Shown here piece by piece: positions 1-64,000 of a stretch of 64,000 bases of DNA. The DNA comes from Thermodesulfobium acidiphilum. Lineage in GTDB: Bacteria > Thermodesulfobiota > Thermodesulfobiia > Thermodesulfobiales > Thermodesulfobiaceae. Under the pieces are notes generated by a model that was not told where the DNA came from, did not search any database, and saw nothing but the letters and a program-made list of their open reading frames with translations. Each line of letters starts with the position of its first letter. The first letter of the stretch is position 1. Position numbers and translations under genes: made by a program. The stretch covers positions 1,352,916 through 1,416,915 of the forward strand of contig NZ_CP020921.1 of the NCBI RefSeq assembly GCF_003057965.1. The letters run 5' to 3'.

Positions 1-1
1 G

Positions 2-541
2 ACACTTTTGACATCAAAATCGTGTAGAAGTGGGACAGACAGAGTAGCCGAAGTCGCAAGAATGCTAACAGATTATGAAATCATAGTAAATATTCAAGGC
101 GATGAACCAATGGTAAACGAGGTAATAATTGATGCTCTTATAGAACCGTTCTCTGATAAAAAGGTAAATATGACTTCTCTTATGACCATTATTAAACCAG
201 AAGAGGAGTCTGATCCTGCAGTAGTAAAGGTAGTATGCAAAAAAAATATGGATGCTTTATACTTTTCCAGGCATTCCATTCCATTTGATAGAGATGGCAT
301 TGGAGTAACAAGATATAAACATTTAGGTTTCTACGCTTATAAAAGAGATTTTTTACTAATTATTTCCAATTTATCCCCCACTCCTCTAGAAAGGGCAGAA
401 TCGCTAGAACAACTCAGAGTCCTCGAAAACGGCTTTTCAATCCGTATGAATCTTATCCCTTTCAGTACAAAAAGTGTAGATACAATAGAGGATTTAATAG
501 AAGTTGAAAGGATATTGAAAGAAAAAATTGAGAAATTTTGA
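2..541 (+). CDS. kdsB: 3-deoxy-manno-octulosonate cytidylyltransferase (CMP-KDO synthetase), 5'-partial
   Basis: Motifs SGTDR, VNIQGDEP, ALYFSR, KHLGFYAY, LEQLR, SVDT; the frame is open to the window edge. Confidence 0.95.
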   Translation, partial: TLLTSKSCRSGTDRVAEVARMLTDYEIIVNIQGDEPMVNEVIIDALIEPFSDKKVNMTSLMTIIKPEEESDPAVVKVVCKKNMDALYFSRHSIPFDRDGIGVTRYKHLGFYAYKRDFLLIISNLSPTPLERAESLEQLRVLENGFSIRMNLIPFSTKSVDTIEDLIEVERILKEKIEKF

Positions 542-1556
542 TATAAAAAATATTAAGAAGATAGGTGTAATAGTAGGCAACCCTGGATTGGGTGATTTAT
601 TATTTTCTTTCCCTCTTTTTTCTAATTTAAGAAGAAATTTTCCTGAAGCAGAAATATATTTTATTGGAAACCTTAGAGAATATACGATGTCTTTAGTATT
701 AAGATCAAAAAATATTGACGACATAATTTATTATGAAGAGTACAAAATCCAGAAAATTCCAGGAGATTTACCTCATTTCTTCCTCAATTACAGAAAAGAA
801 AAATTTGATTTGATATTCGATCTCCAGAGGCATTTTTTAATAACAACATTAACTAAATTTTCTGGAGTAAAAATATTTCAAAGCTTTTCAATGAAACAAA
901 TTTTTTCAACCTACAAAGCTGATGATTCGCTAAGAAGAAAAGAACACAATGCTTTGCACCACTTGAGACTTTTAGAACCATTAGGAATAAATCCAGAACT
1001 AATTTGTGAATTAAACTTATTTGAAATTGACTTTAAAAAACCAAAAATATTTTTAAAAGAAAAAAATATTGACAAGTTCGTTGCTATAGTAGCTTCATCA
1101 GGATATAAATTGAAAAATTGGTCTCAAGAAAATTATGTTCAGATTATAAACTATCTATACAAAAATTTTGGTTACAAATCAATTTTAATTGGTTCTAAAG
1201 AAGATAAAAAAGTTTTGGAAGGAATTTCAAATTTTACAGAAAATGCAATTACAATGCCTGATGACTTCAAAATTGAAGAAACTGCTGCGCTCCTCAAGCT
1301 TTCCGCACTTACGGTGGGCAACGATTCTGGCCCCTTACATCTTGCATCTTTTCAAAACATCCCTGTAATAGGGCTTTATGGCTCAACAAATCCAAACCTT
1401 TGTGGTCCTCTAGGCAAAAATTCAGTAGTTTTACAAACTACTGTAAGTTGTGCACCCTGCTCCCTTTACTCTTGCCCTTACAATATGAAGTGCATTGATC
1501 TTATCAGTGTAGACGATGTAAGTATGTCAATTTCAAAAGTTTTAAAGCTAAAATAG
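528..1556 (+). CDS. glycosyltransferase family 9 (LPS heptosyltransferase-like)
   Basis: GLGDLL N-terminal motif, KNW, GNDSGPLHLA, GLYGST, C-terminal CAPC; overlaps kdsB. Confidence 0.9.
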   Translation: MRNFDIKNIKKIGVIVGNPGLGDLLFSFPLFSNLRRNFPEAEIYFIGNLREYTMSLVLRSKNIDDIIYYEEYKIQKIPGDLPHFFLNYRKEKFDLIFDLQRHFLITTLTKFSGVKIFQSFSMKQIFSTYKADDSLRRKEHNALHHLRLLEPLGINPELICELNLFEIDFKKPKIFLKEKNIDKFVAIVASSGYKLKNWSQENYVQIINYLYKNFGYKSILIGSKEDKKVLEGISNFTENAITMPDDFKIEETAALLKLSALTVGNDSGPLHLASFQNIPVIGLYGSTNPNLCGPLGKNSVVLQTTVSCAPCSLYSCPYNMKCIDLISVDDVSMSISKVLKLK

Positions 1557-1607
1557 TGTTAAGTGATATAATTTTCATTATGTTTTGATATTTTGAAAGG
1601 AGACGTC

Positions 1608-2768
1608 ATGGGCAAAAGGATTAAGTATGGCTTTATTTTGTTTTTGGTTTCAGTAATAGCGTTCTCGGCAGGCTTTACTCTGAAAAGCAATATGGCTTCA
1701 GGTAGTACCAATTGGGGAATGTTGCAGTATGTGTATAATCTTGTTGAAAATTATTATGTAGCACCTTCTACTCTAGATCCCACTAAACTGGTTGAGGGCG
1801 CAATTAGAGGTATGGTACAGGCGGTAGGCGATCCATACACAAGATATGTGGATCCAGAATCCTTTGCTCAGATGAAAGACCAGCTCGAAGGATCGTTTAG
1901 CGGCATAGGTATTGAAATGGGCGTTAAAGACAAAAGTATAGTAGTTATAGCCCCTATTGAAGGAACACCTGCATACAAAGCTGGCATAAAAGCAAACGAT
2001 AGAATAGTTTCGGTAGATGGAAAACCAATTGACGGAATGGACATAAATCAGGTAGTAAAGTTAATTCGTGGACCTGTAGGAACTCAGGTAAAAATAGGAA
2101 TAGAAAGAAAAGGGGAGCTTAAAGAATTTAATATTACAAGAGAAACCATAGAAATAAATAGCGTTACATTTAGACCTATTACCTATCAAATAGGATATTT
2201 GAGAATAAGCACGTTTAATGACAAGACATACGATGAATTCAAATCGTATCTGCCAGAGATAGAAAAGATGAAAGCATTGATTTTAGACCTTAGAAACGAT
2301 CCTGGTGGTACCGTAAAAACATGTCTGGATATCGCAGGATACTTTGTTGGAGATAACCCAGTTGTAATAACTGTGAACAGAAACGGTAATCAGACAAAAG
2401 TTTACTCTCCTTATAAGGATTCAAAATTAGATATCCCAGTAGTAGTTCTGGTAAATGAAGGATCAGCTAGCGCTGCAGAAATCTTATCTGGTGCTATGAA
2501 AGATTACGGATATACTCTGATAGGTGAAAAAACCTTCGGTAAGGGACTAATTCAATCTGTTATACCTTTATATGACAATAGTGCTCTTGTAATAACGACT
2601 GAAAAATATTTGACTCCTTTAGGACACGACATTAATAAAATAGGGATAGAACCTAATATAATTGTCCCAGATCCAAAAGATTGGCAAGATATGGGTAAAA
2701 ATCCTGAAAAGGATCCTCAATTAAACGAAGCTATAAAAATTCTTCGCGAAAAAGATGGTATTTATTAG
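1608..2768 (+). CDS. ctpA: S41 family carboxyl-terminal processing protease
   Basis: DPYTRY, GIGIE, PDZ region, LDLRNDPGG, SASAAEI, GKGLIQ; ATG 1608 follows AAGGAG. Confidence 0.93.
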   Translation: MGKRIKYGFILFLVSVIAFSAGFTLKSNMASGSTNWGMLQYVYNLVENYYVAPSTLDPTKLVEGAIRGMVQAVGDPYTRYVDPESFAQMKDQLEGSFSGIGIEMGVKDKSIVVIAPIEGTPAYKAGIKANDRIVSVDGKPIDGMDINQVVKLIRGPVGTQVKIGIERKGELKEFNITRETIEINSVTFRPITYQIGYLRISTFNDKTYDEFKSYLPEIEKMKALILDLRNDPGGTVKTCLDIAGYFVGDNPVVITVNRNGNQTKVYSPYKDSKLDIPVVVLVNEGSASAAEILSGAMKDYGYTLIGEKTFGKGLIQSVIPLYDNSALVITTEKYLTPLGHDINKIGIEPNIIVPDPKDWQDMGKNPEKDPQLNEAIKILREKDGIY

Positions 2769-2782
2769 TTACTACTTATTTA

Positions 2783-2820
2783 TAATAAAAAGGGGCGCTT
2801 ATAAGCGCCCCTTTTTATTA
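2783..2820. terminator. bidirectional terminator; perfect 38-bp palindrome
   Basis: TAATAAAAAGGGGCGCTTATAAGCGCCCCTTTTTATTA between convergent genes, with T-tracts on both strands. Confidence 0.85.
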
Positions 2821-2829
2821 ACTCTAAAA

Positions 2830-3237
2830 TTAATCTTCTTCTTGTTCCCCCTCAAAAAGATCTTTGTCCGAAATAGTATCCATTTGCCACTGAACTTCTT
2901 TATCTTCTGTATCCAAGGGGTAAATTCTTATAGAAAAATCTGGAGTGAACAATTCAAAATAAGACGTATTAGTATTTGGATCTGTGTGTATCTGTAAATA
3001 TTCAAAGCTATTTACGTTTAAGTATATGCGACCATTCATAAGTATGCTTGAATTAGTAGTATTATTATAAACTCTAAAAACTCTTCCTTCACCAGTCTTT
3101 TTTAGACCACTGGAATCATATTGTTCGTATTTAACAAATAAAAGATCAGACAAAATTCTTAACATATCCTTTTTTTGATATATGATACCATCATTTACAA
3201 AACAAGCAACCAAACCACTCTCAACTCGTTTTTGCAC
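2830..3237 (-). CDS. conserved hypothetical protein
   Basis: 135-aa ORF, GAGGTG RBS before GTG start, acidic C-terminus. Confidence 0.8.
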   Translation of the reverse strand: MQKRVESGLVACFVNDGIIYQKKDMLRILSDLLFVKYEQYDSSGLKKTGEGRVFRVYNNTTNSSILMNGRIYLNVNSFEYLQIHTDPNTNTSYFELFTPDFSIRIYPLDTEDKEVQWQMDTISDKDLFEGEQEED

Positions 3238-3344
3238 TTTTCACCTCATAAATTTAAATTATCATATATAATATTCTATCATTTTTATATGTGTTTAGTT
3301 AAGCGTACAAAATTACAGATATTTAAAATTATATAACTTTTTAT

Positions 3345-3803
3345 TTATTTTTTCGATTTTAAAAAATCTATGATCTCATTAATGTCAGGTACTTCTTTTA
3401 TAGGATATATTTTTTTAAATATTATTTTGTGAGATTCATCAAGAAGTATGTTTACCCTACCAGAAAAACCAAAATCCCCTAGAAAAACACCATATTGCTG
3501 CGCTAAACCACCATGTGGCCAGAAATCAGCCAACAAAGAAGTATTCTTTACGCCAATTATATCTGCCCATGCCTTTTTGCAATAAACTGAATCAATACTG
3601 ATTCCTAAACAAACTGTATTCAGAGACTTAAAGGTATCAAAGTTTGCCTCAAGCGACTTCATTTGTTCTTCACACACAGGAGTAAATGCAAGAGGATGAA
3701 AAGACAAAAGAACATTTTTACCTCTTAAAGATTCAAGAGATACTACACTGTCATTTTGATCCTTTAAAGAAAAATTTATTGCCTGTGAACCTATAGGTAA
3801 CAT
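3345..3803 (-). CDS. peroxiredoxin, AhpE-like
   Basis: FHPLAFTPVC peroxidatic motif and LLADFWPHG signature. Confidence 0.88.
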   Translation of the reverse strand: MLPIGSQAINFSLKDQNDSVVSLESLRGKNVLLSFHPLAFTPVCEEQMKSLEANFDTFKSLNTVCLGISIDSVYCKKAWADIIGVKNTSLLADFWPHGGLAQQYGVFLGDFGFSGRVNILLDESHKIIFKKIYPIKEVPDINEIIDFLKSKK

Positions 3804-3839
3804 TTTTTACCTCCACAATTGAATTTTTATTAAAACTAC

Positions 3840-5039
3840 CTATACTGCTCTAAAACTTCTTCTAAAATATATAAAGCTTGCTACTGAAAAAATTTGCGCA
3901 GTAACTGAGAAAGCCACCAGATATACTGGCGATATACCATACAAAATTCCACAGACAAAGCTCCCAACAAACCAAAATATTCCCAGCAATGCATTAAATA
4001 TGCCAAAGGCACTACCTCTTTTACTAGCAGGTACTATGTTTGCTACTGCGGCTCTGACAATAGATTCAAGTGCTCCCAAACCAATACCCCAGCAAATCAT
4101 TCCAGCTACTATAGGGTAAACTGATCTTGACAAAAATATAAGAGGATTTGCAAAAACTGATATAACAATTGCAAATAGAAGCGCAATAAATCCATTTTTA
4201 TCAAAAAGCTTACCAAACACAAGTGCGCTTACTCCATCTACTCCCATCGTAAAGGCATAGAGTAAGGGTATTATAGGTTGTGATATTATCTTTGCCCTTT
4301 CAAGGTGAAATGCTATCAAAACAAAATCCAAAAACCCAACGGCAAAACCTAATACACAAAAACAATATATCCAAAAAAGTTTTGGCAGTCCTTTTGAATC
4401 AATCTCTATTAAATTTACCTCCAATTTAGATGGAACAGGATATAAAAACCATGATAAAAATAATATCCCTATTGCACACAATGCCGGTATAAAAAGAAAA
4501 AAGAACGCATATCTAAAATTATTTTCTCCTAAAAAAAACAAAACTATAGCTACAAAAATGGGGCCACTAACAGCACCCAATTGATCGAGGAATTCATGAA
4601 TTCCAAATCCCCAACCTCTTCCAACAGATTTTGTAGCGAATGACAACATTGCATCTTTAGGTGGTACTCTAATACCCTTTCCAATCCTTTCCGTTATCAT
4701 TGGAAATATTGCCCACTGCCAAAGGGGTAAAAGAGCTATTAATGGAACCGACAAAAGGTTTATGAAGTATCCAAAAATAGTTAGTAACCAATACTTGTGG
4801 GTTCTATCAACAAGTCTGCCTGAAAAAAATCTAATAGCATATCCCATAAGCTCGCCCAGCCCACCTATAAACCCTACAATAGCTGCGCTAGCACCTAAAA
4901 TTTCCAGATATTGACCTGAAATGGACCTTGCACCTTCGTATGTCATATCTGCAAATAGGCTTACCATTCCTATAAGAACTATAAAAACAATCGACTTTCT
5001 CCTGAGGTCGTCCAAAAAAGGCACCTCCTTAAAAACCAA
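3840..5039 (-). CDS. MFS transporter
   Basis: About 12 hydrophobic segments; DMTYEGARS and ERIGKGIRVP..DA motifs; exact start uncertain. Confidence 0.88.
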   Translation of the reverse strand: MVFKEVPFLDDLRRKSIVFIVLIGMVSLFADMTYEGARSISGQYLEILGASAAIVGFIGGLGELMGYAIRFFSGRLVDRTHKYWLLTIFGYFINLLSVPLIALLPLWQWAIFPMITERIGKGIRVPPKDAMLSFATKSVGRGWGFGIHEFLDQLGAVSGPIFVAIVLFFLGENNFRYAFFFLFIPALCAIGILFLSWFLYPVPSKLEVNLIEIDSKGLPKLFWIYCFCVLGFAVGFLDFVLIAFHLERAKIISQPIIPLLYAFTMGVDGVSALVFGKLFDKNGFIALLFAIVISVFANPLIFLSRSVYPIVAGMICWGIGLGALESIVRAAVANIVPASKRGSAFGIFNALLGIFWFVGSFVCGILYGISPVYLVAFSVTAQIFSVASFIYFRRSFRAV

Positions 5040-5056
5040 TCTTAATAGAAAATATT

Positions 5057-6016
5057 TTAGAAAGAATCTACTGTATTTAACACGCTTCCATAAAGAGACG
5101 AATCGTCGCCAAGGGAGCTTTTTACTATCTTTATCTTATTTATTGGAGCCATTTTTACATGAGTCGCTGCAAAATTTCTAATTTCTTCAATGATATAGTC
5201 TTGATTTGTAAGGCCTCCGCCCAAAACTACGCATTCAGGGGAGAGCACTGTGATGACGTTACTGATTCCAATGCCCATATATGTAATAGCTTTATTTAGG
5301 ATTTTCCAGGAAATGTCGTCGCCCTGGCTAGACGCCAAGAAAACATCACTTGCATTTATTGTTCCATTTTTCTTATAAATTTCATAAAGAATACCAGATT
5401 TTCTAACTAAAGCTTTCGAAATAGCATCTCTTGAAATAGCATAGCCTGAAGAAACTGCCTCCAGGCAACCTTTACTCCCACATCTACATTTTGGACCATT
5501 TGGTAGAACTATCTGGTGTCCAAATTCTCCTGCACTATCCATAAATCCTCTGTAAATCTTGCCATTTATAATAATTCCTCCGCCTATTCCAGTAGACAGA
5601 GTAAAGTAAACCATATTCTTATATCCTTTGCCAGAACCAATTTTGTATTCTGCAAATGCCGCAGCATTTGCATCGTTTTCAAGACTTACATAAGTATCAA
5701 ATTTATTTTTAAAAAATTCGCTAACTCTTACCTCACCCCAACCAGGTAGATTAGGCGGGTTTTTTACTATGCCCAGTTTTGTGTCGCATGGACCAGGAGC
5801 TGATATGCCAATTGCAAATTCTGAATTTGGTTTTTTTAAACCTAAGATTTTCTTCGCAATCTCTTCTAATAAAAACTCAGGACTTTTTTTATAACGAATA
5901 GTTTCTATAACTTCCTTTTCTTCTAATTTACAATCTTTCGAAAAGCGCCCCACCCTTGTTCTTGTGCCGCCAATATCAATGCCTATATAATAGTCAAATT
6001 GTGCTATATCTGCCAT
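5057..6016 (-). CDS. ROK family sugar kinase (glucokinase-like)
   Basis: GIDIGGT, ENDANAAA, GEFGH, CRCGSKGCLE; start set at ATG 6016. Confidence 0.9.
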   Translation of the reverse strand: MADIAQFDYYIGIDIGGTRTRVGRFSKDCKLEEKEVIETIRYKKSPEFLLEEIAKKILGLKKPNSEFAIGISAPGPCDTKLGIVKNPPNLPGWGEVRVSEFFKNKFDTYVSLENDANAAAFAEYKIGSGKGYKNMVYFTLSTGIGGGIIINGKIYRGFMDSAGEFGHQIVLPNGPKCRCGSKGCLEAVSSGYAISRDAISKALVRKSGILYEIYKKNGTINASDVFLASSQGDDISWKILNKAITYMGIGISNVITVLSPECVVLGGGLTNQDYIIEEIRNFAATHVKMAPINKIKIVKSSLGDDSSLYGSVLNTVDSF

Positions 6017-6022
6017 AGCAGT

Positions 6023-6051
6023 ATTGTATATCATTTTTATTGTTTTGTAAA
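6023..6051 (-). promoter_or_regulatory. sigma70-like promoter, probably leaderless, for the ROK operon
   Basis: TTTACA-N17-TACAAT-N6-ATG with no SD. Confidence 0.5.
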
Positions 6052-6146
6052 AATTAAGTATATTAAAAAATAAATTGCAAGTATTACAAAACATATAGTA
6101 AATTAATATTTAAGACTAAAATTACCTTCAAAAGGGGTGACAGGTT

Positions 6147-6497
6147 ATGATAAATTTTTACAAATTTGGATATATAGAAATAGATGGCAAAGAATATACA
6201 AAAGATTTAATATTTACCAAGGATGAAATACTCGTTTATCCGTGGTGGAGGAAAGAAGGACATATTTTTTCTCTTGGTGACATTGAAAGCATATTAAAAA
6301 AAATTGAAAATGTTACACATATAATATGTGGGACAGGCGCATACGGTATAGTAAGGGTTGAAGATAACTTTATCAAATATTTTAAAGAAGCTAAAAAAGA
6401 GATTTTGATATATGATACGAAAAAAGCCGCCGATATTTTTAATAGTCTTGTAAGTAATGGGATGGCGCCTCTAGCACTCTTTCACCTTACGTGCTAA
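6147..6497 (+). CDS. Mth938/DUF498-like protein
   Basis: FG.IEIDGKEY..D, WWRKEGH, GTGAYG, C-terminal HLTC. Confidence 0.88.
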   Translation: MINFYKFGYIEIDGKEYTKDLIFTKDEILVYPWWRKEGHIFSLGDIESILKKIENVTHIICGTGAYGIVRVEDNFIKYFKEAKKEILIYDTKKAADIFNSLVSNGMAPLALFHLTC

Positions 6498-6502
6498 ATA
6501 AA

Positions 6503-6531
6503 TTGATTATTTGAATTTTTTGGTATATCAT
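6503..6531 (+). promoter_or_regulatory. sigma70-like promoter of pilin cassette 1
   Basis: TTGATT-N17-TATCAT upstream of the 6567 start. Confidence 0.45.
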
Positions 6532-6566
6532 TAATATAAATAAGCCAGAAATTAAGGGAGAAAATA

Positions 6567-6935
6567 GTGAATAAAAGAGGAGTAACTCTAATAGAGCTCT
6601 TAATAGCTTCTTTTTTTTTGCTCTTTGCTCTCATTGTTCTTGCGTGGGGCCTGTCGTCATCTCTAAAGGCATCTACAAACAACTATATCTTAAACCAGGC
6701 TAATATACTTGCTGATTCCCAGATGGAAAGTTTGAGAGCCCTTAGTTTAGGCAGCTCTGTAAATATCCAAAATTCTAATTATTGCGTTAACAATAGCAGT
6801 ATATGCTTTAAATTGAGCGCTGTGCGCTCAAAGGATCCAAACTCTAATTGTGACTTACTAAGCGTCACAGTCAGCGATACAGCGACTCCTGCGAGATTTC
6901 AAAATATCAATTTACAGTCTGAGGCATGCCAATGA
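6567..6935 (+). CDS. type IV minor pilin, PilV-like (cassette 1)
   Basis: Class III signal KRG|VTLIELLIA with Glu5; QA..LA...ME.LRA helix; C-terminal cysteines. Confidence 0.85.
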   Translation: MNKRGVTLIELLIASFFLLFALIVLAWGLSSSLKASTNNYILNQANILADSQMESLRALSLGSSVNIQNSNYCVNNSSICFKLSAVRSKDPNSNCDLLSVTVSDTATPARFQNINLQSEACQ

Positions 6936-7525
6936 ATAACAAGAGAGGTTTTACTCTTACCGAACTCTTGGTGGTTATAGTAATAGCATCAATGATCGCT
7001 ATTGCTGTAATATATGTTCTTTCAAGCGGCGGCAAATCATTCGTTAAAAATCAGGAGATAGATAACATATCTATCAGTGTCCCAAATATTCTTTATAGCA
7101 TGTCAAGGGAGATTAGAGAGGCTGGGTATATAAATCTTCAGATAAGCCCTGGCACTACCGTAAATGCAAACATAGTCTGTGTTCAGGGCAGCTCTGGTTA
7201 TATATCGTTTAACCTGGATGTTCCTACTTCGCAAAATCCCGATGGGACTGGCGCATATAGTGTAGTGAAATATCAATTGCAAAATGGAAACCTGTCAAGA
7301 TGTGTGAATAACACAACCTGTTCAGTTCTCAATCCTCCAAATGTGGTCTTTACGGCATTCTCTCCTGTATTGGGTTCGGTAAATTCAAGCGCTAATTTTG
7401 TCCCAAATCAGGTGGATCCCTTTGGGAACTATAACGTGGTCCAGATTGTTATAACTGCAAGATTAAAATCGAGCAATAATTCTTATACCTTTACAAAGGA
7501 GGTGAAATTAAGAAATGTTCAGTAA
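6926..7525 (+). CDS. type IV minor pilin, PilW/PulJ-like (cassette 1)
   Basis: KRG|FTLTELLVV; REIREAG motif; C-terminal EVKLRN (start may be 6932). Confidence 0.88.
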   Translation: MPMNNKRGFTLTELLVVIVIASMIAIAVIYVLSSGGKSFVKNQEIDNISISVPNILYSMSREIREAGYINLQISPGTTVNANIVCVQGSSGYISFNLDVPTSQNPDGTGAYSVVKYQLQNGNLSRCVNNTTCSVLNPPNVVFTAFSPVLGSVNSSANFVPNQVDPFGNYNVVQIVITARLKSSNNSYTFTKEVKLRNVQ

Positions 7526-8879
7526 AAAAATTCTTGACAAGAGCGGATTCGCTTTGCCAATTGCTATTGGTGCTTTAATATTTTTTGTAATAGTAATTGG
7601 AGTATGGGCAGTTTTGAATCTATCATTATTTAAAACTTCCTCTGCCCAAACAGGTTCTGTTCAAGCTTTGGCTGCGTGTGAAGAGGGAATATCTTATGCG
7701 ACGGCGAAAAATTTGCCTTATGGCAGCTCACAGTATACTTCGCAAGAAGGGCTAAACGTAAATATTGTGGTAAAACAGCCAGCTACAATTTCAGGTTATA
7801 TTACGAAAATTATAACTGCTTCAGTAGACACACCGCAAAAGAGATCTGTAACGGTTTATCTTGGAAATGTAATTCCTGGGGCAGTCATAGCAAATGGTGA
7901 CATAAATATGAACAGTAACTCTGCTATTACCACAAATAACCCAAATATACCAGGCGCTCTGCTCAGCGGGGCTTTATCGAAAGATTCGAACTCATCTGTT
8001 ATAGGTCCCCCTCAGCATCTTTCTGATTTTACGCCTTACAAAAACGCTATTCATCAAGTAGTTAGCAGCATGACGCCAAGCATTCCTGCTAAGCCCACAG
8101 ACTATACTATGCTTTCAAATCCGACTTGCGGTCAAACATTGACTGGAAATTATATCTTGACGGATGGCAGCCTTAACAATAACTGCAACCTAACTATAAA
8201 TGGTAATCTCGTTATAAACTCTTCAAATTTTTTAATCAATACAAATAGTTCTCTTACTGTAAATGGAAACATGTGGTCAAATACAGTCAAACTAAATTCA
8301 AATGCCAACTTAACAGTTAACAAAAGCTTATACGCAAATGGTAGCGTAACAGATAATTCTAATTCACAGATCAACATAGGTGGCAATATTATTTTGACAG
8401 GTAGCAATTCAAATCTCATCTTAAACAGCAATTCTGATACAATTTCAGGAAACATCATCACAATTGGAAACTATACCTCAGTAATATTTGACAGTAATTC
8501 TACAGTTGGCGGTAATATAATAATTTATGATGGAAATTTAACTTTCAACTCTAACGTACAGGGTTTAACTAACAGTTTAATTTATGTTGGTGATAGTTCT
8601 GGTTCTTCTTCCTCAGGGAATCTGACTATTAACAGTAACAATACTATAAATGGACTTGTATACGCCTCAGGCTCTGCCCAAATAGGAGAAACAACTGTCC
8701 AGATGAATTCTAATTCTAATATAAACGGTGCCTTGCTGGTAGAGAGCGGAAACTTACAAGTAAATGCTGGCAGTGAAATAGTGTATAATCCTGCTAATTT
8801 CAGTAATATAACCAATCTTTTGTCAAGCTATTTAAGCTCACCTATTATTACTGGTTCATGGCATGAACCTCTTATATAA
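7515..8879 (+). CDS. PilX-like pilin fused to an Asn-rich beta-solenoid domain (putative pilus tip protein, cassette 1)
   Basis: KSG|FALPIAI lacks Glu5; QAL.ACEEGI; about 9 (I/L/F)NSNS-type repeats; terminal SWHE. Confidence 0.8.
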   Translation: MFSKKILDKSGFALPIAIGALIFFVIVIGVWAVLNLSLFKTSSAQTGSVQALAACEEGISYATAKNLPYGSSQYTSQEGLNVNIVVKQPATISGYITKIITASVDTPQKRSVTVYLGNVIPGAVIANGDINMNSNSAITTNNPNIPGALLSGALSKDSNSSVIGPPQHLSDFTPYKNAIHQVVSSMTPSIPAKPTDYTMLSNPTCGQTLTGNYILTDGSLNNNCNLTINGNLVINSSNFLINTNSSLTVNGNMWSNTVKLNSNANLTVNKSLYANGSVTDNSNSQINIGGNIILTGSNSNLILNSNSDTISGNIITIGNYTSVIFDSNSTVGGNIIIYDGNLTFNSNVQGLTNSLIYVGDSSGSSSSGNLTINSNNTINGLVYASGSAQIGETTVQMNSNSNINGALLVESGNLQVNAGSEIVYNPANFSNITNLLSSYLSSPIITGSWHEPLI

Positions 8880-8955
8880 CATTAAGCTTCTTTTTTGTAT
8901 TATAATCTATAGTTATGTGTAGTTATGACTACAGGCAACCTTTAAGGGGTTTGTA

Positions 8956-9411
8956 ATGCTTCGCGCTATAAGAAAGAATAAAAGGGGTTTTACTCTAATA
9001 GAGCTGATGGTGGCGGCTGTTCTTCTCACCTTTGGCCTTATGACACTTGCTATGTCTTTGTTTGGATCTATAAGAGCTCAAGAGGCAGCGGCTCAGCAAA
9101 CAAATGCTCAAGGGTTGGTAAACCAAAGGTTAGCTCAGCTATCAGCTATGGCAAATCTTCAAAATAGCTCCGATGTGGCCGTTGGTTGGAATGCCCTCCT
9201 CGCTCAAAATGGAGTGACAGAAATAGTAAAGATAAATCATTCCCTTAATGGAAAAAGAACCACTACTGTTTCGGATAATAATCCTGGCACACAGTATGAA
9301 TATGCTGCTGTAATTGTTAGCGTTAGCTGGAATTGCGGCAAACCTGGAGGGGCGCTTTGCCAGGTAGAAGGATTTGAACGTATAGACAAGCCTCAGGGAG
9401 TCTTACCATGA
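8956..9411 (+). CDS. type IV minor pilin, PilV-like (cassette 2)
   Basis: KRG|FTLIELMVA; V.VSVSW motif. Confidence 0.87.
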   Translation: MLRAIRKNKRGFTLIELMVAAVLLTFGLMTLAMSLFGSIRAQEAAAQQTNAQGLVNQRLAQLSAMANLQNSSDVAVGWNALLAQNGVTEIVKINHSLNGKRTTTVSDNNPGTQYEYAAVIVSVSWNCGKPGGALCQVEGFERIDKPQGVLP

Positions 9412-10193
9412 AAGATAAATCTGGTTTTACTCTTATTGAGCTAATGGTAACACTGATTATACTTGTGATAATCACAGCAGGAGTTACAGTGCTTCTTATC
9501 AACGCAAACAACACGCTTATCTCATCCCAAAACAGAAACATTACAAGCTCTGCTATCTCTACAGTTCAAATTCTTATGTCAAAAGACCTTACTCTGGCTG
9601 GCAGGGGTGTAAATCTGGACGTTGGTCAAAGTATAGCAAATGCCACTACGTTTGTTCCCGTACAGACTACTGGTGGGATAATCAGATTTAAGACTGCATG
9701 CGTTTATTATGATAGCTCAAATCCTTATAATACTTCTTATAAGATTGGAACAGATCCAAATAACCCTGTGTATGACGTTTCCTGTACTGCAAGCGATCTG
9801 ACGCCGAGGAAAGAGATAGAATATAGTTTAGAAAACAATCCGGATGGCTCAAAAAGCCTTCACAGAATCGTGACCTTTTATCGACAAGACTGGACTATAG
9901 TGGTGGGTAATCCAATAGACAATACAGTGACACCGAAAAATGTAAACGTAATAAGTGTTGTCCCTACCTGCTATAACTATTGTAGCGATTCAACCTGCTC
10001 ATCTATAGTAGATCCTCCACACACGGTTTCTTGCTCTATAAATAATACCAACCCAGTGGATCTGAGTAAAAACGTGCAAAGCATTCAAATTTCTATTACT
10101 CTGGAAGCCAACACCGGAGTCAGCCCTTCATTAAGAGGGAGTCAAACAGGGACATTTCAGGTTACTCCAATCTTTCTTGTAAGGGGGAATTAG
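9408..10193 (+). CDS. type IV minor pilin, PilW-like (cassette 2)
   Basis: KSG|FTLIELMVT; KDLTLAG; Cys-rich insertions; ATGA overlap with the upstream gene. Confidence 0.87.
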   Translation: MKDKSGFTLIELMVTLIILVIITAGVTVLLINANNTLISSQNRNITSSAISTVQILMSKDLTLAGRGVNLDVGQSIANATTFVPVQTTGGIIRFKTACVYYDSSNPYNTSYKIGTDPNNPVYDVSCTASDLTPRKEIEYSLENNPDGSKSLHRIVTFYRQDWTIVVGNPIDNTVTPKNVNVISVVPTCYNYCSDSTCSSIVDPPHTVSCSINNTNPVDLSKNVQSIQISITLEANTGVSPSLRGSQTGTFQVTPIFLVRGN

Positions 10194-10195
10194 AT

Positions 10196-12319
10196 GTGAA
10201 CAAAAATGGTTCTGCACTGATAATTGTCTTAATAATTATGACTTTGATATTAACTATTTCGGTGGCCATAGCAGCTCTAGGCATAAACCCAATTAAATTT
10301 GCAGCGCAAAATGCTCTATACGATCAGTCAGTTTATGCTGCACAGGATTTTTCGAGTAAATATATAAACGCTATAAAGCAGCAATTCGTAGCAAACCAAG
10401 GAATACCTCCAGATCCAAATAGTTTAGGAATCCCTACCAGCCAGCAATACAATACAAAGGGTACAGGAAATCCCAATATAGAGGTGGACTTAGCAAGCGC
10501 TGATTATGCATTTTACCCCGATCCAGCTAACTGGACAGATTGTCACTACGATCTTTCCTTTATAACAAAGGATCTAATCAGTGGGAAAAATGTATTGCAA
10601 TATAACGTACACTTTGACATAAACAACTCTCCCCCAAATGCAGCACTTCTTACTAATAAGGATTATCATTCAGGTGGAACTCAGGGCGGTAACTGGTGGC
10701 TGGGCGGCTTTAGCAGGGTGGTGGGACCATATTATACAAACGATGATATAGGCATCGCCTATTGGCAAAACGCAAACGCTAATGCGAAACCTCCTACTGC
10801 ACCGATGTTTGACGCTCTAAATAGATTCGTGCCCACTGCTCCAGCGCTTCCCGATCTGAGAGTGGGCGGACAAATTATATGGTATGGTAGCCAACCTGGT
10901 AGCTCTTCAGACTGGGAAAAGATTGCCTATCAGGGGAGCGCGGGCGTTAAAACAAATTACCCAAAATATTCTTTCGCTCAAAATGTCCTGAAGAGGGGAA
11001 TCAACCTTTTACCAGCAGAGGCTAAAGGGAACAGCACGCTAGCAGGAAGTAACAATAGCTTTGTAGCCTTTAATAGTGGATTTAGCTCAATTGTAGGAGG
11101 CAACTATTATTCCCTATATATAAATCCAAGTACAATAAACAACAATTATTCCGTGGATAAATTCGAGTTCTCTTCTATGAGGATGAACTTTCAGGTTAAT
11201 GGAAGACCAAAATATGCATCAACCTATCGAATTACCCTTTCGTCAAACTCAGGTGCGCAGTATAGGATATGGCTTATAGACATACCAAGAGATAGTGGTT
11301 CTACTGCTACTGATACTGAGCTATCCACGAAGATATTCTATGTTCAGAAATATAACAGTAAACTTGGCAAGTGGCTATATACGAATGATCCCCCATTTGC
11401 ATCCTGTCCCGCTGTTATAAATAGTGACAGGTGTAATCCTTATATAGTTACCGATCACACAGATTTTAATCTAATATACATAAATGGTCACGTTCAAGAA
11501 ATGCAAACAAGCACTCTGCCATCAAGCGACTACAATTCTCTAAGTGACCTGTACAACGCACTTACGCTTTCAGGACACGGGACTTCCTCAAGTGGCAATC
11601 TGGCAGATCTTGTAGCTGGTAAAGCTCCTGCTAACCCTCAAGATCCCAACAATCCCTGGCAATACTACGTATCTGGGAGGCTTACTGTGGCAGCAGCGGG
11701 CGATATTGTAATTGGAGACGGTGGGACCAATTATCTTAATTATAGTCTTACATATCCTGAGAGGCTCGTTAACCCTGACGGGAGCTTCACGTCGTATTCT
11801 GGGACAGATGATTCCAGATTTCTACTGGGTCTTGTGGCAAGAAATATATTCTTAAATGTAAAATCTAATGCCAGTAAACCTCCTTCCAAACCAGACTATG
11901 CTAATGATGGGACGAACGTTTCTGATAACCAAACTTACTCATTTGATGGACAGATCCTTACCTTTGGGACGCAAACGGGAAACAATGACAATACTATTCA
12001 GACAGGGGTATTTGATAATTATCACTATTATAGCAATGTGGCAAGTGGCAATCCTGCAAGCACCTCAAACTATCCATACTTCTCAGTGGGTTATGGCAGC
12101 GATAATTTGCTCGGATATGCCCTTACAAGAGGTATGTTAGTTGAGAACTGGCACGGGGTATGGGGCTTCTTCAATGGTAGCGCTCTGACAAATGGCTATC
12201 AAGATGAATATGTGTACGATAACCGCTTAAGATACTTTGTCACCCCATGGTTTCCGCTGCCAAAAAGCCCAAATATGTCGGCAAACTATAGCATGACGGT
12301 AGAGATAATAAAACTATGA
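10196..12319 (+). CDS. large PilX-like pilin / putative tip adhesin (cassette 2)
   Basis: KNG|SALIIVLII lacks Glu5; QSVYAAQ; GPYYTND; LTVAAAGDIVI; LGLVA; C-terminal GY...YVYDNRL....PWFP. Confidence 0.78.
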   Translation: MNKNGSALIIVLIIMTLILTISVAIAALGINPIKFAAQNALYDQSVYAAQDFSSKYINAIKQQFVANQGIPPDPNSLGIPTSQQYNTKGTGNPNIEVDLASADYAFYPDPANWTDCHYDLSFITKDLISGKNVLQYNVHFDINNSPPNAALLTNKDYHSGGTQGGNWWLGGFSRVVGPYYTNDDIGIAYWQNANANAKPPTAPMFDALNRFVPTAPALPDLRVGGQIIWYGSQPGSSSDWEKIAYQGSAGVKTNYPKYSFAQNVLKRGINLLPAEAKGNSTLAGSNNSFVAFNSGFSSIVGGNYYSLYINPSTINNNYSVDKFEFSSMRMNFQVNGRPKYASTYRITLSSNSGAQYRIWLIDIPRDSGSTATDTELSTKIFYVQKYNSKLGKWLYTNDPPFASCPAVINSDRCNPYIVTDHTDFNLIYINGHVQEMQTSTLPSSDYNSLSDLYNALTLSGHGTSSSGNLADLVAGKAPANPQDPNNPWQYYVSGRLTVAAAGDIVIGDGGTNYLNYSLTYPERLVNPDGSFTSYSGTDDSRFLLGLVARNIFLNVKSNASKPPSKPDYANDGTNVSDNQTYSFDGQILTFGTQTGNNDNTIQTGVFDNYHYYSNVASGNPASTSNYPYFSVGYGSDNLLGYALTRGMLVENWHGVWGFFNGSALTNGYQDEYVYDNRLRYFVTPWFPLPKSPNMSANYSMTVEIIKL

Positions 12320-12672
12320 AATATTTACTTTTTTCCCTAATCTTCTTATTTGTATTTTCTGGCTTGTCTCATGCTCTTATGTGGAGTCCAGACGATCCAA
12401 ATAGACCGAAGGTTATGCCAGAAAGCAGCGCTATGAGCAGCGAGAGTTCAAGTAAAGACCAGGAAATGACTAAAAATAACGATATGAATAATCAAGAAAG
12501 CACACAGCGCTACCAGAATAAAAATGTCCAAATTGCCAATAAAAATATGAATGTAACGAATCAAAATTACGAAGAAACAACCCCTGTAGTTTTTTATTTA
12601 CAGATGTTCGCAATACTTATAGGAGTTATTTTTAGCCTATTTTTATTTTTTAAGATTTTGCGCTCAAGATAG
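12316..12672 (+). CDS. exported protein with low-complexity linker and C-terminal membrane anchor
   Basis: Signal peptide ending SHA, S/N/Q-rich middle, C-terminal TM helix plus KILRSR; ATGA overlap with the upstream gene. Confidence 0.75.
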   Translation: MKYLLFSLIFLFVFSGLSHALMWSPDDPNRPKVMPESSAMSSESSSKDQEMTKNNDMNNQESTQRYQNKNVQIANKNMNVTNQNYEETTPVVFYLQMFAILIGVIFSLFLFFKILRSR

Positions 12673-12716
12673 AAATTTTCTAATTTTCTTGACATTAGAA
12701 AATTTTTTGATATATT
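12673..12716 (+). promoter_or_regulatory. promoter of the TonB-dependent receptor, overlapped by a 12-9-12 inverted repeat
   Basis: TTGACA (12689-12694)-N16-TATATT with extended TG; AAATTTTCTAAT-N9-ATTAGAAAATTT. Confidence 0.6.
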
Positions 12717-12745
12717 AAAATAAAATTAAAATTCTATTAGAAAAT

Positions 12746-12832
12746 GTCCTAAATGAATTAGGGCGCTTTTAAATTTATTAAATTTAGCATTAAAGCCATG
12801 AAGGCTTTTTGTCTTCATGGCTTATTTTTTTA
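12746..12832 (+). promoter_or_regulatory. leader attenuator: AUGAA-loop hairpins and an intrinsic terminator immediately before the SD
   Basis: 13-bp stem AAGCCATGAAGGC/GTCTTCATGGCTT followed by A(T)7; motif shared with the exbB leader. Confidence 0.65.
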
Positions 12833-12849
12833 AGGGAGGTAGAGGATAT

Positions 12850-14937
12850 TTGATTATTGTGTTAGTTTTTTTGTTTTTTGCTTTTTTTTATTCAGATTTG
12901 GCAGAAATTGGATTTTGTGATGACTCTTCTCAGTTTCAGGAGATTGTAGTCTACGGTAACAAGGAAAAAGAGAAAAATGCAGATGTGGTAAACGTATTCA
13001 AAGTAAACCCCGCTATGAGTTTTTCTATTACTGATTACCTCAAGGATATGGCAGGGGTAGAGATCTCAGAAAAATCACTTGTAGGAGACACGGGCGATGT
13101 GGTTAAGATCAGAGGTTTTGGGAATAGCAGATTGAAAGTATTCGAGAATGGAAGAGATATCAATGCCACAGGCGTTTATGGCGGCTTTTATGTGGACTGG
13201 AGCACCATACCGCCAATAAACGTTGACTCTATTAAGGTTATAAAAAGCGGCGTAGACGCTAAACTTGGAGTTTTAGGCGGCGCAATAGAGATTAAGAATA
13301 GAGTCCCGACTGGCACGCCAATAACAGAATTTTTTGGTTCATATGGGACTAGGGATACTCAAAATTACAGGTTTTATTTTGAAAACAAGATAAAGGATAT
13401 ACCCTTTAATATATCTATCGATCATCTCTCTTCTGACCCATTTTTACGAAACAATGATTTTCTATCAAACTCGTTTAACTTTTCCACGGTCATTCCAAAC
13501 GTTTTCGATGGTAAAATCAATGTCTCAGCTTATTATACAAAAGTAAAAAGAGGCCTTATAGTAAATAATAGAAAATCAAATGATCCTCAAAGCCCACTGT
13601 GGAATGTACCCATTGATCCATCATATCCCACATCACTTGGAGAATTTATGCCTCCTGGCGGAGGACCTACAAGAACGCCTGTAATGGGTGCGTACTGGCA
13701 AAAGGAAAAAACTCTTCTGGATCTGTCGTATGAACGAAAAATATTTGGATGGAATGCGAAGATTGCAGGCTTTACAAATAGGGAAGAAAGATACGAGGTA
13801 AATCCTGGGCTTCTTATAAGAGATCTAAAGCCTGATAAGACCGATGGATTCTATATGGATTTTAGCAAGGATTTTTCAAAGCACCACGTGAGATTTGGCT
13901 ATTACTTTAAAAATCAAGGCTCAGGGGACACATTTATAATTTATGAAAAAACAAACCCTCCCACTTACAATCAAAATAGCCCATCGAGCCAGAAGATAAT
14001 TTACAATTCAGCATATCTTGATGACAGATTTAAGATATCAAAGAGATCATCTCTTTATATGGGCGTAAGATACGATAGCTTTCACGCAGAGGGAGCACCC
14101 ATATTGCAGGATGGAAGAGGAACTTATGTTCAGGGTATATCTCTAACTGGCGATGCGATCACCCCAAGAATAAGCTTAGACTACGAGCTAACTAAAAACG
14201 ATACTGCAACTCTTTCAGTATTCAAATCTGCAAGGATGCCTACCAACCCTGAATACTATTGGTGGATCACAGGTTATAGCGGAGCAAAGCTCGCAAATGG
14301 TGCACCCGCTCCCGGTTATAGGCCAGTAAACTATCTTTTAAAGCCAGAAAAGGAGGACGCAGTAGAACTTAGCATTAAAGGAAAAAGGCTCGGAGTTGAC
14401 TACTCTATTAATGGCTATTATTATTCTATTCACGACTATATTATGTTTAGAATTGATCCAAATCCTACAAACAGAGTGGCTTACAACGTAGATGAAGTAA
14501 ATATATATGGAGCTGAAACAACGCTTAAAAAGAGAATAAAGGGCATTGATACGGTACTAACTTATACTTATCAGAAAAGCACAAAGGTTAACGACGCGCT
14601 TGACACCCAGCATCTGTTAAACGGTTTGGACTATTTTCCAAGAAGCATGGCGAATCTGACCTTTCAGAAAAAGTTTGATAACGGCTTGATTTTAGATTTT
14701 GACAATCACTACGTATCAAAGCAAAATTTGCTCTATGCACCAAATAGCAGTAAGCTTGAGCTTGTTTCGATAAAGCCATATTATACTGCAGACCTTGGGA
14801 TATCATACCTTGTACCAAAACACGACCTGAGGATGGATCTGATGATCTATGACATTTTTAATAAAAAGTATCAAGAGGTATTTGGGTATCCCATGCCAGG
14901 AAGAAGCGTATTTGGGTCTCTCACTCTAACTTTTTAA
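12850..14937 (+). CDS. TonB-dependent outer membrane receptor
   Basis: Signal peptide, EIVVYG TonB-box-like, plug motifs IRGFG and GGAIEI, GVRYD, LKPEK, C-terminal MPGR...LTF; TTG start after GGAGG. Confidence 0.93.
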   Translation: MIIVLVFLFFAFFYSDLAEIGFCDDSSQFQEIVVYGNKEKEKNADVVNVFKVNPAMSFSITDYLKDMAGVEISEKSLVGDTGDVVKIRGFGNSRLKVFENGRDINATGVYGGFYVDWSTIPPINVDSIKVIKSGVDAKLGVLGGAIEIKNRVPTGTPITEFFGSYGTRDTQNYRFYFENKIKDIPFNISIDHLSSDPFLRNNDFLSNSFNFSTVIPNVFDGKINVSAYYTKVKRGLIVNNRKSNDPQSPLWNVPIDPSYPTSLGEFMPPGGGPTRTPVMGAYWQKEKTLLDLSYERKIFGWNAKIAGFTNREERYEVNPGLLIRDLKPDKTDGFYMDFSKDFSKHHVRFGYYFKNQGSGDTFIIYEKTNPPTYNQNSPSSQKIIYNSAYLDDRFKISKRSSLYMGVRYDSFHAEGAPILQDGRGTYVQGISLTGDAITPRISLDYELTKNDTATLSVFKSARMPTNPEYYWWITGYSGAKLANGAPAPGYRPVNYLLKPEKEDAVELSIKGKRLGVDYSINGYYYSIHDYIMFRIDPNPTNRVAYNVDEVNIYGAETTLKKRIKGIDTVLTYTYQKSTKVNDALDTQHLLNGLDYFPRSMANLTFQKKFDNGLILDFDNHYVSKQNLLYAPNSSKLELVSIKPYYTADLGISYLVPKHDLRMDLMIYDIFNKKYQEVFGYPMPGRSVFGSLTLTF

Positions 14938-14941
14938 CCAC

Positions 14942-14982
14942 ATAAAAGCCCCCAACATAAAAAATTGGTTGGGGGTTTTTAT
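14942..14982. terminator. bidirectional intrinsic terminator
   Basis: AAAAGCCCCCAAC...GTTGGGGGTTTTT between convergent genes. Confidence 0.8.
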
Positions 14983-14983
14983 C

Positions 14984-15922
14984 TTAGTATTTTGTGTTTT
15001 TATCTCTTGCACCCCAGTATCCTGCAAGAGTAGAACCTGAGAGGTTGTGCCACACACTAAATATTGCACCAGGTAGTGCTGCTACAGGATTTAGATGTGC
15101 AATTGCAAGAGCGACAGCGAGAGCTGAGTTTTCCATACCCACCTCAAAAGCAATGGCCTTCGCTTTGTAGTGAGGCATTCTGGCTCCTCTTGCTATCCAA
15201 TATCCAAGACTAAGACCGAGTGAGTTATGCAGAATTACTGCAACAAAAGCTATCAGTGCTACTGTTGCTAGTTTTGCAGCACTTAAACCTACAACAATAG
15301 CTATTATAGCTATTATGCTGACTACTGAAATGACAGGGATTATTGTGATTATTTTTTTAATAAAGTTAGGTATAGTCATTCTAAGCATTATTCCAATTGC
15401 AATAGGCAAAAGTACTATCTTTAAAATATCAATAAAAAGACCACCTGGATCTATAGGGATAAATTTGCCTGCAAGGAATAAAAAAATAATTGGAGTAAGA
15501 AGTGGAGCTAAAAATGTATTTACGCTTGACACTGTAACAGAAAGTGCTGTATCGCCTTTAGAAAGAAATGTCATTACGTTTGACGCTGTGCCGCTTGGGC
15601 AGCATCCTACAAGAATCAAGCCAGCAGCGAGTTCGGGAGGAAGTCTAAGAAGCAGCGCAACAGAAAGCGCAACGCCAGGCATCACAAAGTATCTAATTAA
15701 AACGCCTAATAATATATCAAGAGGTCTGGTAAGAACTAATTTAAAGTCATCCAGAGTCAGAGTTAGTCCCATACCAAGCATTATTATCCCCAAAAGCCAT
15801 GGAATCCAGGAACCATAAGGCTTAAAAGGTTCAGGAAATAAAAACGCAACAACAGCAAAAATTACAACCCACAATGGAAATAGCTTTGTGATCCAATTGG
15901 AAACCCTTTCAAAAAATTCCAT
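14984..15922 (-). CDS. bile acid:sodium symporter family transporter (PanS-like)
   Basis: MLGMGLTL, GCCPSGTASNV, EVGMENSALA, FSVWHN. Confidence 0.9.
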   Translation of the reverse strand: MEFFERVSNWITKLFPLWVVIFAVVAFLFPEPFKPYGSWIPWLLGIIMLGMGLTLTLDDFKLVLTRPLDILLGVLIRYFVMPGVALSVALLLRLPPELAAGLILVGCCPSGTASNVMTFLSKGDTALSVTVSSVNTFLAPLLTPIIFLFLAGKFIPIDPGGLFIDILKIVLLPIAIGIMLRMTIPNFIKKIITIIPVISVVSIIAIIAIVVGLSAAKLATVALIAFVAVILHNSLGLSLGYWIARGARMPHYKAKAIAFEVGMENSALAVALAIAHLNPVAALPGAIFSVWHNLSGSTLAGYWGARDKNTKY

Positions 15923-16084
15923 TTACCCTCCTTAGTTTGTCAGATAATATGATAAAAAAAATATAATATTTAGTATAAATTATTTTATAATATTTTTCTA
16001 TGTTGAAAAGTTTACTTTTACAAAATCTTTATTATAAAATGCAATTATTAATAGGGACGAGAGTAAAGTAAATTTAAATTATTA

Positions 16085-16495
16085 TTATAATTCTTTATAC
16101 TCCACATAAGGCTTTATGTCCAAAATAGGCGTGCCATCTAACATATCAAGCCTTTTAACTTTTATTATATTTTCTGATTTATCCAGGACCTCAAGAACAG
16201 AAAGTCCTATTGGGTTTGGCCTGTATGGTGAACATATACTGAATACTCCCATTTTTATACCTATATGAGGTGGAGATTGAATAAGTTTTTCTTGAGAAAA
16301 AGGAGGAGATTTGTGAAAACAAAAAATTACACATATCTTATCTTTTGGCTTTATATCCCTAATTCCATCTTTATACTCAGGTAAGATAACCAGCTCTCCT
16401 TCAATATCAGAAACGCTCCAATGTCTGGGAACGCTAACAGAGCTATTTTTTACATAGCCAATTGGCACAAAGTTGCATTCAATTTTATTTTTCAT
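16085..16495 (-). CDS. TrmO/TsaA (YaeB)-family SAM-binding methyltransferase, single domain
   Basis: PIGYV, GVFS.CSP.RPNPIGLS, LDMLDGTPILDIKPY. Confidence 0.9.
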   Translation of the reverse strand: MKNKIECNFVPIGYVKNSSVSVPRHWSVSDIEGELVILPEYKDGIRDIKPKDKICVIFCFHKSPPFSQEKLIQSPPHIGIKMGVFSICSPYRPNPIGLSVLEVLDKSENIIKVKRLDMLDGTPILDIKPYVEYKEL

Positions 16496-16551
16496 ATTTT
16501 TCTCCTTTTTTATATATTTTGGAACTATACTCCTCCTTTGTAAATCATTAA

Positions 16552-17229
16552 CTAATCTTCTAACACAAATCTAATAGGTAAAATTGCCCTTGATTTAACA
16601 AATGCTCCGTTTTCTATAGCCGCCCTAAAAGTTGATTGTTTTACAGCATTTATTGCAGCCTGAGCAAAATCATCATTTGTGCTATTTAGCACCCTAACAC
16701 TTATAAGTCGACCATTTTCGTCAATTAATAACTCTAATACTACTTTACCTTCGATTCCCAGTCTTTTTTCTCTTAGGGGATATTCAGGAATTACCCTCTT
16801 TATAAATTTTGGACCATCTGATGAATCAAATGTTTTCGAATATATCTTATTGTTGCTTTCTCTTGGAGAGCCATCCTTAATCCCTCTATCCATTTTTTCA
16901 TTGTTTGAAAAGCCAGTGTTAACTTGACGTGAAATATCTACAGCCGAAATTTGAGAGGTAACTAAATTATTTATATTTACAGCTTGTGTACTATTAGAAA
17001 CCTTTTGAAGATTTGGCTCGGTTACATTTTTCTCTAAAGTTTTGCTGCTATTATCTTTACTACTTTTTTTATTTACAGCTTTTTGATTTTCTTGAAGAGA
17101 ATTTAGACTCATAATAAATATCGGTTCACTCTTTATAACGTTAGTAGCTCCCACTAGAAAAACAGTGCCAAAGAGTAATAAGTGAAATACTATGGAAAAA
17201 ACAAAACTAAGAGAAAGTCTTCTGTTCAA
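16552..17229 (-). CDS. tonB: energy transducer TonB
   Basis: TM helix with SIVFH motif, linker, C-terminal PEYP...GIEGKV domain. Confidence 0.9.
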   Translation of the reverse strand: MNRRLSLSFVFSIVFHLLLFGTVFLVGATNVIKSEPIFIMSLNSLQENQKAVNKKSSKDNSSKTLEKNVTEPNLQKVSNSTQAVNINNLVTSQISAVDISRQVNTGFSNNEKMDRGIKDGSPRESNNKIYSKTFDSSDGPKFIKRVIPEYPLREKRLGIEGKVVLELLIDENGRLISVRVLNSTNDDFAQAAINAVKQSTFRAAIENGAFVKSRAILPIRFVLED

Positions 17230-17636
17230 ATCCTTTCGTCCTTAAGCGTTTCTATGTTGTATCTTTCTATCCCAGCAGCCCTACACGCATCAATAGCCTT
17301 TACAACATAGCCAAACTGAGTATTTTTGTCAGCACGAATTTTTATTATTATATTTGGGTTATTTGCCTTAAGAGTTCTTAGCGTTTCAGTAATCAATTTT
17401 GGGTCAGTTTTATCTTCATTTATAAACATCGTCCCATCACTTTTTATGGTAAGCGGGATATCCTTAAGCTCTTCCTTTATAACTGCAGTCTTAGCCTGTG
17501 GCAAATCAATCGGGATGGCCCCCTGGGCTATCAGGGTAGCAGTAACCAAGAATATTATAAGTATGACCAAAACCACATCTACCAATGGGACAACGTTTAT
17601 TTCTGCTATTTCGTCGTCATGATTTGGGTTGTGCAT
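17226..17636 (-). CDS. exbD: biopolymer transport protein ExbD/TolR
   Basis: EINVVPLVDVVLVILIIF, DLP, IRADK. Confidence 0.92.
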   Translation of the reverse strand: MHNPNHDDEIAEINVVPLVDVVLVILIIFLVTATLIAQGAIPIDLPQAKTAVIKEELKDIPLTIKSDGTMFINEDKTDPKLITETLRTLKANNPNIIIKIRADKNTQFGYVVKAIDACRAAGIERYNIETLKDERI

Positions 17637-18072
17637 TATTTATATGCTCCTCATATGCATAGCTCAAATCTCTTGCTTTTCTAACAAAATAGTTGTATGC
17701 AATTACACATGGCACAGCAACAAATAGCCCCAGTGCAGTAGAGCTAAGCGCCTCTGCAATGCCATTCATCACCACTCTTACTCCAAAATCTTGCGAAATG
17801 GCAAGATCGTGAAATGCCTTCATAATTCCAAGAACTGTGCCAAATAGACCGATAAAAGGTGCATTACTGCCAACAGTTGCAAAAAAACCAAGCCTTTTGT
17901 TAAGAATCGATCTTAGATCAGAAGGAGTATAACTAAAGAGTTCCTTTTCAATTTTTCGCATAAAAAATATTTTTTCGAAAATAAAAGCAACAGATATAAC
18001 GCTTAAAATTATTAAGAGCACTAAAACAGGATCCCCACCTACCATTGCAAGATTTAATATTAACTTTGCCAT
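17617..18072 (-). CDS. exbB: MotA/TolQ/ExbB proton channel protein (compact)
   Basis: APFIGLFGTVLGI, GIAEAL.STALGL.VAVP; ATG 18072 after GGAGG. Confidence 0.92.
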   Translation of the reverse strand: MAKLILNLAMVGGDPVLVLLIILSVISVAFIFEKIFFMRKIEKELFSYTPSDLRSILNKRLGFFATVGSNAPFIGLFGTVLGIMKAFHDLAISQDFGVRVVMNGIAEALSSTALGLFVAVPCVIAYNYFVRKARDLSYAYEEHINNAQPKS

Positions 18073-18081
18073 AATTCCTCC

Positions 18082-18137
18082 TAAAAAAATAAGCCATAGA
18101 AAGATGTGCAATTTTTACACAAACCTTCATGGCTTTA
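18082..18137 (-). promoter_or_regulatory. leader terminator/attenuator, second copy of the receptor leader motif
   Basis: Minus strand TAAAGCCATGAAGG...ATGGCTTATTTTTTTA directly before GGAGG. Confidence 0.65.
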
Positions 18138-18274
18138 TCCTAATACTTTAATTTTATAATTTTAACAAATTCGATCTAAAAGTCAAACTATTTTTCCTGA
18201 ACTTCTGCGTTGATTATCAATTAAAGGCTTTATATGTTATTATATTATTATTCTAAAGAGTATTGGGAGCAAAT

Positions 18275-18952
18275 ATGAGAAAGTTATTATATATCCTTTT
18301 TGCTTTTTTATTTTTTGCAATTTTAGGTACAAATTCTGCTTTTGCAAATATAGAACTAATTGGGCCAGGTAAGCCAAACCCTCCTGGAGATTATATTTCA
18401 AATCTAAATCCTGTTTTGATCTGGAGTTCAGATAAAGATAGTTCGTATTTTAAAGTTGCTATATATCTAGAAGATAACAACTCTTTAGCACCAAAAATTG
18501 TTAGAGAATGGCTCTTTATAAAGGGTACTTCTATCAGAGTTCCAGATGGTGTTTTGTCGCCAAATAACACATACTTTTGGACAGTTACTGATATGCAAAA
18601 CTCTACCACTAATAATTACCTGTATTTCACCACTGTAAATCCAATAATAGTTAAAATTCTCGAACCAGGATCTGAAACATTTCCAGGATTTTTTGTCAAC
18701 CCAGATGACTTAAAATTTATCTGGAGATCTGAAAACGCAGATAAAATAAATTTGATAGTCTTAAGAATTGAAAAAGAAGGAAAAACTACTATATTATCAA
18801 AGGAATTTAACTCAAAAGAAAATGAATTTGACGTTTCTAGTAATCCTGATATTAAAAAGCTTTTTACCAGTGGTGATTATGAATATTACATTGTTGCCAC
18901 ATCAGGAAGTAATACAAAGGTAACATCAAGCAAGTTTTTTAGGATAAAATAA
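18275..18952 (+). CDS. exported protein with probable Ig/fibronectin-III-like domains
   Basis: Signal peptide ending AFA; P.L.W...Y.V...L.P...YFW.V pattern; repeated half. Confidence 0.65.
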   Translation: MRKLLYILFAFLFFAILGTNSAFANIELIGPGKPNPPGDYISNLNPVLIWSSDKDSSYFKVAIYLEDNNSLAPKIVREWLFIKGTSIRVPDGVLSPNNTYFWTVTDMQNSTTNNYLYFTTVNPIIVKILEPGSETFPGFFVNPDDLKFIWRSENADKINLIVLRIEKEGKTTILSKEFNSKENEFDVSSNPDIKKLFTSGDYEYYIVATSGSNTKVTSSKFFRIK

Positions 18953-18988
18953 CTATTTAAACTATTGGATCTTTCAGGAGAGTTGGTA

Positions 18989-19492
18989 ATGGACAAAGAA
19001 AATAAATTAAAGATAGACGATTTAGATATAAAACTTATAAAGCTTTTACAAGAAGATATTCCTTTAGTAGAAAGGCCTTTTTTAGAAATATCAAAGAAAT
19101 TAAACATAACTGAAAAAGAAGTTATTTCCTGGGTCAAAAAGTCATTAAATAGTGGTCTGATGAGAAGATTTGGGGCAAGAATTAGCCATAGAAAGATAGG
19201 AATAAATGCGAACCCAATGATAGCATGGAAAATTCCAGAATCAAGAGTAGAAGAATGTGGTAATATCCTTGCAAAAAATCCAGATGTAACTCACTGCTAT
19301 GAAAGGGCTACCTCAGATGAATGGCCATACAACATTTATACAATGATACATTGCAAAAGCAAGTCAGAAGCTGACAAAATTGCAAAAAGTCTATCAGATC
19401 AAATAAAAATAACTGATTATATCTTATTGTACAGCATAAGGGAGTTGAAAAAGACCCATATGGCTTATTTTACCGACAAAAAGGGTAAATAA
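18989..19492 (+). CDS. ahbB: siroheme decarboxylase subunit (Lrp/AsnC-like, AhbB/NirH type)
   Basis: LQEDIPLVERPF, RRFGA, THCYER, WPYNIYTMIH, ELKKT; adjacent to hemL. Confidence 0.85.
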   Translation: MDKENKLKIDDLDIKLIKLLQEDIPLVERPFLEISKKLNITEKEVISWVKKSLNSGLMRRFGARISHRKIGINANPMIAWKIPESRVEECGNILAKNPDVTHCYERATSDEWPYNIYTMIHCKSKSEADKIAKSLSDQIKITDYILLYSIRELKKTHMAYFTDKKGK

Positions 19493-19498
19493 AAGGGA

Positions 19499-20791
19499 GT
19501 GAAAAATTTGTTTTTTAAAAAATCAAAAGAACTTTATGACGAGGCAAGAAAGTATATACCTGGTGGAGTAAACTCACCAGTCAGGGCTTTAAAAGCTGTG
19601 GGCTGTAATCCTGCTTTTATAAAAAGTGGCAAAAAAGCTTATTTATTTGACGAGGATTCAAACAAATATATAGACTATGTTTGCTCCTGGGGCCCACTTA
19701 TCTTTGGTCATGCAAATAAGAAAATTATAAAATCTGTTGAAGAAGCTTTGTATCACGGCTTTACTTACGGTGCTCCTACAAAAGTTGAAGTTGAGTTAGC
19801 TAAATTGATAACAAAGTGTGTCCCTAGCATAGAAAAAGTAAGATTGGTATCCTCAGGCACAGAAGCTACAATGACTGCTATCAGGTTAGCAAGGGCTTAT
19901 ACAAAAAGAGATAAGATAATTAAATTCAAAGGTTGTTACCACGGTCACGCTGATAGCTTCCTTGTTCAGATGGGATCAGGAGGCCTTACTTTCTCTATTC
20001 CTACTTCACCAGGTGTCCTTGAAGATGTAGCAAAAAATACCCTGCTAGCAAACTACAACAATAAAGAAGATGTAAAAAACATTTTTAACACCTTTAAGGA
20101 CCAAATCAGTGCAGTAATAGTAGAACCAGTAGCAGGAAATATGGGCATAGTAAAGCCAGAAGATGGCTTTCTTAACTTTTTAGCCGAAATTACGCGCGAA
20201 AATGGATCACTTTTAATATTTGATGAAGTTATTACAGGCTTTAGATTAGGGCTTGCTGGCGCTCAGGGAATTTATAACATTAAACCCGATATCACTACGT
20301 TGGGGAAAATAATTGGAGGAGGTTTTCCACTTGCCGCATTTGGTGGAAAAGCTCAAATAATGGATTTGCTCTCACCCGAAGGTCCAGTTTATCAAGCTGG
20401 CACATTATCTGGTAATCCAATAGCCTGTACAGCTGGGATAACAACTATAAAGATGTTACTTGAAGATCCCCCATATGATAAACTTGAAAAAATTACCAAA
20501 TATCTTACAGAAGGAATGAAAGACATATTCAAAAAATATTCAATAGACATATACATTTCACAGTGTAGTTCAATGTTTACGCCATTTTTCTGTAGTGGAA
20601 AAGTTACAGATCTTGATTCGGCAATAAAATCAAACACACAAATGTATTCAAAATTCTTTCAAGGGCTTTTAAATAAAGGTGTATATCCTCCAGCATCACA
20701 ATTTGAAGCATGGTTTGTTTCAACAGCCCATTCACAGAAAGATATTGATGCTACTCTTGAGACAATTGAAAATGTTGCCAAAAATTTCTAA
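19499..20791 (+). CDS. hemL: glutamate-1-semialdehyde 2,1-aminomutase
   Basis: PGGVNSPVRA, SGTEATM, GCYHGH, FDEVITGFR, GKIIGGG, YQAGTLSGNP. Confidence 0.97.
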   Translation: MKNLFFKKSKELYDEARKYIPGGVNSPVRALKAVGCNPAFIKSGKKAYLFDEDSNKYIDYVCSWGPLIFGHANKKIIKSVEEALYHGFTYGAPTKVEVELAKLITKCVPSIEKVRLVSSGTEATMTAIRLARAYTKRDKIIKFKGCYHGHADSFLVQMGSGGLTFSIPTSPGVLEDVAKNTLLANYNNKEDVKNIFNTFKDQISAVIVEPVAGNMGIVKPEDGFLNFLAEITRENGSLLIFDEVITGFRLGLAGAQGIYNIKPDITTLGKIIGGGFPLAAFGGKAQIMDLLSPEGPVYQAGTLSGNPIACTAGITTIKMLLEDPPYDKLEKITKYLTEGMKDIFKKYSIDIYISQCSSMFTPFFCSGKVTDLDSAIKSNTQMYSKFFQGLLNKGVYPPASQFEAWFVSTAHSQKDIDATLETIENVAKNF

Positions 20792-20921
20792 AAATAATTT
20801 AATCGTTGGCTTTGTTGTACTCTTTGTATTAAGCGTGCTTATACCTATAATTTCAAAAATACTACTTTTTTTTATAGCATTTCTTTTAATCTACCAATAT
20901 TTCTTAAAAAAAAGACAATGA
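20772..20921 (+). CDS. small (49-aa) membrane protein
   Basis: ATG overlaps the hemL end and the stop overlaps the next ATG (ATGA); long hydrophobic stretch plus KKRQ tail. Confidence 0.55.
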   Translation: MLPKISKNNLIVGFVVLFVLSVLIPIISKILLFFIAFLLIYQYFLKKRQ

Positions 20922-21628
20922 AAGTAATTGCAATAAGCGACGTTCATACTCCTCAATATTTATGGATGTTAAAGAAAAAATTAGAAACCTTAGATAACGA
21001 TATTGACCTCATAATTGGAGCAGGAGATTTAATATACAAGGGGGCAAGTTTAGCAATTAACAGTTTAACTTCTACAATAGTTGAAAAGTTCAATAAATTT
21101 GTGCCCTTTTTTACGTGCTTCGGAAATGAAGAGTATTTCAACACAGAACCTAAATTAAAGCAACTTAAATATCCTATTTATTTAGATACAGACTTTATCA
21201 AACTAGGGAAACCTGAATGGACATTTTTCTTTACAAGAGGTATTTTAGCACAACCAACTACCTGGCAAAAAAAGCATATGAAAGATGCAGAAGGAATATA
21301 TGAAAGAAAGCTAAGTGAAATACGTTCTATAATTGAGAATCTAAAAAAGCAAACAGACAGAATAGTTTATATAAGTCACTATGCTCCTACATATAGAACC
21401 CTGGAAGGAGAAAACCAAGAAAGCTTAGAACTATTAGGAAGCAACAAGGTTGAAAAACTTTTATTAGAATTTGATATCCCACTTGCAATACATGGGCACT
21501 CTCATCACTCAACCAAACCTATTGTAAGTATTGGAAAATCAACTATAATAAACGCTGCTATAATGGTTAATAAAGCTATCCCGACTATAATTTTAAAGGA
21601 CGGTGTGAGTATTGAACATATTAGCTAA
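20918..21628 (+). CDS. metallophosphoesterase (calcineurin-like)
   Basis: SDVH, AGD, GNEE, SHYAP, HGHSH motifs. Confidence 0.85.
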   Translation: MKVIAISDVHTPQYLWMLKKKLETLDNDIDLIIGAGDLIYKGASLAINSLTSTIVEKFNKFVPFFTCFGNEEYFNTEPKLKQLKYPIYLDTDFIKLGKPEWTFFFTRGILAQPTTWQKKHMKDAEGIYERKLSEIRSIIENLKKQTDRIVYISHYAPTYRTLEGENQESLELLGSNKVEKLLLEFDIPLAIHGHSHHSTKPIVSIGKSTIINAAIMVNKAIPTIILKDGVSIEHIS

Positions 21629-22499
21629 TGTTGGTAACACTCCCTTAATAAAGCTTGGTAGCTTTAATGATAAAAATATATTTGGCAAATGGGAAGCAAA
21701 AAATCCTATGGGTTCAATAAAGGATAGAGCAGCTCTAAATATGATAGAAACAGCAATCAAAGAGGGAAAAATTACCTCTGAAACGATAGTGGTAGAAGCT
21801 ACATCTGGAAACACAGGAATAGGACTTGCTTTTGTCTGTGCAGTTAAGGGTATAAAATTAAGAATTTATCTCCCAGAACACATGAGCGAAGAGAGAAAAA
21901 AGATCTTAAAAGCATTTGGCACCCAATTGATTCTCACCCCAAAGAATAAGGGCATTTCAGGTTCTGTGATAGCTGCAAAAGAATTTGCAAAATCATCTAA
22001 TGCTTTTTATGTTGATCAGTTCAACAATCCCTCCAACGCTATGGCACATTATATTAGCACTGCTCCAGAAATATATAGAGATATGAAAGGAGAAATTGGA
22101 GCTATCGTTTGTCCGATAGGAAGTGCGGGCACCATAACGGGCATTGGTAAATTTATGAAATCAATAAATAAGGAAATAAAGATAATAGGAGTAGAACCAG
22201 AGTTAAGCCCCACCATTAAAAGGGGCATTAGTGCACCTCATAAAATTCAAGGAATAGCGCCAGGTTTTGTTCCTGGCATATATAATCCTAATGTCGTTGA
22301 CGACATTATATGCGTTTCAGATGATGAAGCATACGAAATGACTAGATATTTAGCTAGAAAAGAGGGTCTTTTTGTAGGCATATCATCAGGAGCAAGCTTA
22401 GCAGCATCGTTAAAACTCAATGTTGAAAAGCCAATAGTCGCAATACTCCCAGACACGGGGGAAAGGTATCTCTCAGTAGAAAATCTATTCAATGCATAG
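21612..22499 (+). CDS. cysK: cysteine synthase A
   Basis: GNTPL, NPMGSIKDR, ATSGNTGIGLA, HKIQGI, GISSGA, PDTGERYLS. Confidence 0.95.
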   Translation: MNILANVGNTPLIKLGSFNDKNIFGKWEAKNPMGSIKDRAALNMIETAIKEGKITSETIVVEATSGNTGIGLAFVCAVKGIKLRIYLPEHMSEERKKILKAFGTQLILTPKNKGISGSVIAAKEFAKSSNAFYVDQFNNPSNAMAHYISTAPEIYRDMKGEIGAIVCPIGSAGTITGIGKFMKSINKEIKIIGVEPELSPTIKRGISAPHKIQGIAPGFVPGIYNPNVVDDIICVSDDEAYEMTRYLARKEGLFVGISSGASLAASLKLNVEKPIVAILPDTGERYLSVENLFNA

Positions 22500-23466
22500 A
22501 GCAATACTTCTTTTTTCAGGAGGCTTAGACTCCCTGATTGCAGGGAGAATCATACAGGATCAAAATATTGAGGTAATTCCAATCAAGTTTACTACCCCTT
22601 TTTTTGAAGCTGACGAAAGAGTTAAGGTATACGCAAGAGAAGCAAGATTAAAAGAACCTATATTTTTTGACGTTACTGATCAATTTTTTAATATATTAAA
22701 GAATCCAAAATACGGTTTCGGAAAATCACTTAATCCTTGCATAGATTGTCATAAATTAATGATTGAAGAAAGCATAAAGTTGCTTAAAGTTTTTGACGCA
22801 TCATTTGTTATAACCGGAGAAGTTTTAGGTGAAAGACCCATGTCTCAAAACAAAAGAAGTCTAAATTTAGTTGCACATAATTACTCGGATTTAGTATTAA
22901 GGCCACTTTCAGCTAAGCTATTGCCAGAAACCAGCATTGAAAGGTCTAAAATTGTAAACAGAGAACTTCTCGAAGGCATTTCAGGAAGATCGAGAAAAAA
23001 ACAGAAAGAACTCGCAAGGCTTTTAAACATAAAGAAATATCCCGCACCAGCTGGCGGCTGCGTTCTCACAGAAAAGCAATTTGGAAATAAGATTAAGAAA
23101 TTAATTGACCTGGGTATGTTAACAGCAGATTTTTGCAGGCTGATAAAAAATTCAAGGGTGCTCTTTGTTGAAAAGTATAATAACCTCCTGATAACTGGTC
23201 GTTGTGAAAGAGAAAATCAAATGATCCAGAATTTTGCTGAAAAGTTTGGAATATCTTATTTTATGCCAAAAAATGAGAAAGGGAGCTATCTTTTGCCCAT
23301 AAAAGCAGCATTTAGTGAAGAGGAGAATATTTTCTACGCAAAAGTTACTGCCTCATTCAATGATGAAAAAGATAATGAAGTCGAAATCATCACCTCTGAT
23401 CACAGCCAGAGCTATAAAGTTTTGGCTCTAGAAAGAGAAGAAATAAATAAATTCTTATTTACTTAG
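22492..23466 (+). CDS. PP-loop tRNA thiolation-type ATPase (ThiI/MnmA-like)
   Basis: SGGLDS, NPCIDC, TGEVLGERPMSQ, RPLSAK, PAGGC. Confidence 0.85.
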   Translation: MHRAILLFSGGLDSLIAGRIIQDQNIEVIPIKFTTPFFEADERVKVYAREARLKEPIFFDVTDQFFNILKNPKYGFGKSLNPCIDCHKLMIEESIKLLKVFDASFVITGEVLGERPMSQNKRSLNLVAHNYSDLVLRPLSAKLLPETSIERSKIVNRELLEGISGRSRKKQKELARLLNIKKYPAPAGGCVLTEKQFGNKIKKLIDLGMLTADFCRLIKNSRVLFVEKYNNLLITGRCERENQMIQNFAEKFGISYFMPKNEKGSYLLPIKAAFSEEENIFYAKVTASFNDEKDNEVEIITSDHSQSYKVLALEREEINKFLFT

Positions 23467-23515
23467 ATTAAGCCAAAATATTTAAGCAAAGAACTTCACG
23501 TAATTAAGATCCTTC

Positions 23516-23839
23516 TTAACCACCACTAATTTTGGTAATACTCTTCCCAAAGTAATTTTGAGCAAATTCAGCAACCTTTTCTTTGTTAATGTCTCCTTCA
23601 ATAGTGCCAATATTTACTCCCGAAACGCTTAGATCCCAATCTACCATCCATGCTCTTCTGGCTTCAATTTTGGCAAAAGTGCCATCAGAAAACCAAACGT
23701 CATAAACCTTATAGAAAACAAACTGATCGCTTTCTGCTCTAGCCGGCACATTGGTGTTTAACACGAAGTCATAAGAAGTGAAAACAAACGTTGACACACA
23801 AAGGATACACAAAAATATTAAAAGTCTAAAAAATTTCAT
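23516..23839 (-). CDS. exported hypothetical protein
   Basis: N-terminal hydrophobic segment; AGGAGG RBS. Confidence 0.7.
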   Translation of the reverse strand: MKFFRLLIFLCILCVSTFVFTSYDFVLNTNVPARAESDQFVFYKVYDVWFSDGTFAKIEARRAWMVDWDLSVSGVNIGTIEGDINKEKVAEFAQNYFGKSITKISGG

Positions 23840-23910
23840 TTATCCTCCTGAAAACGAAATATTCATTTCATAAAGTAAATTTTATCACACCTTAATTACT
23901 ACTACAAAAT

Positions 23911-25488
23911 CTAACCCCTAATCCTTTCTACATATATTCTCTCTGGATAAACAATAAGCCCAGAAGGGTTCGGTTTAGAAAGCCCCTTTACCCAATTTCT
24001 GTAAGCTACAATACTTTTTGGATACCAAAGAAATACATATGGCTGATCTTGAACTATAATCTTATATACTTTTCTATAAATCTTCTTTCTTTTTTCTTGA
24101 TCAATTGTTTGCCTACCTAATATAATTAATCTATCCACTTCTGGATTATTATAACCATTTAGATTAAACCCATTAGGATATTCTTTCGAATACCATATTC
24201 CATATGGATCTGGATCAATGCCCAAACCCCAACCCATTATTGTGGCATCAAAATCCTTTTTTTCTGATGTCAATCTTTGTAAAAGACTGCTCCATTCTAA
24301 GGTAACCAGGTCCATCTTTATTCCTCTTTTTTCAAGATATTGTTGAATAATAACTCCAGCCATTTCTCTATCTTTGCTGCCCTGTCTTATAAGACAGGTA
24401 AATCTGAATGGTTGATTATTTTTATACCTTAAACCATTAGAACCTCTTTTCCAGCCAGCACTATCAAGAATTTCGTCTGCTTTCTCAGGATTATATTCCG
24501 GATACCATAACCCTTCAGGATAAGACCAATCAAGAGGACATGTTGGATAGTTAAGTACTCCACCATAACCCATCAAGACTGCTTTTACAAGCGCATCTTT
24601 ATCGATTGCATGAGCAATTGCTACTCTTACATTTCTGTCTTCGAACAATCTATTTTTTAGGTTAAACCCCAAATAAGTATAGGCTTTTATTGGATAAGAA
24701 ACAACTGTACTTGTTGGATCTTCTTTTATCCACGCCACATCCTTTGGTCTAAGATCAACCATATCTATGTCTCCAGTTTCATAAGAAAAGACTTGAGAAC
24801 TACTATCAGGAATTATTTTCATAATTAAAGAATTTAATAGTGGCTTTCCCCTGTAATATCTTTTATTCGATTCAAGTAATATTTTGTCAGCAACCTGCCA
24901 TTTTTTCATAATAAAGGGTCCCGTCCCAATTGGCATTCTATTAAAATCTGATGTATTTATATCTTGATTCTCCAGTATATGTTTGGGTAATATTCCAATT
25001 CCTAAATTAGATATAAATGGGGAAAAGACTCCAGGCAAAACAAAATCCAAAGTAAAATTATCAACCTTTATAACCTTTATCGGCACGTTGTCAACGACCA
25101 TATCAGATCTTCTAACAGTATTTGTTTTTGGATCAAGAATTTTTTCATATGTAAAAACGACATCATCAGCAGTTAATCTAACGCCGTCATGAAAATAAAC
25201 GTCCTTTCTCAAAACAATTCTATATACCAAACCATTATTTAAAATCTTTATACTTTCAGCCAAATCCGGTTGGATCTTTTGATCCTCATCAACTCTTATA
25301 ATTCCATTGAAAAGAAAATCTATAACAGAAAGGGATGCCGAATCAGAAGCAAGTATAGGATTAAGGGTTACAGGGTCACTTCCCAACGACAAAACCAGAC
25401 TATCCTTGGGAAGATTTACTGTAGAACAACCTGAAACAAGAGAAAATCCAGATAGAGTTAGAAAAGCCAAAAAACTCCTTCTAGTCAA
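23911..25488 (-). CDS. peptide/nickel ABC transporter substrate-binding lipoprotein (family 5), Tat signal
   Basis: TRRSFL twin-arginine, LVSGC lipobox, PDLAE, FHDG.LTADDV.FT, PIGTGPF; TTG start after GGAG. Confidence 0.9.
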   Translation of the reverse strand: MTRRSFLAFLTLSGFSLVSGCSTVNLPKDSLVLSLGSDPVTLNPILASDSASLSVIDFLFNGIIRVDEDQKIQPDLAESIKILNNGLVYRIVLRKDVYFHDGVRLTADDVVFTYEKILDPKTNTVRRSDMVVDNVPIKVIKVDNFTLDFVLPGVFSPFISNLGIGILPKHILENQDINTSDFNRMPIGTGPFIMKKWQVADKILLESNKRYYRGKPLLNSLIMKIIPDSSSQVFSYETGDIDMVDLRPKDVAWIKEDPTSTVVSYPIKAYTYLGFNLKNRLFEDRNVRVAIAHAIDKDALVKAVLMGYGGVLNYPTCPLDWSYPEGLWYPEYNPEKADEILDSAGWKRGSNGLRYKNNQPFRFTCLIRQGSKDREMAGVIIQQYLEKRGIKMDLVTLEWSSLLQRLTSEKKDFDATIMGWGLGIDPDPYGIWYSKEYPNGFNLNGYNNPEVDRLIILGRQTIDQEKRKKIYRKVYKIIVQDQPYVFLWYPKSIVAYRNWVKGLSKPNPSGLIVYPERIYVERIRG

Positions 25489-25593
25489 AATATCTCCGAT
25501 CCTTAATCTTTTAACAAAGCTATTATAATATAATGGTATCAAATAAACAATTATTTTTATACATCCAAATTTAATTGCAGGAGGAGGAGAAAT

Positions 25594-26652
25594 TTGAAAA
25601 TCAGATTTGATCAAAAAGAACTTGTAGAATGGGCAACACAAGTGTTAAAAAAAATGTCTATGTCTGAATCAGATGCAAAAACTACAGCCACAATCCTTGT
25701 AAAAGCAGATCTAAGAGGAATCGAAACACATGGTCTAGCAAGGTTACCTATCTATGTTGAAAGAATAAAAAAGGGGGGTATAAATCCAAAACCAAACTTA
25801 AAAGTTCTAAAAGAAACTTCAGTAACCACTTTAATTGACGCCGACAATGCAATGGGTCAAGTCGCAGGACAGTTCGCCATGTCAAAAGCAATTGAAAAAG
25901 CACATAAAACTTTTGTTGGTATTTCATCAGTTAGAAAGGGCAACCATTTTGGAATAGTTGCTCATTACCTTGAAATGGCATTAAATAATAATATGTTTGG
26001 TATAGCTACTACAAACACGTCTCCCCTCCTTGCTCCCTTTGGCGGCAGAAAGGCAATTCTTGGTACTAACCCAATTGCTTTCGGATTTCCAGGAGGACAA
26101 TTTTACCCAATAATTCTGGACATGGCATCTTCGGTCACATCCAGAGGGAGGATAAAAATAGCACAGTTAAATAACGAAAAAATACCTCTTACTTGGGCTG
26201 TTGACGAAAGAGGAATTCCTACCGATGATCCAAACGAAGCCTTAAAGGGTGCCCTACTTCCATTTGGAGATCATAAAGGTTACGGTTTGGCTGTAATAGG
26301 GGATATTTTAAGCTCAGTATTAAGCGGTGCAGGATATCTCATTCATACTGGAGAACTTTATAAAGAACCAGAAAAACCTCAAAACTTAGGATTCTTTATG
26401 ATGGCAGTAAAATTAGAAGCCTTTATAGATGTAGACGAATTCAATCAAAGAATAACAGATTTTATCAAGACAATTAAAGAATCTCCTAAAGCTGAAGGGA
26501 CAAAAGAAATATTTATGCCAGGAGAAATTGAATATATAAGAGAATCAAAAAATATAAAAGAAGGAACCCCCTTAGGTGAAAACGTAATAAAAGAACTAAA
26601 AGAATTGGGAAGTTCAGTAGGAATAGAATTTAATTTAGCGCCAAAAAATTAG
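25594..26652 (+). CDS. Ldh_2 family (malate/L-lactate/sulfolactate-type) dehydrogenase
   Basis: ADLRG..THG, NHFG, GTNPIA, LDMASS, HKGYGLA, PGE. Confidence 0.92.
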   Translation: MKIRFDQKELVEWATQVLKKMSMSESDAKTTATILVKADLRGIETHGLARLPIYVERIKKGGINPKPNLKVLKETSVTTLIDADNAMGQVAGQFAMSKAIEKAHKTFVGISSVRKGNHFGIVAHYLEMALNNNMFGIATTNTSPLLAPFGGRKAILGTNPIAFGFPGGQFYPIILDMASSVTSRGRIKIAQLNNEKIPLTWAVDERGIPTDDPNEALKGALLPFGDHKGYGLAVIGDILSSVLSGAGYLIHTGELYKEPEKPQNLGFFMMAVKLEAFIDVDEFNQRITDFIKTIKESPKAEGTKEIFMPGEIEYIRESKNIKEGTPLGENVIKELKELGSSVGIEFNLAPKN

Positions 26653-26698
26653 AACAAAACATTTTAAATTAAAAAATTACTTTATATTCAAACCCTAC

Positions 26699-26737
26699 AC
26701 TATAAGCCCCGCGAAAGAGATTTGCGGGGCTTATAGT
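26699..26737. terminator. stem-loop between convergent genes
   Basis: ACTATAAGCCCCGCGAA...TTGCGGGGCTTATAGT; U-tracts are weak. Confidence 0.7.
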
Positions 26738-26745
26738 ATTTATAA

Positions 26746-27807
26746 TTATAAATCAAGGGCTTTACTGATAGCTTTTAAATCCACAAACTCCTCTACCATA
26801 GCAGTTGCCCTCTGGATCTTTTTCTCTTCTCTGATGCGAGCTCTGCCAAAAACTCTCTCTACAAGCTCAACTACAGTAAGCGTATCTTGTTTCACAAGAA
26901 CAATTGGGACACCTGCATCCTCAGCTTTGGCCAAAACAACATTACTTGGATAAAAGTTTCCCGTTAATACAAGTACTTTGGTAGGCGTTTCCAATGCAGC
27001 CATTTGAATATCTGATCTATCTCCACCAGTTATAACAGCCTTGTTTATTACCCGTCTAAAATATCTAAGAGCATTATCTACACTCATAGCACCAACAAGA
27101 AATCTTTCAACTAGTTCATCAAGTTTGTCTTCCTGACAAAGTATTTCACCGTTTAATACCTCTACCAGTTCACGGATGCTAATAGACTTCAAAGTTTCAT
27201 CCTGAGGAATTGCCCCAAGGAAATTAATACCTTTACCCGTCAGATATGGGATCAAGAGTCTGTGATGATATTCTCTGCAAGCTTGTGTTCCACCTGTTAC
27301 AACAAAGCCTACAAGTCTGTCTTTAAAAATTTCCTTCGCTTCGAGAATGTGATCTGCAAGAATATCTGTTTCACACCTTGCAACCACTATCACCTTTAGA
27401 TCGAGTAACTCAGCTACATCTTTTGGAGCAAGGCTATACATCTTACCCTCTATAAAATTACCTACTCCCTCTACAAGAATGACCTCATTCTTACCTAAAA
27501 GCTTTTCATAGCTTTCCTTTACCTGTTTTGTAATATCTGTCACCTGAGATTTCAGAAACAGGACAGCTAAATCAGGCGTCATTACAACAGGTACCATTTC
27601 ATCAAGAGGATCTTTCAAACCCAATGCCTTACGAGCAGAAACAGCATCTTCGTCTGTCAACAAACCCTCTTCTCTCGTCGGGAGATTCCCCAGAGGCTTA
27701 AAGTATGAAACCTTCTTTCCTTGAGCTTGGAGGTTTCTCCCAACTCCCAAAAGTACAGTGCTCTTTCCTACAAATGATTCCGGTGATACAAAGTAAAGCC
27801 CTTTCAT
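26746..27807 (-). CDS. BioD-like/DRTGG domain protein (phosphotransacetylase N-terminal-like, stand-alone)
   Basis: GKST, YFKP, VEG, ITGGDRSDI, LTGN; no PTA catalytic domain. Confidence 0.88.
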   Translation of the reverse strand: MKGLYFVSPESFVGKSTVLLGVGRNLQAQGKKVSYFKPLGNLPTREEGLLTDEDAVSARKALGLKDPLDEMVPVVMTPDLAVLFLKSQVTDITKQVKESYEKLLGKNEVILVEGVGNFIEGKMYSLAPKDVAELLDLKVIVVARCETDILADHILEAKEIFKDRLVGFVVTGGTQACREYHHRLLIPYLTGKGINFLGAIPQDETLKSISIRELVEVLNGEILCQEDKLDELVERFLVGAMSVDNALRYFRRVINKAVITGGDRSDIQMAALETPTKVLVLTGNFYPSNVVLAKAEDAGVPIVLVKQDTLTVVELVERVFGRARIREEKKIQRATAMVEEFVDLKAISKALDL

Positions 27808-29903
27808 TCTGTCCCACCTCCAACGGTTAATCTCATATCAATTGCTACCGCTCCCTCTTCAAATACTCTTAATGGATTGATATCTAATTCTACAATTTCC
27901 GGGAAATCGGTAACCAGATTTGATACTCTTAGTATAGCATCAACAATCGCATTTTGATCAACACCTTTTTCACCTCTTATGCCTGATAGTAGCTTAAAGG
28001 ATTTAATTTCCCTTATCATATTCAATGCATCACTCTCAGAAACAGGGACTATTCTAAAAGAAACGTCCTTTAAGACCTCTACGTAGATACCCCCAAGACC
28101 GAACATAATCATATGGCCAAATTGAGGATCTTTAACAGAACCTATTATTACGTCTTTTCCAGGAGGAAGCATCTGTTGGATTGATACACCCCAAATTTCA
28201 GCATCAGGAAAGTATCTTCTAGCAGATATCATAATATCATCAAAAGCCCTAATCACTTCATCTTTATTTTTAAGGCCTACTTTTACTCCACCTACGTCAG
28301 TTTTATGTAAAATATCAGGAGATGCTATCTTCATAACTACTGGAAAACCTAATTCTTCTGCAAAATCACTCGCTTCAAGACTAGTGGTAGCAAGAAGCGT
28401 TTTCGGAAGAGAAAACCCATATCCCTCAAAAACTTCTCTTACTTCCCAATCACCCAAACTAGGCCTTTTTTTTCTATCTTCTGATCTCAAAGACTTCGCA
28501 GCTAGTTCAAATTTTGTATCAAACTTTCTGTATATGGGCTCAGGTTTATTTAACCAGACTCTTCTGTCGTGCATAGACTTAAAAACAAAGCCCGCCCTTT
28601 CCGGAAAAGAATAATTTGGAATGCTATTTTCCATTAAATATTTGGTAGCAGCCAATATTGTTTTCCCGCCCATAAATATTGAAAAAATTGGTTTTTTAGG
28701 ATCTTTAGCTCTAACAATACTTTCTGCAGTTTCCATTACCTGAGTATAAACTTGAGGAGTAAGTATTATCATAATTCCATCAACATTTTCATCCTTCAAA
28801 ACTTTACTCAGAGCAAATTCATATCTATCAGCTAGGGCATCACCAAGCACGTCTACAGGATTATAAACCGCGGCAGCAGAAGGGAGGTTTTTCCTCAATT
28901 CTTCTACAGTATCGTTTGAAAGATTTGCAATTCTCAATCCAAAATTCTCAATAGCATCAGAAGCCATGATGCCAGGTCCACCCGCATTAGTAACAATGGC
29001 AATATTGTTTCCGTTTAAAAGCGGCTGATATGCAAATCCAATTGCAAGGTCAAACAGATCTTCAACTGTAGACGCCCTTATAACTCCGCATTGTTTAAAA
29101 GCACAAGTATATGCCTGATCAGAACCAGCAAGAGAGCCGGTATGGCTTGTTGCAGCCTTTGCGCCAGCAGCCGTAGTGCCAGATTTTAGAACTATTATAG
29201 GTTTCACTTTAGAAGTTTTATATGCTATTTCCATAAAGGCTCTTCCATTATCAATGCTCTCCAGATACATCAATATTACATCTGTATAGCTGTCATCCTT
29301 TAAAACTTCTAAAAGATCTATCTCGTTAACGTCAGCCTTATTCCCAATGCTGATAAATTTTGAAAACCCAATATTGTTAGCTGCAGCCCAATCCATAATA
29401 GCAGTAGCAAAAGCGCCGGATTGTGATATAAAGCCAATATTACCCCTCTTTGGCATAAACGAAGCAAATGAAGCGTTAATGTTATTATGTGTATCAATTA
29501 AGCCTAAAACATTTGGACCAACAAGTCTAATATTATTTGATTTAACTATTTCTTTCAGTTCTCTTTCCAGCTTTGCGCCCTCTAATCCTGTTTCTTTAAA
29601 TCCTGCTGTAATAACTATAGCTCCCTTTATCCCTTTTTGAGCGCACTCTCTCATAACAGGATTTACAAATTTTGAAGGAATAACAAATACAGCAAGATCC
29701 AAATCGCCTGAAATATCTAAAACGCTTTTATAACACTTGTAACCCAAAATATAATCGGCTTTAGGGTTAATCGGATAAATATTTCCCTCATATCCTCCAT
29801 CTATAATGTTTTTTAACACCGCATAACCCAATTTTTTTTCCTCGTTTGAAGCTCCAATTATTGCAATAGATTTGGGCTTGAAAAACATATCTAATTTGTC
29901 CAT
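27804..29903 (-). CDS. acetate--CoA ligase (ADP-forming), fused alpha/beta
   Basis: IGAS, GPNVLG, SQSGA, SHTGSLAG, TNAGGPG, NPVD, HKTDVGGV, DINP. Confidence 0.92.
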   Translation of the reverse strand: MDKLDMFFKPKSIAIIGASNEEKKLGYAVLKNIIDGGYEGNIYPINPKADYILGYKCYKSVLDISGDLDLAVFVIPSKFVNPVMRECAQKGIKGAIVITAGFKETGLEGAKLERELKEIVKSNNIRLVGPNVLGLIDTHNNINASFASFMPKRGNIGFISQSGAFATAIMDWAAANNIGFSKFISIGNKADVNEIDLLEVLKDDSYTDVILMYLESIDNGRAFMEIAYKTSKVKPIIVLKSGTTAAGAKAATSHTGSLAGSDQAYTCAFKQCGVIRASTVEDLFDLAIGFAYQPLLNGNNIAIVTNAGGPGIMASDAIENFGLRIANLSNDTVEELRKNLPSAAAVYNPVDVLGDALADRYEFALSKVLKDENVDGIMIILTPQVYTQVMETAESIVRAKDPKKPIFSIFMGGKTILAATKYLMENSIPNYSFPERAGFVFKSMHDRRVWLNKPEPIYRKFDTKFELAAKSLRSEDRKKRPSLGDWEVREVFEGYGFSLPKTLLATTSLEASDFAEELGFPVVMKIASPDILHKTDVGGVKVGLKNKDEVIRAFDDIMISARRYFPDAEIWGVSIQQMLPPGKDVIIGSVKDPQFGHMIMFGLGGIYVEVLKDVSFRIVPVSESDALNMIREIKSFKLLSGIRGEKGVDQNAIVDAILRVSNLVTDFPEIVELDINPLRVFEEGAVAIDMRLTVGGGTE

Positions 29904-29962
29904 TTTATACTCATCGCCTCCATAATTTTTTAATAACAAATGTATTATTTATAAAATCTTAA

Positions 29963-31228
29963 TCAGAAAACGTACCTATCGGGAGAAAGAATATAATTGG
30001 GATCTACTGACTTTTTTAAAGAATCCATTAGTTCAACATAAATTTTGCCTGCCCTTTCAAGGAACAACTTTCTCTTTGGTTGCATTCCAAGCTGCCTTTC
30101 TGCGATTAATGAACCTTTTTGATTCAAAACTATTTTATAAATTTCATCGTCCTCTGATGGAACTTGCTTTCTAAAAACAAGCACCCCCCCATCCTGAGCG
30201 TGAAGCAAAAAATCATAATGCGCCTCTTCCAAATACTTTAAAAAATTTGGGCAAGCTTTAATTGGAAGGGTAACGTCATCAGCAAAAAGTTTATCATCTA
30301 ATGTTTTTTTCCCCATACTAAGTCTGTTTTCATACATAAAGTTGAAATCTTCTCCTTCGAATGTTTGCGCTTTATCTGACTTGCCAAATTTTAACATTTC
30401 TTGTTTTAATCTTTCTACCTCTAATTCTCTTCCCTCAATTAAAATAAACGCTAAATATTTTGAATCAACTTTCAAAATATAATTTGCAATTTTATTACTC
30501 ATAAAATCAAGCGCACTAACAAATATCTTCAAAGAATTAAAATCCTTTTTAAAATTAAAAAATTCATCAAGCGATTCAAAGGGTAAAATTATTATTGATC
30601 TTTTCTCTGGGAGTGGCAAAAGTTTGTACATAAGTTTAGTAAATATGCCTAGTGTACCCTCACTACCGATCCACGCTATTTTTGCATCATATCCAGAAAC
30701 GTTTTTAACAGTTTTTCCTCCTAATGTAATGATACCGTGAACTGGATTAACTAATTCAATTTGCATAGTGTTAAGTCTTGTATCTGAATATTTTGCAAAT
30801 CTCATACCTTGATAATTTTCTCCTGCTGCCCCACCAGCAGTCCCATTATAAGAAGAAAAAGAATCAATCGGGAAATAAAGGCCGGATCCTTCAACTTCAG
30901 AATAAATATCCTTTATCTTAGTTCCAGGTTCTACAGTAAGTACTAAATCGTGAGTATCCATTTCAATAATTTTGTTCATTTTTGAAAAATCAATTACTAA
31001 TGAATCTTTTGTAGCCTTAGCACCACCAGATAAGCTGCTCTTTGAACCTCTTGGAATAACCTTTATCTTCTCTTTATTTGCCCAAATAAGAACGTCAAGT
31101 ACATCCTTGCTACTTTCAGGATAAACTATAGAATAAGGTGTTTCATCTCTGAAATACGTATCGTTATCGAACAAATTTTTTTCTATCTTTTTTGGCTCCA
31201 ACAAGTATTTTTCACTCCTTTCTGTCAT
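29963..31228 (-). CDS. FAD-linked oxidase, degenerate GlcD paralog (GlcE-like)
   Basis: PRG..SSLSGG, KNVSGYD, GSEGTLG retained; catalytic C-terminal motifs altered; start uncertain. Confidence 0.8.
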   Translation of the reverse strand: MTERSEKYLLEPKKIEKNLFDNDTYFRDETPYSIVYPESSKDVLDVLIWANKEKIKVIPRGSKSSLSGGAKATKDSLVIDFSKMNKIIEMDTHDLVLTVEPGTKIKDIYSEVEGSGLYFPIDSFSSYNGTAGGAAGENYQGMRFAKYSDTRLNTMQIELVNPVHGIITLGGKTVKNVSGYDAKIAWIGSEGTLGIFTKLMYKLLPLPEKRSIIILPFESLDEFFNFKKDFNSLKIFVSALDFMSNKIANYILKVDSKYLAFILIEGRELEVERLKQEMLKFGKSDKAQTFEGEDFNFMYENRLSMGKKTLDDKLFADDVTLPIKACPNFLKYLEEAHYDFLLHAQDGGVLVFRKQVPSEDDEIYKIVLNQKGSLIAERQLGMQPKRKLFLERAGKIYVELMDSLKKSVDPNYILSPDRYVF

Positions 31229-31247
31229 ATCAACATAATCCAAACCC

Positions 31248-32561
31248 TCAAAGATTATTCTGTTTTCCTTTTTTAATCTCATCCCACAAAAGACAAACTG
31301 TATGCTTTGTATCTATATTTAATCCTTCTTGTTTAAGAGCACCTGAAATTTGTGCCCTACATCCAGGACATCCAAGAGCTACAACCTTTGCACCAGTATT
31401 TTTTATAGCTTCTCTCTTTCTATTAACTATGCTGGTAGAAATATCTTGATAATAAACTGTAAATCCTCCCCCCTCACCACAACACTTTGTTGAATTTTCC
31501 ATTTCCACAAATTCATAAGAAGGCATTATATCTAAAAGTTCTCTCGGCTGTTTAAACACACCTTGAAGTCTGTTTAAGTGACAGGCATCATGATAAGTTA
31601 CTTTTACTTTCTCCTGTATATTTTTTGGCAACATCTTCTTCAGGTCAACCAAATGTCTCTCGGCTAAAAATTCAGATATATCATATACCTTTGCACCAAG
31701 AGTGCTCGCATCGTCCTCTTTTGTTATCTCAGGATAAACATCTTTCAAAGCTGACCCTCCTGTAGCGCAAGAAATTATGATTGCATCTAGCTTATACCTC
31801 TTAAATGCGCTTGAATTTTGTGCTATCTTTTGTTTCAGAGTTTCAAAATCTCCCGCACCATAATGAGGAAAACCGCAACATCCCTGACCTTTTGGAATTA
31901 TTACTCTATAACCCAAAGAAAGAAGAATGTTTACCGATGCCTCAGCAACGTCCTGGAAAACACTATTTTGGGCACAACCTACAAAATATCCAATATCTCC
32001 TAAAGGTATACCCTTCGGTTCTAGCACCTCAGGAAATCTATCCGTAAATGGTCTCGAAGGAATATCTGACAAATCCACAAAAGAAAGTCTCTCCACACTT
32101 TTTCCTAAGATTTTTGGAATCGACAAAGACCTTGCAATACTAAAGAGTTTTAATCTATTTGCAAGAGAGAGAATCCCAGTTAATGAAGAAAGCTTTCCTT
32201 CGCCTAAAAGCTTTCTGTATATCACAGATTTGATCCAGGGCATATTAAACCTTTTTACCATCTCAGCGCGTGCTGCAGCAAAAACCTTATCAGGAGAAAG
32301 CCCTACCGGACAGGCTTGAGCACATGCGTGACAAAGCAAACATTTATTGAAAATCATTTCAATTTTATGATTTGGCTCAAGCTTACCATGTAATAAGGCT
32401 TCTGATAGTGCAAGTTTACCTCTTGCACAACCTGTCTCAAGAGAATCCTCATAATAGACAGGACATGTACTTTGACACATTCCACACTTCATACACCTAA
32501 TTATTTGTTCTTCATAATACCCTTCTAACAGAGGTAAAGAATTGTCATTAGATGTAGTCAA
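31248..32561 (-). CDS. GlcF-like Fe-S subunit (2x[4Fe-4S] plus CCG domains)
   Basis: CMKCGMCQSTCP, CLLCHACAQACP, CCG, YHDACH, CCGEGG, CPGC. Confidence 0.92.
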   Translation of the reverse strand: MTTSNDNSLPLLEGYYEEQIIRCMKCGMCQSTCPVYYEDSLETGCARGKLALSEALLHGKLEPNHKIEMIFNKCLLCHACAQACPVGLSPDKVFAAARAEMVKRFNMPWIKSVIYRKLLGEGKLSSLTGILSLANRLKLFSIARSLSIPKILGKSVERLSFVDLSDIPSRPFTDRFPEVLEPKGIPLGDIGYFVGCAQNSVFQDVAEASVNILLSLGYRVIIPKGQGCCGFPHYGAGDFETLKQKIAQNSSAFKRYKLDAIIISCATGGSALKDVYPEITKEDDASTLGAKVYDISEFLAERHLVDLKKMLPKNIQEKVKVTYHDACHLNRLQGVFKQPRELLDIMPSYEFVEMENSTKCCGEGGGFTVYYQDISTSIVNRKREAIKNTGAKVVALGCPGCRAQISGALKQEGLNIDTKHTVCLLWDEIKKGKQNNL

Positions 32562-33954
32562 GATGAACCTCCTTAGTACTTACGATCTTATTTGGATTTA
32601 ATTTGTTATCTGGATCAAGTGCTTTCTTTATATCTCTAAAGAAACTAATACCCTCTTTTTTAAATTCATTTTCCATAAAAGGCGCTTTTACTATTCCTAT
32701 TCCGTGCTCACCAGTTAAAGTGCCACCTAATTCAATACAATAATCAAATATCTCTTTGATAGCCATATCAACTTTTTTCATCTCTTCTTTGTTTCTTCTG
32801 TCAACAAGGATCGTTGGATGAAGATTTCCATCTCCAGCATGACCAAAGCTCCCTATCATTAAATTATATTTGTCCTGAATACCGTGAATCTTTTCAAGCA
32901 TTTCTGAAACCTTACTCCTAGGAACAGTTGCATCTTCTAATATGGTGGTGGGTTTGAGTCTTGCAAGAACAGGCAGTGCAGCCCTTCTTGCTTCCATAAG
33001 ATCTAATCTTTCTACATCATTTTTAGCAATAGAAATTGACCTTGCCCCAACATCTATACATATTTTTTCTAAAATATTTGCTGATGCTTCCACATCTTCT
33101 GGTTCTCCATCAACTTCTATAAGTAAAAGTGCCTCAATATCTCTCGGAAGACCAATTTTTTTAAAGTCTTCTATCGCATTTATAGTAATTTTATCTAAAA
33201 ATTCCATTGTAGATGGAATAATTTTGTTTTCTATAATTTTTGCTACTGCATTCCCAGCTTTAGCTACTCTATCATACAACACCAAAAAGGTTTTTCTCGC
33301 TTTTGCAGGATATATGAGTTTTACAGCTATCTTAGTTACTATTCCAAGCGTACCCTCTGAACCAACAAATAAATGAGTTAAATCAAAACCAGGAGAACCT
33401 CTCAGTGATGAAAAACTCCCCGTTGTTATAATATCCCCATTTGGAAGAACTACCTCGAGACCTATGATATAATCCTTTGTAGTACCATATTTTAAAGCCC
33501 TAAGGCCCCCAGCACCTTCACATACACAACCACCAATAGTAGCAACTGCAAGACTTCCAGGATCTGGTGGATAAAAAAGACCTTTTTTTGCAACCTCACA
33601 ATCAAGAGTTGCAGCAATTACACCTGGCTCAACAATAGCTATTCTATTTTCAACATCTATGTCAATGATTCTGTTTAACCTGTTCAATTCTATCACTATA
33701 CCACCATCAACTGGAATTGAACCTCCGCTAAGGTTTGTTCCTGAACCTCTTGGATAAACGTTTATATTGTTCTTTCTAGCAAATTTTATTATCTTTGAAA
33801 CCTCTTCAGGACTGTGAACAATTACAACCAGATCTGGGATTCTATGTAGCTGAGTAGCATCATAAGAATAAAGCATTAATTCACTTTCATCTACTAATAC
33901 ATTTGAATCCCCAACAATATCCGTTAATTCTTTTATTTTAACTTTATCCAACAA
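32548..33954 (-). CDS. FAD-linked glycolate/D-lactate dehydrogenase subunit (GlcD-like)
   Basis: PRGSGTNLSGG, YPPDPGS, KYGTT, GSEGTLG, GHAGDGNLHP, GEHGIG, LNPNK; TTG start after AGGAGG. Confidence 0.93.
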   Translation of the reverse strand: MLDKVKIKELTDIVGDSNVLVDESELMLYSYDATQLHRIPDLVVIVHSPEEVSKIIKFARKNNINVYPRGSGTNLSGGSIPVDGGIVIELNRLNRIIDIDVENRIAIVEPGVIAATLDCEVAKKGLFYPPDPGSLAVATIGGCVCEGAGGLRALKYGTTKDYIIGLEVVLPNGDIITTGSFSSLRGSPGFDLTHLFVGSEGTLGIVTKIAVKLIYPAKARKTFLVLYDRVAKAGNAVAKIIENKIIPSTMEFLDKITINAIEDFKKIGLPRDIEALLLIEVDGEPEDVEASANILEKICIDVGARSISIAKNDVERLDLMEARRAALPVLARLKPTTILEDATVPRSKVSEMLEKIHGIQDKYNLMIGSFGHAGDGNLHPTILVDRRNKEEMKKVDMAIKEIFDYCIELGGTLTGEHGIGIVKAPFMENEFKKEGISFFRDIKKALDPDNKLNPNKIVSTKEVHLDYI

Positions 33955-34166
33955 GATATCACCTCCTGCTAGCATTTTACAACTATTTTTATAAATAAAT
34001 TGCATGTTATTAAATTCAGACAATTCGCAACATTATATGTAGTATTTCAGAATAAAATATACCAGCATATTAAAATCCCAGTTTGATTTTATTTTTTTTG
34101 TTTAAAAATAAACTTTAATAAAAAAATTTGAAGTTAATCAAGTATCTTAAAATTCTGAACAGTTTA

Positions 34167-34853
34167 TTACTTCACTGCAATATAAATAGTACTAACCCCC
34201 GCACACACATGTGCAATATAAACCTTTTTAAAACCTACGCGTTTTAATAAAAGGGTAATCTTTTCAGGCGATAAAAAAGCTCTAAGAGATTGCCCAAGAT
34301 ATTCATATTCTTCTCTACAGCCTATTTTTTCTCCAAAAAAGGGTAAAATTTTATCTAAATAAAACCAAAATAAATTTTTAAAAATTTTTGGTTCAGAAAG
34401 TTCAAGAAAACCAAAAACTCCTGGTTTCTTTGTAATTCTATATATTTCCTTAAAAGATCTCTCTATATCTTCTAGATTCCTCACGGTATAAGAAGAAATA
34501 ATCGCACCAAAGGATTCATTTTCAAAAGGCATGTCTTCAGCAAAAGATTTTACAATTTCTACATTTTTTATGTTGTTTCTCTCTATCCTTTGCCTTAGTT
34601 TCTTAATCATATTATCGTTTATATCGAGAGCTACAACTCTAACGTCTGGATATCTTTTTTTAACCAAAAAAACCAAATCACCAGTTCCACTACCTATATC
34701 AAGGACGTCTGAGCCTTTATAAAATTTAAAAGTTTCCTTGATAAGCAAGTTTTTCCAATCCCTGTGCATACCAAGCGTCATAAAATCATTCATATAATCG
34801 TAAACGTTCGATATCTTAGAAAACGTTTCCAGAACCAATTCTTTTTTTGGCAA
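34167..34853 (-). CDS. UbiE/MenG family methyltransferase
   Basis: F..I...YD.MND.M.LG.H..WK, LDIGSGTGD, AEDMPF, RN, YEYL..S. Confidence 0.88.
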   Translation of the reverse strand: MPKKELVLETFSKISNVYDYMNDFMTLGMHRDWKNLLIKETFKFYKGSDVLDIGSGTGDLVFLVKKRYPDVRVVALDINDNMIKKLRQRIERNNIKNVEIVKSFAEDMPFENESFGAIISSYTVRNLEDIERSFKEIYRITKKPGVFGFLELSEPKIFKNLFWFYLDKILPFFGEKIGCREEYEYLGQSLRAFLSPEKITLLLKRVGFKKVYIAHVCAGVSTIYIAVK

Positions 34854-34854
34854 T

Positions 34855-36099
34855 TTAACCTCTAAATTTCTTAATTATTAAACAAGCATTATGTCCGCCA
34901 AACCCAAAAGAATTAGATATAGCATATTCACACCTTTTCATATTCTGACCATTATTTGGTACAAGGTTCAATCCTTCAGCCTCGTCACAAGGATCTTCAA
35001 GATTAATAGTAGGAGGTACAAAGTTTTCTCTCACGGACATAATTGTAGCAATTAGTTCTACAGCACCAGCTGCACCAAGCAAATGTCCTATCATAGATTT
35101 ATTTGAAGTAATAAAAATATTTTTCGCATGGTCTTTAAAAACTCTCTTTATAGCTTTTAATTCACCTTCATCACCAGCAGGGGTGCTTGTGGCATGCGCA
35201 TTAACCAAATCTATCTCTTCATATGAAATGGATGCATCTCTCAAAGCTCTATTTATACACGTATATGCACCATCACCTGAAGGATCCGGAGCTGCCATAT
35301 GATATGCATCGCAGGACGCACCGTAACCCACAAGTTCGGCATAAATCTTTGCACCCCTTTTCAAAGCGTGTTCTAACTCTTCTAAAACTATTATGCCAGA
35401 TCCTTCTCCCATTACAAACCCATCTCTTGATTTATCAAATGGTCTACTTGCAAGTTCTGGCGTGTCGTTTCTACAGGTAGACAATGCTCTCATCACACAA
35501 AAACCATTTATTGCAAGTGGAGTAACAGCAGCTTCTGCCCCTCCACAAAGCATAATATCAGCATCTCCGTAAACTATACTTCTAAATGCTTCTCCAATAG
35601 CGTGATTACTTGAAGCACAAGCTGAAACAGGCGCAAAATTAGGCCCCTTCAATCCAAATTTAATAGCTACGTATCCGGAAGCCATATTTACTATCATCAT
35701 GGGAACCATAAATGGCGATCCTTTCATCGGTCCTTTTTCATAGAGAACCACAGCCTGTTCTTCCATAATATCTATTCCGCCAACTCCTGAACCGATACAT
35801 ACGCCTATATTAGATCTATCAACAATATCCAAAAGCCCTGAATCTTCAATTGCTTCTTGAGCAGCAGCCACCGCAAATTGAACAAACTTAGAAGTACGTC
35901 TTACGTCCTTTTTATCAAAATACTTCTCAGGAGCAAAATTTCTAACTCTACCAGCAATCATAGATGGAAATTCCTGTTTAAAATCATCAATTTTAATTAT
36001 ACCACTTTTCCCATTTTTAAGCATATTCCAAAACATATCTACATTATTACCAAGAGGGGTAACACAACCCATCCCTGTAACAACTACGCGCTTTCTCAT
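34855..36099 (-). CDS. fabF: beta-ketoacyl-ACP synthase II
   Basis: RRVVVTGMG-like start, SACAS, NAHATST, KSMIGHLLGAAG, SNSFGFGGHN. Confidence 0.96.
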   Translation of the reverse strand: MRKRVVVTGMGCVTPLGNNVDMFWNMLKNGKSGIIKIDDFKQEFPSMIAGRVRNFAPEKYFDKKDVRRTSKFVQFAVAAAQEAIEDSGLLDIVDRSNIGVCIGSGVGGIDIMEEQAVVLYEKGPMKGSPFMVPMMIVNMASGYVAIKFGLKGPNFAPVSACASSNHAIGEAFRSIVYGDADIMLCGGAEAAVTPLAINGFCVMRALSTCRNDTPELASRPFDKSRDGFVMGEGSGIIVLEELEHALKRGAKIYAELVGYGASCDAYHMAAPDPSGDGAYTCINRALRDASISYEEIDLVNAHATSTPAGDEGELKAIKRVFKDHAKNIFITSNKSMIGHLLGAAGAVELIATIMSVRENFVPPTINLEDPCDEAEGLNLVPNNGQNMKRCEYAISNSFGFGGHNACLIIKKFRG

Positions 36100-37061
36100 G
36101 ACAGCTCCTCCTCGGCTTCATGTACAAAATTTTCTATAATTGTCTTCACGGGAAGAATATCATTATACCTGAAAACGTTTGAACCGCTGAAGAAAAGCCC
36201 ATTCTCATAATCACCAAGCCTTGCCGATTCTAGAGCTAATCTTATACAAAAAGATCGAGTACACTTTTTTATACAACCCTCACATACTTTCGGCTTAGGG
36301 GGATTACCTTCAATAATCTTTTTTGATAACGGGGTAAGAATAGCCCTTCCAGGAAAACCCACCGAACTCATTATCTTAACCACATCTTCAGCTTTTGCCT
36401 CTAATAAAACCTTTTTAAAGACAGGACTAACGTCACATTCTTCTGAAAGAATAAATCTTGTAGCTACCTGAACCCCACTAGCTCCCATCTTTAAAGCTCT
36501 AGCCATTTCTTTGCCAGAATAAATTCCACCAGCTACTATAAGCGGAATAGAAATAACTTCCAAAATTTCAGGCATAATGTCCCAGGTAGATCTGTCAGTA
36601 CCCAGATGACCTCCTGCTTCTGTACCTTCGAGTATTATTGCACTTGCTCCCAACTTCTCGGCAAGTTTGGCCAATTTAGCAGAAGAAACAATGGGTAAAA
36701 TAGGCGTTTCAGATTCTTTAGCCCATTTATAGATGTCTCTCGAGAATCCAGCACCAGTAGCAATAAAATCGATTCCCTCTGCAATAGCTGTCTTAACAAC
36801 TCTCTCAAATTGGCTATAAGCAAACATTACATTTATACCAATAGCTCCATTACCTTCAGAGATCTCTCTTGCCAATTTGATTTGATTTATAAGTTCTTCA
36901 TCACCCATTCCAGTTGCAGCAATAATGCCACCTGCACCTTCCCTTGCCACAGCTCCTGCAAGGGGTGCAGTGGATACTCTAATAGCCATTCCCCCCTGCA
37001 AAATTGGCAGGGGGATAGTTATTTTTCCAATTTTAAGCGGTTTAAGGATACTGCTCTTCAA
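36096..37061 (-). CDS. FabK/nitronate monooxygenase family flavoprotein (probable enoyl-ACP reductase)
   Basis: QGGMA, EAGGHLG, AGGI, GVQVATRF, C..C...C...FCI cluster; lies within the fab operon. Confidence 0.85.
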   Translation of the reverse strand: MKSSILKPLKIGKITIPLPILQGGMAIRVSTAPLAGAVAREGAGGIIAATGMGDEELINQIKLAREISEGNGAIGINVMFAYSQFERVVKTAIAEGIDFIATGAGFSRDIYKWAKESETPILPIVSSAKLAKLAEKLGASAIILEGTEAGGHLGTDRSTWDIMPEILEVISIPLIVAGGIYSGKEMARALKMGASGVQVATRFILSEECDVSPVFKKVLLEAKAEDVVKIMSSVGFPGRAILTPLSKKIIEGNPPKPKVCEGCIKKCTRSFCIRLALESARLGDYENGLFFSGSNVFRYNDILPVKTIIENFVHEAEEELS

Positions 37062-37131
37062 ATTTTGCTTACTCCCAAAAAAATTTATAATAACCAAACA
37101 AATTTTTAAATTTATTTTAAATTAAGAATTT

Positions 37132-37377
37132 CTATTCTCCTACTTTCTCGTATAGGAATTTTACAGCATCTCCAACGGTTTTAATTTTCTCAACCTCTTT
37201 ATCTGGAATTTCAACTCCGAATTCCTCCTCAAAAGCCATAACCATCTCAACTGTGTCCAAAGAGTCAGCTCCCAAATCATCAACAAAGGAAGAATTCATT
37301 TCTATTGTTCCCTCTTCTATTCCAAGCTGATTTGAAATAATCTTTTTAACTCTATCAAATATTTCATTCTCACTCAT
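37132..37377 (-). CDS. acpP: acyl carrier protein
   Basis: [22 protein letters not shown]. Confidence 0.97.
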
Positions 37378-37398
37378 TAAGTTCACCTCCTTTCAAAT

Positions 37399-38142
37399 TT
37401 AAAACATGCCACCATTTACAGAAATAATCTGCCCCGTCACATAATTCGCAGATTTAGCCAACCACAGTGCAACATCAGCAACGTCTTCAGGAGTACCGAG
37501 CCTACCCAAGGCAATCGATGAAAGTAGTTTGTTTTTTATCTCATCGGAAAGCCCTGATGTCATATCTGTAACAATATAACCAGGAGCAATAGAATTGACA
37601 AGTATTCCTCTTGAACCTAGTTCTTTTGCAAGAGACTTCGTCAAACCAAATAATCCTGCTTTTGAAGCAGAATAATTAGCTTGACCTGGATTCCCTATTT
37701 GTCCAATAACTGAAGAAATATTTATAATTCTGCCACTCTTTTGTTTTATCATCCTCTTAGCAGCCTCCTTTGAACACAAAAAAGCAGCTTTAAGATTAAC
37801 ATCTATTACCTCATCCCATTGGGATTCTGTCATTCTTAGTATTAATGCGTCTCTAGTTATTCCAGCATTATTCACAAGGATGTCTATTCTACCAAATAAA
37901 TTATCCACTTGTTCGAAAAGCGCTTTTACTTCAGCCTCTCTTTCAACTGAAGCCTTAAAAATTTCAGCTGTACATCCCATACTGATTAATTCTTCTTTAA
38001 TTTCTTTAGCTGCCTCGTCTTTAGAAGCATAATTAATCAAAACCTTCGCTCCATCCATAGCAAAGGCTTTAGCTATAGCTTTACCTATGCCTCTGCTCGA
38101 ACCAGTAACTAGAGCCACCTTTCCTTCTAATGTCATATTCAA
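37399..38142 (-). CDS. fabG: 3-oxoacyl-ACP reductase
   Basis: TGSSRGIG, NNAGITRD, YSASK. Confidence 0.96.
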   Translation of the reverse strand: MNMTLEGKVALVTGSSRGIGKAIAKAFAMDGAKVLINYASKDEAAKEIKEELISMGCTAEIFKASVEREAEVKALFEQVDNLFGRIDILVNNAGITRDALILRMTESQWDEVIDVNLKAAFLCSKEAAKRMIKQKSGRIINISSVIGQIGNPGQANYSASKAGLFGLTKSLAKELGSRGILVNSIAPGYIVTDMTSGLSDEIKNKLLSSIALGRLGTPEDVADVALWLAKSANYVTGQIISVNGGMF

Positions 38143-39033
38143 TCACTCTCCATCCAAGGCACTACACTCTAGCTTAGTCCAGCGCCTTAACATTGTTGTA
38201 AGGATATTTTTTGGACCCACTTCAACACAATTTTCATATCCATCACGAATAATATTCTCAATAGTATCAATCCATTTTACCGGACTGATTATTTGCTTTG
38301 ATAAAATATCTGGAATACATTTAGTATCTTTGTAAGGAAGCCCATCAATATTTTTATAAACTGGCACTTTAAAATCTTTAAACTCCAGACTCTCTAAAAA
38401 TTTTTTAAACTCTTTTGCTGCGTCTTCCATAAGAGGAGAGTGAAATGCACCTTCGACCTTTAACTTTATAGCCTTCTTTATATTAAATTTTTTGTAATTT
38501 TCCAAAACCCAGCCTATTGCATCATTTTCACCAGAAATTACTATTTGTTGAGTAGAATTTTCATTTGCTACAACACATATTCCGAAACGTGAAGCTTCTT
38601 TGCAAATATGTTCAATCATCTCCCTTTCAAATCCGAGCAAAGCTACCATACTACCTCCATATCTTGCAGCACATTCGCCCATAAGATGACCTCTAATATA
38701 CACGCATCTCAGAGCATCTTTAAAGGAAAGAACATCTGCAGCAACCAAGGCTCCATATTCTCCAAGGCTGTGGCCAGCAGACGCCTCAAAGTTAAAGCCT
38801 CTATCGCTTAGATCTTTCAAAAAACCTAAGCTCGTTACTAAAATAGCAACCTGTGAAACATTGGTAGGCAGTAAAGACTCTTCAGATGTTGACATTAATT
38901 TTAATATATTTGTCAAATTTAAATCTTCCAATATCTTTCTTACAAATTCTTGAGACTTCTCGCTCAACTTTAAGTGCATATTCAAATATTGCGAGCCTTG
39001 CCCTGGAAAAAGCAAAACAGTTTTTTTACTCAT
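38143..39033 (-). CDS. fabD: malonyl CoA-ACP transacylase
   Basis: FPGQGSQ, GHSLGEY, AFHS, EVGP. Confidence 0.96.
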   Translation of the reverse strand: MSKKTVLLFPGQGSQYLNMHLKLSEKSQEFVRKILEDLNLTNILKLMSTSEESLLPTNVSQVAILVTSLGFLKDLSDRGFNFEASAGHSLGEYGALVAADVLSFKDALRCVYIRGHLMGECAARYGGSMVALLGFEREMIEHICKEASRFGICVVANENSTQQIVISGENDAIGWVLENYKKFNIKKAIKLKVEGAFHSPLMEDAAKEFKKFLESLEFKDFKVPVYKNIDGLPYKDTKCIPDILSKQIISPVKWIDTIENIIRDGYENCVEVGPKNILTTMLRRWTKLECSALDGE

Positions 39034-40010
39034 AAAGATATCAACCCCGATCCAAATGCAAAACCTGCACCAAATGCGGCAAGAACTATCTTATCGCCTG
39101 CCTTGATAACACCAGATCTATAAGCTTCATCAATAGCAATAGGAATTGACGCTGCTGAAGTATTACCAAAGCGCTCTACGTTAACATAAAACTTTTCACT
39201 TTCTAATTTAAGATGCTTTCTTACTGACTCTATTATCCTCTTATTTGCCTGATGAGGAATAATCTTTGATATGTCATCAAAGCTTAACTTAGATTCTTCA
39301 ATAACATTCTTCACAGATTGAACCATAGACCTTACAGCGAATTTAAAAACCTCCTGTCCGTTCATTTGTATAGTTGGCAATCTTTTTTGAAAAGTTTCAA
39401 AGCGATCATGATTACTAGAACCACTCCCTGATATCTTAAGGTGATCTGCACCGCTTCCATCACTTCCCAAAAAAAACCACCACTCATTACCGGGCTTACT
39501 CTTCAAAATACAGGCGCCTGCACCATCACCAAAAAGTATTGCTGTTTTTCGGTCAGACCAGTCAATAAATCTTGTAAGAATATCTGCTCCAACAACTGCA
39601 ACACACTTATAAGAATCATTTTGTATAAATTGCGATCCCACACAAAGAGCATATACGAAACCAGTACATGCCAGTGACAAATCAAAAGCAGCAGCTCTTT
39701 TTGCCCCAATAGCATCCTGTACAATACAGGCAGTAGCAGGAAAAAGCATGTCTGGAGAAGACGTTGCCACAATAATTAGATCAATCTCATCGGGATTTAC
39801 ATCCCCTAATTTCATTGCATTTTGTAAAGCAGTGATAGCCAGATTAGAGGTTTTTTCACCTCTACACGCAACGTGCCTTTTTAAAATACCAGTTCTCTCT
39901 TTTATCCACTCATCTGAGGTCAAAACCATACCTTCAAGCTCGAAATTTGTAACTACGCCTTCAGGTACACATGAGCCCCAACCATATATCCCTACGTCCT
40001 TAACTTTCAC
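39030..40010 (-). CDS. fabH: beta-ketoacyl-ACP synthase III
   Basis: WIKERTGI, ACTGF, FGDGAGA, PHQAN, GNTSAAS, FGAG. Confidence 0.96.
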   Translation of the reverse strand: MKVKDVGIYGWGSCVPEGVVTNFELEGMVLTSDEWIKERTGILKRHVACRGEKTSNLAITALQNAMKLGDVNPDEIDLIIVATSSPDMLFPATACIVQDAIGAKRAAAFDLSLACTGFVYALCVGSQFIQNDSYKCVAVVGADILTRFIDWSDRKTAILFGDGAGACILKSKPGNEWWFFLGSDGSGADHLKISGSGSSNHDRFETFQKRLPTIQMNGQEVFKFAVRSMVQSVKNVIEESKLSFDDISKIIPHQANKRIIESVRKHLKLESEKFYVNVERFGNTSAASIPIAIDEAYRSGVIKAGDKIVLAAFGAGFAFGSGLISL

Positions 40011-40995
40011 CTACAATTTTTACCTTTTCTATTAAATTTTCAGAACAAAGTTTTACAGTCTGTAATATAGCATTCTTTGCAGCAATACGTCCACTTCTTC
40101 CGTGACCAATTAAAAAGACTTTTTTTACTCCTAAAAGAGGAGCAGCTCCATAATTAGAATAATCAGCACGCTTTACTATTCTTGCCAAAGCTGGATACAA
40201 AAGCATTCCCCCTAATCTTGTCATAAAATTTTGTCTTATAGCGTCTCTCATTTCATATCTTAAATAATCTGAGACTCCTTCTGTAGTTTTTAAAAAAATA
40301 TTTCCAATAAAGCCATCACAAACTAGAATATTGCACTTCCCAAAAAAAGCATCCTTACCTTCCATATTGCCAACAAAATTAATATCACTTTTCGAAAGAA
40401 GCTCGTAAGACTCTTGTCTTAGTCTATCTCCCTTACTCTTTTCTTCCCCCACATTAAAAAGACCGACGCTTGGATCTTCAAAACCAAGAAATTTCATATA
40501 TACACTACCCATTCTAGCAAAATCTAGAATATTTTTGGGCTTTACATCAACATTTGCTCCAGCATCAATTAGAAGAAATCCTCCCCGCTTCGAGGGCAAA
40601 AGAACGCCTATCGCAGGCCTTTCAATCCCTTTCAACCTACCTATTCCTAATGTACCTGCAACCAAGCATCCACCTGTACTACCAAGAGATACACAACCAG
40701 AAGCAACTCCTTCATTAACTAACTCTATCATCTTATGCAAATTAGATCCCCTTTTTTCTTTCCAAGCTTTTACAGGTTCGTCGTCCATTTCAAAAACTTT
40801 TTCGCAAATAATTTCTTTTAATCTATCTGAAGACAAAAAGGGATATAAAACTTTTTGATATCTATCAAAAATTTCTTTTGTGGCTACAGCATAAGTAACA
40901 AAATCCGATCTCGCCTCCATTGCAAGCACGAGACCGCGCACAGTTTCTTCAGGTGCCCTATCTCCGCCTAAAAGGTCAAAAGCTATAGAAATCAA
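40000..40995 (-). CDS. plsX: phosphate acyltransferase
   Basis: D..GGD.AP, GIERPAI, DAGAN, NVGEE..KG, DGFIGN, HGRS. Confidence 0.95.
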   Translation of the reverse strand: MISIAFDLLGGDRAPEETVRGLVLAMEARSDFVTYAVATKEIFDRYQKVLYPFLSSDRLKEIICEKVFEMDDEPVKAWKEKRGSNLHKMIELVNEGVASGCVSLGSTGGCLVAGTLGIGRLKGIERPAIGVLLPSKRGGFLLIDAGANVDVKPKNILDFARMGSVYMKFLGFEDPSVGLFNVGEEKSKGDRLRQESYELLSKSDINFVGNMEGKDAFFGKCNILVCDGFIGNIFLKTTEGVSDYLRYEMRDAIRQNFMTRLGGMLLYPALARIVKRADYSNYGAAPLLGVKKVFLIGHGRSGRIAAKNAILQTVKLCSENLIEKVKIVGES

Positions 40996-41019
40996 GTTGT
41001 TATGATCTTATCCTAATAT

Positions 41020-41217
41020 TTATTCTTCCGCCTTTTCTGCTTTGGTTGTAAGAACAACCCTACCTCTATATGTTCCACACTTAGAACATGCCCTATGCGA
41101 AAGTGTTGGAGCTCCGCAATGAGGGCAAGTAATAATATTTGGCATATCACCTTCTATGATATACGGCCTTCTTGTATTTTGACGCATTTTAGAACGACGT
41201 TTTTTTGGTACTCCCAC
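41020..41217 (-). CDS. rpmF: 50S ribosomal protein L32 (Zn-ribbon form)
   Basis: VPKKRRSK, CPHCG...HRACSKCG.Y. Confidence 0.96.
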   Translation of the reverse strand: MGVPKKRRSKMRQNTRRPYIIEGDMPNIITCPHCGAPTLSHRACSKCGTYRGRVVLTTKAEKAEE

Positions 41218-41614
41218 TAATATTAACCTCCTTAATATCTTCTCTACAAAGAACGCAAACGGGTTTCATTGGAAACCACAACAAAAATTCTTGCCTCAAC
41301 AATTCCGAAAGATCAATTTCCTTACCATGAATTGCAAATTGATCTTCATTAGGCTTACCCTTAACAAATTCATCGTTTAACTCAAACTCAATCCTCTGCT
41401 TAAACTTATTAAGACAGATTGCACACTCCATCACAAGCGTTCCCTTAATTTTGCCCTGTACCAGTATAGCCTTTCCTACATTCGTCAAAGTCAAATCAAA
41501 ATCAATTGGTGAACAAAATTCAAGAGAGGGCTCATCAAATTGAGCAGCTTCTTGAGTCTTAATCCTGATACTGCTTCCCACATCATCAAGGATTTGCGAG
41601 ACATCTACTCTCAT
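41189..41614 (-). CDS. YceD/DUF177 family protein
   Basis: ECAICL and IDL..L.RQE..L..PMK.VC...C; upstream of rpmF. Confidence 0.9.
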   Translation of the reverse strand: MRVDVSQILDDVGSSIRIKTQEAAQFDEPSLEFCSPIDFDLTLTNVGKAILVQGKIKGTLVMECAICLNKFKQRIEFELNDEFVKGKPNEDQFAIHGKEIDLSELLRQEFLLWFPMKPVCVLCREDIKEVNISGSTKKTSF

Positions 41615-41641
41615 CTGAAACCCTACCTTTCAAACGAAGCT

Positions 41642-41670
41642 ATTATAAAAATCCTTTTAAAAATTGTCAA
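41642..41670 (-). promoter_or_regulatory. consensus sigma70 promoter of the yceD-rpmF-plsX-fab operon
   Basis: Exact TTGACA-N17-TATAAT on the minus strand. Confidence 0.8.
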
Positions 41671-41673
41671 ACA

Positions 41674-42123
41674 TCAAATATCAAAATCTACAATATCACC
41701 TATGCAAACCTTGCCACCTTTTAAAACCTTACAAAATACGCCCTCTTTTAACATTTGATTATAGGGTCTATTAAACTGCAAATACCTAGACTTTTCAAGA
41801 TGTTCATTTGGGCCCTTGCCTATCTCAACTATTTGTAACACAACCTCTTTTCCAACTTTAAATTTAGTGCCTACGCTCATCTTATATACATCTATTCCCT
41901 CAACTGTAATATTATCAGCATAATCACCTGGTTTCAAGTTAAGTTCTTTCGCAATCCCTTTCGAATAGGTAGACAAACTTGAAACACTAACTTGTCTTTG
42001 TGAAAGACCGGCATGTGCATCTCCAACTGCTCCATAATTTTCGATAAGTTCAATGCATTGAACGCTGTTTTTTGGAACTCCTCTCTCAGTTGAGATAGCA
42101 CAGTTTACAACTTTGCCTTTCAA
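41674..42123 (-). CDS. MOSC domain protein
   Basis: GDAHAG...RQVS, PGDYADNITVEG, IGK, EGVF.KVL.GG....GD. Confidence 0.9.
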   Translation of the reverse strand: MKGKVVNCAISTERGVPKNSVQCIELIENYGAVGDAHAGLSQRQVSVSSLSTYSKGIAKELNLKPGDYADNITVEGIDVYKMSVGTKFKVGKEVVLQIVEIGKGPNEHLEKSRYLQFNRPYNQMLKEGVFCKVLKGGKVCIGDIVDFDI

Positions 42124-42290
42124 AATTTCCTCCTGGCAATTTAAGTATTTATTTGTAGCTTGCTCTTAATTATTTTTGTTACTTTTATTCTACTACAAAA
42201 TATTTATTTTTTTTTGAAAACTGAAAATAATTATATTACTAGTATAATTAGTATGTTAGAAACAAAATATTTATTTTACGGAGGATATCT

Positions 42291-43559
42291 TTGCAACAGA
42301 CAGGATATATATTTATTTTTCTCGTAATAATAGTAAATTTGTTTGGAGTCTTTTTAGAATTTTTAAATCTCAAGAACATTAACATAAACAATTTAGAAAA
42401 AATTAAAAAAATATTCCCTGTTGAAAACCCGGTACTCCTAATAAAATACCAAAAATCTAAAATAGCCACTCAAATAATTAAAGGAACTATAGAAATTCTT
42501 ATATTTTTTTATTTATTTGCATTAAACATTATCCAATCAATATCTGCAGAAATTTATAAGTTCCAAACATTTGAATTTGTAAAAGCTTTTTTATTATTTA
42601 TTTCTTTTTATGCCATATTTAAAGTAGTAGATCTTCCCTTTGTTATTATTGACACCTTCTATATTGAAAAATTTTTCGGCTTTAGCAAAATAACAAAAAG
42701 ATTATTTTTGAAAGATATGTGTTTACAGACAATTTTAGGAATAATTTTACTTTTTGTGATCTCATTCATAATAATAAATTTTATATATATATCAGGACCA
42801 ATTTGGTGGATATTATCGTCTTGTTTTCTTATATTGTTAAGTTTCCTTATTCTATATATTTATCCAATATTTATTGCTCCGATGTTTAACAAGTTTACAC
42901 CTCTATCAGATATAGAATTGGAATCAAAAATAAAGGATATTTTAGAAAAAACAGGATTTTCTCTTGAAAACGTCTTTATAATGGACGCTTCAAAGAGATC
43001 AACTCACTCAAATGCTTATTTTACAGGTTTTGGAAAGAAAAAAAGATTAGTCTTGTTTGATACGTTTCTTAAAAATCACAATCACTCTGAAATAATATCG
43101 GTTCTTTCTCATGAACTAGGGCACTTTAAACATAATCATATTTTTAAAATGTTTTTGCTAAATGCTTTAGTTATAATTTTAGCTATGTTTATCAGCGAAA
43201 AATTACTTCAAATGAACTGCATATCTAATATTTTTGGTTTTAACAATTCTTTATATAACAAAATATTTATAATCTTCACAATATTTTTGCCGCTTGGAAA
43301 CATAATTTTTAACTTAATATTTATGCCACTACTAAGATTAAACGAATATCAAGCAGATGAATTTGCAATAAAGTTAACCATGGATCCAGAAACTTTTAAA
43401 AATACTCTCATTAAATTATATAAAGATAATCTGTCCAATCCTATACCCCATCCTCTTTATGTATTTTTTAACTATTCCCATCCGCCCTTAGTAGATAGAA
43501 TAAGACACATATTTAACTTTTATGATAGATACAAAGCCAAATGTAGTGAATCTAATTAA
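42291..43559 (+). CDS. M48 family (Ste24-like) membrane zinc metalloprotease
   Basis: DASKRSTHSNAYFTG, HELGH, EYQAD, SHPP...RI. Confidence 0.93.
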   Translation: MQQTGYIFIFLVIIVNLFGVFLEFLNLKNININNLEKIKKIFPVENPVLLIKYQKSKIATQIIKGTIEILIFFYLFALNIIQSISAEIYKFQTFEFVKAFLLFISFYAIFKVVDLPFVIIDTFYIEKFFGFSKITKRLFLKDMCLQTILGIILLFVISFIIINFIYISGPIWWILSSCFLILLSFLILYIYPIFIAPMFNKFTPLSDIELESKIKDILEKTGFSLENVFIMDASKRSTHSNAYFTGFGKKKRLVLFDTFLKNHNHSEIISVLSHELGHFKHNHIFKMFLLNALVIILAMFISEKLLQMNCISNIFGFNNSLYNKIFIIFTIFLPLGNIIFNLIFMPLLRLNEYQADEFAIKLTMDPETFKNTLIKLYKDNLSNPIPHPLYVFFNYSHPPLVDRIRHIFNFYDRYKAKCSESN

Positions 43560-43873
43560 TTTAGCTTGGCTCTTAAGTATTGAACAGGCCATTCTATATT
43601 TTGTTTTAATATCCTTGCTGCATACAGTGGCCAATATGGGTTTCTAAGTAATTCTCTGCCAAGAAGCACAACGTCGGCTTGTTCAGTACAAAGGATATGT
43701 TCAGCTTGATAGGGATCAACGATCATACCCAATAGAACGGGTAGATAGTGTGTAATGTGCCACTCATTAATAATTCCATCAACCGCACTATATTGACACA
43801 TTGGCGACATAAAGATCCTGTTTCTAAATTCTAAATCTCTTATTTTGATCCTCGAAAAAAGTTTGTTCTCCAT
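43556..43873 (-). pseudogene. internally deleted NADH:flavin oxidoreductase (Old Yellow Enzyme, NamA/YqjM-like)
   Basis: N-terminal NRIFMSPMCQYSA..G....WH..HY joined directly to C-terminal GMI.DP.QAE..L....AD...LGRELLRNPYWP...WPVQY.RA; TIM-barrel core missing. Confidence 0.85.
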
Positions 43874-43906
43874 AATAAACCTCATAAGTAATAAATTATT
43901 TAACTT

Positions 43907-46612
43907 CTATTTTACACCAATTTGCCACCAATTTACTCTATTATTTTTTTGTTGTTTTATTTGATACATTGCAATATCAGCCTTTCTAATTAATTCTTCT
44001 GGCTTGGTTGAATCAATCGGGTAAATTGATGCCCCCAATGACATCTCGATTCTTACACTTTTTCCAGGTATTAATTCATAATCTTCCTCAACTGCAAGAT
44101 GTATCCTATTAAAAGCACTCTTTAGTTGATTTAAATATTCTTCATTATTAAGTCCATCTATTAGAACTATAAATTCATCCCCTCCAATTCTTGCAACTAG
44201 ATCGCTAGATCTAAGATTTAACCTAAGCCTGTTTGCAAATTCTTTCAGAAGCTTGTCCCCCATACTGTGTCCAAATGTATCGTTTACAACTTTGAAATCG
44301 TCAAGGTCTATCATGCATACTGCAAACACACTTTTATTTCTTTTCGCCCTTGCTACAAAGTATTGTAAATCTTCCATTAAAGCCCTTCTATTTAGCAAAT
44401 TAGTAAGAGGGTCAATTCTTGCTTGATCGTGTAGCTTAATTTCTAAATTAAATCTATCGGTAACGTCAATAAGCGTCCATATAGCTAATTCTTCGTCCTT
44501 TATTTTTACAAGGCAAAACCCTATATCACAGTAAATCTCCTTTTTATTCTGTGTTATCATCTTTATGTTGTTTATAAAAACCTTTTTATTATCCTTAGTA
44601 TCAGAATAAAACTTCTTTATTTTTTCATACTCAACTTCAGAAGAAAATAAGATATTCATAGATTTACCCATTAGATCAACAGCCGAATGATATCCAAAAA
44701 TACTTAATGCCCTTGAATTTACGTTAATAATATTTTCTTCTTTAGTCATTACAACTCCAGCCAAAGTATTCTCAAGAAGCGCTTCCTGAATTATCATAAG
44801 ATTTCGTTCAGTTTGCAAAAGCTCAATCCTCTCAAGACCATTGGAAATATCTCTCACCAAATCTTCCAAAGCCTCTTTTAGTTCTGAATCGAAATAATTA
44901 GGTTCGTCACTTGCTAAAATAAATATAGCATACAACTTCTCATGAAAGTATATTGGCAAACCAGCCCCTGATCTAACGCCTAGAGCTAATAATTTTTCTT
45001 TAATGTTTTTAGACACATCAAATTCTTCATAAGATTGGATATAGACAGGCTTTTTTGTATTCCAAACATAAGACATAAGGTTTTTGCCTCTGTTCTCATC
45101 TAAATTTACGCTAAAATCTATTTGATTTAAAAAGTCAGTGTTTCCTGATTTTGCATAAAAGATTATTTCACCGTTGGGGTTTGGACATGCTATATAAGAA
45201 AAAAGCATTTTTGTATAATAAAGAGTAAGATCGCATACAGACTGAAAAAGGTCTTTCTCAGATTCTGTGCTTAAAATTATTTTATTCACATTTGCTCTGA
45301 GAGTGTTGATTATAGATAATTTCTTTAGCTTATTTACATACTCATGTTCTTTCGCCCTTTGCATTTGATACCTTTCTGTAACGTCAAAAAAGGTCCAGAC
45401 AGTCACTGAATCCATCAGATTCTCTTCTTCGTTTATAACTCCGCCAGAAATATCACAAATTATATATCCTCCATCAGCTTTTAAAAGTTTAACGTCTCTT
45501 AACTGAGCAGTCTTTTTAGTAGCAAGATCTTCATAAAGCTTTCCTGTCCTTTCAAAATGTTCATTATCAAAATACAGGATCTTTGAACTTTTCCCAATAA
45601 GATCGTTAATATTTTTATATCCAAGCATATTTAAAAATCTTTTGTTAACTGATAAAATTACTCTATTTTTCAATACAACTATTCCAGCAAGAGTGTGCTC
45701 TATCATTGCACTGTTAAAAGCCTGTCCTTTTTCTATTTGGTTCTTCAATACAGAAAATAGCAGTACAGCAAAGCTCATTGCAGAAGAAAAAACTTCAACA
45801 TCAAAAATGGGATTGCCTTTCATAAGTAAATAATATGGCCCAAATCCAAATATAGTGGCATAAAACATTAACAAAAATACTAAAGAAATAAGAAAATAAG
45901 TAATAAGAAAGTCGAGGCTAAATACAGACCAAACAGTAGGCAAAATTACAACGAATAATAGCCCTATTCTCATACCATCGTCTAAATTTGGCAATATGAA
46001 GCAAAGATACCATAAAGTAATAGTTAAAATGATGAGAACAAAAAATTCTACAATATCTTTCTTTGATTTAAATACGTTTACCAAATTTCTCCTCTTAATC
46101 CACAGCAAATAAAGAAATGGTGTAATAGATATAATAGTAGCAAATTCTGATATAAACCAATTTTCTATAAAATTTAATAAATCACTATAAACAATCCTTC
46201 CATAAGTTAAAAAGATAAATGAAACACACAAAGATGAAATAAGCGGTTTTATGATACCTAAAAAAATTGCAAAAATTAGAAAATTTTTAACGTCCTTGAA
46301 TACATCTCTAAAATCAAATCTAAGTCTTTTCACAATAAGAAGGCTAATCAAAAGCGAAAAAGTATCTATAAAAGCCACAAAAAATGAAAAATTTATCCCC
46401 CCATTAAAAAACAATAAGCTTGCAAAATATAATCCCGAAAATATGCCAGGAAGAGGATATTCTCTCCATATAAGTACTGAAAAAACTGCAAACGCATCTG
46501 GTGGCCAGAAAGGCGAAATACCAGGAAAGAATAAAGAGGGAATCCAAGAAAGCAATAGATACCCTAAAAAAATTAGAATATTTATTAAAGTAAACCTTTT
46601 AATTTTTGACAT
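43907..46612 (-). CDS. diguanylate cyclase (MASE1-PAS-GAF-PAS-GGDEF)
   Basis: SPFWPP MASE1-type TM region, two PAS-like ...DVTER/DVTDR segments, DPLTNLLNRR, RSSD I-site, intact GGDEF. Confidence 0.92.
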   Translation of the reverse strand: MSKIKRFTLINILIFLGYLLLSWIPSLFFPGISPFWPPDAFAVFSVLIWREYPLPGIFSGLYFASLLFFNGGINFSFFVAFIDTFSLLISLLIVKRLRFDFRDVFKDVKNFLIFAIFLGIIKPLISSLCVSFIFLTYGRIVYSDLLNFIENWFISEFATIISITPFLYLLWIKRRNLVNVFKSKKDIVEFFVLIILTITLWYLCFILPNLDDGMRIGLLFVVILPTVWSVFSLDFLITYFLISLVFLLMFYATIFGFGPYYLLMKGNPIFDVEVFSSAMSFAVLLFSVLKNQIEKGQAFNSAMIEHTLAGIVVLKNRVILSVNKRFLNMLGYKNINDLIGKSSKILYFDNEHFERTGKLYEDLATKKTAQLRDVKLLKADGGYIICDISGGVINEEENLMDSVTVWTFFDVTERYQMQRAKEHEYVNKLKKLSIINTLRANVNKIILSTESEKDLFQSVCDLTLYYTKMLFSYIACPNPNGEIIFYAKSGNTDFLNQIDFSVNLDENRGKNLMSYVWNTKKPVYIQSYEEFDVSKNIKEKLLALGVRSGAGLPIYFHEKLYAIFILASDEPNYFDSELKEALEDLVRDISNGLERIELLQTERNLMIIQEALLENTLAGVVMTKEENIINVNSRALSIFGYHSAVDLMGKSMNILFSSEVEYEKIKKFYSDTKDNKKVFINNIKMITQNKKEIYCDIGFCLVKIKDEELAIWTLIDVTDRFNLEIKLHDQARIDPLTNLLNRRALMEDLQYFVARAKRNKSVFAVCMIDLDDFKVVNDTFGHSMGDKLLKEFANRLRLNLRSSDLVARIGGDEFIVLIDGLNNEEYLNQLKSAFNRIHLAVEEDYELIPGKSVRIEMSLGASIYPIDSTKPEELIRKADIAMYQIKQQKNNRVNWWQIGVK

Positions 46613-46680
46613 ATTCCTCAAATTTAGAAAAAACAATGCAAATTCTATACTACCATAAAATTTTTAAAAACATAAAGAAT

Positions 46681-48960
<2,280 letters not shown>

Positions 48961-48966
48961 ATATAA

Positions 48967-48995
48967 ATGATATCAACTTGTAAAAAGAATAGCAA
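48967..48995 (-). promoter_or_regulatory. sigma70-like promoter, probably leaderless, for hypF
   Basis: TTGCTA-N17-TATCAT (extended TG)-N6-ATG with no SD. Confidence 0.5.
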
Positions 48996-49015
48996 TAATT
49001 TGGAAGTCTAAATGC

Positions 49016-49264
49016 CTATCTAATTTTGAAGTTAAATCTTGCTCCTATGACCTGTCCTATTACAGAACCAATTACCAAAAGCGGTATAAAGTATACACTT
49101 ATACCTAGAAAAATTCTTGGTAAGGCTATAAAAGGTATTGGGAGATGAACATATAAAAACCATTTTTTAGAAAACTTATTAACTTTTGATCTTAACCTAC
49201 CAAAAGGAACATTTAGTAGTATAGAAAGTACAAACACAATTAAAACGTTATAAGTTTTTTCCAT
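49016..49264 (-). CDS. small conserved membrane protein
   Basis: NVPFG..R....KFS..WFLYVHLPIPFI...GQVIG; AAGGTGA RBS. Confidence 0.78.
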   Translation of the reverse strand: MEKTYNVLIVFVLSILLNVPFGRLRSKVNKFSKKWFLYVHLPIPFIALPRIFLGISVYFIPLLVIGSVIGQVIGARFNFKIR

Positions 49265-49279
49265 ATAATCACCTTCTGA

Positions 49280-49313
49280 ATTACTGAGGGCGCTTATAAG
49301 CGCCCTCAGTAAT
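49280..49313. repeat. perfect 34-bp palindrome sharing an 18-bp core with 2783-2820
   Basis: ATTACTGAGGGCGCTTATAAGCGCCCTCAGTAAT. Confidence 0.85.
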
Positions 49314-49342
49314 AATAATTTTAATTATTATATATTATTTAA

Positions 49343-50941
49343 CTACTTTGCTACAAATTTCGATACTTCATCTCCTCTTTCTTCTACAATCTCCTTAATA
49401 TCATCAGTGTAATGCGCACTATTTACTGCCCAGAAGAAGAAAATTATTGATACAGCAATCAATATAAGCTGATCAAACGGATATTCTATAATACCAAGTC
49501 CCTCAAAGTGCTTGCTTCCAATGTAGCTCATAAGAGCGATAAAAAGCATATAGAATATAAGCCAAATTCCTGATTTTACATTTTTACCAAGGTCTTTCTT
49601 CAATTCATCTCTAGTAGCCACAAAGTAGAAATAGAGTAAAAAAGCTATTAAGTCTACAGCAATTAAAACAGAAACGTTTGACCATCCGCTCCAGTCTATG
49701 AGAAGTGTGCATACAATAAATGCTATTAAAGATATAAGAGTTATTGGTTCAGCTTTAAATGGCCTATAAAGATTTGGAGCAAATTTTCTAAGACTCACTA
49801 CGCTTACAGGACCAATCATGTAAGTCAATACAATTGCATTCGAAACGACACCCACCAATTTGTTCCATGACGGGAAGGGAGCAGTCCAGATTAGAGCAAG
49901 TATCAAACTCAGCCAGAGGGCATATCTTGGAACGCCAGTCTTTTCATCAACTTTTACAAATATTTTCCAGAAAATACCGTTTAAAGATTGAGCATTTATA
50001 ATCCTTGAGGTTGAAGTCATATAAATTAGACCGGTACCAGAAGGAGATATTACAGCGTCAGCAAATACTATAGTAGCCAGCCAATGAATATTCAACAATA
50101 GCAATATTTCAGCAAAAGGTGACCTAAAGTTAATATGCCCCCAACCCTTTGCAATTTCTTGAGGAGGCAAAGATCCTACAAAAGTCAGCTGCAAACAAAC
50201 ATACAATACTATCGCTAATCCCACAGCTAAAGCTACCGCCAAAGGAACATCCTTCGTTGGATTTTTCGCCTCACCTGCAAGGTTTACAGCCTGTCTAAAT
50301 CCCAGGTATGCAAAAATAATGCCTCCGCTTGATACCGCAGCCAGGATAGCAGGAAAACCAAATGGAGCAAAGCCACCATACTGAGTAAGGTTCATCGGAT
50401 TAAAAACAGTAAACAAAACCAAAACCGTTGCAGTCGGAGTAAAAAATTTAAATATCGTAACAATTGTATTAGTTTTGCCAGCAATTCTTATGCTCCAATA
50501 ATTTAGCAAAAAATAAATTACTATTATGCCCATCGTAAAAATCCAACCTATAAATGTTACCTGATGGTTATTGTATAAAAATGGTAGATAAGAACTTGCA
50601 AATTGAACTGTCGCAAGAGCTTCAATAGCTATAACTGAAGAGTCGCCTATAATCAGTGCGACAGCTAAAGCATAGCTGACAAAATTTCCGTGAGTATATT
50701 GTGGATATCGGATCAAAGAACCTGATTCTGGAAGCATTCCTGAAAGTTCAGCATAAACGAGAGCAATGAAAAATACACATATCCCGCCAATAACCCAGGC
50801 AAAAACTGCAGCAGGTCCAGCAAGATTAGCTGCTTTTTGGGAAGCAAAGAGCCAGCCAGAACCAACTATTCCGCCAAGACCTAACATTGTTAGATCTAGA
50901 AGATTTAGCTCCTTTTTTAGTTTCGATTTCAAAACCTTCAT
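49343..50941 (-). CDS. APC family amino acid permease (YveA/aspartate:proton symporter-like)
   Basis: GGIVGSGWLF, AELSGM.PESG, FAYLGFRQ..LAGEAKNP, DAVISPSGT; about 14 TMs. Confidence 0.9.
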   Translation of the reverse strand: MKVLKSKLKKELNLLDLTMLGLGGIVGSGWLFASQKAANLAGPAAVFAWVIGGICVFFIALVYAELSGMLPESGSLIRYPQYTHGNFVSYALAVALIIGDSSVIAIEALATVQFASSYLPFLYNNHQVTFIGWIFTMGIIVIYFLLNYWSIRIAGKTNTIVTIFKFFTPTATVLVLFTVFNPMNLTQYGGFAPFGFPAILAAVSSGGIIFAYLGFRQAVNLAGEAKNPTKDVPLAVALAVGLAIVLYVCLQLTFVGSLPPQEIAKGWGHINFRSPFAEILLLLNIHWLATIVFADAVISPSGTGLIYMTSTSRIINAQSLNGIFWKIFVKVDEKTGVPRYALWLSLILALIWTAPFPSWNKLVGVVSNAIVLTYMIGPVSVVSLRKFAPNLYRPFKAEPITLISLIAFIVCTLLIDWSGWSNVSVLIAVDLIAFLLYFYFVATRDELKKDLGKNVKSGIWLIFYMLFIALMSYIGSKHFEGLGIIEYPFDQLILIAVSIIFFFWAVNSAHYTDDIKEIVEERGDEVSKFVAK

Positions 50942-51114
50942 CTCCTTTTACTAAGATTCATACTATAGATCTAACTTAATCTTTAAGAAAAGTTTTTCTT
51001 TTTCCTAAAGACTAAGTCCTTAAAGCCAGAGATATCTTCCCTCCTTTCTTAAGAACTCTTTCTATAGAACCTAATTGTCCAAGAAACAAAATTCTTTAAT
51101 TTGCTTTATAATTT

Positions 51115-51147
51115 TTTCCAGGTGAGAATATTAAACTCACCTGGAAA
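51115..51147. other. stem-loop downstream of the MFS gene
   Basis: TTTCCAGGTGAG-N9-CTCACCTGGAAA; the U-tract is on the + strand only. Confidence 0.6.
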
Positions 51148-51157
51148 TTTATTGTTT

Positions 51158-52450
51158 TTAGGCCTGAAATTTTTCTCTATCCGGATGGTGAAACAAGAGT
51201 ACACCAAGTACCGATGTAAGATTAAGAAAGAGCAAAAATCCAAAAGCACCTGCAAAAGAACCTGTAACTTGAACAATCAAACCCGTCAAAGTAGATGCAA
51301 TAAGCCCTGCCACAGCAAATCCAAAGTCCATTATGCCAAGCGCCGTTCCAGATCTTTGTCTAATAACATCAATGTTTGTAGCATAATAATTTGGATTTGC
51401 AGCCATACCCAGGCCAACAGCCAAAGCAATAAATATCATTGCAATGTTTACGTCATGATAAAGTATAATGGGAATAAGACTTAAACCACTTAAAAGCTGG
51501 CTTATCCAGATCGGATGTGAGCGAGCTTTCCTTAAGCTTTTTGTAGCTGCAAAAATTCTGTCACAAAGTCTACCGTCAAGAAATAGCAAAATCGTAGCCA
51601 ACGCCCAGGGTAAAACAGTAAACAAACCAATTTTCATAACATTCATATGATAAGTTTTATCCAAAAATGTCGGTAACCATCCCATAAAGAAAAACAAATT
51701 ATAACCAAACACAAAAAATGCCCAATCATTAGATAAAAGTGTAGGATTGGTGAGCAAAAATTTCCAAAGACCTTTTGGTACATTAGTGTGTTCACGTCTA
51801 ATCTCATGACTTGTTCTGTTTCTATCAACATTAGCTTCTTCTCTAATATAAGCTAGCTCTTCATCGTTTACAAATTTTGACCTTTCTGGAAAGTTTCTAA
51901 AGAAATAAAGCCAGACGGGTGCCCAAATCATACCCACAATACCAAGGATCATAAACATAACCTGCCAACCAAATAATGTTGAAAGGGATGTAACAATAGG
52001 ACCACCTATCATCAATGCAAAGGGAACAGCAACCAAACCATTTGCTAAGGCAGTAGATCTTTCTTTTAACGGTAACCAATCGCCCACTACCCTATTCATG
52101 GCAGGAAAATTTGGACCTTCAGCCAAACCAAGAATTAGTCTCACAGTAAAAAGGTATGCTAATCCTGTCGCAAAAGCTGTTGAGAATATGCTCGCTGACC
52201 AAATTAGCGCCCCCCAAAACCAAACTTTTCTAGCACCCCAATTGTCAACAAGTAAACCTCCCACAAAAACCATCAAAGCGTACCCAATATTAAAAGCTCC
52301 TAAAGTTAGACCGATGTCCTCTGGACTCAAATGAAATAATTTACTTAAAATCGGCATTGCAAATGCAATTGCACTTCTGTCTACATAGTTAATAACAGTA
52401 ATAAAAAAGACTAAACCTATAATAACCCACCTGAAATTTGTTTTGCTCAT
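51158..52450 (-). CDS. MFS transporter, anion:cation symporter (sugar-acid type)
   Basis: RW.I....F..T.INYVDR, RLILGLAEGP.FPA, W.P.KER, WLPTFL. Confidence 0.9.
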   Translation of the reverse strand: MSKTNFRWVIIGLVFFITVINYVDRSAIAFAMPILSKLFHLSPEDIGLTLGAFNIGYALMVFVGGLLVDNWGARKVWFWGALIWSASIFSTAFATGLAYLFTVRLILGLAEGPNFPAMNRVVGDWLPLKERSTALANGLVAVPFALMIGGPIVTSLSTLFGWQVMFMILGIVGMIWAPVWLYFFRNFPERSKFVNDEELAYIREEANVDRNRTSHEIRREHTNVPKGLWKFLLTNPTLLSNDWAFFVFGYNLFFFMGWLPTFLDKTYHMNVMKIGLFTVLPWALATILLFLDGRLCDRIFAATKSLRKARSHPIWISQLLSGLSLIPIILYHDVNIAMIFIALAVGLGMAANPNYYATNIDVIRQRSGTALGIMDFGFAVAGLIASTLTGLIVQVTGSFAGAFGFLLFLNLTSVLGVLLFHHPDREKFQA

Positions 52451-52550
52451 TTACTATCCCCCTTAAATTAAAAATAAGACAATAGAAAACTTAAAAACTT
52501 ATATATCCTATGTCCTATCCTCCCTTCTATCAGAATTGTCAGCCAGTTTG

Positions 52551-52583
52551 TATAAGTAAGTAAATTACTTACTTATATGTCAA
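52551..52583 (-). promoter_or_regulatory. candidate operator (13-1-13 palindrome) abutting TTGACA upstream of the MFS gene
   Basis: TATAAGTAAGTAA-A-TTACTTACTTATA; minus-strand TTGACA at 52583-52578. Confidence 0.65.
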
Positions 52584-53162
52584 CTTTTTAAGATTATAAC
52601 ATTCAAAAGTAAAATACATATATACACAATTTTTATCAATTATTTAAAAATTACTAATTGATTTAAAGATTTTTAAGTCAAATTTTATATAATATAAAGC
52701 CATTTCTAATAATATGAACTCTAAATATTAATTAAAATAATATTATTTTTACTATTTTTTTACTAATTAAAAATATTACTAATTTAATTTTTTATTATTA
52801 TAATCCAATAATATTCTTAATTTCTCCTTCAAAAAATTTATTATATTTTTCACAATAAATTTAGTAATGTATCCTATGTCTTTAGCCTTATCAATTTTCT
52901 CTTTGCGCCATCCTTAAATACAATTTGTAATAAATTTGAAATTGGGAAAATATATAGATAAAATACATAAGGGATAAAACCATACGCGCTTACGTTCAAA
53001 GTTGCCGTACAACCTGTATTCCCGCTTTAATATACGAGTCATTAAACAAACTTCCGCCAATACATTGTTAAATAGGATTTTTCTTGCTTTTTTCATCGTT
53101 AAATAGTATGTTATATGTAGCGATGATTGTTGATAAACAAAAATTCTATTTAAATTATTATT

Positions 53163-53347
53163 CAGGACAATAACCTGTTTAAAGACTATACGATGCAGGA
53201 GATGCTTGATGAATTAGATGTAATAGAATGCTTTGAACTACCCAACAAAAAAATACATTTAGGCGAAATAACTAAAAAATAGATTCAATTATATGAAAAA
53301 TTAGGAGTAGAACCGCCGACCTCGTTACAATAGCACGGGAATTTATG
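53163..53347 (+). mobile_element. IS remnant: transposase C-terminus with an internal stop and probable terminal inverted repeat (IS1634/IS4-like)
   Basis: Translates QDNNLFKDYTMQEMLDELDVIECFELPNKKIHLGEITKK*IQLYEKLGVEPPTSLQ*, followed by CGGGAATTTATG; family assignment from recall. Confidence 0.7.
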
Positions 53348-53349
53348 AT

Positions 53350-53458
53350 ATATGCCTCAAGAATTAGCTGGCACATCAGAGAATGGCCCTGCAAAAGCGG
53401 GAACTGCAAGGGAGGTAATTAGTGATGCTACTACGAAAACAAAAGCTAATTTTTTCAA
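53350..53458 (-). pseudogene. 5' remnant of an SLH-domain surface/outer-membrane protein
   Basis: MKKLAFVFVVASLITSLAVPAFA|GPFSDVPANS then TCTTGAGGCATAT (SWAY with a 1-nt insertion); ends at the IS end; RBS AAGGGGGA. Confidence 0.8.
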
Positions 53459-53677
53459 CTTTCAAAATCCCCCTTTAGGAAAGTTTAGTTTTTTTGTTTC
53501 ATATATTAGCCTCTTTACAGAATCATTTCTTGCTTTCGGGGGATTTCACCTCCTTCTTTCGCAGATTGAAATCATCTGTAAAAGGCTCTTTGAAGGCTTT
53601 TAAAAAAGCCTTTCAAAGCTTTGGGAGAAGCAAAACAAAATTTAGTTTTCAATGAAAGTTAGGATATGACTATTTTG

Positions 53678-53705
53678 TTTATAGCATATTAAAATAATAT
53701 GTCAA
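53678..53705 (-). promoter_or_regulatory. promoter of the SLH gene remnant
   Basis: TTGACA-N16-TATAAA with extended TG. Confidence 0.55.
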
Positions 53706-53807
53706 GTAGTTAATATCGAATATACAGTTATGTTGTTATAACAAAAAGCCCCTGATTTCTCAGGAGGTTGAGGTGTAGTTTTTAGAACTTTACGTCCATA
53801 ATAAAGC

Positions 53808-54366
53808 CTAAATTTTTAGATCAACTTCTATTGCGCAACCAGCGCTAAAATCATTCGACACATAGAATCCCGCTCTTTTCATAGCAACCTGACTAACGTT
53901 ATTTGAGTCCTTAAAGTTATAAATTGTTGCTGTGTTCTAAAGGCTTATCGCCCTAATATTCATATCCTTTAGAGAATATATTTGATCGTTTCCAGAGGAA
54001 TCTTTGGTTAATACAATTAGCTTGTTATATACGGGATCGCCTTCATATATAAAGCCATTGTGGTCAGAATCATAAGCGCTTAGCTCGTTAAAAGCATTAC
54101 CAGTATTTAGCCCAAAGAGCTCGCTGCCGTTGTTTATGACGCCATCGTTATTTTTGTCCATCGCAAGAAAGCCGCTACCATTCATAGGAAAGCTTATCTG
54201 TACAGGCTTTCCGTCTGAATTTAGATCAAATGAATAAGTCTTGTCTGAAAAGGCAATAGTATTGTTTTGGAAATTTATCACCAGTGGATCCACATTTTTT
54301 GCATCTGAAGCACTGATAGAAGTGGAATTTTCTTGAAAGAACTACATTTGATGTTGAAATTATCAT
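53808..54366 (-). pseudogene. disrupted protein with Ca-binding DxNxDG repeats (DPLVINF...SELFG family)
   Basis: Start MIISTSNV is out of frame with FFQENS...DPLVINF; FDLNSDG, DKNNDGVINNGSELFG, YDSDHNG; in-frame TAG at 53937-53939, then 42 more sense codons to EVDLKI*. Confidence 0.75.
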
Positions 54367-54523
54367 TTCTCTCTCCTTAGATCCTTTCTCAGTTTATTTA
54401 CATTTACTCTTTATATTTTTAATTTAAACTAGCTTTATACCAAAATATAATTTTAAAAAATGTGAAAATTATTTATTATACAAAGATTTAATCAGAAGAG
54501 TGCAGATTTTTTTTGTGCGTTGA

Positions 54524-55798
54524 TTAGGTTTGCAAGAGCAAAAGCGCATTCAAATATATGACAATTATTGCGATTATCCAAAGGATAGCGTTTAAAAGCC
54601 TGGAATTTTTGTATATACCCATAACGCTTGTCCGAGACGTAAGATACAACTGCAAGATAATCGTAATAGGAAGCTGAAAGCTAAGGAGCACCTGAGACAA
54701 CAAAAGGCCCTGAAAAGGGTCTGATGTAAAAAACATTAAAAGCAGAGCGAAAAATACTGTTATGAATATTCCGCCCTTAGTATGGATGTCCTTTACGTCA
54801 TACGGTTCAGAAAATATCCCGGCAAATATAGTCCCCCCAGCCATAGATGCAGTGATAGAGGATGAAAAGCCAGCAAACAGTAGCGCCAGCGCAAATACAA
54901 GAGACGACGTATCGCCAATCAGTGGCACAAGGATCTTTTGTGCCTTTTGGAGCTCGTCCACGTGAAGCCCATGTGCAAAAAAGGTTGCCGCAGCCAGGAT
55001 GATCATCGCACTATTTATAGCCCAACCTATCCCCATTGAAAATATCGTGTCAAGGTATGACATCCTGATTTGTTTTTTGAATTTTTTTTCATCGCTTATG
55101 TCAAACTTTCTGCTTTGTACTATCTCAGAGTGTAAAAACAAGTTGTGAGGCATTACTACAGCGCCCAATACGCTCAATATTACAAAAATTGATCCGTGAG
55201 GCATACTGGGTACCACCCAGCCAACAACAGCAGCTCTCCAGTCGACGTTTATGATTGAGAGCTCGTATATAAAAGAAAAACCTATCAGAGAAACAAACGC
55301 TATAATATATTTTTCAATGTGCGCATAAGACTGTGAATATAACATAAAAACCACTATCAGGCTCGTGAAAACTGCACCCAATATTAAAGGTATCTTAAAC
55401 AGCATATTAAGTGCAATCGCCGCCCCCAATACCTCTGCAAAATAGGTAAAAATGCAGGCAGTCACTGCAGTCCCCAGAATCAAGTAGCCGTATATCGGCT
55501 TTAGAAACTTCATAGTAGCCTCAGACATACAAAGTCCCGTAACCATACCTATCTTTGATGCATTTTGCTGCAACAAAATTAGCATTATTGTAGAAAGAGT
55601 AACCATCCACAGCAAGCTATAAGAGTAATCAGAGCCAGCAGCAATGTTCGATGCCCAGTTACCAGGATCTATAAATCCCACAGTAATTAGAATCCCAGGG
55701 CCAAAATACTTTGACCAATTTAAGACAGTCAGGTTTGCTTTGTGTTTGGTTTTAAGCTCTTTGAATATAGAGATAATATTCAGGCTTTTATCTTCCAA
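54524..55798 (-). CDS. mntH: Nramp family divalent metal transporter
   Basis: GFIDPGNWA and GAVVMPHNLFLHS signatures. Confidence 0.93.
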   Translation of the reverse strand: MEDKSLNIISIFKELKTKHKANLTVLNWSKYFGPGILITVGFIDPGNWASNIAAGSDYSYSLLWMVTLSTIMLILLQQNASKIGMVTGLCMSEATMKFLKPIYGYLILGTAVTACIFTYFAEVLGAAIALNMLFKIPLILGAVFTSLIVVFMLYSQSYAHIEKYIIAFVSLIGFSFIYELSIINVDWRAAVVGWVVPSMPHGSIFVILSVLGAVVMPHNLFLHSEIVQSRKFDISDEKKFKKQIRMSYLDTIFSMGIGWAINSAMIILAAATFFAHGLHVDELQKAQKILVPLIGDTSSLVFALALLFAGFSSSITASMAGGTIFAGIFSEPYDVKDIHTKGGIFITVFFALLLMFFTSDPFQGLLLSQVLLSFQLPITIILQLYLTSRTSVMGIYKNSRLLNAILWIIAIIVIYLNALLLLQT

Positions 55799-56757
55799 TC
55801 CGATCTGTAATCCAGACTCAAGTCATCTGAAATGCCTCTAAGAATCATGTCATAGCCACAAATTGCCACCATAGCAGCGTTATCAGCACAAAATTTTGGA
55901 GATGGCACTATAAAGCCCAAGTTATGTTTACTACAGACTTCGCCCACCTTATCCCTCAGAATCTTATTAGCAGCCACTCCGCCGCCCAGGACAATTTCTT
56001 TTATTTTATAGTCTTGTACTACTCTTTCAATCTTTGAAGAAAGAGAACTAAACAAAGAATTTTGTAGCCCAAGTGCAAATGCAGGATAATCTTCCTTTAA
56101 AGTAATTTTTCTAAATTCTCTTAGAGCAGCTGTCTTTATCCCGCTAAAGCTCATCATATAGCCTTCCATCTTTAGCTTTGGTATCTTGATCTCATACGTT
56201 GTGCTCCGTGATAATCTTTCCATTTCGCTTCCAGCAGGGTATGATATGCCCATTTCTCTGCCAATCTTATCTATTACCTCACCTATTGCATCGTCCACTG
56301 TCCAACCAATCCTCTTGTAAACGCCCCATCCACTCCACAAAACCATCTCAGTATGACCACCAGAGACTATCACCCCCAATGCAGGAAACTTCGGATAGCG
56401 ATATTCCAATAAACATGCCAGTAAATGCGCTTCAAGGTGATTTACTCCGACTATTTTAACTCTTTCACAAAGGGCTATAGTCTTTGCAAAGCAAAGGCCT
56501 AGTGAAAGAGATCCAGGTAAACCAGGCCCTACAGTTACAGCTACCGCATCAATATGTTCACTAAACCTTTCTTTTATCATGTTATAAAGTGGTAAAAGTG
56601 TCTTAAAGTGTTCCCGAGAGGCAACTTCTGGCACCACGCCGCCAAACTTCTTGTGAACTTCTTCTTGTGTAGATCTTACCTCACAAATTAACGATCCATC
56701 TTTTACAACAGCAATACCCGTATCGTCACAGGACGTTTCTATCCCTAAAACTATCAA
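55780..56757 (-). CDS. tsaD: tRNA N6-adenosine threonylcarbamoyltransferase
   Basis: LGIETSCDDT, GGVVPEVASREH, NHLEAH, VSGGHT, SFSGIKT, GGVAAN, DNAAM. Confidence 0.96.
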   Translation of the reverse strand: MIVLGIETSCDDTGIAVVKDGSLICEVRSTQEEVHKKFGGVVPEVASREHFKTLLPLYNMIKERFSEHIDAVAVTVGPGLPGSLSLGLCFAKTIALCERVKIVGVNHLEAHLLACLLEYRYPKFPALGVIVSGGHTEMVLWSGWGVYKRIGWTVDDAIGEVIDKIGREMGISYPAGSEMERLSRSTTYEIKIPKLKMEGYMMSFSGIKTAALREFRKITLKEDYPAFALGLQNSLFSSLSSKIERVVQDYKIKEIVLGGGVAANKILRDKVGEVCSKHNLGFIVPSPKFCADNAAMVAICGYDMILRGISDDLSLDYRSDWKIKA

Positions 56758-56772
56758 ACTATATTAGCTCCT

Positions 56773-58092
56773 TTATAGATTTAGTTTTCTCTTATCTATC
56801 ACCCTTTTTGCCTTACCGCTAGACCTTTCTATAGTTTTTGGCTCGACAAGCCTGAGTTTTATGTCTATCCCAAGAACAGATTTCAGCTTATGAGTAAGAC
56901 CTCTTTCCATCTCTACCAGAGATCTCATCTTATCTTGAAAAATATCGTCTGAAACTTCAACAAAAACTTCTATAATGTCCAGATGATTCTTTCTGTCCAA
57001 AACTATTTGATAGTGGGGCAATACTCCTTGAGTACTAATTAATACCTCCTCTATTTGAGAAGGGAAGACGTTAACCCCTCTTATAATAAGCATATCGTCC
57101 GTTCTACCTTTTATCTTGCCTATTCTTGCCATAGTTCTACCACACCCACAGGGCTCTTCAATAAGATATGTAATATCTCTTGTTCTATATCTGATGATAG
57201 GAAGTGCTTCTTTGGTAAGCGAGGTAATTACGAGTTCCCCAACTTCTCCAGGTTCAACTGGTTCTAGCGTCTCGGGATCAACAATCTCCACCAAAAAGTG
57301 ATCCTCCCATATGTGCATACCAACCTTTAGTTGGCACTCTCCTGCCACTCCAGGGCCCATTATTTCAGACAATCCGTAATTATCCGTTGCAATAATACCA
57401 AGACTTGACTCCAATTCCTTTCTTATTTCCTCTGTCCATGGCTCAGCCCCAAAAAAACCAACCCTCAATTTTAAATCATCCCTTTTTATACCCATATCCT
57501 TCATAACCTCAGCCAGGTGAAGGGTATACGATGGAGTTCCTATTATAGCCGTAGTACCAAAATCTTTCATAATATTAATTTGTCTCTCGCTATTGCCCAC
57601 AGAAGTAGGAATAACTGTAGCGCCGATCTTTTCAGCACCATAATGCATTCCAAGACCTCCTGTAAACAAACCATATCCCAAAAAGTTTTGTACCTTATCG
57701 TCGTGTCTTAAGCCACCTGCATAAAGTACCCTTGCGGTAAGCTCAGCCCATGTCTCTAAATCCTTTGCGGTATAACCTACTACTGTAGGCCTCCCTGTAG
57801 TTCCGCTTGATGCGTGAAGTCTTACCACATCTCGTTCCGGGACAGCAAAGAGCCCAAATGGATAGGTATCTCTTAGATCTTGTTTGGCCGTAAATGGAAA
57901 TTTTGAAAAATCCTCAAGAGTTCTAAGATCTTTCAACGAGAGACCTTTTTCTTCCATCTTCTGCCTGTAAAACTTAACGTTTTCCCAAACCCTCGAAAGA
58001 ATCCCTCTCAATCTTGAAAGCTGCAAATCCTTAATCCTTTTTCTTGGCATGCATTCATAGTCTGGATTAAATATCATATACGAACTCCTCAA
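56773..58092 (-). CDS. paaK: phenylacetate--CoA ligase family protein (copy 2)
   Basis: [50 protein letters not shown]. Confidence 0.92.
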
Positions 58093-58100
58093 AAATTAAA

Positions 58101-58529
58101 TTAATTATTTATTTTTCTTGCCACAATATCAGAATGAGACAGAATGCCTATGTTATTATCTTGAAGTACCTTTATTCCTTTCTCGGTATCGGAAAGATCA
58201 AAGACCACAAATCCACCAACGCCAGAATACAAATATTCAACGTTTATCCCTTCATCTGCAAGAATTTTAAGGGTTTTATGTAGTCCTCCTGGAATATCAG
58301 GAACGTCTACACATATAACATCGGTCTCCTTTACTGTAAAACCCTCATTTTTAAGCATCTCTTTAGCCTTTGCCGGATCATCTACAAGAACCCTGAATAT
58401 ACCATATTCTGCAGTATCTGCTACAGAAAACCCCCTGATGTCAATTTTCCCTCTTGCTAAAACCTCTGTCAATTCAGCAAGCCTTCCTGCTCTATTCTCC
58501 ATAAATATTGCTAATTGTCTTACTTTCAT
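58101..58529 (-). CDS. tandem ACT domain protein
   Basis: QLAIFMENRAGRL, ADTAEYGIFR, PDIPGGL, INVEYLY. Confidence 0.9.
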   Translation of the reverse strand: MKVRQLAIFMENRAGRLAELTEVLARGKIDIRGFSVADTAEYGIFRVLVDDPAKAKEMLKNEGFTVKETDVICVDVPDIPGGLHKTLKILADEGINVEYLYSGVGGFVVFDLSDTEKGIKVLQDNNIGILSHSDIVARKINN

Positions 58530-58562
58530 ATTCTCCTCCTCCTAAGGCTTTTTTTATAACCT

Positions 58563-59141
58563 TTATTTGTACTTTCTCCCCACTGTAAAAGCTCTCAAAT
58601 TAATCTCATGAAGTTTTTCTGGCAAAAATTCCTTTATTGACTCCATCCAAAGATCTTCCGGAATATCTAGATATTTTGATAGTAGCCCAATCATAATAAT
58701 ATTTATAGTCTTTGGATTTCCCACATCCTTTGCTAATTTTAAAGCGTCAACAAGATCGAAATCGAAACCGAGATCTTTTATCCTATCCATTATGTTTAGA
58801 GGATATTCAGTCTTCCCAGATATCACGGGCAATGGAGGTAGCATCTCATCTGAAACCAATAGTTTTCCATCTGGCCTTAGATATTCCAAATACCTTGCAG
58901 CCTCCATGCACTCAAACGCTACAAGGAAGTCCACCTCACCTTTTGACAAAAGAGGAGAGCGAACTTTTCTAGCAAACCTTACCGCGCTCTCTACACTCCC
59001 CCCTCTTTGTGCCATACCGTGAACCTCAGTTAACTTTACGTCATAACCGCTTTTGAATCCCACATGAGATATCAATCTAGACGCAGTTAATACCCCTTGC
59101 CCTCCTACACCTACAAATAAGAAATCAATTTTATCCATCAA
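58563..59141 (-). CDS. iorB: indolepyruvate:ferredoxin oxidoreductase beta subunit
   Basis: GVGGQG, EVHGMAQRGGSV, FE..EA.RY. Confidence 0.93.
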   Translation of the reverse strand: MMDKIDFLFVGVGGQGVLTASRLISHVGFKSGYDVKLTEVHGMAQRGGSVESAVRFARKVRSPLLSKGEVDFLVAFECMEAARYLEYLRPDGKLLVSDEMLPPLPVISGKTEYPLNIMDRIKDLGFDFDLVDALKLAKDVGNPKTINIIMIGLLSKYLDIPEDLWMESIKEFLPEKLHEINLRAFTVGRKYK

Positions 59142-59168
59142 CTCTTCCTCCCAGGTCTAAAGTAGCAC

Positions 59169-60911
59169 TTATAATTGCTTTATTGCACCGTGTAGACAAG
59201 CATCTACACACAATCCACAACCATAGCACAGATCAGCTCTTATCTTCACCTTTTTTACATCTTTATCAAAACTCATCGCAGGGCATGCTATGTTCAGACA
59301 TACCTTACAACCCTTACACTTTTCTTCATCCACTACATATTTAGCGTTTTGAGCTCTTTCAATCAGAACGCATGGTCTTTTCGAAACAATAACGCAGGGT
59401 TCATTAAGTTTTAACATCTTCTCAATGGTTTTTTGAAGCTTTTTAAAGTCTATAGGATCTACAACCTTTACATGATTTATCCCCAAACCTTTCAAAACCT
59501 TCTTTATCTTTATGGGCTCTATTTCATCCCCTCTTGCCCTTATGCCAGACATAGGATTGCCTTGATGCCCTGTCATTGCAGTGGTTCTGTTATCAAGGAT
59601 TACTACAAGCACAGGAGCTTTATTGTAAACCAATTCAGTAATACCAGGTAGCCCTGCATGAGTAAATGTAGAATCTCCCAGGGTAGCTACTACTTTAATT
59701 CCATCATCTGATTTAAGACTCTGAGCAAGTCCTGCAGCCATCCCAAGGCTTGCACCCATACATATAATCGTATCTGTCGCGTCCAAGGGCTTAAGTGCTC
59801 CAAGAGAATAACACCCTATATCAGATGTTATATAAAGATCCTTTTTTTTCATCCTTATTTGATTCAGAGCATAATAAACTCCTCTGTGTGGGCATCCGGC
59901 GCAAAGAAGCGGAGGTCTGGGAAGAACTGGCAAATCATATTTTGGAGCCTCTACGTTAAATAACGTCTTCTTTATTAGATCTGGAGACATCTCAAGAGAG
60001 GGCTCGAACACCTCTTTCCCAACAACCTCTACTCCCAAATTCATTGCCCTAATCTCATCTGCCACAAAGGGATCTGATTCCTCAATGACATAAACTCTGT
60101 CAAATCTTTTAACAAAATCAGATATTAGAGATTTAGGCAGGGGATAGGTAGTAGAAAGTTTTAGAAATGAAGCATATTTAAAGACTTCCCTTGCGTGCTC
60201 GTAAGCAACGCCGCAGGCAATAACTCCAGTACTTCCATTGCCCTCTATTTTATTAAAGCTTGATTTTTCAAAGATACCAACAGCCTTTTTTATTTTATTG
60301 TCAAGATTTACCCTGAGTCTTCTTGCATTAGCAGGCAAAACAATATATTTTTCTGGATTTCTGTCAATATTCTTTTTTGGGATCTGTATCCTATCATCCA
60401 GCTCTACTATCGAAGAAGAGTGAGATAGTCTCGTAGTAGATCTAATTATTACAGGCAAATCAGTCTCTTCTGAAACTTCAAATGCCCATCTGGTTAAGTC
60501 TTTCGCCTCTTGAGAATCCGATGGTTCAAGGACTATTGCTCTTGACATCTTTGCAAAATACCTGGTATCCTGCTCGTTTTGAGAACTGTGCATTCCCGGA
60601 TCATCAGCAACCACAATAACCAATCCTGCATTTATTCCTGTGTAAGTCATAGTCTGAAGCACATCTGCAGCAACGTTCAGTCCAACGTGTTTCATAGAAC
60701 ATATACTCCTGTTACCTGAAAGAGATGCTCCAAAACAGGCTTCAAGAGACACTTTCTCATTTGGAGCCCACTCTACATATAACTCTTTATATTTCTTAAG
60801 ATTCTCCATTACTTCAGTACTAGGCGTTCCTGGATATGCCGATGCAAAATTCACACCAGCCTCCCATGCCCCCCTTGCAATTGCCTCGTTGCCTAACATT
60901 ATCTTTTTCAA
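59169..60911 (-). CDS. iorA: indolepyruvate:ferredoxin oxidoreductase alpha subunit
   Basis: GNEAIARG, YPGTPSTE, MKHVGLNVAAD, SSQNEQD, CAGCPH, DIGCY, GDSTF, C-terminal 2x[4Fe-4S]; true start probably ATG 60899. Confidence 0.95.
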   Translation of the reverse strand: MKKIMLGNEAIARGAWEAGVNFASAYPGTPSTEVMENLKKYKELYVEWAPNEKVSLEACFGASLSGNRSICSMKHVGLNVAADVLQTMTYTGINAGLVIVVADDPGMHSSQNEQDTRYFAKMSRAIVLEPSDSQEAKDLTRWAFEVSEETDLPVIIRSTTRLSHSSSIVELDDRIQIPKKNIDRNPEKYIVLPANARRLRVNLDNKIKKAVGIFEKSSFNKIEGNGSTGVIACGVAYEHAREVFKYASFLKLSTTYPLPKSLISDFVKRFDRVYVIEESDPFVADEIRAMNLGVEVVGKEVFEPSLEMSPDLIKKTLFNVEAPKYDLPVLPRPPLLCAGCPHRGVYYALNQIRMKKKDLYITSDIGCYSLGALKPLDATDTIICMGASLGMAAGLAQSLKSDDGIKVVATLGDSTFTHAGLPGITELVYNKAPVLVVILDNRTTAMTGHQGNPMSGIRARGDEIEPIKIKKVLKGLGINHVKVVDPIDFKKLQKTIEKMLKLNEPCVIVSKRPCVLIERAQNAKYVVDEEKCKGCKVCLNIACPAMSFDKDVKKVKIRADLCYGCGLCVDACLHGAIKQL

Positions 60912-60933
60912 AATTCACACTCCCCTTAAGAAC

Positions 60934-62244
60934 TTATTTGTTAATTTTTCTTTTATCTATCACCCTTTTTGCCTTACCCTCTGATCTTTCTATGGTTTTC
61001 GGCTCAACAAGCTTTACCTTTACCGATATCCCGCATATGTTATAAATGGAGTCCGCTACCTTCTTTTGAAGCCTTTCAAGAGATCTTACTTCTGAAGTAA
61101 ACAATTCTGGCAAAACCTCAACCCAGACTTCAATAGTGTCTAATTCTTTCTCTCTGTCTACTATTATCAAGTAATGAGGAGAAGTTCCCTCCACCTGAGC
61201 CAGTGCAGATTCGATCTGAGAGGGAAATACGTTTACCCCTCTGATAATAAGCATGTCATCGGATCTCCCAAGTATTCTTGAAATTCTTGCATGAGTCCTG
61301 CCGCATACACAGGGCTCAACATTAAGTTTCGTCAGGTCTCTAGTCCTATATCTAATAAGAGGTATTCCCTCTTTTAGAAGCGTAGTTATTACCAGCTCTC
61401 CAACCTCACCTGGAGGCAAGGGTTCTAATGTATTCGGATCTACAATCTCTGCAATAAACGCATCTTCTGCAACGTGAAGCCCATCCTTTTCAAGACACTC
61501 ACAGGCCACTCCCGGCCCCATTATTTCAGAAAGGCCATATATATCCACTGCAGTAAAGTCAATTCTTTCTTCAATTCTCTTTCTCATTTCTTCAGACCAC
61601 GGTTCGGCTCCAAGTACCCCAACCCTTAGTTTCGAATCCTTAAGGCTAACCCCCATATCCTCAGCCACATCAGCAAGGTGTAGTAAATAAGATGGGGTAC
61701 AAGCTATAACTGTTGCCTCGAAGTCCATTATAAGTTGAATTTGTCTTTTCGTCTGGCCTCCAGAGGATGGCACTACCGTACCGCCAAGTCTTTCAACGCC
61801 ATAATGAAGTCCTAAACCACCTGTAAAAAGTCCATATCCATACGCAATGTGTACAGTGTCATATTTGCTCACTCCAGCCCCCACAAGTGCTCTTGCCACT
61901 AGATCAGCCCAAACGTTCAAATCGTTTTGAGTATACCCAACCACAGTAGGCTTTCCCGTAGTGCCACTTGATGCATGAAGCCTGACTATTTCTCCTCTAT
62001 TTACTGCAAACATGCCAAACGGGTAATTATCTCTAAGATCGCTCTTTAACGTGAAGGGGAGCCTTCTGATATCCTCAATATCTCTAATATCAGAAGGGCT
62101 TATCCCTAATTCGTTAAATCTCTTTCTGTAAAATGGGACAAATTCGTAGACATAGCGCACTAATCTTCTAAGTCTTGATTCCTGTAAACTAATTATCTCT
62201 TTTCTGGGCAAAAGCTCCACTTCGGGTTTAAAATATTTCATCAT
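60934..62244 (-). CDS. paaK: phenylacetate--CoA ligase family protein (copy 1)
   Basis: Same signature motifs as 56773-58092. Confidence 0.92.
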
Positions 62245-62249
62245 CTCCT

Positions 62250-62345
62250 ACTCTTCGGCTGAGTCCATAGATCTCAGGTTGGGATATTTTTAGTCCGCCA
62301 TTACAAACCCTACTCCCAACAGGCGGAACTTAGGGCAAACTGCTT
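62250..62345 (-). ncRNA. candidate structured cis-regulatory leader (pseudoknot) of the paaK-ior operon
   Basis: GC-rich intergenic segment with crossing complementarities UCCGCC/GGCGGA, GUUGGGA/UCCCAAC, GCCCUA/UAGGGU and hairpin CUGAG/CUCAG. Confidence 0.45.
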
Positions 62346-62383
62346 TAGATGTATTTTACTATATAGCAAATAAATTTAAATAG

Positions 62384-62749
62384 TCATAACCTATCAACTA
62401 AACTTATAGCATCGTTTTTACAACCCTTTACACAAACTCCACAGCCTACACATTTAGTCTCATCCACAAACGCTTTGCCCTCTACCATTGATATTGCCCC
62501 TTTTTTACAAAATCTTAGGCATATCTCGCATCCCTTGCACAAAATAGGATACACTCTTGCAACCTTTAATTTTCTTGGACTCTTTTGAACAGTATTGTTA
62601 GTATTTTCAACTTCGTTTAACTGAACACCTTCAATCTGAGGATTAACTACTCCAATTCCAAAAAAATTATTTAAATTATTTCTTGAAAAACACCCCAATT
62701 TCCCCTTATGATGCCTTCTACCTCTATATCCGCACATTCGGCCTCTCAT
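62384..62749 (-). CDS. 4Fe-4S dicluster protein with Gly/Arg-rich N-terminus
   Basis: CKGCEICLRFC and CVGCGVCVKGC. Confidence 0.88.
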   Translation of the reverse strand: MRGRMCGYRGRRHHKGKLGCFSRNNLNNFFGIGVVNPQIEGVQLNEVENTNNTVQKSPRKLKVARVYPILCKGCEICLRFCKKGAISMVEGKAFVDETKCVGCGVCVKGCKNDAISLVDRL

Positions 62750-62838
62750 TTATTATCACCTCTAAAGTTTAATTTTAACAAAATTAATATAAAATATCCT
62801 TTATCGACTTTTTAATCTAAATTTACTCTGGAGGAAAG

Positions 62839-63720
62839 ATGAGAATTCACACTCTTGATCTAAATTTTTTAAATTCAAAGCAAGTGCTTAGTAGCTATCT
62901 TGTAGAATCAGATCCGCCATTTCTGGTAGAAACGGGTCCTGATTCTACCTTTGAAAATCTGAAAGCTGAATTGAGAAAGTTTGGTTATGAAATAAAGGAT
63001 ATCAAATATGTATTTATCACCCATATACATCTGGATCACTCTGGAGCCGCATTCAGATTCGCAAATGAAGGTGCAAAGATATACGTTCACCCAAATGGCA
63101 AGAGACATCTCGTGAACCCTGAAAAACTTATAAGATCAGCCACAATGGTTTATAAAGAGAGAACTTATGAACTCTGGGGAGATACCCTCCCTATTGACGA
63201 AGAAAAGGTAATTGAGACCTCAGATGGGCAAATTATAACTATAGGCGATATCCAGGTTAGAGTATTAGACTCTCCAGGACATGCAAAACATCACAACGTT
63301 TATTTAATTGACGATCACCTGTTTACGGGTGATACCGGAGGAGTAAGAATAGGCAATGGCCCTATTATGCCAGCAGTCCCACCTCCTGACATAGACATCC
63401 CCATCTGGTTAAAAACTATAGAGAAAATGAAAAGTTATAATGCTACTTATATATGTCCATCCCACTTCGGCTGCTTCAGCGATGTTGAATATCATCTCGA
63501 AACTTTAAGAAAAAACCTTATAAAATACGATGAATTCATAAAAAAGCAAATCAAATTTTCAGATGACTATAATACACTTTTTCCTATATTTAAAGAATAT
63601 GTAGACTCATTTTTCACAGATAAAAAGGTTAGAGATTTCTATCAGTTTGCAAATCCTGATGAAATGAACCTTGCAGGGCTGATCAGATATGCGAAGGTAA
63701 ATAAGTTTGACGTAGAATGA
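62839..63720 (+). CDS. metallo-beta-lactamase fold hydrolase
   Basis: THIHLDHSG, PGHAKHH, FTGD, SHFG. Confidence 0.92.
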   Translation: MRIHTLDLNFLNSKQVLSSYLVESDPPFLVETGPDSTFENLKAELRKFGYEIKDIKYVFITHIHLDHSGAAFRFANEGAKIYVHPNGKRHLVNPEKLIRSATMVYKERTYELWGDTLPIDEEKVIETSDGQIITIGDIQVRVLDSPGHAKHHNVYLIDDHLFTGDTGGVRIGNGPIMPAVPPPDIDIPIWLKTIEKMKSYNATYICPSHFGCFSDVEYHLETLRKNLIKYDEFIKKQIKFSDDYNTLFPIFKEYVDSFFTDKKVRDFYQFANPDEMNLAGLIRYAKVNKFDVE

Positions 63721-63779
63721 TAAAATCCTGAACTAAGTAGAGTCTAATATAACTTTCATTTCTTCTTCTTCTAGATCAT

Positions 63780-63998
63780 TTACATTTTATCCCAATTCGT
63801 TTTTCCATGATAGAAAACTACTGGAATAATTGGCTCTAATGACCTTTTATTTTTTATATTCTCTTCCCATATTGCAAGCATATATGAGAGTATCTGGATA
63901 TTACTAAAGTTCCATGTCTCTGATTTGTGCTCCAGGAGATAATACACCTGGACTGAACTATTCTTTGTCTGAAATCTAAAAGCAATGTCTAAATTAAA
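63780..63998 (-). pseudogene. Rpn/YhgA-family PD-(D/E)XK nuclease, 3' part, apparently truncated (5' end outside the window)
   Basis: Not in the ORF track; translates FNLDIAF...YYLLEHKS...QILSYM..IW...PIIPVVFYHG..NWDKM*. Confidence 0.78.
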
Positions 63999-64000
63999 CC

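Follow-up and report, generated by a model that had tools for sequence, protein, structure and literature searches.

To our knowledge, nickel import is controlled through DNA-binding regulators, and the known RNA switch for nickel and cobalt governs export. That switch, the NiCo (czcD) riboswitch, is an Rfam family with a larger, multi-helix aptamer and turns exporters on. The leader element described here would share with it an RNA-level control of nickel/cobalt homeostasis via transcription termination, but it precedes importers and has no Rfam match. Tandem arrangements are known among riboswitches, and the guanidine-II (mini-ykkC) riboswitch consists of small hairpins in tandem whose stems vary and whose conserved loop is common to all. 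Our element likewise has tandem small hairpins, variable stems and a conserved loop; it differs in the loops themselves, in a variable number of hairpins, in its overlap with a terminator and in matching no Rfam family. At the level of gene content, the NikR regulon of Helicobacter pylori reportedly includes exbB-exbD-tonB. The genes behind our element recall that regulon, in which an outer-membrane receptor, ExbB-ExbD-TonB and inner-membrane nickel importers are co-regulated; there the regulator is a DNA-binding repressor, whereas here it would be an RNA terminator hairpin in a genome from which NikR is absent. NikR-repressed outer-membrane proteins of H. pylori are the subject of papers cited in PMC11247825.

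Two further systems resemble the element in architecture. In the ANTAR leaders (targets of EutV, NasR and AmiR), as described in the available portion of PMC8934654, the last small leader hairpin overlaps the 5' arm of the terminator, as it does here, and a protein holding the hairpins prevents termination, as we propose for the nickel element. The latter is set apart by penta- or tetraloops ending in GAA, a conserved CC/GG core and a nickel-uptake regulon. The HMP-PP riboswitch (thiS motif), in the part of PMC6478431 that was accessible, is also a very small element inside a terminator hairpin with hardly any leader upstream; our element differs in having no Rfam match, nickel-importer genes downstream and a protein partner suggested by co-occurrence. 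The nickel element is probably a terminator/antiterminator leader of known type with a new reader.

The window, a stretch of 64,000 nt from the Thermodesulfobium acidiphilum genome (G000; 1.77 Mb, 33.7% G+C), holds two copies of the element, one before the gene for a TonB-dependent receptor (copy 1) and one before exbB-exbD-tonB (copy 2). We propose, with a probability of about 0.6, that both sites represent an uncatalogued family of transcription attenuators, widespread in 5' leaders, that serves an uptake regulon for nickel (possibly nickel/cobalt). By default such a leader would be off, and a trans-acting factor, for which DUF3842-CooT is the best candidate, would open it. The observations from which this reading is built are the structure, conservation, covariation, position and gene associations of the element and its co-occurrence with DUF3842-CooT. 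The features of the two leaders and their genes are as follows.

12689-12716, plus strand: promoter-like site of the receptor leader, TTGACA-16-TATATT, 11/12 matches, TG before the -10
12746-12764, plus strand: accessory upstream hairpin, GUCCUAA-AUGAA-UUAGGGC, with an AUGAA pentaloop as in the main element
12792-12808, plus strand: hairpin B (small, mutually exclusive with the terminator; proposed as antiterminator and as the module recognized by the factor), (A)AAGCC-AUGAA-GGCUU(U), -6.4 kcal/mol
12793-12823, plus strand: terminator hairpin P1, 13 bp, 5' arm AAGCCAUGAAGGC, loop UUUUU, 3' arm GUCUUCAUGGCUU, -21.3 kcal/mol
12824-12832, plus strand: A-U7-A tract of the receptor leader, directly 3' of the stem
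12834-12839, plus strand: Shine-Dalgarno sequence GGGAGG of the receptor gene
12850-12852, plus strand: likely TTG start of the receptor gene
12850-14937, plus strand: TonB-dependent receptor, Plug and beta-barrel domains
18186-18159, minus strand: promoter-like site of the exbB leader, TTGACT-16-TAAAAT, 10/12 matches, TG before the -10
18135-18091, minus strand: terminator hairpin of the exbB leader, 5' arm AAGCCAUGAAGG, own inner stem UGUGUAA/UUGCACA, 3' arm CUUUCUAUGGCUU, one bulge, -20.4 kcal/mol
18135-18121, minus strand: small alternative hairpin of the exbB leader, AAGCC-AUGAA-GGUUU, -3.7 kcal/mol
18090-18082, minus strand: A-U7-A tract of the exbB leader, running into the Shine-Dalgarno sequence
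18082-18077, minus strand: Shine-Dalgarno sequence AGGAGG of exbB
18072-18070, minus strand: exbB ATG
18072-17617, minus strand: exbB
17636-17226, minus strand: exbD
17229-16552, minus strand: tonB
16495-16085, minus strand: 136-aa TrmO_N-domain protein, last gene of the exbB-exbD-tonB operon (18072-16085)

Both leaders (12793-12832, plus strand; 18135-18082, minus strand) contain the 12-nt 5' arm AAGCCAUGAAGG and a 3' arm complementary to it, followed by U7 and a Shine-Dalgarno sequence. A 14-nt block, TAAAGCCATGAAGG, occurs exactly twice in the window, at 12791-12804 (+) and 18137-18124 (-), as does a 16-nt block, ATGGCTTATTTTTTTA, at 12817-12832 (+) and 18097-18082 (-). Under a first-order Markov model each block is expected about 0.03 times genome-wide and is found twice, and the core 12-mer AAGCCATGAAGG is found five times against 0.30 expected. 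The receptor-leader hairpin folds at -21.3 kcal/mol (z -7.5) and the exbB-leader hairpin at -20.4 kcal/mol (z -5.5), each followed by A-U7-A. A 13-bp stem with 6 G-C pairs and A-U7 immediately after it has the form of an intrinsic terminator, and the receptor copy, with 13 pairs, was the top terminator-like site in a scan of the region. The small alternative hairpin AAGCC-AUGAA-GGCUU (-6.4 kcal/mol in the receptor leader, -3.7 kcal/mol in the exbB leader) occupies nt 1-15 of the terminator 5' arm. The first-pass annotation had described a terminator-type leader shared by both units, with common arms and differing interiors, and a small hairpin formed by the 5' arm that excludes the terminator; both descriptions hold, with each block present exactly twice in the window and the small hairpin folding at the energies just given.

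Within 12500-18400 (5.9 kb), the two best promoter-like sites lie immediately 5' of the two elements, and both are kept in three sister species. The distance from promoter to element is about 17 nt at exbB; the receptor-gene leader spans about 65 nt and contains one small accessory hairpin only. The earlier statement that the promoters stand close to the elements is thus accurate for both leaders. In a sister species, the accessory hairpin at 12746-12764 is kept by a compensatory change, CCUAA/UUAGG becoming UCUAA/UUAGA.

No known aptamer had been recognized upstream of either unit, and this agrees with Rfam 15, which gave zero matches in the 64-kb window and zero in 20 loci (72 kb, comprising both other copies of the T. 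acidiphilum genome and 18 from other phyla); the motif itself matches no family described there. A relaxed search (E <= 10, positions 12400-18500) placed over the element only a chance-level Qrr hit, at 21 bits against a gathering score of 50. No description of the element was found in the freely readable literature (main texts, as distinct from supplements) or, by term search, in the catalogue papers PMC11109978 and PMC8632094.

Comparative analysis supports the outer helix as a conserved RNA structure. An alignment of 89 sequences shows the 13-bp outer helix to be 95.3% paired. That figure is partly circular, since the structure guided the choice of sequences; the compensatory changes are free of this circularity. 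Six pairs of the helix change on both sides, a number reached by 0/500 shuffles and approached by no slid register. Examples include AAACC/GGUUU, AGGCC/GGCCU, CCACGAAGG/...UUCGUGG, CCAAGAAGG/...UUUUUUGG and CAUGUAGG/CCUAUAUG. Three stem positions, those paired with G8, G11 and G12 of the 5' arm, account for 78 one-sided changes, all of them to G.U with the U on the 3' arm, which argues for an RNA read toward the downstream gene and not a DNA palindrome. T is the majority base at each of the first 8 positions past the stem (71 sequences). The arms are separated by 3 to about 50 nt, and the interior, which differs among members in both length and sequence, usually folds into a helix of its own. 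The 5' arm is more conserved than the 3' arm; in a sister species (L159), AAGCCAUGAAGG is unchanged although the 3' arm facing it has two mismatches. The competing hairpin is conserved in its own right: its core is CC-AYGAA-GG with invariant CC/GG, and its G9-Y19 pair (C or U at 19) is formed in 87/87 sequences, while the nucleotide at position 19 pairs with its terminator partner in only 68/87.

These data bear on a DNA-level explanation, in which the inverted repeat would be an operator just 3' of the promoter for a nickel-responsive repressor of NikR-like logic. The repeat does lie at about +1 to +60 of the promoter-like sites, and the regulon resembles NikR regulons. A NikR operator is a DNA palindrome of fixed spacing, whereas here the distance between the arms runs from 3 to about 50 nt and the interiors form variable helices of their own; the 78 one-sided G.U changes would be A.C mismatches on the other strand, a U-tract follows the repeat, and no NikR_C domain was found in G000. 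We regard an operator as highly improbable.

The leaders also carry related hairpins upstream of the terminator. An unbiased census of loops on stems of at least 5 bp within 100 nt upstream of 111 members, set against shuffle expectation, found loops ending in GAA in 54/111 upstream regions (4.9 expected); a narrower, earlier count gave 39/111 against 5.5. By loop, AUGAA was present in 17 upstream regions (0.16 expected), UGAA in 10 (0.74), AGAA in 9 (0.88), AAGAA in 7 (0.48) and ACGAA in 5 (0.06). Each leader has 1 to 3 hairpins; some carry three tandem CC-AUGAA-GG hairpins ahead of cbiM, and one contains two complete attenuators in tandem. A leader-peptide attenuator was considered and rejected: the AUG of the 5' arm opens ORFs of 3 to >30 codons, these cross the 3' arm in any of the three frames, and there is no conserved peptide.

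Small leader hairpins that overlap a terminator bring to mind ANTAR proteins, which had been named among the possible readers. T. acidiphilum encodes a REC-ANTAR response regulator (C1:864125-864754) whose gene adjoins a histidine kinase gene, and known ANTAR targets likewise have a second hairpin that shares sequence with the 5' arm of the terminator (PMC8934654, accessible part). The targets described there are dual hexaloops with A1 and G4; the loops here are A-Y-G-A-A pentaloops or UGAA/AGAA tetraloops, and the hairpins number 1 to 3 and not two. The gene in G000 lies beside an ammonium-transporter-like gene (judged from ORF translations) and not beside nickel genes. An ANTAR domain is present in only 20/37 motif genomes and absent from the other 17/37, so the idea of ANTAR as general reader of this RNA fails, and it is very unlikely that the T. 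acidiphilum leaders are targets of its ANTAR regulator.

A looser pattern scan combined with a covariance model found four copies of the leader in G000. In addition to the receptor and exbB-exbD-tonB copies, these are:

C1:1343951-1344005, minus strand: copy 3, before a CbiA-family P-loop ATPase, a BtuF-like binding protein, a FecCD permease, an ABC ATPase and a class-I methyltransferase
C1:765940-765986, minus strand: copy 4, before a cbiM-PDGLE fusion gene, which is followed by cbiQ and an ABC ATPase gene (cbiO)

All four have a promoter-like site on their 5' side and a Shine-Dalgarno sequence on their 3' side, and two are in divergent intergenic regions; the exbB copy is one of these and therefore cannot be the terminator of an upstream gene. 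Copies 2 and 4 are without an accessory hairpin. For the fifth AAGCCATGAAGG occurrence in the genome no complementary arm was found, and a hit at C1:176017 proved to be a look-alike, an ordinary terminator sharing only the base of the stem. Nickel enzymes are encoded as well: there are large subunits of [NiFe]-hydrogenase, and of two Prismane-family proteins one is probably a CO dehydrogenase. LarC, looked for as a link to the nickel pincer, is absent from G000, and no cobalamin riboswitch (RF00174) was found in the whole genome, with the control positive in 7/14 reference genomes.

The family extends well beyond this genome. An exact-pattern scan with one genome per species returned at least 120 loci, where about 130 matches are expected by chance at uniform base composition (our own arithmetic); among the exact-pattern matches listed, 64/129 occurrences combine an uninterrupted run of 9 or more outer pairs with a T-tract. 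Copies with both hairpin and T-tract reside in dozens of genomes from Desulfobacterota, Clostridia, Nitrospirota (Thermodesulfovibrio), Spirochaetota and others. A covariance model built from the 64 sequences found 1 to 6 copies per genome in 28 of the source genomes. The looser pattern matched 91/151 sampled genomes of the G046 class (Desulfobacteria-type), with up to 15 copies per genome, and 18/151 of the G042 class (Clostridia-type); the reversed-pattern control matched 3 and 2 genomes, respectively. Covariance model R1 was positive in only 8 of the 151 G042-class genomes, being too narrow because it was built from exact-pattern matches and only 34 candidates per genome were scored. A csp-leader hairpin in G023 was examined and set aside as a look-alike outside the family.

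We ran Pfam on up to three downstream ORFs at 38 loci. At 26/38, these included CbiM/PDGLE, Plug, TonB_C, porin, ECF S-component, SBP_bac_5, CooT, DUF3842, DUF4198 or FmdE. The individual counts were CbiM and/or PDGLE at 6 loci, the TonB-receptor Plug at 6, TonB_C at 3, porins BBP2 or OprB at 4, ECF S-components at 4, SBP_bac_5 (NikA-like binding proteins) at 2, DUF3842 at 2, and CooT, DUF4198 and FmdE at one locus each. Together with the four T. acidiphilum operons, this gene content points to a nickel, or nickel/cobalt, uptake regulon, with nickel favored as the substrate because CooT and NikA-like binding proteins are among the downstream genes. The NCBIfam name for the S-component is 'cobalt transporter CbiM' (by homology), and cobalt may also be a substrate or signal metal of the regulon. 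The first-pass annotation had left the substrate at a metal or cofactor; the genes behind the four copies and at 26/38 loci elsewhere sharpen this to nickel, possibly also cobalt, and motif searches in this and other genomes have turned a pair of leaders into a family across phyla with coherent uptake genes downstream.

Could the copies be terminators of the usual kind, or a dispersed repeat, and play no part in regulation? Some pattern matches do look like bidirectional terminators (e.g. L016, L131), and the hit at G000:176017 shares only the stem base. Such an origin is hardly credible given that all four copies in G000 stand between promoter-like site and Shine-Dalgarno sequence, that the downstream genes are functionally coherent across phyla, and that the 5' arm is kept even opposite a mismatched 3' arm (L159).

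In the attenuator mechanism that we propose, transcription would start a few to about 65 nt upstream of the element, and the nascent RNA would first form the small hairpin with the core CC-AYGAA-GG (here AAGCC-AUGAA-GGCUU). After synthesis of the 3' arm, the far stabler hairpin (about -20 kcal/mol) with U7 would stop RNA polymerase just before the ribosome-binding site, so that the default state would be off. When nickel is scarce, a trans-acting factor would bind the small hairpin, plus the upstream N(N)GAA-loop hairpins where present; the 5' arm would thereby be kept unpaired and the polymerase would read into the transporter genes. The best candidate for this factor is the conserved gene pair DUF3842-CooT. 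Three parts of the model are inferences: which way the regulation runs, that nickel is the signal, and that DUF3842/CooT reads the RNA. As the terminator is about 15 kcal/mol stabler than hairpin B, termination would be the default and an antiterminator would be needed at low nickel. Protein-dependent antitermination, as the probable mode of control, is backed by these energetics (about -20 versus -4 to -6 kcal/mol), the repeated hairpin modules and the tight co-occurrence with DUF3842-CooT.

A riboswitch would dispense with the protein: the CC-AYGAA-GG hairpin, with or without the upstream GAA-loop hairpins, would be an aptamer embedded in the terminator that binds Ni2+/Co2+ or a nickel-status metabolite and thereby tips the choice between terminator and hairpin B. 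Conservation of the RNA sequence across phyla is very strong, tandem arrangements are present in the family, the architecture resembles the terminator-embedded aptamer in the accessible part of PMC6478431, and the candidate proteins DUF3842 and CooT are without RNA-binding hallmarks. We nevertheless consider a riboswitch unlikely. Its conserved part is just a 3- to 5-bp stem and a pentaloop, small for a selective pocket; with the terminator about 15 kcal/mol stabler, a ligand stabilizing hairpin B would turn the uptake genes on, the opposite of what the metal itself should do; and the near-obligate presence of DUF3842 in motif genomes would be left unexplained. The hairpin number, 1 to 3, also varies, and a factor reading AYGAA/NGAA loops would fit this variability better than a ligand pocket.

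Antitermination by a trans-acting factor calls for a protein that follows the RNA from genome to genome. In G000, DUF3842 and cooT form a two-gene operon (C1:674050-674676) with no attenuator hairpin of its own. Their distribution was compared with that of CbiM in a set including 37 'same domain' genomes (G004-G040), of which only G034 has the motif (the CCACGAAGG variant) and 36 are without it:

DUF3842: sister species 3/3; motif genomes of other phyla 26/28; G034 present; non-motif genomes 0/36; controls 0/14
CooT: sister species 3/3; motif genomes of other phyla 24/28; G034 present; non-motif genomes 1/36 (G021); controls 2/14
CbiM (comparator): sister species 3/3; motif genomes 26/28; G034 present; non-motif genomes 13/36; controls 3/14

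Thus DUF3842 is present in 4/4 genomes of the genus (G000 and three sister species). The two motif genomes without DUF3842 are G041, with a dubious bidirectional-terminator match, and G050, a 0.9-Mb partial genome. In the G042 class, DUF3842 is found in 17/18 pattern-positive genomes against a base rate of 53/150, and in the G046 class in 90/91, with the pattern in only 1/16 of the genomes that lack DUF3842. The counts from the cross-phylum set and from both classes overstate independence, as the genomes of each sample are related and the motif sets, the cross-phylum one above all, partly motif-selected. The reverse implication is weaker, with the strict pattern unmatched in 36/53 (G042 class) and 45/135 (G046 class) of the DUF3842 genomes. 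When 3 kb on either side of DUF3842 was scanned in 12 pattern-negative genomes, one clear variant motif emerged (G186), which the strict patterns had missed; one in 12 indicates that the motif is usually not adjacent to DUF3842.

DUF3842 and CooT genes are adjacent in most genomes, in neighborhoods that are otherwise unrelated or that lie inside or beside motif-led operons. The motif stands directly upstream of DUF3842 in several genomes (e.g. G141, G248, G274, G226), a position that DUF3842 would occupy as a mere target too. The co-occurrence may reflect only an RNA and proteins that belong to one co-inherited nickel module. Judged by genome content, DUF3842 and/or CooT would be the sole candidate that tracks the RNA.

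Both candidate proteins were characterized computationally. A DUF3842 search retrieved 4906 proteins at E <= 1e-5; among the matches listed, identity across phyla is 50-62%, with invariant glycine-rich and GENA motifs. The DUF3842 model (pLDDT 93) has a Rossmann-like fold; fold searches returned only generic Rossmann-like neighbors (TM <= 0.5, Z <= 9.7) and no RNA-binding relative, and a PDB sequence search gave nothing relevant. CooT of T. acidiphilum matches PF10133 at 64.9 bits and is a small beta-barrel of ~63 aa with an N-terminal Met-Cys; its model (pLDDT 93.7) superimposes on Carboxydothermus hydrogenoformans CooT (6FAN) with TM 0.90, and M1 and C2 are invariant in 26 sequences. CooT is a dimer that binds one nickel via Cys2 with a Kd of 9 nM, according to the available part of PMC6006190. 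Beyond CooT itself, its fold neighbors are RimM and Tudor-like small barrels, with weak scores (E >= 0.008), only a hint from predicted structure that CooT may be an RNA-binding fold. Both proteins are acidic to neutral (pI about 5.0-6.6), and a predicted complex of DUF3842 with two CooT chains scored 0.02 against a mark of 0.32, a result that weighs neither for nor against their association. We hold as a tentative possibility that DUF3842 and the nickel chaperone CooT make up a nickel-sensing, RNA-binding antiterminator, whose nickel-free state would clamp the CC-AYGAA-GG and N(N)GAA hairpins and so open the nickel-import regulon (ECF/ABC importers, TonB receptors, porins, the TonB energizer and often its own genes) in many anaerobic phyla.

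If the attenuator reading is true, a very common RNA-level gate on nickel import operates in anaerobes (Desulfobacterota, Clostridia, Nitrospirota, Spirochaetota, Thermodesulfobium), and outer- and inner-membrane uptake steps are co-regulated by one RNA family absent from Rfam 15. Should DUF3842-CooT prove to be the reader, RNA and not DNA would be the target of this metalloregulator, and a first function would be assigned to DUF3842, a family of thousands of members. The function of DUF3842 becomes directly testable, as does that of many CooT homologues unlinked to CO dehydrogenase. The element also offers a cheap predictor of nickel transporters, among them TonB receptors, porins and ECF S-components, and it marks methyltransferases of unknown substrate as well: class-I methyltransferases recur downstream at 4 of the 38 loci.

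The 3' arm of the terminator in the receptor leader contains an ATG in frame with the TonB-dependent receptor gene (window 12817-12852, + strand), and initiation there would add 11 residues to the protein and basic residues to its signal peptide. The TTG at 12850, positioned behind a Shine-Dalgarno sequence, is the likelier start of the two. The following neighboring and motif-associated genes were noted:

Window 8956-12672, + strand: genes 5' of the receptor leader
Window 16085-16495, - strand: TrmO_N-domain protein, 136 aa (NCBIfam TsaA/TrmO, 109 bits)
L012:3671-4267, - strand: class-I SAM methyltransferase in a motif-led operon
Loci L050, L081, L082 and L092: further class-I SAM methyltransferases in motif-led operons

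Two of the genes 5' of the receptor leader carry pilin-like N-terminal methylation motifs; a further two ORFs in this interval, of 707 and 118 aa, matched no Pfam family. The exbB-exbD-tonB operon ends with the 136-aa protein, whose sole domain is TrmO_N. A second TrmO_N gene (L218:2564-2896, + strand) adjoins DUF3842-cooT in an unrelated genome, and TrmO_N proteins may recur as part of the nickel module. Class-I SAM methyltransferases are repeatedly included in motif-led operons of several phyla, with the DVU_1556 family and corrinoid-protein-associated methyltransferase as top NCBIfam hints.

The attenuator also occurs in repeated arrangements. An ECF S-component gene is preceded by two complete tandem attenuators (L256, G217:C14:27648-27756, - strand), and cbiM by three tandem CC-AUGAA-GG hairpins in two Clostridia-class genomes (L252/L253). 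In the sister species G001, a fifth family member carries an accessory AUGAA hairpin (L154, G001:C1:1572366-1572432, - strand) with nothing 3' of it but G-rich sequence and one very short ORF.

As read from ORF translations, T. acidiphilum encodes a 209-aa REC-ANTAR response regulator adjoined by a PAS-type histidine kinase (L217, C1:863060-866212), with an ammonium-transporter-like membrane protein on the opposite strand. This locus is probably a nitrogen-related antitermination system with no relation to the nickel leaders.

Hairpins similar to the motif were observed at two further sites. One, AGGCCATGAAG-loop-CTTCATGGCC at G000:C1:1696506-1696537, lies beyond the window; this hairpin is a perfect palindrome resembling the motif core and shows no clear U-tract or Shine-Dalgarno context. 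The other, a look-alike AAAGCCCUGAAGGC...GCCUUCAGGGCUU followed by a U-tract (L248, G023:C1:1152567-1152619, - strand), belongs to a genome with neither DUF3842 nor CooT and stands directly 5' of a cold-shock protein gene.
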